Source: Bacteroidota bacterium (GTDB lineage Bacteria; Bacteroidota; Bacteroidia; Flavobacteriales; Flavobacteriaceae). Taken from it: DNA of 24,000 nucleotides. Position 1 is the first letter of the stretch, and each line of letters opens with the position of its first letter. Positions 1 through 24,000 of this stretch are shown here, one piece after another. Under the pieces are notes generated by a model that saw only the letters and a list, made by a program, of their open reading frames with translations, was not told where the DNA came from and did no database searches. Where the stretch lies: positions 41,942 to 65,941 of the forward strand of contig JAYVIW010000080.1 in NCBI GenBank assembly GCA_043769905.1, read 5' to 3'. The translations under genes and the position numbers were made by a program.

Positions 1-1
1 A

Positions 2-694
2 GGCTCTATGCAATTGCAAGGCGAAATTATGGAATTGGCAATTGAAGAATGGTTGACTAATAATTTTCCTTTAGATACCATCGATGAAATAAAGAAAGGT
101 GTCAATGGAGCAGATTGTTTGCAAACAGTAAACACAAGAGAAACAGGCAATTGCGGAACAATATACTATGAAAGCAAACGCACCAAAAACTTTCAACCCT
201 CTTGGATAGAAAAGTTCAAAAATGATATTCGTGATAAAAAAGCCAATATCGGCGTTTTGGTAACAGAAGTTTTGCCAACTGGAATGGACAGATTGGGCTT
301 TAAAGAAGGAATCTGGATTTGTACATTTGAAGAATTTAAAGGTTTGAGCGCCGTTTTGAGGCAATCATTAATTCAAATAAGTAAAGCGGTACAAACCCAA
401 GAAAACAAAGGCGACAAAATGGCCATGTTGTATGATTTTTTGACAAGCAATGAGTTTCATTTACAAATAGAAGCAATTGTAGAAGGATTCACGCAAATGC
501 AAGCTGATTTGGATCAAGAAAAACGTGCCATGCAGCGCATTTGGAAACAGCGAGAAAAACAATTAGACAAAGTTGTTGACAACACAATTGGCATGTATGG
601 CGCTATAAAAGGCATTGCTGGCAATGCAATTCAATCAATTAAAGCTTTGGAATTGGGTCAACCTGAACGCTTTGAAGATTTAGAATTGTTATAA
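2..694 (+). CDS. DUF2130-family protein, C-terminal part (5' end lies outside the window)
   Basis: The reading frame is open from base 2. The pattern GADCLQTV...GTIYYESKRTKNFQPSWIEKFKNDIRDKKANIGVLVTEVLP...GIWIC, followed by a helical tail with EKRAMQRIWKQREKQLDKV...MYGAIKGIAG, matches what I recognise as DUF2130. Confidence 0.75.
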   Translation, partial: GSMQLQGEIMELAIEEWLTNNFPLDTIDEIKKGVNGADCLQTVNTRETGNCGTIYYESKRTKNFQPSWIEKFKNDIRDKKANIGVLVTEVLPTGMDRLGFKEGIWICTFEEFKGLSAVLRQSLIQISKAVQTQENKGDKMAMLYDFLTSNEFHLQIEAIVEGFTQMQADLDQEKRAMQRIWKQREKQLDKVVDNTIGMYGAIKGIAGNAIQSIKALELGQPERFEDLELL

Positions 695-746
695 TTTTTT
701 TTGAAAATTAACGCGTTTTCTAAAACACAAATTATCTCAATTTAGT

Positions 747-754
747 TATATTTG
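747..754 (+). promoter_or_regulatory. Bacteroidota-type -7 promoter box (TATATTTG) upstream of ffh
   Basis: Exact match to the TAnnTTTG consensus, 23 nt upstream of the ffh ATG. Confidence 0.35.
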
Positions 755-776
755 CACAACTTAAAAAAAAATTAAT

Positions 777-2132
777 ATGTTCAGTAATTTAAGCGAAAAA
801 TTAGACAAAGCATTACATACATTAAAAGGTCACGGAAAAATATCCGAAATTAATGTTGCCGAAACACTAAAGGAAGTCCGTCGTGCCCTACTTGATGCCG
901 ATGTTAACTTCAAAATTGCTAAAGATTTCACGACCAAAGTCAAAGAAAAAGCTATAGGTCAAAACGTATTAACAACATTGCAACCAGGGCAATTGCTAGT
1001 CAAATTAGTGAAAGACGAATTGACCGAATTAATGGGTGGCGATGTTGCAGGAATTAATTTGTCGGGCAATCCAACAGTCATTTTGATGTCAGGATTACAA
1101 GGTTCAGGAAAAACTACTTTTTCAGGAAAGTTAGCCAATTTTTTAAAAACCAAAAAAAATAAAAAACCAATGTTGGTTGCTTGTGATGTTTATCGTCCTG
1201 CAGCAATCAATCAATTGCATGTTGTTGGAGACCAAATTGGTGTCGAAGTTTACTCCGAATTAGGCAATAATAATCCGGTTGAAATTGCAACCAACGCTGT
1301 AAAATATGCCAAAGAAAAAGGTTATAATGTTGTAATTGTCGATACTGCAGGTCGTTTGGCAGTCGATAGTGAAATGATGGACGAAATTTCGAGAGTTCAT
1401 AAGGCATTAAATCCGCAAGAGACGTTATTTGTTGTCGATGCCATGACTGGTCAAGATGCTGTGAACACAGCAAAAGCTTTTAACGATATATTGAATTTTG
1501 ATGGCGTAATTTTAACGAAATTAGATGGCGATACACGCGGTGGAGCAGCAATTTCTATAAAATCTGTGGTCAACAAGCCCATAAAATTTGTTGGAACTGG
1601 CGAAAAAATGGACGCAATAGACGTATTCTATCCGGAACGTATGGCAGAACGAATCTTAGGAATGGGAGACGTTGTGTCGCTTGTTGAACGAGCGCAAGAA
1701 CAATTTGACGAGGAAGAAGCCCGAAAATTGCAAAAGAAAATAGCCAAAAACGAGTTTGGTTTTGATGATTTCTTGACCCAAATTCAACAGGTTAAAAAAA
1801 TGGGAAACATGAAAGATTTGGTTGGTATGATTCCTGGAGCATCAAAAGCGATGAAAGACGTCGAAATTCAAGATGATGCATTTAAACATATTGAAGCGAT
1901 TATTTATTCGATGACACCAATTGAGCGCAGTAAACCAACATTGATTGATGTTAAAAGAAAAGCGAGAATTGCAAAAGGTTCAGGACGAAAAATTGAAGAA
2001 GTAAATCAGTTAATGAAACAATTTGACCAAATGAGCAAAATGATGAAAATGATGCAAGGTCCAGGCGGAAAAAATATGATGAAAATGATGGGTAACATGA
2101 AAGGTGGCGGTATGCCATTGGGAATGCGTTAA
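777..2132 (+). CDS. ffh: Signal recognition particle protein Ffh (SRP54-type GTPase)
   Basis: 451 aa. GTPase motifs GLQGSGKTT, DTAGR and TKLDGD are present. The C-terminal M domain is Met-rich (MSKMMKMMQGPGGKNMMKMMGNMKGGGM). Confidence 0.97.
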   Translation: MFSNLSEKLDKALHTLKGHGKISEINVAETLKEVRRALLDADVNFKIAKDFTTKVKEKAIGQNVLTTLQPGQLLVKLVKDELTELMGGDVAGINLSGNPTVILMSGLQGSGKTTFSGKLANFLKTKKNKKPMLVACDVYRPAAINQLHVVGDQIGVEVYSELGNNNPVEIATNAVKYAKEKGYNVVIVDTAGRLAVDSEMMDEISRVHKALNPQETLFVVDAMTGQDAVNTAKAFNDILNFDGVILTKLDGDTRGGAAISIKSVVNKPIKFVGTGEKMDAIDVFYPERMAERILGMGDVVSLVERAQEQFDEEEARKLQKKIAKNEFGFDDFLTQIQQVKKMGNMKDLVGMIPGASKAMKDVEIQDDAFKHIEAIIYSMTPIERSKPTLIDVKRKARIAKGSGRKIEEVNQLMKQFDQMSKMMKMMQGPGGKNMMKMMGNMKGGGMPLGMR

Positions 2133-2172
2133 AAAGTTTTAAGTTAAAAACAACAACAACATATATCCAAAA

Positions 2173-3051
2173 ATGATTCTACTAGACGGAAAAAAAACAG
2201 CCAACGACATCAAAATCGAAATAACAGCAGAAGTCGATTTGATGAAAGCCAATAACGAAAAAGTGCCTCATTTGGCAGCAATAATTGTTGGTAACGATGG
2301 AGCGAGTATGACTTATGTCGCCAATAAAGTACGTGCCTGTGAGCGAGTAGGTTTTGAATCTACCCTTGTAAAAATGCCCAGCACAACATCGGAAACCGAG
2401 TTATTAAAAAAAATCAAAAAACTAAATGAAGACGATAATATTGACGGATTTATAGTACAATTACCCCTACCAGAGCAAATTGACACTCAAAAAGTATTGT
2501 TGACAATTGATCCAAGCAAAGATGTTGATGGATTTCATCCTGAAAATTTTGGAAAAATGGCACTAGACATGACGACATTCATCCCTGCAACACCGTTTGG
2601 AATACTTGAATTACTTGAGCGGTATGGAGTTGAAACAAAAGGAAAACATACGGTCGTAATTGGTAGAAGCCACATTGTTGGTAGACCAATGAGCATTTTG
2701 ATGGGACGAAAAGGTTTTCCTGGCAACTCAACAGTAACGTTAACACATAGTTATACCAAAAACATTGCACAAATAACTACTCAAGCTGACATTATTATAA
2801 CGGCACTTGGCGTTCCTAATTACTTAAAAGCCGAGATGATTAAAGACGGTGCAGTAATTATTGATGTTGGAATAACTCGTGTCAATAATGATTCAGAAAA
2901 AGGATATGCAATTGTTGGCGATGTAGATTTTGAAAATGTAAGCAAAAAAGCATCTCATATTACTCCAGTTCCTGGTGGTGTTGGTCCAATGACCATTGCT
3001 ATGTTGCTAAAAAACACACTGTTGGCGCGCGAAATGAGAAGGATTAAGTAA
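2173..3051 (+). CDS. folD: Bifunctional methylenetetrahydrofolate dehydrogenase / methenyl-THF cyclohydrolase FolD
   Basis: 292 aa. Motifs ILDGKK, LAAIIVGNDGASMTYVANK, DGFHPENFG, VVIGRSHIVGRPM and TPVPGGVGPMT. Lies 40 nt downstream of ffh and is probably co-transcribed. Confidence 0.95.
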   Translation: MILLDGKKTANDIKIEITAEVDLMKANNEKVPHLAAIIVGNDGASMTYVANKVRACERVGFESTLVKMPSTTSETELLKKIKKLNEDDNIDGFIVQLPLPEQIDTQKVLLTIDPSKDVDGFHPENFGKMALDMTTFIPATPFGILELLERYGVETKGKHTVVIGRSHIVGRPMSILMGRKGFPGNSTVTLTHSYTKNIAQITTQADIIITALGVPNYLKAEMIKDGAVIIDVGITRVNNDSEKGYAIVGDVDFENVSKKASHITPVPGGVGPMTIAMLLKNTLLAREMRRIK

Positions 3052-3184
3052 TTTTTTTTGGATAAAAATTACATATATACAAACTGGTTTTACCTAAATT
3101 TTATTTAAATTTTTATTTTCTTAAACACTTCTATATTTTTATAAAATTCTAGAGTTAAAATATTAAATTTTGTTTATAACTAAT

Positions 3185-3997
3185 TTAATAATCTGATTTC
3201 CCTTTAAATCGAATATCATCGCGTTTTATAAACTCTGTTTTTCTTTTTATAGCTTGGGGCTTAACAAAACTGGCTTCCTCTGTTTTGCTAGATGGTGCTA
3301 TGAGTATGTTGAGTTCCAAAATTTCACTGTCGGTCAAATCTCGATACCTGCCAATTGGAACATCCAAGTTGATATTGATAATTCTTGTGCGTTTCAAAGC
3401 GGTAACTTCATAACCAAGGTATTCGCACATTCTACGAATTTGACGGTTGAGACCTTGAGTCAAAATAATTCTAAATACTGTTTTACTAATTTGTTCTACT
3501 TTGCATTTTTTGGTAATTGTATCTAGAATTGGCAGACCATTACTCATTTTATCAATAAATCTGTCAGTTATTAGTTTATTGACTGTAACAACATATTCTT
3601 TTTCATGGTTGTTTCTTGCACGTAAAATTTTGTTGACAATATCGCCATCGTTGGTCATAAATATTAAACCTTCACTGGCTTTATCGAGGCGACCAATCGG
3701 GAAAATTCTTTTCGGATAGTTTATATAATCTACAATATTATAGCGCACTTCAAGGTTTGTGGTACATTCTATACCGACCGGTTTATTAAATGCTAAATAA
3801 ATTGGTTTTTCTTTCTTGTCATGAATTAATCTTCCATCAACACGAACTTCATCTTGGTTTGAAACTTTGGTTCCCAATTCAGGCAAAACACCATTAATTG
3901 TTATTCGACCAGCATCGAGCAATTTGTCAGCTTCGCGACGAGAACAATAGCCAGTTTCTGATAGAAATTTATTTATTCGCGTTAGTTCGTTTTGCAT
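3185..3997 (-). CDS. rluF: rRNA pseudouridine synthase, RsuA/RluB/E/F family (RluF-like)
   Basis: 270 aa. N-terminal S4 domain (INKFLSETGYCSRREADKLL), catalytic motif GRLDKASEGLIFMTNDG, and a basic C-terminal tail. The specific RluF assignment is by resemblance only. Confidence 0.8.
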   Translation of the reverse strand: MQNELTRINKFLSETGYCSRREADKLLDAGRITINGVLPELGTKVSNQDEVRVDGRLIHDKKEKPIYLAFNKPVGIECTTNLEVRYNIVDYINYPKRIFPIGRLDKASEGLIFMTNDGDIVNKILRARNNHEKEYVVTVNKLITDRFIDKMSNGLPILDTITKKCKVEQISKTVFRIILTQGLNRQIRRMCEYLGYEVTALKRTRIININLDVPIGRYRDLTDSEILELNILIAPSSKTEEASFVKPQAIKRKTEFIKRDDIRFKGKSDY

Positions 3998-4073
3998 TAG
4001 TATTGATAGAAATTATATGATTTTTTACTGCAAAGGTAATCAAAACGATAAGAAAATGAATTGGCGACATTTT

Positions 4074-4106
4074 AAAAAAATGCTTTTAAGATTAATTCAA
4101 AGCATT
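4074..4106 (-). terminator. Putative rho-independent terminator (minus strand) upstream of rluF
   Basis: 8-bp stem AATGCTTT/AAAGCATT (4079-4086 / 4099-4106) with a 12-nt loop. Read on the minus strand it is followed by a short T run (complement of A4074-4078) and preceded by T15 (complement of 4111-4125). Confidence 0.35.
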
Positions 4107-4542
4107 CTTTAAAAAAAAAAAAAAATTTACTTGTACTTAGTTAACGATTATTTTTTAGCTTGTTATTAAATTATTTGAATCAGTCAAATCTAAAATACAA
4201 ATTTCTGATGTATTGATTGGGTTTATAGCAATTTGATTGTAATTTGACACGAGCAAAATAATTTTATTTTCTAATATTTTTCCCTGAATATGGCATATTT
4301 TTAAATAAACATTGTTTTAAATTTCCTTAAGCATTTATGGATAATAGTCCAGCATTAATTTTGTTACTTGACATCTCTAAATTTCTAATAATGAAGTCGT
4401 TATTGACAAGTGCTGAGAACCTTAAACCTAACCATGAACCAGAAAGACTAACCAGCCAGCGCGACCAGTAGGAACTCCAAAATCATTTTGTCTAAATTAC
4501 AAATGATCAACATTGCCAATTGTATCATTTCATGCTGCGGTT

Positions 4543-4725
4543 TCAGAATTTGCACTTGCTGGCTTGCCACACAACATTGATCGGTTTACACAATTTCGAA
4601 TAACATAGTGGGTTTTTCCAACAATTTTTGTGCAGCAGTGTAACGAGTAAAAATATCCCTAAAACTGCAGAAGCTTGAGAAACAATTGCAAAATTGATAA
4701 ATACTAGAAATGCTATTTTTTTCAT
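4543..4725 (-). CDS. Small (60-aa) predicted secreted/membrane Cys-containing peptide, hypothetical
   Basis: An internal ATG of the 96-aa track ORF gives MKKIAFLVFINFAIVSQASA (signal-peptide-like), then a hydrophobic stretch and four Cys (C-x6-C-x4-C...C). I recognise no homology. Confidence 0.3.
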   Translation of the reverse strand: MKKIAFLVFINFAIVSQASAVLGIFLLVTLLHKNCWKNPLCYSKLCKPINVVWQASKCKF

Positions 4726-4818
4726 GTTGTAATTTTCAAAAAAATAAACTAAAAAATTAATTATTTGAAAAGGCATGATTTTTAATGCAATACAATTACT
4801 TTTACAAAAAAAACGGTT

Positions 4819-6192
4819 TTGAATATAAAACAATATACTAAAGAATTTTCATACAATATACAATTAGCATATCCTGTAATTCTGGGAATGTTAGGTCACA
4901 CCCTAATTGGGATTGTCGACAATTTTATGGTTGGCAACTTAGGTTCGACAGAGTTGGCCGCAGTTTCTTTGGGCAATAGTTTTATTTTTATTGGTTTGTC
5001 GCTAGGAATTGGTTTTTCAACAGCGATAACACCCTTAATTGCTGAAGCTGATGCTGAAAAAGACATCAAAAAAATTCGAACTACTTTTCATCATGGTTTG
5101 CTGTTATGTACTATTCTAGGTTTCTTTTTATTTGTAATTATAGTCTTGTCCAAATCACTAATGCAATTTATGAACCAACCGCCCGAGGTTGTGGCAATGG
5201 CTGCTCCATATATAGATTGGGTAGCTTTTTCTTTAATTCCAGTAGTTATTTATCAGGGTTACAAGCAGTTTGCCGATGGATTAAGCCAAACCAAATATTC
5301 GATGATTTCGATATATTTGGCCAATGTGGTACACATTTTTTTTAATTATGTTTTTATTTACGGATTTTGGGTTTTTCCAGAAATGGGAATTATTGGTGCA
5401 GCACTCGGAACAGTAATTTCCCGAATTATGATGGTCGTTTTCATGCATTATTTATTAAAATATGACAAAGATATCAAGCAATATTTTAAGAATTTTAGTT
5501 TCAAAGAAATCAAAAAATCAATAATTATCAAAATTATTAATTTAGGTTTTCCTTCAGCAATGCAAATGTTGTTCGAAGTTGCCTTGTTCACAGCTGCAAT
5601 TTGGCTATCTGGATCATTGGGCAAAAACAATCAGGCTGCCAATCAAATTGCCTTGACATTGGCATCGGCGACTTTTATGTTTGCAATGGGATTAAGCGTT
5701 ACAGCAATGATAAGAGTTGGTAATTACAAAGGTTTGAATGATTTTAAACAACTAATTGTTGCAGCCAAATCGATTTTTTTGATGGCAATAATTCTAGAAA
5801 TTTTGTTTGCCTTATTATTTGTTATTTTTCATAAATCTCTACCTCATTTATTTTTGAATATGAATAATGCAAACGAAGTAATTGACAACCAAGAAATTAT
5901 TCTCATTACTTCAAAATTATTATTAACAGCCGCCATTTTTCAAATTTCAGATGGCATTCAAGTAGTTGTTTTAGGCGCTTTGCGTGGTTTGCAAGATGTC
6001 AAAATCCCAATGTATATTACGTTTATTGCTTATTGGGTTATTGGTTTTCCTATCTCCTACTATTTAGGAAAATATACTGATTTAAAAGCCGTTGGAATCT
6101 GGATTGGACTTTTGGCTGGATTGTCGGTTGCAGCGATTTTACTTTATATTCGTTTTAACAGATTGACAAGTAAATTTACAAGTTCTAGATAA
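4819..6192 (+). CDS. MATE family efflux transporter
   Basis: 457 aa and hydrophobic throughout, with about 12 TM segments. The N-terminus is MATE-like (KEFSYNIQLAYPVILGMLGHTLIGIVDNFMVG). The start is a TTG at 4819; the next in-frame Met would truncate the conserved N-terminus. Confidence 0.88.
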   Translation: MNIKQYTKEFSYNIQLAYPVILGMLGHTLIGIVDNFMVGNLGSTELAAVSLGNSFIFIGLSLGIGFSTAITPLIAEADAEKDIKKIRTTFHHGLLLCTILGFFLFVIIVLSKSLMQFMNQPPEVVAMAAPYIDWVAFSLIPVVIYQGYKQFADGLSQTKYSMISIYLANVVHIFFNYVFIYGFWVFPEMGIIGAALGTVISRIMMVVFMHYLLKYDKDIKQYFKNFSFKEIKKSIIIKIINLGFPSAMQMLFEVALFTAAIWLSGSLGKNNQAANQIALTLASATFMFAMGLSVTAMIRVGNYKGLNDFKQLIVAAKSIFLMAIILEILFALLFVIFHKSLPHLFLNMNNANEVIDNQEIILITSKLLLTAAIFQISDGIQVVVLGALRGLQDVKIPMYITFIAYWVIGFPISYYLGKYTDLKAVGIWIGLLAGLSVAAILLYIRFNRLTSKFTSSR

Positions 6193-6438
6193 TCAAAAAA
6201 ATAAATATTTATTTAATTGGCATAATATGTGAGATTTTTTTATTTAAAAATTAAATTCAAGGGTTTTAATACAATTAATATATTCTACAATATAGAAATA
6301 TAATTTCCAAATAATGCATCTATATTGATTTAAATTTTACTTATTCAAATCTGAATTTTCAACTTATAAATATTTACAAAAATTTGTAACATAAAATAAA
6401 AACCAACGTATAATAAATGTAATTTAAAATTTATAAAA

Positions 6439-7347
6439 ATGATACTATTAATTGTTCTAGGTTGTATTTTGTTGTTTGTGGGTTTTACTATTAAAAATAA
6501 TTTTAACAACCCGTTTGCCAAATATTCAAGTGTCTTAAAAATAATTGGCGTTGCAATTATCGGATTAGGCATGTTTTCGGGAATGTTCAAACAAATTGAT
6601 GCCGGAAATGTTGGTGTACAATCGTTATACGGAAACGTGCAAAGCGAAGTTCTCACAAGTGGTTTGAATCTCATAAATCCGCTGATGGAGGTAACCAACC
6701 TAACGATTCAAACTCAAAATTACACCATGTCAGCCATACATAGTGAAGGCGAAAAAGAAGGCGATGATGCTATTAGAGTTTTATCTGCTGATGGTCTTGA
6801 AGTTGTAATAGATTTAACGGTTCTTTACAGAATTTTGCCAGCCGATGCACCGAAAATCATCAGAACTATTGGTATTGACTATACTGACAAAATTGTGAGA
6901 CCAATAACCCGAACGCGCATTCGTGACAACGCAGTTTACTATGATGCTGTGGCTCTTTATTCTACCAAAAGAAACGAGTTTCAACAGCGAATTTTCAAAA
7001 CAATCGAAACTGATTTCAAAACACGAGGTTTGGTACTTGAACAACTTTTGATTAGAAATATCAATTTGCCATCATCAGTAAAGACTACAATCGAAAGTAA
7101 AATCAATGCCGAACAAGATGCTCAAAAAATGCAGTTTGTATTGCAAAAAGAAAAACAAGAAGCCGAAAGAAAAAGAGTGGAAGCTCAAGGAATAGCCGAT
7201 TACCAACGCATTATTTCGACAGGATTGTCCGACAAACAATTGCAATATGAAGCCATTAAAGCTCAAAAAGAATTGGCAGCATCTCCTAATACCAAAATTA
7301 TTTTTATGGGAAAAGGTAACGGATCTGTCATTTTATCTGATAAGTAG
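6439..7347 (+). CDS. SPFH/band-7 (prohibitin/HflC-like) domain membrane protein
   Basis: 302 aa. Two N-terminal hydrophobic segments, an SPFH-like core (IDAGNVGVQSLYGNV...GLNLINPLMEV...), then a charged coiled-coil (EQDAQKMQFVLQKEKQEAERKRVEAQG). Confidence 0.88.
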   Translation: MILLIVLGCILLFVGFTIKNNFNNPFAKYSSVLKIIGVAIIGLGMFSGMFKQIDAGNVGVQSLYGNVQSEVLTSGLNLINPLMEVTNLTIQTQNYTMSAIHSEGEKEGDDAIRVLSADGLEVVIDLTVLYRILPADAPKIIRTIGIDYTDKIVRPITRTRIRDNAVYYDAVALYSTKRNEFQQRIFKTIETDFKTRGLVLEQLLIRNINLPSSVKTTIESKINAEQDAQKMQFVLQKEKQEAERKRVEAQGIADYQRIISTGLSDKQLQYEAIKAQKELAASPNTKIIFMGKGNGSVILSDK

Positions 7348-7427
7348 AATAAAAGACATCAAATATTATTACCTGACGTTTTGTTATTTATATTTAAAAT
7401 TTTAAGTTTAATATCTAATATATAAAA

Positions 7428-7655
7428 ATGGAATTACCAAAATTTTTACTCGGCGACAATACCGATTTTCCCGATGATATTTTCATCATTCATCTTGATT
7501 ATCCTCGTTTTATTATCAATTTAAAAGATGATGAAGTCGAATTTATGGAAGAAGCCGAAGACCTTGACGAAGGTGAACTTAATGCCGAAATGGAAGGTTT
7601 AATAGTGCTTGCAAATGAATTTTATGACCGTGAAATTAGTCTATATGAAGAATAA
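7428..7655 (+). CDS. Small acidic hypothetical protein (75 aa)
   Basis: Clean ORF in an otherwise empty gap with coding-like composition. No domain recognised. Confidence 0.5.
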   Translation: MELPKFLLGDNTDFPDDIFIIHLDYPRFIINLKDDEVEFMEEAEDLDEGELNAEMEGLIVLANEFYDREISLYEE

Positions 7656-7677
7656 ATACAAGAGTTTTTTAAAATTA

Positions 7678-9153
7678 TTATTTAAAAAATTGCTCTAAAC
7701 CAATAGGTAATCTATCGATATACATTTCGTTAGTAAAATCCTGCAAGTCGTTTTCAATATTTTCGAACACTCTTGTAGGATTTTGTCTTAAACCACGGTT
7801 TCTAAAACCTATCAAATCTAAGGCTTTTTTTAACATTGGTTCATTGGCATCTCCCAAAATGCCTAAATTGTCAACGTTTTCTGATAATGTGTTAGATGTT
7901 TGTGGCAACAAACCATTTTCGTATTCGCCAAAATTATCCTTATTAACTATCTTTAAAACGAGTGGTTGCATTGCATATTTGTGATTACGATTTGCACCTG
8001 ATTTTCCAAAATTTGGTGAGTCATATAAGGTTACCGAACCCGCATTTTTGCCAATTGTTTTTGTTCCTATTTGAATAACATCAATATAAGGTTTTAAACC
8101 ATTGATGACCAGCTCACTCGCTGATGCTGTTCTTTCGGTTGTTAAAATATAGACTTTGGATAAATTCAAATGATTAATACCAACTCCAGCAATATTATTA
8201 ACAAAAAAATTGGTCAACGCGTTTGGATTATTAGCCAATAAATAAGTTTGTAATCTTGGGTTCCATTGTTCTTTTGCAAATACTTGACCGTTAAATTGTC
8301 CTGTAATCATGCTCGCCAAATAGGTCGCAGTTTGAATAGAACCACCACCATTATACCGCAAATCAAGAACCAAATCAGTTATGTTTCCTGCGGATAATTG
8401 TCCAATAGCATTATTCAAATCTAAATCAAAATTGGCCGTAAAAGCATTATACATCAAATATCCAATTTTTTTGCTACCTACGGTGATCGATTTGACAATA
8501 TGTATTGGGTTTTCGATCATTTGACTTTTCGTTAATGCTAATGAAACCCCATTTGGAGTGAGTGTTCCGTTCACGAAAGAAGCAAAATTCATAGTATAAT
8601 TATCAGCAGCAAGTAAACTATTTCTGTTAGCCAGAGTTAACGTGGTACCATTTATCGCATAAAAAAGATCACCCCGCTTTACGTTTTTATTGGCCGCATC
8701 AGAATTTGGTAAAACATAACGCACAAAACCAAATATTGGCCCAGAATTACCACTTACATACTTATAATCAGCAGAAATTCCGCTTGTTGTTCTTATTCCT
8801 TGAAACGAATTTTCTAGAATAGAATAATCATCGACAATAATGCTATATTTATCAATTGCTTGATTTGAAGCACCAAAGAGACTTACGGGTTTGTATAACA
8901 AAGATTGAAAAACTTGCTCTGGTGCGCCTTTAGTTTTTAAAAAATCATTTAAAAAAAACGGATTTCCAAAACGCATATCATCTAAATCAGGAACATTTTG
9001 CTGCCATAAATAATAATTGTTCAAACCTTTCCATATAAAATTCTGAACCTCAGTATTTGAGTCCTGAAGTAAATTATCATCATTATCAGTACAATTCACA
9101 AACAATGAGGATACTATCAATCCAAATAAAATATTTTTAAAAGAAAATTTCAT
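7678..9153 (-). CDS. S41-family (C-terminal processing/tail-specific type) peptidase, lipoprotein
   Basis: 491 aa. Lipoprotein signal ending LFVNC. S41 motifs LVLDLRYNGGGS, TTERTASASE (Ser nucleophile region) and GTKTIGK. Confidence 0.85.
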   Translation of the reverse strand: MKFSFKNILFGLIVSSLFVNCTDNDDNLLQDSNTEVQNFIWKGLNNYYLWQQNVPDLDDMRFGNPFFLNDFLKTKGAPEQVFQSLLYKPVSLFGASNQAIDKYSIIVDDYSILENSFQGIRTTSGISADYKYVSGNSGPIFGFVRYVLPNSDAANKNVKRGDLFYAINGTTLTLANRNSLLAADNYTMNFASFVNGTLTPNGVSLALTKSQMIENPIHIVKSITVGSKKIGYLMYNAFTANFDLDLNNAIGQLSAGNITDLVLDLRYNGGGSIQTATYLASMITGQFNGQVFAKEQWNPRLQTYLLANNPNALTNFFVNNIAGVGINHLNLSKVYILTTERTASASELVINGLKPYIDVIQIGTKTIGKNAGSVTLYDSPNFGKSGANRNHKYAMQPLVLKIVNKDNFGEYENGLLPQTSNTLSENVDNLGILGDANEPMLKKALDLIGFRNRGLRQNPTRVFENIENDLQDFTNEMYIDRLPIGLEQFFK

Positions 9154-9174
9154 AGCTACAGTTAAGTTGTGTTA

Positions 9175-9182
9175 CAAAAATA
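9175..9182 (-). promoter_or_regulatory. Bacteroidota-type -7 box (TATTTTTG on the minus strand) for the S41 peptidase gene
   Basis: Matches TAnnTTTG, 22 nt upstream of the ATG at 9153. Confidence 0.3.
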
Positions 9183-9212
9183 ATAAATTTTTATACTATT
9201 TTATTATTATTT

Positions 9213-9238
9213 GTAACAAAAGATAAATACATTCGTCT
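9213..9238 (+). promoter_or_regulatory. ECF-type promoter GTAAC-N16-CGTCT upstream of the ECF sigma gene
   Basis: GTAAC (9213-9217), an exactly 16-nt spacer, then CGTCT (9234-9238). It lies 23 nt before the ATG at 9261 and matches the generic ECF -35 'GAAC' / -10 'CGTC' layout. Confidence 0.45.
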
Positions 9239-9260
9239 TGACTATAACAACGAATTGTTT

Positions 9261-9770
9261 ATGAATCAAAATGATTTTATAAAATTAATAAATCCATTTA
9301 AGCATAAATTGTTTCGCTTAGCAAAAAGGTTGCTTATTAGCACAGAAGAAGCCGAAGATGCGGCTCAAGAAGTGTTAGCAAAATTATGGAATAAGAACGA
9401 AAGTTTAGAAAAATACAGCAGCATTGAAGCATTTGCAATGACAATGACAAAGAATTATTGTTTGGACCAATTAAAAGCAAAACGGTCAAGTAATTTGCGA
9501 ATTATTGATGATAATTTTGATGACCATCAAGCAAATTTGCAACAAAAACTAGAAGATGAAGACAGCTTAAATTGGGTTGCAAAGATAATGAACAATTTGC
9601 CTGAACAGCAAAAACTGATTGTTCAAATGAGAGAAATAGAACAATACGAATTTGAAGAAATTGCCGAAATTCTAAAAATGAATCCAACAGCAGTAAGAGT
9701 TGCACTATCGAGAGCCCGAAAAACTATTAGAGAAGTAATGGACAAAACACACGATTATGGAACCAAATAA
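9261..9770 (+). CDS. RNA polymerase ECF-type sigma-70 family factor
   Basis: Region 2 (EDAAQEVLAKLW) and a region 4 HTH (YEFEEIAEILKMNPTAVRVALSRARKTIRE). I prefer the ATG at 9261 to the TTG at 9255 used by the track. Confidence 0.9.
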   Translation: MNQNDFIKLINPFKHKLFRLAKRLLISTEEAEDAAQEVLAKLWNKNESLEKYSSIEAFAMTMTKNYCLDQLKAKRSSNLRIIDDNFDDHQANLQQKLEDEDSLNWVAKIMNNLPEQQKLIVQMREIEQYEFEEIAEILKMNPTAVRVALSRARKTIREVMDKTHDYGTK

Positions 9771-10203
9771 AATAGCCGTTTTATTAGAAAAATATTTTGA
9801 TGGAACAACGACAATTGACCAAGAAAAACAATTGAAAAATTATTTTTGTTCTGAAGGTGTAGCGCAACATTTACAGCAATATAAGTATATTTTTCAATAT
9901 TTTGAGAATGAGAAACAAGTAGTATTTGACAAAAAAATTCAAATAAAATCACAAACTAAAATTGTTTGGTTTTCAATGGTCGCAACTGTAATATTGCTAT
10001 TTGGTTTGGCTGCATTTTATTTAATCAATCACAATTCTGCAAGTCCCGAAAAAAGTTTTGGAAGTTTTCAAAATCCCGAAATTGCATTTGAAGAAACACA
10101 AAAAGCGCTGCAAATGATATCGAATAATGTGAATGTTGGCATCAATAGTGTGGCTTATATAAATGAATATCAGAATACTAAAAATAAAATTTTTGTAGAA
10201 TAA
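9757..10203 (+). CDS. Putative anti-sigma factor (single-pass membrane protein)
   Basis: Overlaps the sigma gene stop by 14 nt. The N-terminus LLEKYFDGTTTIDQEKQLKNYF is typical of Bacteroidota ECF partner proteins. One TM segment (IVWFSMVATVILLFGLAAFYLI). Confidence 0.5.
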   Translation: MEPNKIAVLLEKYFDGTTTIDQEKQLKNYFCSEGVAQHLQQYKYIFQYFENEKQVVFDKKIQIKSQTKIVWFSMVATVILLFGLAAFYLINHNSASPEKSFGSFQNPEIAFEETQKALQMISNNVNVGINSVAYINEYQNTKNKIFVE

Positions 10204-10244
10204 TCAAATTAAAAATTAATTAAAAACATTTAAAATCAAATATC

Positions 10245-10769
10245 ATGAAAAAATTCATCATAACATCAGCATTAATAATTGTATCAAATTTATTTTTTGG
10301 ACAATCTGTTTTCGATAAATTTGATGGTCAAGATAACGTAACATCGATAATTGTTAACAACAAAATGTTCGATTTAATGAGCAAAGTAAAGGTTGACGAA
10401 ACAGATAAAGAAAGTCAGCAATACATTAAACTCATCAAAAAACTTGACAATCTAAAAGTTTTTGTAACCACCAATAATAAGGTGGCAGCCGAAATGAAGC
10501 ATTCAACAGATGGTTTTTTAAAAACTACTAAACTAGAAGAATTAATGCGTGTAAATGACAGCGGTCGAAATGTAAAAATTTACGTAAAATCGGGTGCATC
10601 AGATTCTCAAATCAAAGAATTATTTATGTTTATTGAAGGTTCGGGCAAAGAAAACCAGACTGTTGTAATGTCATTGACAGGCGATTTTGACCTCAACGAG
10701 TTATCGGCTTTGACCAACAAAATGCATTTGCCAGGTGGCGATGTTTTGAAAAAAGCATCTAAAAAATAA
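10245..10769 (+). CDS. DUF4252 domain-containing protein (secreted)
   Basis: 174 aa with a signal peptide. The pattern FDKFDGQDNVTSIIVNNKMFDLMSKV...IKLIKKLDNLKVF and the position downstream of the ECF sigma/anti-sigma pair fit DUF4252. Confidence 0.7.
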   Translation: MKKFIITSALIIVSNLFFGQSVFDKFDGQDNVTSIIVNNKMFDLMSKVKVDETDKESQQYIKLIKKLDNLKVFVTTNNKVAAEMKHSTDGFLKTTKLEELMRVNDSGRNVKIYVKSGASDSQIKELFMFIEGSGKENQTVVMSLTGDFDLNELSALTNKMHLPGGDVLKKASKK

Positions 10770-10774
10770 TTGTT

Positions 10775-11311
10775 ATGAAAAATTTAATGTTAGCATTTGC
10801 AATATTTAATTTATTGTTAGCTGGCTGTAACAATAATAAAAGCTTAGAAAAATATTTTGTTAACAATACCAATAACCCAAACTTTATTCAAGTTGATGTT
10901 GCACCAAGTATTTTAAATCTAAATACAACACAACTTACAGAAGAGCAGAAAACAGCTTTACAATCATTTAACAAAATGAATGTTTTGGCTTTTAAAATAA
11001 ATGACAAAAACAAAGCCCAATTTGGACAAGAAAGAACCAAAGTCAATGAAATTTTAAAAAACGAAAAATACCACCAATTGATGAAATTTGGTTCTGGGAA
11101 AGAAGTAGCATCAATTAGCTTTGTTGGCGAAGACGAACATATATCAGAATTTATCATTTTTGGAAACAAAGCGGATAAAGGATTTGCAATTGTCCGAATT
11201 TTGGGGCAAGACATGAACCCAAGTTCGATTATGACAATTGTTTCGGCAATGCAAAATTCAAAAATGGACATTGAGCAATTGATACCGATTATAGAAATAA
11301 TGAAACAATAA
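10775..11311 (+). CDS. DUF4252-like lipoprotein
   Basis: 178 aa with lipobox LLAGC. Same general layout as the preceding gene (FIQVDVAPSILNL...LQSFNKMNVLAF). Begins 5 nt after the previous stop. Confidence 0.65.
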   Translation: MKNLMLAFAIFNLLLAGCNNNKSLEKYFVNNTNNPNFIQVDVAPSILNLNTTQLTEEQKTALQSFNKMNVLAFKINDKNKAQFGQERTKVNEILKNEKYHQLMKFGSGKEVASISFVGEDEHISEFIIFGNKADKGFAIVRILGQDMNPSSIMTIVSAMQNSKMDIEQLIPIIEIMKQ

Positions 11312-11340
11312 AAGTATAAAAGTGAGGTTAGTTAGAAAGG

Positions 11341-11370
11341 ACGTTTGCAAATTTTGCAAGCGTTTTTTTT
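11341..11370 (+). terminator. Rho-independent terminator of the ECF/DUF4252 operon
   Basis: 10-bp stem ACGTTTGCAA/TTGCAAGCGT (one G:U pair), a 3-nt loop, then a T8 run. Starts 30 nt after the stop at 11311. Confidence 0.7.
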
Positions 11371-11402
11371 ATGTTTATTTTCTAGGAAACGATTAAGGTA
11401 AT

Positions 11403-11440
11403 AAAAAAAAAAAAAAAAAAACAGTGCTGACACTGGTTTT
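11403..11440 (-). terminator. Displaced native terminator of tRNA-Leu (hairpin + T19 on the minus strand)
   Basis: On the minus strand the distal att repeat is followed by GGAATAAATTAAAAAC, then the hairpin CAGTG-TCAG-CACTG (11422-11435), then 19 consecutive T (the plus-strand A run 11403-11421). Confidence 0.5.
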
Positions 11441-11451
11441 TAATTTATTCC

Positions 11452-11466
11452 GTGACCACGGTGGGA
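11452..11466. repeat. attL-like direct repeat GTGACCACGGTGGGA (distal copy of the tRNA-Leu 3' end)
   Basis: Perfect 15-bp identity with 19125-19139. Flanking bases differ on both sides. Confidence 0.75.
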
Positions 11467-11605
11467 ACACTATAATACAAATTCACTATAAACTTGAAAT
11501 ACCACTGATACTTCTTAAAAGCCAATAAATTCAATATACATTTAGCAATACAAACATAATAAATGTTTCGATTAGTTTGTTTTAAATTGTATATATTTTA
11601 ATTTT

Positions 11606-11624
11606 ATCGTACATTAATCGTACA
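11606..11624 (+). repeat. Tandem ATCGTACA motifs with 11-bp periodicity (candidate integrase arm-type sites)
   Basis: ATCGTACA occurs at 11606-11613 and 11617-11624. The 11-mer TAATCGTACAA (11615-11625) recurs identically at 19057-19067 near the other island end. Confidence 0.4.
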
Positions 11625-11631
11625 ATATTTA

Positions 11632-11639
11632 TATATTTG
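11632..11639 (+). promoter_or_regulatory. Bacteroidota-type -7 box (TATATTTG) upstream of the integrase gene
   Basis: Exact TAnnTTTG match, 20 nt upstream of the ATG at 11659. Confidence 0.35.
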
Positions 11640-11658
11640 TATTTTCAATATTTTAAAT

Positions 11659-12930
11659 ATGGCAACTGTTAATTTTCTTTATCGTTCAACTAAAAGCAAA
11701 GCATTTTTAATCGTTCGGTTATTATATCGTTACGAAAACCAAGATTTCGTTTTTGGTGCAAATACTAAATTTGAAGTTTCAAAAGAATACTGGAGCAAAC
11801 AACACAAACAAAAACGTCCAAAAGACATTGAAATAAGCAATAAACAAACCGAAGTTAATGCTGAACTTAACAAAATTGAAAATTATATTTTAAGTAGTTT
11901 CAATAAATACAGTCCTGATGCTATAAATAAAAAATGGCTCGAAACTGAAATTGGATTTTTTTACAATCCCCAAATAGAAAATAAAACCGAAAAAATACCG
12001 ATTAATCTCGTTGAATACTTTGATTATTACATAAAACACAAAGAAAACTATCCAAGTGTTGTTTTAATTAGAAAAATAAATGTTCTAAAAAAGAAAGTTC
12101 AACGGTTGCAAAATTTTAGAAATAAACCAATTTTGATAAAAGATGTAAACAAACAATTCAAAAAAGAATTCGCTGATTATTGTGAGAAAGAAAAATACAG
12201 TAGAATTACAACCCAAAGAGATTTTGCAGAAATAAAAACAATATGTTTAGATGCACGTTCCAAAGGAATTGAAACAAGTTTAGAATTAGACAAATTGAGT
12301 TTCCCTCGCGAGAAAACAACAAATATATATTTAACCTTTGACGAATTGGAATTCATACAAAACATTGATTCTGTGAAATTAACTGAAAGTTTGAACAATG
12401 CAAAAGATTGGTTAATAATTTCTTGTTTTACAGGTCAAAGAGTTTCAGATTTTATGCGTTTCAATACCAATATGATACGTTATGAAAATATAAAAGGAAC
12501 TGACAAGGCTTTTATTGAATTTACTCAAAAGAAAACTAATAAAATAATGACTGTTCTTTTGCACCCGAAAGTTATAGAAATTTTAGAAAAAAGAAATTTT
12601 ATGTTTCCGAATCCTATTTCGTCCCAAAAATACAATGACTACATCAAAGAAGTTTGTAAATTAGCGGGCATAAATCAAACCATTACAGGAAGTAAAAAAA
12701 TCGAAACTGAACCCAACAGCAAAGAGTACCGCAAACAATCTGGAACATTTGAAAAATGGAATTTAGTTTCAAGCCATATAGGAAGACGCTCTTATGCAAC
12801 TAATTTTTATGGAATAATTCCAGATACTTTTTTGATGAATGTTACAGGACATACAACTCAAGCAATGTTCCTTTCCTACATTGGCAAAAGCAATAAAGAT
12901 ATTGCAGTTGGGATGGCTGATTATTATTAA
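11659..12930 (+). CDS. Site-specific tyrosine recombinase (phage integrase family) with an N-terminal arm-type DNA-binding domain
   Basis: 423 aa. The N-terminus MATVNFLYRSTKSKAFLIVRLLYR is typical of Bacteroidota integrase arm-binding domains. The C-terminal catalytic region has TGQRVSDF (Arg), SSHIGRRSYAT (His-x-x-Arg), VTGHTT (His) and FLSYIG (Tyr). Confidence 0.92.
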   Translation: MATVNFLYRSTKSKAFLIVRLLYRYENQDFVFGANTKFEVSKEYWSKQHKQKRPKDIEISNKQTEVNAELNKIENYILSSFNKYSPDAINKKWLETEIGFFYNPQIENKTEKIPINLVEYFDYYIKHKENYPSVVLIRKINVLKKKVQRLQNFRNKPILIKDVNKQFKKEFADYCEKEKYSRITTQRDFAEIKTICLDARSKGIETSLELDKLSFPREKTTNIYLTFDELEFIQNIDSVKLTESLNNAKDWLIISCFTGQRVSDFMRFNTNMIRYENIKGTDKAFIEFTQKKTNKIMTVLLHPKVIEILEKRNFMFPNPISSQKYNDYIKEVCKLAGINQTITGSKKIETEPNSKEYRKQSGTFEKWNLVSSHIGRRSYATNFYGIIPDTFLMNVTGHTTQAMFLSYIGKSNKDIAVGMADYY

Positions 12931-12947
12931 ACTAAAGATTAAATATA

Positions 12948-13379
12948 ATGAATGAAGAAATAAAAGCATTAGTCGAATTTGCAAAAAATAGTAAAAATTC
13001 AACAAACTCAAAGTTACAAATTAATGTAGTTGATGAAAATGAAGCCGAATTTTTAGAACTAAAAACTGGTTTTAAATTATTGGGATATAAAAGAATTATT
13101 GATAAATTTAGCATCAATCACACGCTTAAAAATCACGGAAATATTAAAACAGAAGCATTGCGAGGTCAAATTGCTATTACCGACGAAGATTTTGAATTGA
13201 TACCAGAAATAATGCTTTCTAAAAACATAATTCACGCCAGTAAAAACAATATGGGTAATGATTTGATACTTTATGAAGCCATAATAGAAAACACTTTTTA
13301 TTATGTAGAAGAAGTTAGAAAAGGCAAAAAAGAACTTTGTATGACAACAATGTATAAAAGAAAACCAACCACTTTATAA
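12948..13379 (+). CDS. Hypothetical protein; possible BECR-fold (PBECR-like) RNase domain
   Basis: 143 aa, beginning 17 nt after the integrase stop. The segment INHTLKNHGNIKTEALRGQIAITDEDFELIPEIM...YYVEEVRKGKKEL resembles, from memory only, the H-x3-K-x-HG...RGQ-x-I-T core of phage-associated Barnase/EndoU/ColicinE5-D/RelE-like domains. Confidence 0.55.
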   Translation: MNEEIKALVEFAKNSKNSTNSKLQINVVDENEAEFLELKTGFKLLGYKRIIDKFSINHTLKNHGNIKTEALRGQIAITDEDFELIPEIMLSKNIIHASKNNMGNDLILYEAIIENTFYYVEEVRKGKKELCMTTMYKRKPTTL

Positions 13380-13558
13380 AAAAATAGTTGGTTTAAAAAT
13401 CAACGAGTTATGCTCAATTTCACCTACTCCTTACGCCCGAAACGTACTTTGATTATACAAAGATAATTATAATAACCTAAAAACAAACAACCTAACTAAA
13501 TATTTAACATTTTTTAGATTTAAACCCATCAAAACAAACTAACTATTAAATAAATCTT

Positions 13559-14527
13559 ATGATTAACGATTTTTGGAAAAACCCTAAAGTAGCAGAATAT
13601 CTTTTTTACGACACGGTCGGTATTGACAGAATAGTTGAGAAATATGGTGAATGTACAAATGATTATGAAATTAAGATTGAATATATGATTGTTGATATTT
13701 CTCTTCAATTAAAAAAAGATATAATTATAGATATTACAAGAGAAGAATATGATGATTTTATTGAAGTTCCTCAAAGAAATGTTAATCGTTGGCATAGTAT
13801 AGAATATGATGACTTTAAGGATGTTTTTAGCAATAATTTATTTACGGAGGATTTGAGATTACATATAGTTCCAAATACACAGTCAGATTTTATTTTATTA
13901 GTAAATGAGACTTTTTATAATTTTAATTTTGAAAGTCAAGCAAAAATATTTTTTAGAGAATTAATATCATATTTAACAAGATGTAAGCATCTTTTAAATC
14001 AAAATGATGCAATTTTTCAAAAAAATCCTATTCAAGAAATAGTATCAAATATTTATTCTGAAAATTATTTGGATACTATTCAAAAAATTAAAAACAATTA
14101 TAAATTAATATTTCCAGAAATAGAAAATAATTTTGGAATAGATTTAGAGATTCAAGAAACATATTCAGTATATGGTAAAATGAATAAATTTCAAGAATTA
14201 AACGAAATAAAAAAAGAAATAGATGAAAGTAGAATTTGGTTTAAAGTTGGACTTTTATTGGCAAAAGGAGAAATTCAAAAATTTATTTTGGATAATCCAA
14301 ATATAAGTTTTCCTAAAATTGCAAAGCATTTTAAAAATGAAAGTTATGAAGTATATATCAAATCAACATTACAAAATTATACTACGTCGAATACAGATAA
14401 AAACATTTACTTACATATTCATAAAATGGATTCGATTATAAAATATTGTAATTCTAATAAAATTGAAATTTGCAACGATTTTAAATTAAAATACAAAGTT
14501 CAATCTGAAAAACAGTACTTGCAATAG
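13559..14527 (+). CDS. Hypothetical protein (322 aa), no recognisable domain
   Basis: Long uninterrupted ORF in extremely AT-rich DNA, where random frames close quickly. Rich in Asn/Ile/Lys. No signal peptide or TM segment. Confidence 0.6.
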   Translation: MINDFWKNPKVAEYLFYDTVGIDRIVEKYGECTNDYEIKIEYMIVDISLQLKKDIIIDITREEYDDFIEVPQRNVNRWHSIEYDDFKDVFSNNLFTEDLRLHIVPNTQSDFILLVNETFYNFNFESQAKIFFRELISYLTRCKHLLNQNDAIFQKNPIQEIVSNIYSENYLDTIQKIKNNYKLIFPEIENNFGIDLEIQETYSVYGKMNKFQELNEIKKEIDESRIWFKVGLLLAKGEIQKFILDNPNISFPKIAKHFKNESYEVYIKSTLQNYTTSNTDKNIYLHIHKMDSIIKYCNSNKIEICNDFKLKYKVQSEKQYLQ

Positions 14528-14562
14528 TACGAGTACTGCCAAAACATTATTATAAACTGAAA

Positions 14563-14570
14563 TAAATTTG
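14563..14570 (+). promoter_or_regulatory. Bacteroidota-type -7 box (TAAATTTG) upstream of the HTH/Rep-like pair
   Basis: Exact TAnnTTTG match, 36 nt upstream of the ATG at 14606. Confidence 0.35.
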
Positions 14571-14605
14571 CACCAGAAAGTTACAAACCCTTTCAGCAAA
14601 TTTAT

Positions 14606-14896
14606 ATGAATACACAAGCAATCCAGTTCCTTCAGACGACTCCCGAGCAACTATCGGAGCAAATTTTCAACAATGTAAAAAGTCTTTTATTAGACTTCAA
14701 AAAATCATTATCAATTCCAGACCCAAACGAGTTGATGAGTAGGTCGCAAGTTTGCGAATATTTACAAATTGACAGTTCTACGCTTTGGACTTGGACAAAT
14801 AAAGGCAAAGTAAAAGCCTACGGAATAGGAAACCGCAGGTATTACAAGAAAAATGAGTTATTGCAATGTTTAATCCCTTTAAAAACAGTTGCATAA
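14606..14896 (+). CDS. Helix-turn-helix DNA-binding protein, excisionase/AlpA-like (HTH_17-type)
   Basis: 96 aa. The C-terminal half LMSRSQVCEYLQIDSSTLWTWTNKGKVKAYGIGNRRYYKKNELLQCL follows the pattern of MerR-superfamily excisionase-like HTH proteins common on Bacteroidota mobile elements. Confidence 0.75.
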   Translation: MNTQAIQFLQTTPEQLSEQIFNNVKSLLLDFKKSLSIPDPNELMSRSQVCEYLQIDSSTLWTWTNKGKVKAYGIGNRRYYKKNELLQCLIPLKTVA

Positions 14897-15819
14897 TGAT
14901 AGATAATGTAAGATTACAAGTCCTAAACAAAGAAAATTTTGAAAATCATATTATCAAAAACAATGTTGTTGATTTAGTATCGCCTTTAAACACTTTTACA
15001 GGCGAAATAAACGAAAGTAGCAAAAAAGGAAAAGAACGCAACCTAGAGGTTAGAATTACGCCATATCAAGCCGTAATATTCGGTAGTTTGCATAAATATG
15101 AAAATCTTTGCAATGGAGAAACAAATCATAATTACAATGATTTTAGCTACAACCAAATCAAAGAATTAATCCCGTTTTTAACCGAACTTTTTGACATAGA
15201 AAACAATACATCATTAACCAATCTTGAAATGGGTTTTAATCTCGATTTAGACATTAGTCCAAAGTTAATAATAGATAATAATGTTTTGATGTACGACTTG
15301 AAAAGTGCTAATAAAGATTTAAAATTCAAAGGTCGTGGCGATTACAAAGAGTTTCAGAAAACTGACTATATTCTAAAGATTTACAGCAAGTCCAAACAAT
15401 ATAATCTTAAAAATCATTTAATTCGGGTTGAAATAAAAATCACTAAAAAAAGGAAATTACAAGATTTAGGAGTTTTTGAATTAGAAGATTTGTTAAATAA
15501 AGAGGTTTTACTTAATATTTTTAATTTCTTACTTAACGAATTTCAAAAAGTATTTATAATTGACGATTTCGATAATGTAAAAATCCTGATTAAAGATTTA
15601 GAAAAACTCAATAAATACACAAACCCAAATTACTGGATTAGAATAAGAAATGAAAAATCTTATAAAATTACAAAACGGTTAGAAAATGATTTTAAACTAT
15701 TGATTCGTAAATACAATTTAGGTAAAACTAAAAAAGAATTAAAGGACAAATTAGTACTCAAATTTAGTAGTTTAATGAATACCAATAATACCGATTTAGA
15801 TTGTAATAGTAAACTGTAA
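14896..15819 (+). CDS. Hypothetical protein; possible replication-initiation protein (gene II/X or Rep_trans-like)
   Basis: I prefer the start at the ATG overlapping the upstream stop (TAATG at 14894-14898). The N-terminus MIDNVRLQV, GSLHKY...NHNYNDFSY, LEMGFNLDL, KIYSKSKQY and LIRVEIKITKK are reminiscent of phage/plasmid replication initiators. This is a weak call made from memory. Confidence 0.55.
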   Translation: MIDNVRLQVLNKENFENHIIKNNVVDLVSPLNTFTGEINESSKKGKERNLEVRITPYQAVIFGSLHKYENLCNGETNHNYNDFSYNQIKELIPFLTELFDIENNTSLTNLEMGFNLDLDISPKLIIDNNVLMYDLKSANKDLKFKGRGDYKEFQKTDYILKIYSKSKQYNLKNHLIRVEIKITKKRKLQDLGVFELEDLLNKEVLLNIFNFLLNEFQKVFIIDDFDNVKILIKDLEKLNKYTNPNYWIRIRNEKSYKITKRLENDFKLLIRKYNLGKTKKELKDKLVLKFSSLMNTNNTDLDCNSKL

Positions 15820-15852
15820 AAGGGATAAAATGCAAACTATAATACAAACAAC

Positions 15853-15884
15853 AAACCCGCCTAATTTACTAGCGGGTTTTGTTT
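15853..15884. terminator. Bidirectional terminator hairpin between convergent island genes
   Basis: Stem AAACCCGC (15853-15860) / GCGGGTTT (15872-15879) with an 11-nt loop. T-rich tracts follow it on both strands. Confidence 0.6.
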
Positions 15885-16660
15885 TATATTAAATTATCGT
15901 CTTCTAAATTTTCTACAAGGTCTGAATATCTAATTATAAATTTTCTTGCTAACTCAAATGATTTTTGTAATCCTAACAAATTTGAATGTGAACCACCATT
16001 TAATAAAATTTTATGACATTTTTCAGTCTCCAATACAATTTCTTTTGCAATTACTTCCATTTTTTCATTTATATTATCATATGTAATTCTAACACAACAT
16101 AATATAATCTCTTTTCTTATTAATATTAATTTGTCTACATTTCGTATATCATCATATAATAAAATATGGTCAATCTCTTTAAAATAACTTTCTATAATAT
16201 CATTTAGTTCTTCTAAACATTCTTCTACTTTAGGTGAATATTTTTGCTGTTGAAATTTATTTATTACAGATTTACCTAAATTGACTCTTGAGAATATTAT
16301 GTTATTTACTAAATTACTATGATTAATAATTTGCAAACTGTCTAATTGTGATTCCAAAATCATAGTCAACTTATTTTTATTAATTTTATCGACTACTTCA
16401 AATACTTTGTCTCCGCTAATATTTAAATATGGTCGTTTTGCTAGAAAGTAAGATTTTTTAGAATTAGTTCTGTGAGTAAATATTTCAATTTCTTCCCCAA
16501 GTCTAAATACTTTATGAATTAAGGAAACACTAATTTTTTCCATATTATTTACTTCTACCTGATTGCTTATTATTTCAAAATTTCCTTCAAAATTGAAATT
16601 AGCAATAACTTTGGTATCATCGGGTAAATATCCTAATGTTCTTTTAAGAGATTCAAACAT
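15884..16660 (-). CDS. Hypothetical cytoplasmic protein (258 aa), last gene of the minus-strand cassette
   Basis: Long ORF in DNA of roughly 20% G+C. No TM segment or signal peptide, and the C-terminal half is predicted helical. No motif recognised. Confidence 0.62.
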   Translation of the reverse strand: MFESLKRTLGYLPDDTKVIANFNFEGNFEIISNQVEVNNMEKISVSLIHKVFRLGEEIEIFTHRTNSKKSYFLAKRPYLNISGDKVFEVVDKINKNKLTMILESQLDSLQIINHSNLVNNIIFSRVNLGKSVINKFQQQKYSPKVEECLEELNDIIESYFKEIDHILLYDDIRNVDKLILIRKEIILCCVRITYDNINEKMEVIAKEIVLETEKCHKILLNGGSHSNLLGLQKSFELARKFIIRYSDLVENLEDDNLI

Positions 16661-16718
16661 ATAAAATTTGTTTAAGATTTAGGTAAAATAAACTCATAAA
16701 AAATTAATGCGATTGCTT

Positions 16719-16895
16719 TCACTTTTCGTTAACTATCCATTTAATCAATGATTCTGCATCATTAATAACTATACTAAAAGAACCATTTTTATTGATTACT
16801 GAAAGTAGCATTGTAATAACAAGTAGAAAAGGCACAACTGTAACAGTTAAAAACAATCTTAACAACACATACATTAAAGTTACAATATCTTTCAT
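16719..16895 (-). CDS. Unannotated small membrane protein (58 aa), below the ORF-track size cutoff
   Basis: Manual translation gives MKDIVTLMYVLLRLFLTVTVVPFLLVITMLLSVINKNGSFSIVINDAESLIKWIVNEK*. The ATG at 16895 lies 2 nt after the TPR gene stop (16898-16900). There is one clear TM segment. Confidence 0.5.
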   Translation of the reverse strand: MKDIVTLMYVLLRLFLTVTVVPFLLVITMLLSVINKNGSFSIVINDAESLIKWIVNEK

Positions 16896-16897
16896 AC

Positions 16898-17320
16898 TTA
16901 TTTACAAAATTTACTATAACCTGAACAGCCATTATTATCGCCATTATCACAAGCCAATTTTAAATATTTACAACAATTTGCCATATCATTTTTTTTGCCA
17001 TAAACTATTCCGCATTTTAACATTGCTTCCGAATTATTTGGATTTAATTGCAAGGCTTTTTTATAACAAGTTAAAGCAACATCATAGTTGAGTTTCTTTT
17101 GATAAATAACACCTTTTGTATAATAAGCGTTTGAGTTGTTTGATTCAATACTTATTGACTTGTTGATGTAAATAATTGCATTATCTAAATCGTTCGTTTC
17201 AATTGAATTAACTGCGGATTTATAATAAGTTTCAGCAATTGAAGTTTTTTTTGTCTGTGAATTAACGTTGTAACTTATAACAAGCAATATTATATATATT
17301 GAATTTATTATTGATTTCAT
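16898..17320 (-). CDS. Secreted tetratricopeptide (TPR)/Sel1-like repeat protein with a Cys-rich C-terminus
   Basis: 140 aa. Signal peptide MKSIINSIYIILLVISYNVNS. TPR-like repeats (NAYYTKGVIYQKKLNYDVALTCYKKALQLNPNNSEA). The C-terminal KLACDNGDNNGCSGYSKFC resembles the Cys-bracketed Sel1-like repeats of Helicobacter Hcp proteins. Confidence 0.78.
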   Translation of the reverse strand: MKSIINSIYIILLVISYNVNSQTKKTSIAETYYKSAVNSIETNDLDNAIIYINKSISIESNNSNAYYTKGVIYQKKLNYDVALTCYKKALQLNPNNSEAMLKCGIVYGKKNDMANCCKYLKLACDNGDNNGCSGYSKFCK

Positions 17321-17334
17321 TTTATTATTTTTAA

Positions 17335-17730
17335 TTATGATACAAATAACTCTGAATATTGACGGTTAAAAATTTTTTCAATAGATTGATTAATTTCGTT
17401 TTGGGTCAATCCCAATATGTAACCCATTTTAGGTAAATGTTTGTATGTTATTTCTTTAAAATTTACAAACCAATCTTGAAGCATTATTGCAAATAGTGGA
17501 TTGTCAGTATCCATATTGTAACCTTCACTTTTTAAAAGTAATATGTGTTCTTTTAGACCATTATCGAACGAATCTTTTATCATCCATTCAAATTTATCAA
17601 GATTTATTTTGTGATTCTTATCAGGTAGAAAAAAATCATTATTATTTTTTGGATTTGGTTCATTTGAATTAACTTTAAAAAACAAGTATATTAAAAAAGC
17701 AACAATTGAGATTCCTAAAATTTGTAACAT
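17335..17730 (-). CDS. Hypothetical N-terminally membrane-anchored protein (131 aa)
   Basis: N-terminal TM segment LQILGISIVAFLIYLFF followed by a soluble domain. Ends 14 nt before the TPR gene start. Confidence 0.6.
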   Translation of the reverse strand: MLQILGISIVAFLIYLFFKVNSNEPNPKNNNDFFLPDKNHKINLDKFEWMIKDSFDNGLKEHILLLKSEGYNMDTDNPLFAIMLQDWFVNFKEITYKHLPKMGYILGLTQNEINQSIEKIFNRQYSELFVS

Positions 17731-17757
17731 AAGATTTAGTTAAGTGTGTTTTTCAGT

Positions 17758-18168
17758 CTAAAAAAAGGGGGTTGTGCCTTTATATTTTTCATAAAATTTT
17801 TCGTTAAAGTTATCTATTGACAAGTCAATCGAATTTAGTATATACTGTTGGTCATCATTACTGTTGAATTTCCATTTTATATTATGAGAATCTACAAGAT
17901 TTTTCATTGTCCATATTATATTCAAATCATTAAATGCTTTTACAATGTGAAATTCTACATATACTCCCTTACCCCTTGCTGAAAGGGTAACAGAATTATT
18001 AGTTCTATTAGTAACGCTCATCTCATAATCCTTTTTAAGAGAGTTAATTAAATAGCAATACCTGTTTTCAAGTCCGCCATCATTTTTAATTTGTGTTATG
18101 TCCTTGTTAAATGCCTTGTTAAAATTAAATAAAAAAAGAATAACTACTAATGCTAAAAATATCCACAT
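17758..18168 (-). CDS. Hypothetical N-terminally membrane-anchored protein (136 aa), first gene of the cassette
   Basis: N-terminal TM segment MWIFLALVVILFLFNF followed by a probably beta-rich soluble domain. Ends 27 nt before the next gene. Confidence 0.6.
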   Translation of the reverse strand: MWIFLALVVILFLFNFNKAFNKDITQIKNDGGLENRYCYLINSLKKDYEMSVTNRTNNSVTLSARGKGVYVEFHIVKAFNDLNIIWTMKNLVDSHNIKWKFNSNDDQQYILNSIDLSIDNFNEKFYEKYKGTTPFF

Positions 18169-18225
18169 AATTTTTGATTTTAATTAATATTTCAACAAAA
18201 ATAAACTTCTATAAATTCATTACTT

Positions 18226-18239
18226 TACGGGAAACCGTA
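18226..18239. promoter_or_regulatory. Palindrome TACGG-GAAA-CCGTA in the divergent XRE/cassette intergenic region (candidate operator)
   Basis: Perfect 5+5 inverted repeat with a 4-nt spacer. It is the only G+C-containing element in the 165-bp divergent promoter region. Confidence 0.25.
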
Positions 18240-18333
18240 TTGAAACGATATTTTTTAAATATTTTTAAAATATAATAAAAATTGGGAGCGAATACGCTTT
18301 CAAATGATTTTTATTTCTTATCGACCTTTGAAA

Positions 18334-18561
18334 ATGATTTCAGGGCAAACTTTTATAGAAAATTTAGGAATCCATATACGGCAAATAAGAGAACGGAAAA
18401 ACCTTTCGCAACAAAATTTAGCCGATATGTGTAACTCGCCTAAATCTACAATTGCAAGAATAGAAAGAGCCGAAATGAATACATCTATAAAAACGCTTGT
18501 AAAAATTGCAAATGCTTTAGAAATTAAGCCAAAAGAATTGTTAGATTTTCAAATAAAATAA
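18334..18561 (+). CDS. XRE-family (cI/Cro-like) helix-turn-helix transcriptional regulator
   Basis: LGIHIRQIRERKNLSQQNLADMCNSPKSTIARIERAEMNTSIKTLVKIANALEIKPKELL is a canonical HTH_3 pattern. The start at 18334 gives a typical length; 18304 is the alternative. Confidence 0.82.
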   Translation: MISGQTFIENLGIHIRQIRERKNLSQQNLADMCNSPKSTIARIERAEMNTSIKTLVKIANALEIKPKELLDFQIK

Positions 18562-19056
18562 TTTTTACAGTTCAGCAAACACAACCACATACTAAACGGC
18601 TATAATCTATTAATTTACAGAAGTTTATAATTTCTTCAAACAGTCTTTATACGATATAATAGCATATATAAAGCATTATTTTAACATAGCATTTTAGTAT
18701 GGTTAATCCATATCTTTAAACCTAACGACATAATTAACATAGGAAATAAAATTATCTGTTATTCTTTTTGCTGTGCGGATTATTAATTAATATTTGTTAA
18801 TCAAATCCTTATAAGCCAATTTTAACTATAATTAACAACTTGCATAAATAACTAAAAAATTACAAGTGTATATTACTCCCGATAGTCCCAACATTGTTGC
18901 TGGACGTGTAGCAGTTTCTTTGGAGGACACCCCACTAATTTATTTGAAAAGATATTTGATAATTTCATTTTATTTTTTTTGGGGAAATATTTTTTAAAGT
19001 TTATTTTAAAGCTATGTTTATTGACTAGAAAAAAGCAAAAGCCATCAGTAATACAA

Positions 19057-19067
19057 TAATCGTACAA
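19057..19067 (+). repeat. Third copy of TAATCGTACAA (candidate integrase arm-type site at the tRNA-proximal end)
   Basis: Identical 11-mer to 11615-11625 in the same orientation, 58 bp inside the attR repeat. Confidence 0.4.
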
Positions 19068-19070
19068 ATA

Positions 19071-19119
19071 CTGAAAATAAAAAATCCTAACAACTTACCT
19101 ATAAAGTTATTAGGATTTT
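19071..19119 (-). terminator. Island-encoded rho-independent terminator immediately downstream of tRNA-Leu
   Basis: 16-bp stem AAAATCCTAACAACTT (19081-19096) / AAGTTATTAGGATTTT (19104-19119) with one mismatch and the 7-nt loop ACCTATA. On the minus strand it begins 6 nt after the tRNA 3' end and is followed by TTATTTT. Confidence 0.6.
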
Positions 19120-19124
19120 ACAAA

Positions 19125-19139
19125 GTGACCACGGTGGGA
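19125..19139. repeat. attR-like direct repeat GTGACCACGGTGGGA (within the tRNA-Leu 3' end)
   Basis: Perfect 15-bp identity with 11452-11466. Covers the 3' acceptor strand and part of the T stem of tRNA-Leu. Confidence 0.75.
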
Positions 19140-19208
19140 TTTGAACCCACACGCCCTTACGAGCACCAGCCCCTCAAGCTGGCAAGTCTACCGTTTCTCC
19201 ACGTGGCC
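19126..19208 (-). tRNA. tRNA-Leu (anticodon GAG), class II with a long variable arm
   Basis: Manual fold of 83 nt: acceptor GGCCACG/CGTGGTC (one G:U), anticodon stem CCAGC/GCTGG with loop TTGAGGG, variable arm TGCTCGTAAGGGCGT, T arm GTGGG-TTCAAAT-CCCAC. CCA is not encoded. Confidence 0.9.
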
Positions 19209-19254
19209 GAGACTTTAAACATAAAAAAAAAGTCATTCATTACGAACGACTTTG

Positions 19255-19327
19255 TGACCCGACTGGGGCTCGAACCCAGGACCCCATCATTAAAAGTGAT
19301 GTGCTCTACCGACTGAGCTATCGAGTC
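19255..19327 (-). tRNA. tRNA-Lys (anticodon TTT)
   Basis: Manual fold of 73 nt: acceptor GACTCGA/TCGGGTC, D arm GCTC-AGTCGGT-AGAGC, anticodon stem CATCA/TGATG with loop CTTTTAA, T arm CTGGG-TTCGAGC-CCCAG. Confidence 0.9.
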
Positions 19328-19351
19328 TTTATATGTTTTTAAATGCGAGTG

Positions 19352-19359
19352 CAAATATA
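19352..19359 (-). promoter_or_regulatory. Bacteroidota-type -7 box (TATATTTG on the minus strand) for the tRNA-Lys/tRNA-Leu transcription unit
   Basis: Exact TAnnTTTG match, 24 nt upstream of the tRNA-Lys 5' end. Confidence 0.4.
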
Positions 19360-19395
19360 AGAAGTTTATTTTATTAATTCAAAGGTATTTTATTT

Positions 19396-19403
19396 TAAAT
19401 TTG
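19396..19403 (+). promoter_or_regulatory. Bacteroidota-type -7 box (TAAATTTG) upstream of aroK
   Basis: Exact TAnnTTTG match, 52 nt upstream of the ATG at 19455. Confidence 0.3.
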
Positions 19404-19454
19404 TATTTTTTTATATTGATTGGTTAACATCCTAATTTATAATATTTTATTGAC

Positions 19455-19973
19455 ATGAGCAAAGTAGTTTTAATGGGTTATATGGGTTCGGGAAAGTCAA
19501 TTATTGGACAATTATTGTCAGAAAAAACTGGAATTTCATTCATAGATTTAGATAATTTTATCGAGTTGAAAGAAACAATAACCATAAAATCAATCTTTGA
19601 AAACAAAGGCGAAATTTATTTCAGAAAAATTGAACACCAATATTTTAAAGAATTATTACAATCCGACCAACATTTTATTTTGAGTACCGGTGGCGGTACA
19701 ATTTGTTATGCCAGTAATCATGAATTACTCAATAATAATGAAATAATTTCAATTTACTTGAACGCTTCAATCGATACCTTATATGACAGGTTAGTTGTCG
19801 AAAAAACAAAACGACCAATTATTGCTGAAAAATCTGAAATCGAAATGAGAGATTTTATTGCCAAACACTTGTTTGACCGCAACTACTATTACAACCAAGC
19901 CAAATTTAAAATTAATGTTAACAACAAATCTATTCAAGAAATTGTAATAGAAATAGAAAAAATATTAGCTTAA
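19455..19973 (+). CDS. aroK: Shikimate kinase
   Basis: 172 aa. P-loop GYMGSGKS, then FIDLD, FR..E and STGGG motifs in the usual shikimate kinase order. Confidence 0.9.
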   Translation: MSKVVLMGYMGSGKSIIGQLLSEKTGISFIDLDNFIELKETITIKSIFENKGEIYFRKIEHQYFKELLQSDQHFILSTGGGTICYASNHELLNNNEIISIYLNASIDTLYDRLVVEKTKRPIIAEKSEIEMRDFIAKHLFDRNYYYNQAKFKINVNNKSIQEIVIEIEKILA

Positions 19974-20462
19974 AAAAGCGTGATTGTTATTGTCTTCAAA
20001 AACCACATTGACATGTTCTAGCAATGATGTTGACAACGAAATACCTTTAAAATCAGCTTTTACAGGATATTTTTTATGGTTTCGATCTACCAAAACTGCT
20101 GTTTTGAATTTTTTTAAATCAACTTCCAAAAAATGTTTAACCCCATAGACCAAGGTTGTACCAGAATTGAGTACATCATCGACCAAAACCAAGTTTTTAT
20201 TTTGGTAATCTTTGGCATCGATTGATGTTAAGATGGTTGCTTTTGGATTATTTTTATCAATAAAAACCTCGCATAAAGTCGCTTTTATCGGAGATATTTG
20301 TTCTAAAACAACTGCTATTTTCTTGGCAAATAAAAATCCGTTATTGGCAATTCCTGCAATAATTATATCATTTTCATTAGAAAAGGTTTCATATATTTGA
20401 AAAGCAATTCTTTTTATTTTGTGTTCAATTTCTTGATGATTGAGTATAATATTTTTCGACAT
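19965..20462 (-). CDS. Phosphoribosyltransferase family protein (PyrR-like)
   Basis: PRPP-binding motif NLVLVDDVLNSGTTL and a PyrR-like N-terminus (ILNHQEIEHKIKRIAFQIYE...IIAGIANNGFLFAKKI). I prefer the start at 20462 (MSKNIIL) to the 13-codon extension in the track. Confidence 0.78.
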   Translation of the reverse strand: MSKNIILNHQEIEHKIKRIAFQIYETFSNENDIIIAGIANNGFLFAKKIAVVLEQISPIKATLCEVFIDKNNPKATILTSIDAKDYQNKNLVLVDDVLNSGTTLVYGVKHFLEVDLKKFKTAVLVDRNHKKYPVKADFKGISLSTSLLEHVNVVFEDNNNHAFLS

Positions 20463-20490
20463 AATTTTTCTTAATTTAATAAATAATTTT

Positions 20491-20877
20491 TTAATCTTCA
20501 AGCTCTAAATTTCCTTCTTCGGTATAACCATCAATATCTCGACGGTCCTTTTTTGTCGGTCGTCCATCACCATTTTTTCTATAATGCTCTTTTGATAATT
20601 TCATGAGCTCCAGATGCTGATAAACCTCCGCTGGCGTTTCATTTTTGCAATATATTTCGACTAATTTGGCACCTACACGATTTTCGGGCACGTCGACCAC
20701 TAAAATATTTTGAGTAATTTGGTCTTTTCTAAAAGTTATTTTATCGGTCGCAAAAACCTCTTTTGAGGGTTTAGCCACCAATCCGTTCACGGTTATATGG
20801 TTTTTTTTGCAGGCCTCGGTTACCATGTTTCGGGTTTTATAAAACCGCACGCACCACAAATATTTATCTACTCTCAT
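20491..20877 (-). CDS. S4-domain RNA-binding protein, Hsp15/HslR-like
   Basis: MRVDKYLWCVRFYKTRNMVTEACKKNHITVNGLVAKPSKEV is a typical Hsp15-like S4 domain. I prefer the start at 20877. Confidence 0.78.
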   Translation of the reverse strand: MRVDKYLWCVRFYKTRNMVTEACKKNHITVNGLVAKPSKEVFATDKITFRKDQITQNILVVDVPENRVGAKLVEIYCKNETPAEVYQHLELMKLSKEHYRKNGDGRPTKKDRRDIDGYTEEGNLELED

Positions 20878-20957
20878 AGTATTTTCAAAAATCAACGTTA
20901 AAATCTTTACAAAAATAAATCAATATTGTATCTTGCGAGCTTAAATTTCAATAAATA

Positions 20958-21950
20958 ATGAATAAATTTTTCAAAGTATTTTTTTTAATTGCATTATCAG
21001 TCATAATTACAAATTGCGAAGACGACGAGGAAGCATCTGTATCAACATTTGCAACCATTGATTTTGACGAACAATATAATACCGATCAAGCCAAAATAGT
21101 AACTTATCTCAAAACACATTCGATTACTTTTGATGCCGATATGAATCCTACTTACGCGGACGTACCGTTGCTAGACGCATCTTCGCTTTGGGGAACCAAT
21201 CCTACTGTTCATGGTTTAAAAATATTAGAAAGAGAAGTAATCTTTAACAGCAAATCATACGTGATTTATTTTGTTCAAGGAAATAAAGGCAGCGGGCAAC
21301 AGCCATGCAATGTTGATCAAGTTATGTGCAGCTATAGTGGAAAAATTTTAGATACCGATGTTGTTTTTGATTATAGCAATAACCAGCAAACAGCTTTTTT
21401 ATTATCAAATGTTGTTCGAGGTTGGGGCGAAATTTTTCCTCAATTCATGACCGCTGGTTCGTCATCAATAGCAGCAAACGGATCAATCAATTATAATGAT
21501 TTTGGGGCAGGAGTAATGTTTTTGCCTTCAGGATTTGCTTATTTCAATCAAACGCCATCTGCTTTAATTCCAAGTTATTCAACATTAATTTTTAGTTTTA
21601 AATTATTTAATTTAAAAAGAATGGATCAAGATGGCGACGGAATTTTATCTGTAGATGAAGATATAATCAAGGATTATTATATCACATCAGCAGATGACAC
21701 TGACGGTGACGGAATTGTAGATGCTGCAGATACTGACGATGACGGCGACAGAGTTTTTACCATCATTGAAAATCGTAGACCTGGTGTATTGGACGTTAAT
21801 GGAAAATTCACACAATATCCTTTTCAAGGTACAATACTTGATGATCCGTTGACAACAAATATTGATGAAACCCAAGGTGTACCAGATTGTTCTGGAAATT
21901 ATACCTCAACTACTCGAAAAAGAAAATATCTTGATGCTAGTTGTCAATAA
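20958..21950 (+). CDS. Lipoprotein with an FKBP-like domain and C-terminal Asp-rich DxDxDG calcium-binding-type repeats
   Basis: Lipobox IITNC. FKBP-like spacing (VMCSYSGKILDTDVVFDYS...FLLSNVVRGWGEIFPQFMTAG...MFLPSGFAYF...IPSYSTLIFSFKLFNL). Repeats DQDGDGILSVDED and DDTDGDGIVDAADTDDDGD. Confidence 0.6.
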   Translation: MNKFFKVFFLIALSVIITNCEDDEEASVSTFATIDFDEQYNTDQAKIVTYLKTHSITFDADMNPTYADVPLLDASSLWGTNPTVHGLKILEREVIFNSKSYVIYFVQGNKGSGQQPCNVDQVMCSYSGKILDTDVVFDYSNNQQTAFLLSNVVRGWGEIFPQFMTAGSSSIAANGSINYNDFGAGVMFLPSGFAYFNQTPSALIPSYSTLIFSFKLFNLKRMDQDGDGILSVDEDIIKDYYITSADDTDGDGIVDAADTDDDGDRVFTIIENRRPGVLDVNGKFTQYPFQGTILDDPLTTNIDETQGVPDCSGNYTSTTRKRKYLDASCQ

Positions 21951-21975
21951 AAAAGCAATTCAAAAACACAAAAAA

Positions 21976-22010
21976 ACCGTTTAAACATTTTGTCTAAACG
22001 GTTTTTCTTT
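21976..22010. terminator. Bidirectional terminator between the lipoprotein gene and the transketolase gene
   Basis: Hairpin ACCGTTTAAAC / GTCTAAACGGT with one mismatch, preceded by A7 and followed by T5. Both convergent genes end nearby. Confidence 0.6.
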
Positions 22011-22062
22011 GAAATAACTTTGTCAAAACTTAATTTACTTTAACAATTAACAAATTTTAAAA

Positions 22063-23952
22063 TTATTTTCTTTTCACAACTCTTTCAACTGCCTCGACAA
22101 TTGCTTGGTTATTTAATTTATATTTTTCCATTAACAATTCTGGCGTTCCACTTTCGCCAAAACTGTCGTTTACGGCTACAAATTCTTGAGGTGCTGGTTG
22201 GTTCAAGCTTAAAACTCTGGCTACACTTTCGCCTAATCCCCCAAGAATGTTGTGTTCTTCGGCAGTAACAACACATCTGGTTTTGGCCAATGAATTCAAT
22301 ATTGCTGTTTGGTCTAATGGTTTGATAGTATGAATATTCAAAACTTCGGCAGAAATGCCTTTGGCTTCAAGTTTTTCGGCAGCAATTAAGGCCTCCCAAA
22401 CCAAATGCCCAGTAGCCAAAATAGTAACATCAGTTCCAGATTTTAGTAAAATAGCTTTCCCTATTTCAAATTTCTGATCAATAGGCATAAAGTTAGGCAC
22501 AACTGGGCGACCAAAACGCAAATAAACTGGTCCTTGGTGGTCCGCTATTGCAAGAGTTGCCGCTTTTGTTTGATTATAATCACAAGTATTGATAACCGTC
22601 ATGCCTGGCAACATTTTCATTAGCCCAATATCTTCAAGAATTTGGTGCGTCGCACCATCTTCACCCAAAGTCAATCCTGCGTGCGAGGCACATATTTTGA
22701 CATTTTTATCAGAGTAAGCAACCGATTGACGAATTTGATCATAAACACGACCAGTTGAAAAGTTAGCAAATGTACCTGTAAACGGAATTTTATTTCCAAT
22801 CGTTAATCCAGCTGCAATTCCAATCATATTTGCCTCGGCAATACCGATTTGAAAGAAACGTTCTGGATGGTTTTTCTTAAAATCATCAAATTTTAATGAA
22901 CCTATTAAGTCGGCACAAAGCGCTACAACATTTGGGTTGGTTTCACCCAACTCTGTCATACCAGCACCAAAACCTGATCGGGTGTCTTTACTACCAGTAT
23001 TCATGCTTTGAACACCTGCTTCAGGAATTTTAAATAAAAATTCTGAAGTTGTGCTTTTTGTATTTGTTGTATGTTGATGATTGCCACCTTTTGGAGCAAT
23101 TAATTTGTAATCGCCTAAAGTCTCTAGGTTTTGAGATAAGGCATTTTCAAGTTGTGCATCGTTTGGTGCTTTCCCGTGCCATGCGTGGCTGTACATCATG
23201 TAGTCAACGCCATTGCCCATTTCAGTATGGAGTAACACGCAAACTGGTTTTCCGTTTCGAGTTTTAGATTTTGCATCGTTCATTCCAGAAATTATTGCTT
23301 CAATATCATTTCCCTTTATAATGTCAATAACTATCCAATCAAACGCTTCGAATTTGGCACGAATACTTCCCATATTCAAAACCTCATCTGTTGTTCCATC
23401 AATTTGTTTGCCATTTAAGTCAATTGTCGCTATAAGATTGTCAACACCTTTTGCTGACGCATACATTATTGCTTCCCAATTTTGACCTTCTTGCAATTCG
23501 CCGTCACCATGAAGCGTATATATTAGATGGTTACAATTGTTCAATTTTTTGGCTTGAGCTGCACCAATTGCAACAGACATTCCTTGACCTAAAGAACCAG
23601 AAGCAATTCGTACACCTGGCAAATTGTCGTGGGTTGTTGGGTGCCCTTGCAAACGAGTATTAAGCAACCTAAATGTTGATAATTCGTCAATTGGAAAATA
23701 ACCACTTCTTGCCAAAACACTATACAAAACAGGGGAGATATGACCATTTGACAAAAAGAAAACGTCTTCGCCAATCCCGTTCATTTCAAAACCTGGTTTT
23801 CTGTCCATTAAGTTTTGATAAAGTGTTACCAAAAATTCTGCACATCCAAGCGAACCGCCTGGATGACCTGAATTGACTGCGTGCACCATCCGAAGAATAT
23901 CTCGACGAACTTGAGTTGTAAAATCTTGTAGTTGTTGTGTGTTTGGTTTCAT
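22063..23952 (-). CDS. tkt: Transketolase, single-chain short form (N-terminal TPP-binding half fused to Pyr/C-terminal half)
   Basis: The N half has SGHPGGSLG, GSLGQG, HGDGELQEGQNWEA and DLNGKQIDG. The C half has KDTRSGFG, GIAEANM, GEDGATHQ..EDI and NIHTIKPLD. I prefer the start at 23952 (MKPNTQQLQDF); the track ORF starts at 24000. Confidence 0.9.
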   Translation of the reverse strand: MKPNTQQLQDFTTQVRRDILRMVHAVNSGHPGGSLGCAEFLVTLYQNLMDRKPGFEMNGIGEDVFFLSNGHISPVLYSVLARSGYFPIDELSTFRLLNTRLQGHPTTHDNLPGVRIASGSLGQGMSVAIGAAQAKKLNNCNHLIYTLHGDGELQEGQNWEAIMYASAKGVDNLIATIDLNGKQIDGTTDEVLNMGSIRAKFEAFDWIVIDIIKGNDIEAIISGMNDAKSKTRNGKPVCVLLHTEMGNGVDYMMYSHAWHGKAPNDAQLENALSQNLETLGDYKLIAPKGGNHQHTTNTKSTTSEFLFKIPEAGVQSMNTGSKDTRSGFGAGMTELGETNPNVVALCADLIGSLKFDDFKKNHPERFFQIGIAEANMIGIAAGLTIGNKIPFTGTFANFSTGRVYDQIRQSVAYSDKNVKICASHAGLTLGEDGATHQILEDIGLMKMLPGMTVINTCDYNQTKAATLAIADHQGPVYLRFGRPVVPNFMPIDQKFEIGKAILLKSGTDVTILATGHLVWEALIAAEKLEAKGISAEVLNIHTIKPLDQTAILNSLAKTRCVVTAEEHNILGGLGESVARVLSLNQPAPQEFVAVNDSFGESGTPELLMEKYKLNNQAIVEAVERVVKRK

Positions 23953-24000
23953 TCTATTTTTTTGAAATATTTGATTTTTGCAAAGATACTTTTTAGACAT

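Follow-up and report, generated by a model that had tools for sequence, protein, structure and literature searches.

The window, the whole 24,000-nucleotide stretch analyzed here, carries five closely spaced minus-strand ORFs whose predicted products, A to E, are 136, 131, 140, 58 and 258 aa long. The intergenic gaps measure 27, 14, 2 and 58 nt, and the cassette is AT-rich (24.6% GC vs. 32–35% in the flanks). An XRE-family regulator gene is divergent from it, with its start (position 18334) 165 bp away. At the other end, a hairpin at 15850..15883 folds on both strands (−13 and −14.7 kcal/mol, z ∼−3.6), as expected of a two-way terminator, and is kept in sibling elements. A preliminary description, made from the letters of the sequence, had reported this layout, and each part of it was recovered, including the bidirectional terminator, which a consensus scan missed because of its 11-nt loop.

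That the cassette is island-borne, as had also been proposed, was borne out. It lies in a 7,673-bp (7.7-kb) island with a perfect 15-bp repeat of a tRNA-Leu 3′-end, GTGACCACGGTGGGA, at both ends. The attL copy (11452..11466, plus strand) marks the left end of the island, and the attR copy (19125..19139, plus strand) is the 3′-end of the tRNA-Leu(GAG) gene (19125–19208, minus strand), the insertion target. Two copies of the repeat are present in the whole window, where the chance expectation is 0. The island has a tyrosine integrase gene at its end, and its composition (25.8% GC) is unlike that of the flanks (32% and 35%), which hold housekeeping genes (an ECF sigma/DUF4252 operon and shikimate kinase). 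The GC content of the host genome is ∼33%. An element-terminal hairpin (19081..19119, minus strand; 16-bp stem, −17.2 kcal/mol, z=−6) comes immediately after the tRNA 3′-end, and the terminal ∼70 nt of the element are kept beside different tRNAs in the sibling loci L009 and L040.

The remaining island genes are on the plus strand. The integrase (423 aa, 11659..12930) matches Phage_int_SAM_5 (E=1e-8) and, weakly, the catalytic domain Phage_integrase, and shares 28–46% identity with its counterparts in sibling elements. It is followed by a gene for a 143-aa PBECR3 nuclease-domain protein (12948..13379; PF18812, E=1.1e-18). This gene occupies a second variable slot, adjoining the integrase, where siblings have Fic proteins. 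The next protein, u322 (13559..14527), has relatives in L055 (36% identity), L007, L008 and L040 and no match to a known family. A 96-aa HTH_17 protein (excisionase/AlpA-like; 14606..14896; PF12728, E=1.7e-10; excisionase PHROGs) is encoded in every sibling backbone. Its gene overlaps by 31 nt that of u317 (14866..15819), which is 45–49% identical to relatives in L040, L035 and L055 and has no Pfam, PDB, phage or plasmid match. The terminator hairpin, the conserved left border of the cargo slot, also follows u317 homologues in L035 and L009. This backbone is common to siblings inserted beside other tRNAs (in L040, integrase 46%, HTH_17 43% and u317 48% identical; in L055, u317 45% and u322 36%).

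Domain searches of the backbone revealed no recognizable transfer, replication, relaxase or primase gene. Phage structural, packaging and replication genes were likewise absent from the island, and its PHROGs matches were confined to the regulator and excisionase. Searches against 50,697 phage records gave 0 blastn or tblastn matches, the A and E families were absent from IMG/VR, and neither phage or plasmid relatives of the island nor a sequence relation to P2/P4 were found. A prophage or phage-satellite identity was rejected, since the island has no phage structural, packaging or replication genes and no similarity to known phages. From its sequence, the element appears to be a tRNA-targeting, tyrosine-integrase integrative element of a Flavobacterium-like bacterium, of a family previously undescribed.

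A (17758..18168, minus strand), the first ORF of the putative operon, consists of an N-terminal TM anchor and a ∼115-aa domain. It matched no family or PDB entry, and only three relatives are known (L004, L051 and L052; 60–63% identity, dN/dS 0.12–0.23). B (17335..17730, minus strand) also begins with a TM anchor and ends in a ∼90-aa domain. An indexed search gave no relative of B; its C-terminal domain recurs, always beside A, in L051 (33% identity, as the C-terminus of a 375-aa protein), L052 (47%) and L004 (35–38%). The dN/dS of the alignable stretch of B (55 codons) was 0.68.

C (16898..17320, minus strand) is predicted to be a secreted TPR protein with a Cys-rich C-terminus. It has a signal-peptide-like N-terminus, 7 Cys and a TPR_2 match (50 bits, cut-off 27; E=1.7e-13), together with matches to TPR_8, TPR_11 and TPR_1. 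The TPR part of its earlier TPR/Sel1-like assignment held, but the Sel1 part fell below threshold (17.8 vs. 30.7; E=0.005). A relative with 67% identity is found in L051, and others (40–44%) adjoin the XRE gene in L036, L040 and L037; dN/dS was 0.11. D (16719..16895, minus strand) starts 2 nt after the stop codon of C and encodes a putative TM peptide with hydrophobic residues 5–33. It has no relative in any locus or database searched. By a rough estimate, ∼20 ORFs of 58 codons are expected by chance per 24 kb in the six frames of AT-rich DNA, and D may not be a gene; what speaks for it is its operon position and its hydrophobicity.

E (15884..16660, minus strand) is a predicted soluble protein with an N-terminal small β-barrel (residues 1–130; AF2 pLDDT ∼90, dN/dS 0.27) and an atypical helical C-terminal half. 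Seven relatives were found in 1.84 billion (1.84e9) representatives, and every one matches the N-terminal domain alone. As judged by these searches, A, B and E belong to very rare families. A, C and the N-terminal domain of E are under purifying selection when compared with their few relatives (dN/dS 0.11–0.27) and are therefore genes rather than chance ORFs. In A, B and D the N-terminal or TM segments are strongly hydrophobic, and E has no hydrophobic segment; together with the signal-like start of C, this agrees with the earlier proposal that most of the cassette proteins are envelope-associated. TPR remained the only known family among the five.

The preliminary description had raised the possibility that the five genes form one conflict system, and in its strongest form this would be a co-evolved anti-phage device (exclusion or abortive infection) with interdependent parts. 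Tight spacing, a single strand and a single terminator speak for it, as does the joint presence of A, B and E in two elements, the window and L004. The E-type domain is, moreover, often beside a small TM protein or itself TM-anchored (L055, L056, L057 and L060), and the best Foldseek match of the E N-terminal domain, a weak one (PDB 7n35, E=0.038, target TM-score 0.56), is the ligand-binding barrel of the CBASS effector Cap15. That match is below significance, however, and scores similarly to those with generic β-barrels (LolA, lipocalins and FABP). Cap15 is a membrane effector with a cyclic-dinucleotide-binding β-barrel and an N-terminal TM anchor, which the E-family member P0023 also has; E itself has no TM segment, and no CD-NTase cyclase domain was found in the island. 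The small TM neighbors of E were rejected as B homologues (hhalign <1%), and an apparent A::E fusion vanished once the TM helix was dropped from the profile.

Co-occurrence weighs further against interdependence. D was seen in no other locus. In L036, L040 and L037, C stands with XRE while A, B and E are missing, and in L056, L057, L060 and L062, E is present and A, B and C are missing. The order of the genes varies too (A-B-C-D-E in the window, E-B-A in L004 and C-B-A in L051). Only the adjacency of A and B recurs, in 4/4 contexts and with flipped order. None of the five proteins was matched by a system model of PADLOC-DB v2, and no match to a defense, immunity or exclusion family was found for them. 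Negligible PADLOC matches of A to CARF (E=0.0017 over 49 residues) and of C to pAgo (E=0.05) were rejected. A single five-gene system is thus largely refuted by the missing co-occurrence, and we consider it very improbable.

The control region is the most constant part of the family. The 75-aa XRE regulator (18334..18561, plus strand) is a solid HTH_3 protein (PF01381, E=1.6e-15; 57.3 bits vs. a Pfam cut-off of 23). It is 57–88% identical across ∼37 Flavobacteriaceae loci, its relatives share the 75-aa form, and its dN/dS is 0.095. Its PADLOC matches are to generic HTH models, and the best was ‘Control_protein’ (E=7.9e-16). The XRE gene and an 85-nt control block are conserved over ∼28 Flavobacteriaceae loci, in line with the repressor linkage and shared control region claimed earlier. 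In ∼40 loci, XRE and its upstream DNA are 70–84% identical, and the likeness ends just past a −7 promoter-box-like element that faces the cargo (18267..18274, minus strand). The box reads TATATTTT on the minus strand of the window and TATATTTG in siblings. The form CAAATATA (TATATTTG on the cargo strand) is kept in 25/28 tabulated loci, and there are two near-variants, one of them that of the window. This conserved box fits TAnnTTTG, the flavobacterial sigma-A −7 consensus (PMC9723704). The box of the window is without the consensus G.

Between the box and XRE lies a 22-bp palindrome, TTGGGAGCG-AATA-CGCTTTCAA (18282..18303), which has one copy in the window and is centered 41.5 nt before the XRE ATG in 28 loci. 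Its arms co-vary: 81% of the cells are complementary, vs. 68% when shuffled (0/500) and 28–45% when slid. At least six sequence variants were found, with 6/8 pairs changed on both sides. The palindrome is a putative XRE operator near the promoter of XRE itself. Alternatively, its role could be that of a hairpin in RNA (−10 kcal/mol, z=−4.6, then a T-rich stretch).

The cassette could instead serve the element itself (membrane-associated transfer, entry exclusion of sister elements or replication control), with XRE as a master switch. No gene of the family is better conserved than XRE (88% identity in a case where the integrase has just 31%), and the backbone has no recognizable transfer or replication gene of its own. 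Core functions should be conserved, however, whereas the cassette is the most variable region, and with a single operator in the window the integrase/HTH_17/u317 operon is no obvious target of XRE. Such a role is, in our judgment, highly improbable.

The gene run divergent from XRE differs in every sibling and consists mostly of singletons (at 90% identity). Of the proteins in these arrays, 66% were of envelope type vs. 33% in a size-matched background (p=8e-7), by a crude hydropathy heuristic and against a background that includes unverified ORFs. In the closest sibling, L040, the slot holds bSEFIR, a listed anti-phage gene (E=9.4e-98), in a distal position like that of E. Besides bSEFIR, the conflict-type cargo of sibling slots comprises two PADLOC candidate systems and a toxin, ParE; PDC-S16, PDC-S45, ParE, GH25, PP2C and trypsin-like proteins are found in slots other than that of L040. 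Beyond one protease-domain match, only ∼3/86 array proteins have PADLOC matches at E≤1e-5, so that ‘defense’ is a minority of the recognizable content of the slot. TPR, DUF4468, PEGA and LRR proteins and lipoproteins dominate the recognizable fraction.

These proportions speak for niche or surface cargo with no conflict role, i.e. envelope proteins that alter adhesion, colonization or stress tolerance, and the five proteins have no direct phage link. However, the extreme turnover and rarity of the genes (singletons; 3–7 relatives in billions of proteins) fit arms-race genes better, and listed defense and toxin genes occur in the same slot and element. We regard purely non-conflict cargo as improbable.

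The arrays could also hold orphan immunity genes against the toxins of competitors (AID/rAID-1-like), with one toxin neutralized per protein. The rAID-1 loci of Bacteroidales are recombinase-associated orphan-immunity arrays, defined by a XerD-like recombinase ≥44% identical to BF9343_RS08045, a GC content of ≤41% and at least two co-oriented genes (Ross et al., 10.1101/471110). As in rAID-1, our arrays consist of small, co-oriented, low-GC and hypervariable genes, are rich in periplasm-targeted products, and are associated with horizontal transfer and with tyrosine-recombinase elements of Bacteroidota, which fits the general rAID-1 description (10.1101/471110). Toxin-type domains (PBECR3 and Fic) are present on the same elements, and the independent assortment of the genes is expected of single-gene immunity factors. 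The array itself has five co-oriented genes and 24.6% GC, a combination that does not discriminate at a genome GC of ∼33%.

Several features depart from that model. The recombinase lies 3 kb from the array, on the opposite strand and convergent with it, rather than 5′-adjacent and co-directional, and no XerD-like recombinase stands at the 5′ side of the array. The gaps between the five genes are just 2–58 nt and contain no repeat family, in place of integron-like repeated intergenic motifs. None of the 86 array proteins belongs to a Pfam family recognized as immunity-type, and bSEFIR, ParE, PP2C, trypsin-like and GH25 proteins are not immunity proteins. Finally, our array comes with an XRE regulator, and XRE control is not a described rAID feature. 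We deem an array of orphan immunity genes unlikely.

We consider it likely that the five ORFs are the current occupants of a variable, repressor-gated cargo slot on a 7.7-kb tRNA-Leu(GAG) integrative element. The slot is bordered by the two-way terminator on one side and by XRE, the putative 22-bp operator and the predicted promoter on the other. This promoter, of Bacteroidota type, would direct transcription into the cargo, in the direction opposite to XRE. An XRE dimer would bind the palindrome, which occupies the expected place of the −33 element of the cargo promoter, and would so gate transcription of A-B-C-D-E and probably of the XRE gene too; the A-B-C-D-E transcript would end at the two-way hairpin. 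The cargo itself is a mosaic, and its independently assorting units are the A+B pair, C, and E with its possible TM peptide D. A and B may form a membrane-anchored pair whose soluble domains are probably cytoplasmic, since the TM helix has lysines after it and none before it. C would be a periplasmic TPR protein, and E a soluble β-barrel/helical protein.

The role of these proteins would most likely be a host-protective envelope function, either excluding phage or other invading DNA or guarding against competitors, a reading suggested by what sibling elements hold in the same slot. For the five proteins themselves, this protective role, phage exclusion included, is an inference. A bolder proposal, which we hold as doubtful, is that the XRE/operator/promoter block is a portable ‘expression dock’ into which single genes and small modules are swapped, sharing the slot with bSEFIR. 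A+B, and E with a TM partner, would then be new envelope-level phage-exclusion or abortive-infection modules.

A variable slot of this kind resembles the defense hotspots of P2/P4-type elements, described in a 2022 report (PMC9122126). In both, the integrative element is small, its backbone is conserved, and conserved sequences bracket a slot whose content turns over fast and includes anti-phage genes (here bSEFIR, in L040) among unknowns. The element described here belongs to another phylum and has no sequence relation to P2/P4; its slot is tied to a dedicated XRE/operator/promoter, and the occupants are mostly small envelope proteins. Prophage moron and superinfection-exclusion genes, such as that for Ltp, a lipoprotein of S. 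thermophilus phage TP-J34 that acts in superinfection exclusion (PMC3952083), likewise encode membrane-anchored proteins or lipoproteins beside the repressor and integrase genes of an integrated element; their expression is proposed to take place while the element is integrated. In contrast to them, the genes described here showed no homology in PHROGs to Ltp or other Sie proteins, and structural, lysis and replication genes of phages are missing from the element.

For the insertion mode, we compared Bacteroidota islands by description. NBU1 integrates in the 3′-end of tRNA-Leu. The 10K GI of Riemerella anatipestifer is a small tRNA-targeting integrase island (PMC6764341). Like both, our element measures 7–10 kb, has a tyrosine integrase and a small HTH excision-type protein, and sits, between direct repeats, at the 3′-end of a tRNA gene. 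In contrast to them, its att repeat is shorter (15 bp vs. 53 bp), and no relaxase or primase was recognizable.

The anti-phage and anti-competitor repertoire of Bacteroidota is little explored outside gut Bacteroidales. Major fish pathogens belong to Flavobacterium, and phage therapy against them is under study. The element family is compact and easily recognized by its tRNA insertion, integrase, HTH_17, two backbone genes of no known family and a highly conserved 75-aa XRE with a co-varying operator. The XRE/operator block is a practical anchor to gather slot contents across genomes, and would help to rank ORFan families (A+B and the E domain) as candidates for phage challenge. If the more daring proposal of a portable block were true, the same anchor would allow direct mining of dozens of new Bacteroidota defense genes. 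The five genes also hold a caution: close packing and a common regulator do not make a system.

The XRE/operator pair is of interest in its own right. C proteins of restriction-modification systems bind ‘C-boxes’ and gate a toxic partner gene. XRE resembles them as a ∼75-aa XRE-type HTH protein with a palindrome just upstream of its own gene; the genes regulated here would, however, be divergent rather than co-transcribed, and the match is at the general level of the HTH_3 fold family. C-protein-controlled restriction-modification was rejected, because restriction endonuclease and methyltransferase domains are absent from the island. The operator variants, together with their closely related repressors, form a natural series on the divergence of HTH specificity.

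Local alignment of the two presumed junctions revealed a perfect 15-bp direct repeat, GTGACCACGGTGGGA, at positions 11452-11466 and 19125-19139. The right copy is the exact 3′ end of a tRNA-Leu(GAG) gene (19125-19208, minus strand) lying just right of the cassette region, a coincidence for which the chance expectation is none, and a tRNA-Lys gene (19254-19327, minus strand) follows to its right. The repeat was absent from the top 20 families of a general repeat scan and was recovered by the junction alignment. The repeat pair therefore delimits an island of 7,673 bp (25.8% GC). Its repeats, including the tRNA-Leu 3′ end, and its tyrosine integrase bear out the preliminary description, which had placed the cassette on an island. 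The island carries, in order, the tyrosine integrase (Phage_int_SAM_5), a PBECR3 nuclease-domain protein, a 322-aa backbone protein (u322), an HTH_17 excisionase-like gene, an overlapping gene for a 317-aa backbone protein (u317), a terminator hairpin, the five-gene cassette on the opposite strand, the XRE regulator gene and ∼560 nt of non-coding DNA that end in a strong hairpin (-17.2 kcal/mol, z=-6) abutting the tRNA. Both flanks are chromosomal: the left side encodes an ECF sigma factor and two DUF4252 proteins, the right side shikimate kinase and a phosphoribosyltransferase.

The spacer from the XRE stop codon to attR (18562-19124) has no credible open reading frame and no Rfam match, and shows a GC-richer patch near 18866-18940; the Rfam scan returned two tRNAs only and nothing credible in this spacer. 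Its att-proximal ∼70 nt, comprising the strong hairpin, are the sole part kept in sibling elements (L009 and L040, two of the other-genome loci compared). The spacer could house attP arm sites or a small RNA.

The cassette consists of five minus-strand frames, A (17758-18168, 136 aa), B (17335-17730, 131 aa), C (16898-17320, 140 aa), D (16719-16895, 58 aa) and E (15884-16660, 258 aa). The list of open reading frames gave the same coordinates and lengths as first described and reproduced the intergenic gaps of 27, 14, 2 and 58 nt. The distance of 165 bp to the divergent regulator holds with an XRE start at 18334, and the resulting 75-aa form is the one kept in XRE relatives. The regulator has a clear HTH_3/XRE match (E=1.6e-15). 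The extreme AT-richness also stood, with a cassette GC content of 24.6% vs. 32-35% in the flanking chromosome. The proposed bidirectional terminator corresponds to a hairpin at 15850-15883 (-13 and -14.7 kcal/mol on the two strands, z ∼ -3.6), which a consensus scan had overlooked because of its 11-nt loop. Hydropathy agreed with the predicted membrane and secretion features: A and B each have an N-terminal anchor, C starts with a signal-peptide-like segment, D contains a single long hydrophobic stretch, and E, which has no such stretch, appears soluble. The description of C as a TPR/Sel1-like Cys-rich protein held for the TPR (TPR_2, E=1.7e-13) and for the seven cysteines, but Sel1 was below threshold. 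The dN/dS values of 0.11-0.27, obtained against few relatives, identify A, C and the E N-domain as real coding sequences. D is without relatives anywhere, and we estimate that a chance frame of 58 aa is not rare in such AT-rich DNA, so that what backs D is its position and hydrophobicity.

The five genes had been put forward as a candidate system that might travel together. Their co-occurrence and order are mostly not kept in other genomes, which contradicts a single five-gene defence system and makes this reading very improbable. In the 9-kb contig L004, which carries an integrase and an XRE gene 88% identical to that of the window, the divergent run comprises two lipoproteins, followed by an E relative (57% over the N-domain), a short protein resembling B and then an A relative (61%), giving the order E-B-A with C and D absent. 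Locus L051 has C (67%), then a 375-aa protein with a B-like C-terminus and then A (60%), and L052 has B followed by A. C-type TPR proteins adjoin XRE in three loci (L036, L037, L040) without A, B or E, and E-family genes are found with none of A, B and C in four (L056, L057, L060, L062), the last with its E gene directly divergent from an XRE gene 68% identical. Adjacency of A and B, found in four of four contexts, is the sole recurring pairing of the five genes, and the order is B then A in every context but the window. E-family domains lie beside a small TM protein or are themselves anchored in L055, L056, L057 and L060, as E lies beside D in the window. The cassette is a mosaic of ORFan cargo and no new system.

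The XRE gene was then taken as the anchor of a genome scan, which gave 46 loci, ∼37 of them from Flavobacterium or Flavobacteriaceae; genes were called and all proteins clustered, and two groups of loci emerged. In the first (∼12 loci), XRE is transcribed away from a compact set of small, co-oriented genes, mostly singletons, and its neighbors often include an integrase, an HTH_17 protein and homologues of u317 and u322. The closest sibling is L040 (integrase 46%, HTH_17 43%, u317 48%), and L055 shares u317 (45%) and u322 (36%). Sibling elements abut varied tRNAs (Leu, Phe, Arg, Gly/Leu, His, Met and Ala). The second group (about two dozen Flavobacterium loci, L012-L034 and L038) combines XRE and its putative operator with a conserved divergent gene for a 77-aa protein without known family (for example at 9674-10225 of L012). 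These loci occupy a fixed chromosomal site at tRNA-Leu(TAG)/c4, beside an M20-peptidase-like gene, where L005 has a full element; variable small genes lie on both sides and the integrase is usually absent. They look like domesticated or decayed element remnants that still act as a variable spot.

Both groups keep some 85 nt ahead of the XRE start, irrespective of the first cargo gene. The block of XRE plus this upstream region is 70-84% identical at the DNA level, and similarity stops just past a conserved CAAATATA, which on the cargo strand reads TATATTTG and in the window TATATTTT. The cargo-strand form matches TAnnTTTG, the sigma-A -7 box that was mapped for Flavobacterium psychrophilum (PMC9723704). 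A palindrome, single-copy in the window, is found between this box and the XRE start; its centre keeps a distance of 41.5 nt to the ATG in each of the 28 loci examined. It occurs in at least six sequence variants with both arms altered together, and six of eight pairs change on both sides. Its arms are complementary in 81% of cells vs. 68% in column shuffles (0 of 500 reached 81%), and in 28-45% when the partner was slid. Such dyad co-variation fits a protein operator and, alternatively, an RNA hairpin or terminator-like element alike. On the operator reading, an XRE dimer would bind the palindrome, which is sited at the expected -33 element of the cargo promoter, and would thereby gate the A-to-E operon and probably the XRE gene too. 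Transcription of the operon would stop at the hairpin after u317, the opposite border of the slot, which is conserved in L035 and L009.

Sibling arrays, together with the neighbors of A and E relatives, were pooled into a set of 86 proteins, about four-fifths of which have no Pfam family. The families present were TPR (3), SHOCT (3), trypsin-like (2), PP2C (2) and DUF4468 (2), with single cases of GH25 lysozyme, ParE toxin, LRR, PEGA, DUF6804, DUF2188, DUF2158 and TIR/SEFIR. PADLOC detected bSEFIR (E=9.4e-98) in L040, at the distal position equivalent to that of E, and PDC-S16 (8e-33) and PDC-S45 (6e-8) in the pooled arrays; a scan of 10 candidate array proteins recovered neither of the two PDC matches. 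As bSEFIR is listed by PADLOC, we take it to be a validated system. A simple hydropathy rule classed 66% of array proteins as envelope-type vs. 33% of size-matched background frames from the same loci (Fisher p=8e-7). An orphan-immunity store of the AID/rAID-1 type known from Bacteroidales (10.1101/471110) fits the general look of such arrays, but departs from three of the four published rAID-1 criteria tested, and we consider it unlikely. That the array is plain surface or niche cargo, an account that addresses the same envelope-type content, seems to us quite unlikely. A role of the cassette in element maintenance is hardly probable at all, because the cassette region is the least conserved part of the element.

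Two array components were seen besides. The arrays of four different elements (L004, 2031-2444; L036, 9492-9902; L055, 9578-9982; L007, 8204-8659) share a family of small lipoproteins that bears the motif HPP(A/S/T)WIQGTW and has no Pfam family; it is usually gene one or two and is the most widely shared cargo gene observed. In L010 (7503-7978), adjacent 54-aa and 111-aa genes resemble an antitoxin/ParE-type toxin module and may be the source of the ParE_toxin match in the pooled scan.

As first described, no family other than TPR was recognized: A, B, D and E had no credible match in Pfam, NCBIfam, PHROGs or PADLOC, and PDB sequence searches with A, B, E and u317 gave nothing significant. At 90% identity each of the five proteins is a singleton, confined to the few contigs bearing the same locus. 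An indexed search of 5.8 billion clusters yielded two relatives for A, a single one for E and nothing for B, and further contexts of A and E were not found in IMG/VR and JGI metagenome contigs. An exhaustive HMMER search of 1.84 billion representatives gave seven E relatives, all matching residues 1-130 only. These are ∼210 aa long and have a common C-terminal region that is missing from E, whose C-terminal half is thus atypical; the eight-sequence alignment was too divergent for a pattern scan. AlphaFold with the eight sequences predicted a small all-beta barrel for the E N-domain (pLDDT ∼90) and a helical C-half with values <50. Foldseek of this model against the PDB gave no match at E<=0.001; the best was to the barrel with which the CBASS effector Cap15 binds cyclic dinucleotides (E=0.038, TM-score 0.56 on the target), with LolA, lipocalins, FABPs and Ran-binding domains close behind, and a BFVD search gave one marginal match to an unnamed phage protein. 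We read the E N-domain as a small barrel that possibly binds a ligand, and claim nothing further.

The 345-aa E-family protein of L055 (P0023) was considered as an A::E fusion (hhalign 72%, 35 columns). When built without the TM helix, an A-family HMM fails to find this protein, which marks its A-like N-terminus as a hydrophobic-helix artefact; what stands is a TM-anchored E domain. Assignment of the small TM neighbors of E in L056 and L057 to the B family was likewise rejected (hhalign probability <1%).

Together, the window and the sibling loci reveal (i) a tRNA-Leu integrative element with a cargo slot between conserved borders and with a conserved XRE, palindrome and outward promoter box; and (ii) a cargo that is mosaic, turns over fast, is envelope-biased and sometimes includes listed defence genes. 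We regard this architectural and regulatory reading of the slot as likely. The soluble domains of A and B would face the cytoplasm under the positive-inside rule, because lysines are present after the TM helix and absent before it; C would be periplasmic, and E cytoplasmic, perhaps partnered by a small TM protein. At the envelope, the cargo would most likely guard the host, and thereby the element, from phages, other DNA entering the cell or toxins of competitors. Within the architectural reading, a protective role (exclusion, defence or immunity) for these five proteins is put forward tentatively, as plausible rather than probable. For new protective functions at the envelope level, the A and B pair and the E-domain family stand as reasonable candidates.

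Known islands of Flavobacteriales include small ones that target tRNAs, e.g., the Riemerella 10K GI (PMC6764341). Our literature search found no description of this element family or of an XRE-gated slot, and the island and its proteins had no match among 50,697 phage and 72,556 plasmid records. In contrast to P2/P4-type hotspots, the backbone has no relatives in these two collections and the slot comes with a regulator of its own. With XRE/operator as anchor, the slot can be mined systematically.

Further observations concern the rest of the island and its surroundings. The PBECR3 protein (Barnase/EndoU/colicin-like; 12948-13379) directly follows the integrase, and Fic proteins take the equivalent position in L004 (8271-9035) and L005 (13928-14998); this position is therefore a second variable slot, with toxin-type domains, for which no obvious antitoxin was identified. 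The MAG contig L035 (1950-6116 and 5679-13595) has two genes each of the integrase, HTH_17 and XRE types close together, which suggests two related elements or element parts accreted in tandem at one site. The u317 frame and the end of the HTH_17 gene share 31 nt (14866-14896); other gene callers place the u317 start 10 codons later (307 aa), and the resulting 1-nt, ATGA-type overlap hints at translational coupling of the two genes. A 24-nt inverted repeat (11344-11367 and 18489-18512, 92% complementary) joins terminator-like sequence just outside attL with the most conserved XRE coding part and may be a chance product of AT-rich DNA. To the left, an ECF sigma factor, a 148-aa protein without family and the two DUF4252 proteins (9255-11311) form a typical Bacteroidota envelope-stress-type operon with no relation to the island. 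Between this operon and the island, 30 nt outside attL, lies a run of 19 A's (11403-11421), and a second run of 15 A's is found at 4111-4125; homopolymer runs are prone to slippage.
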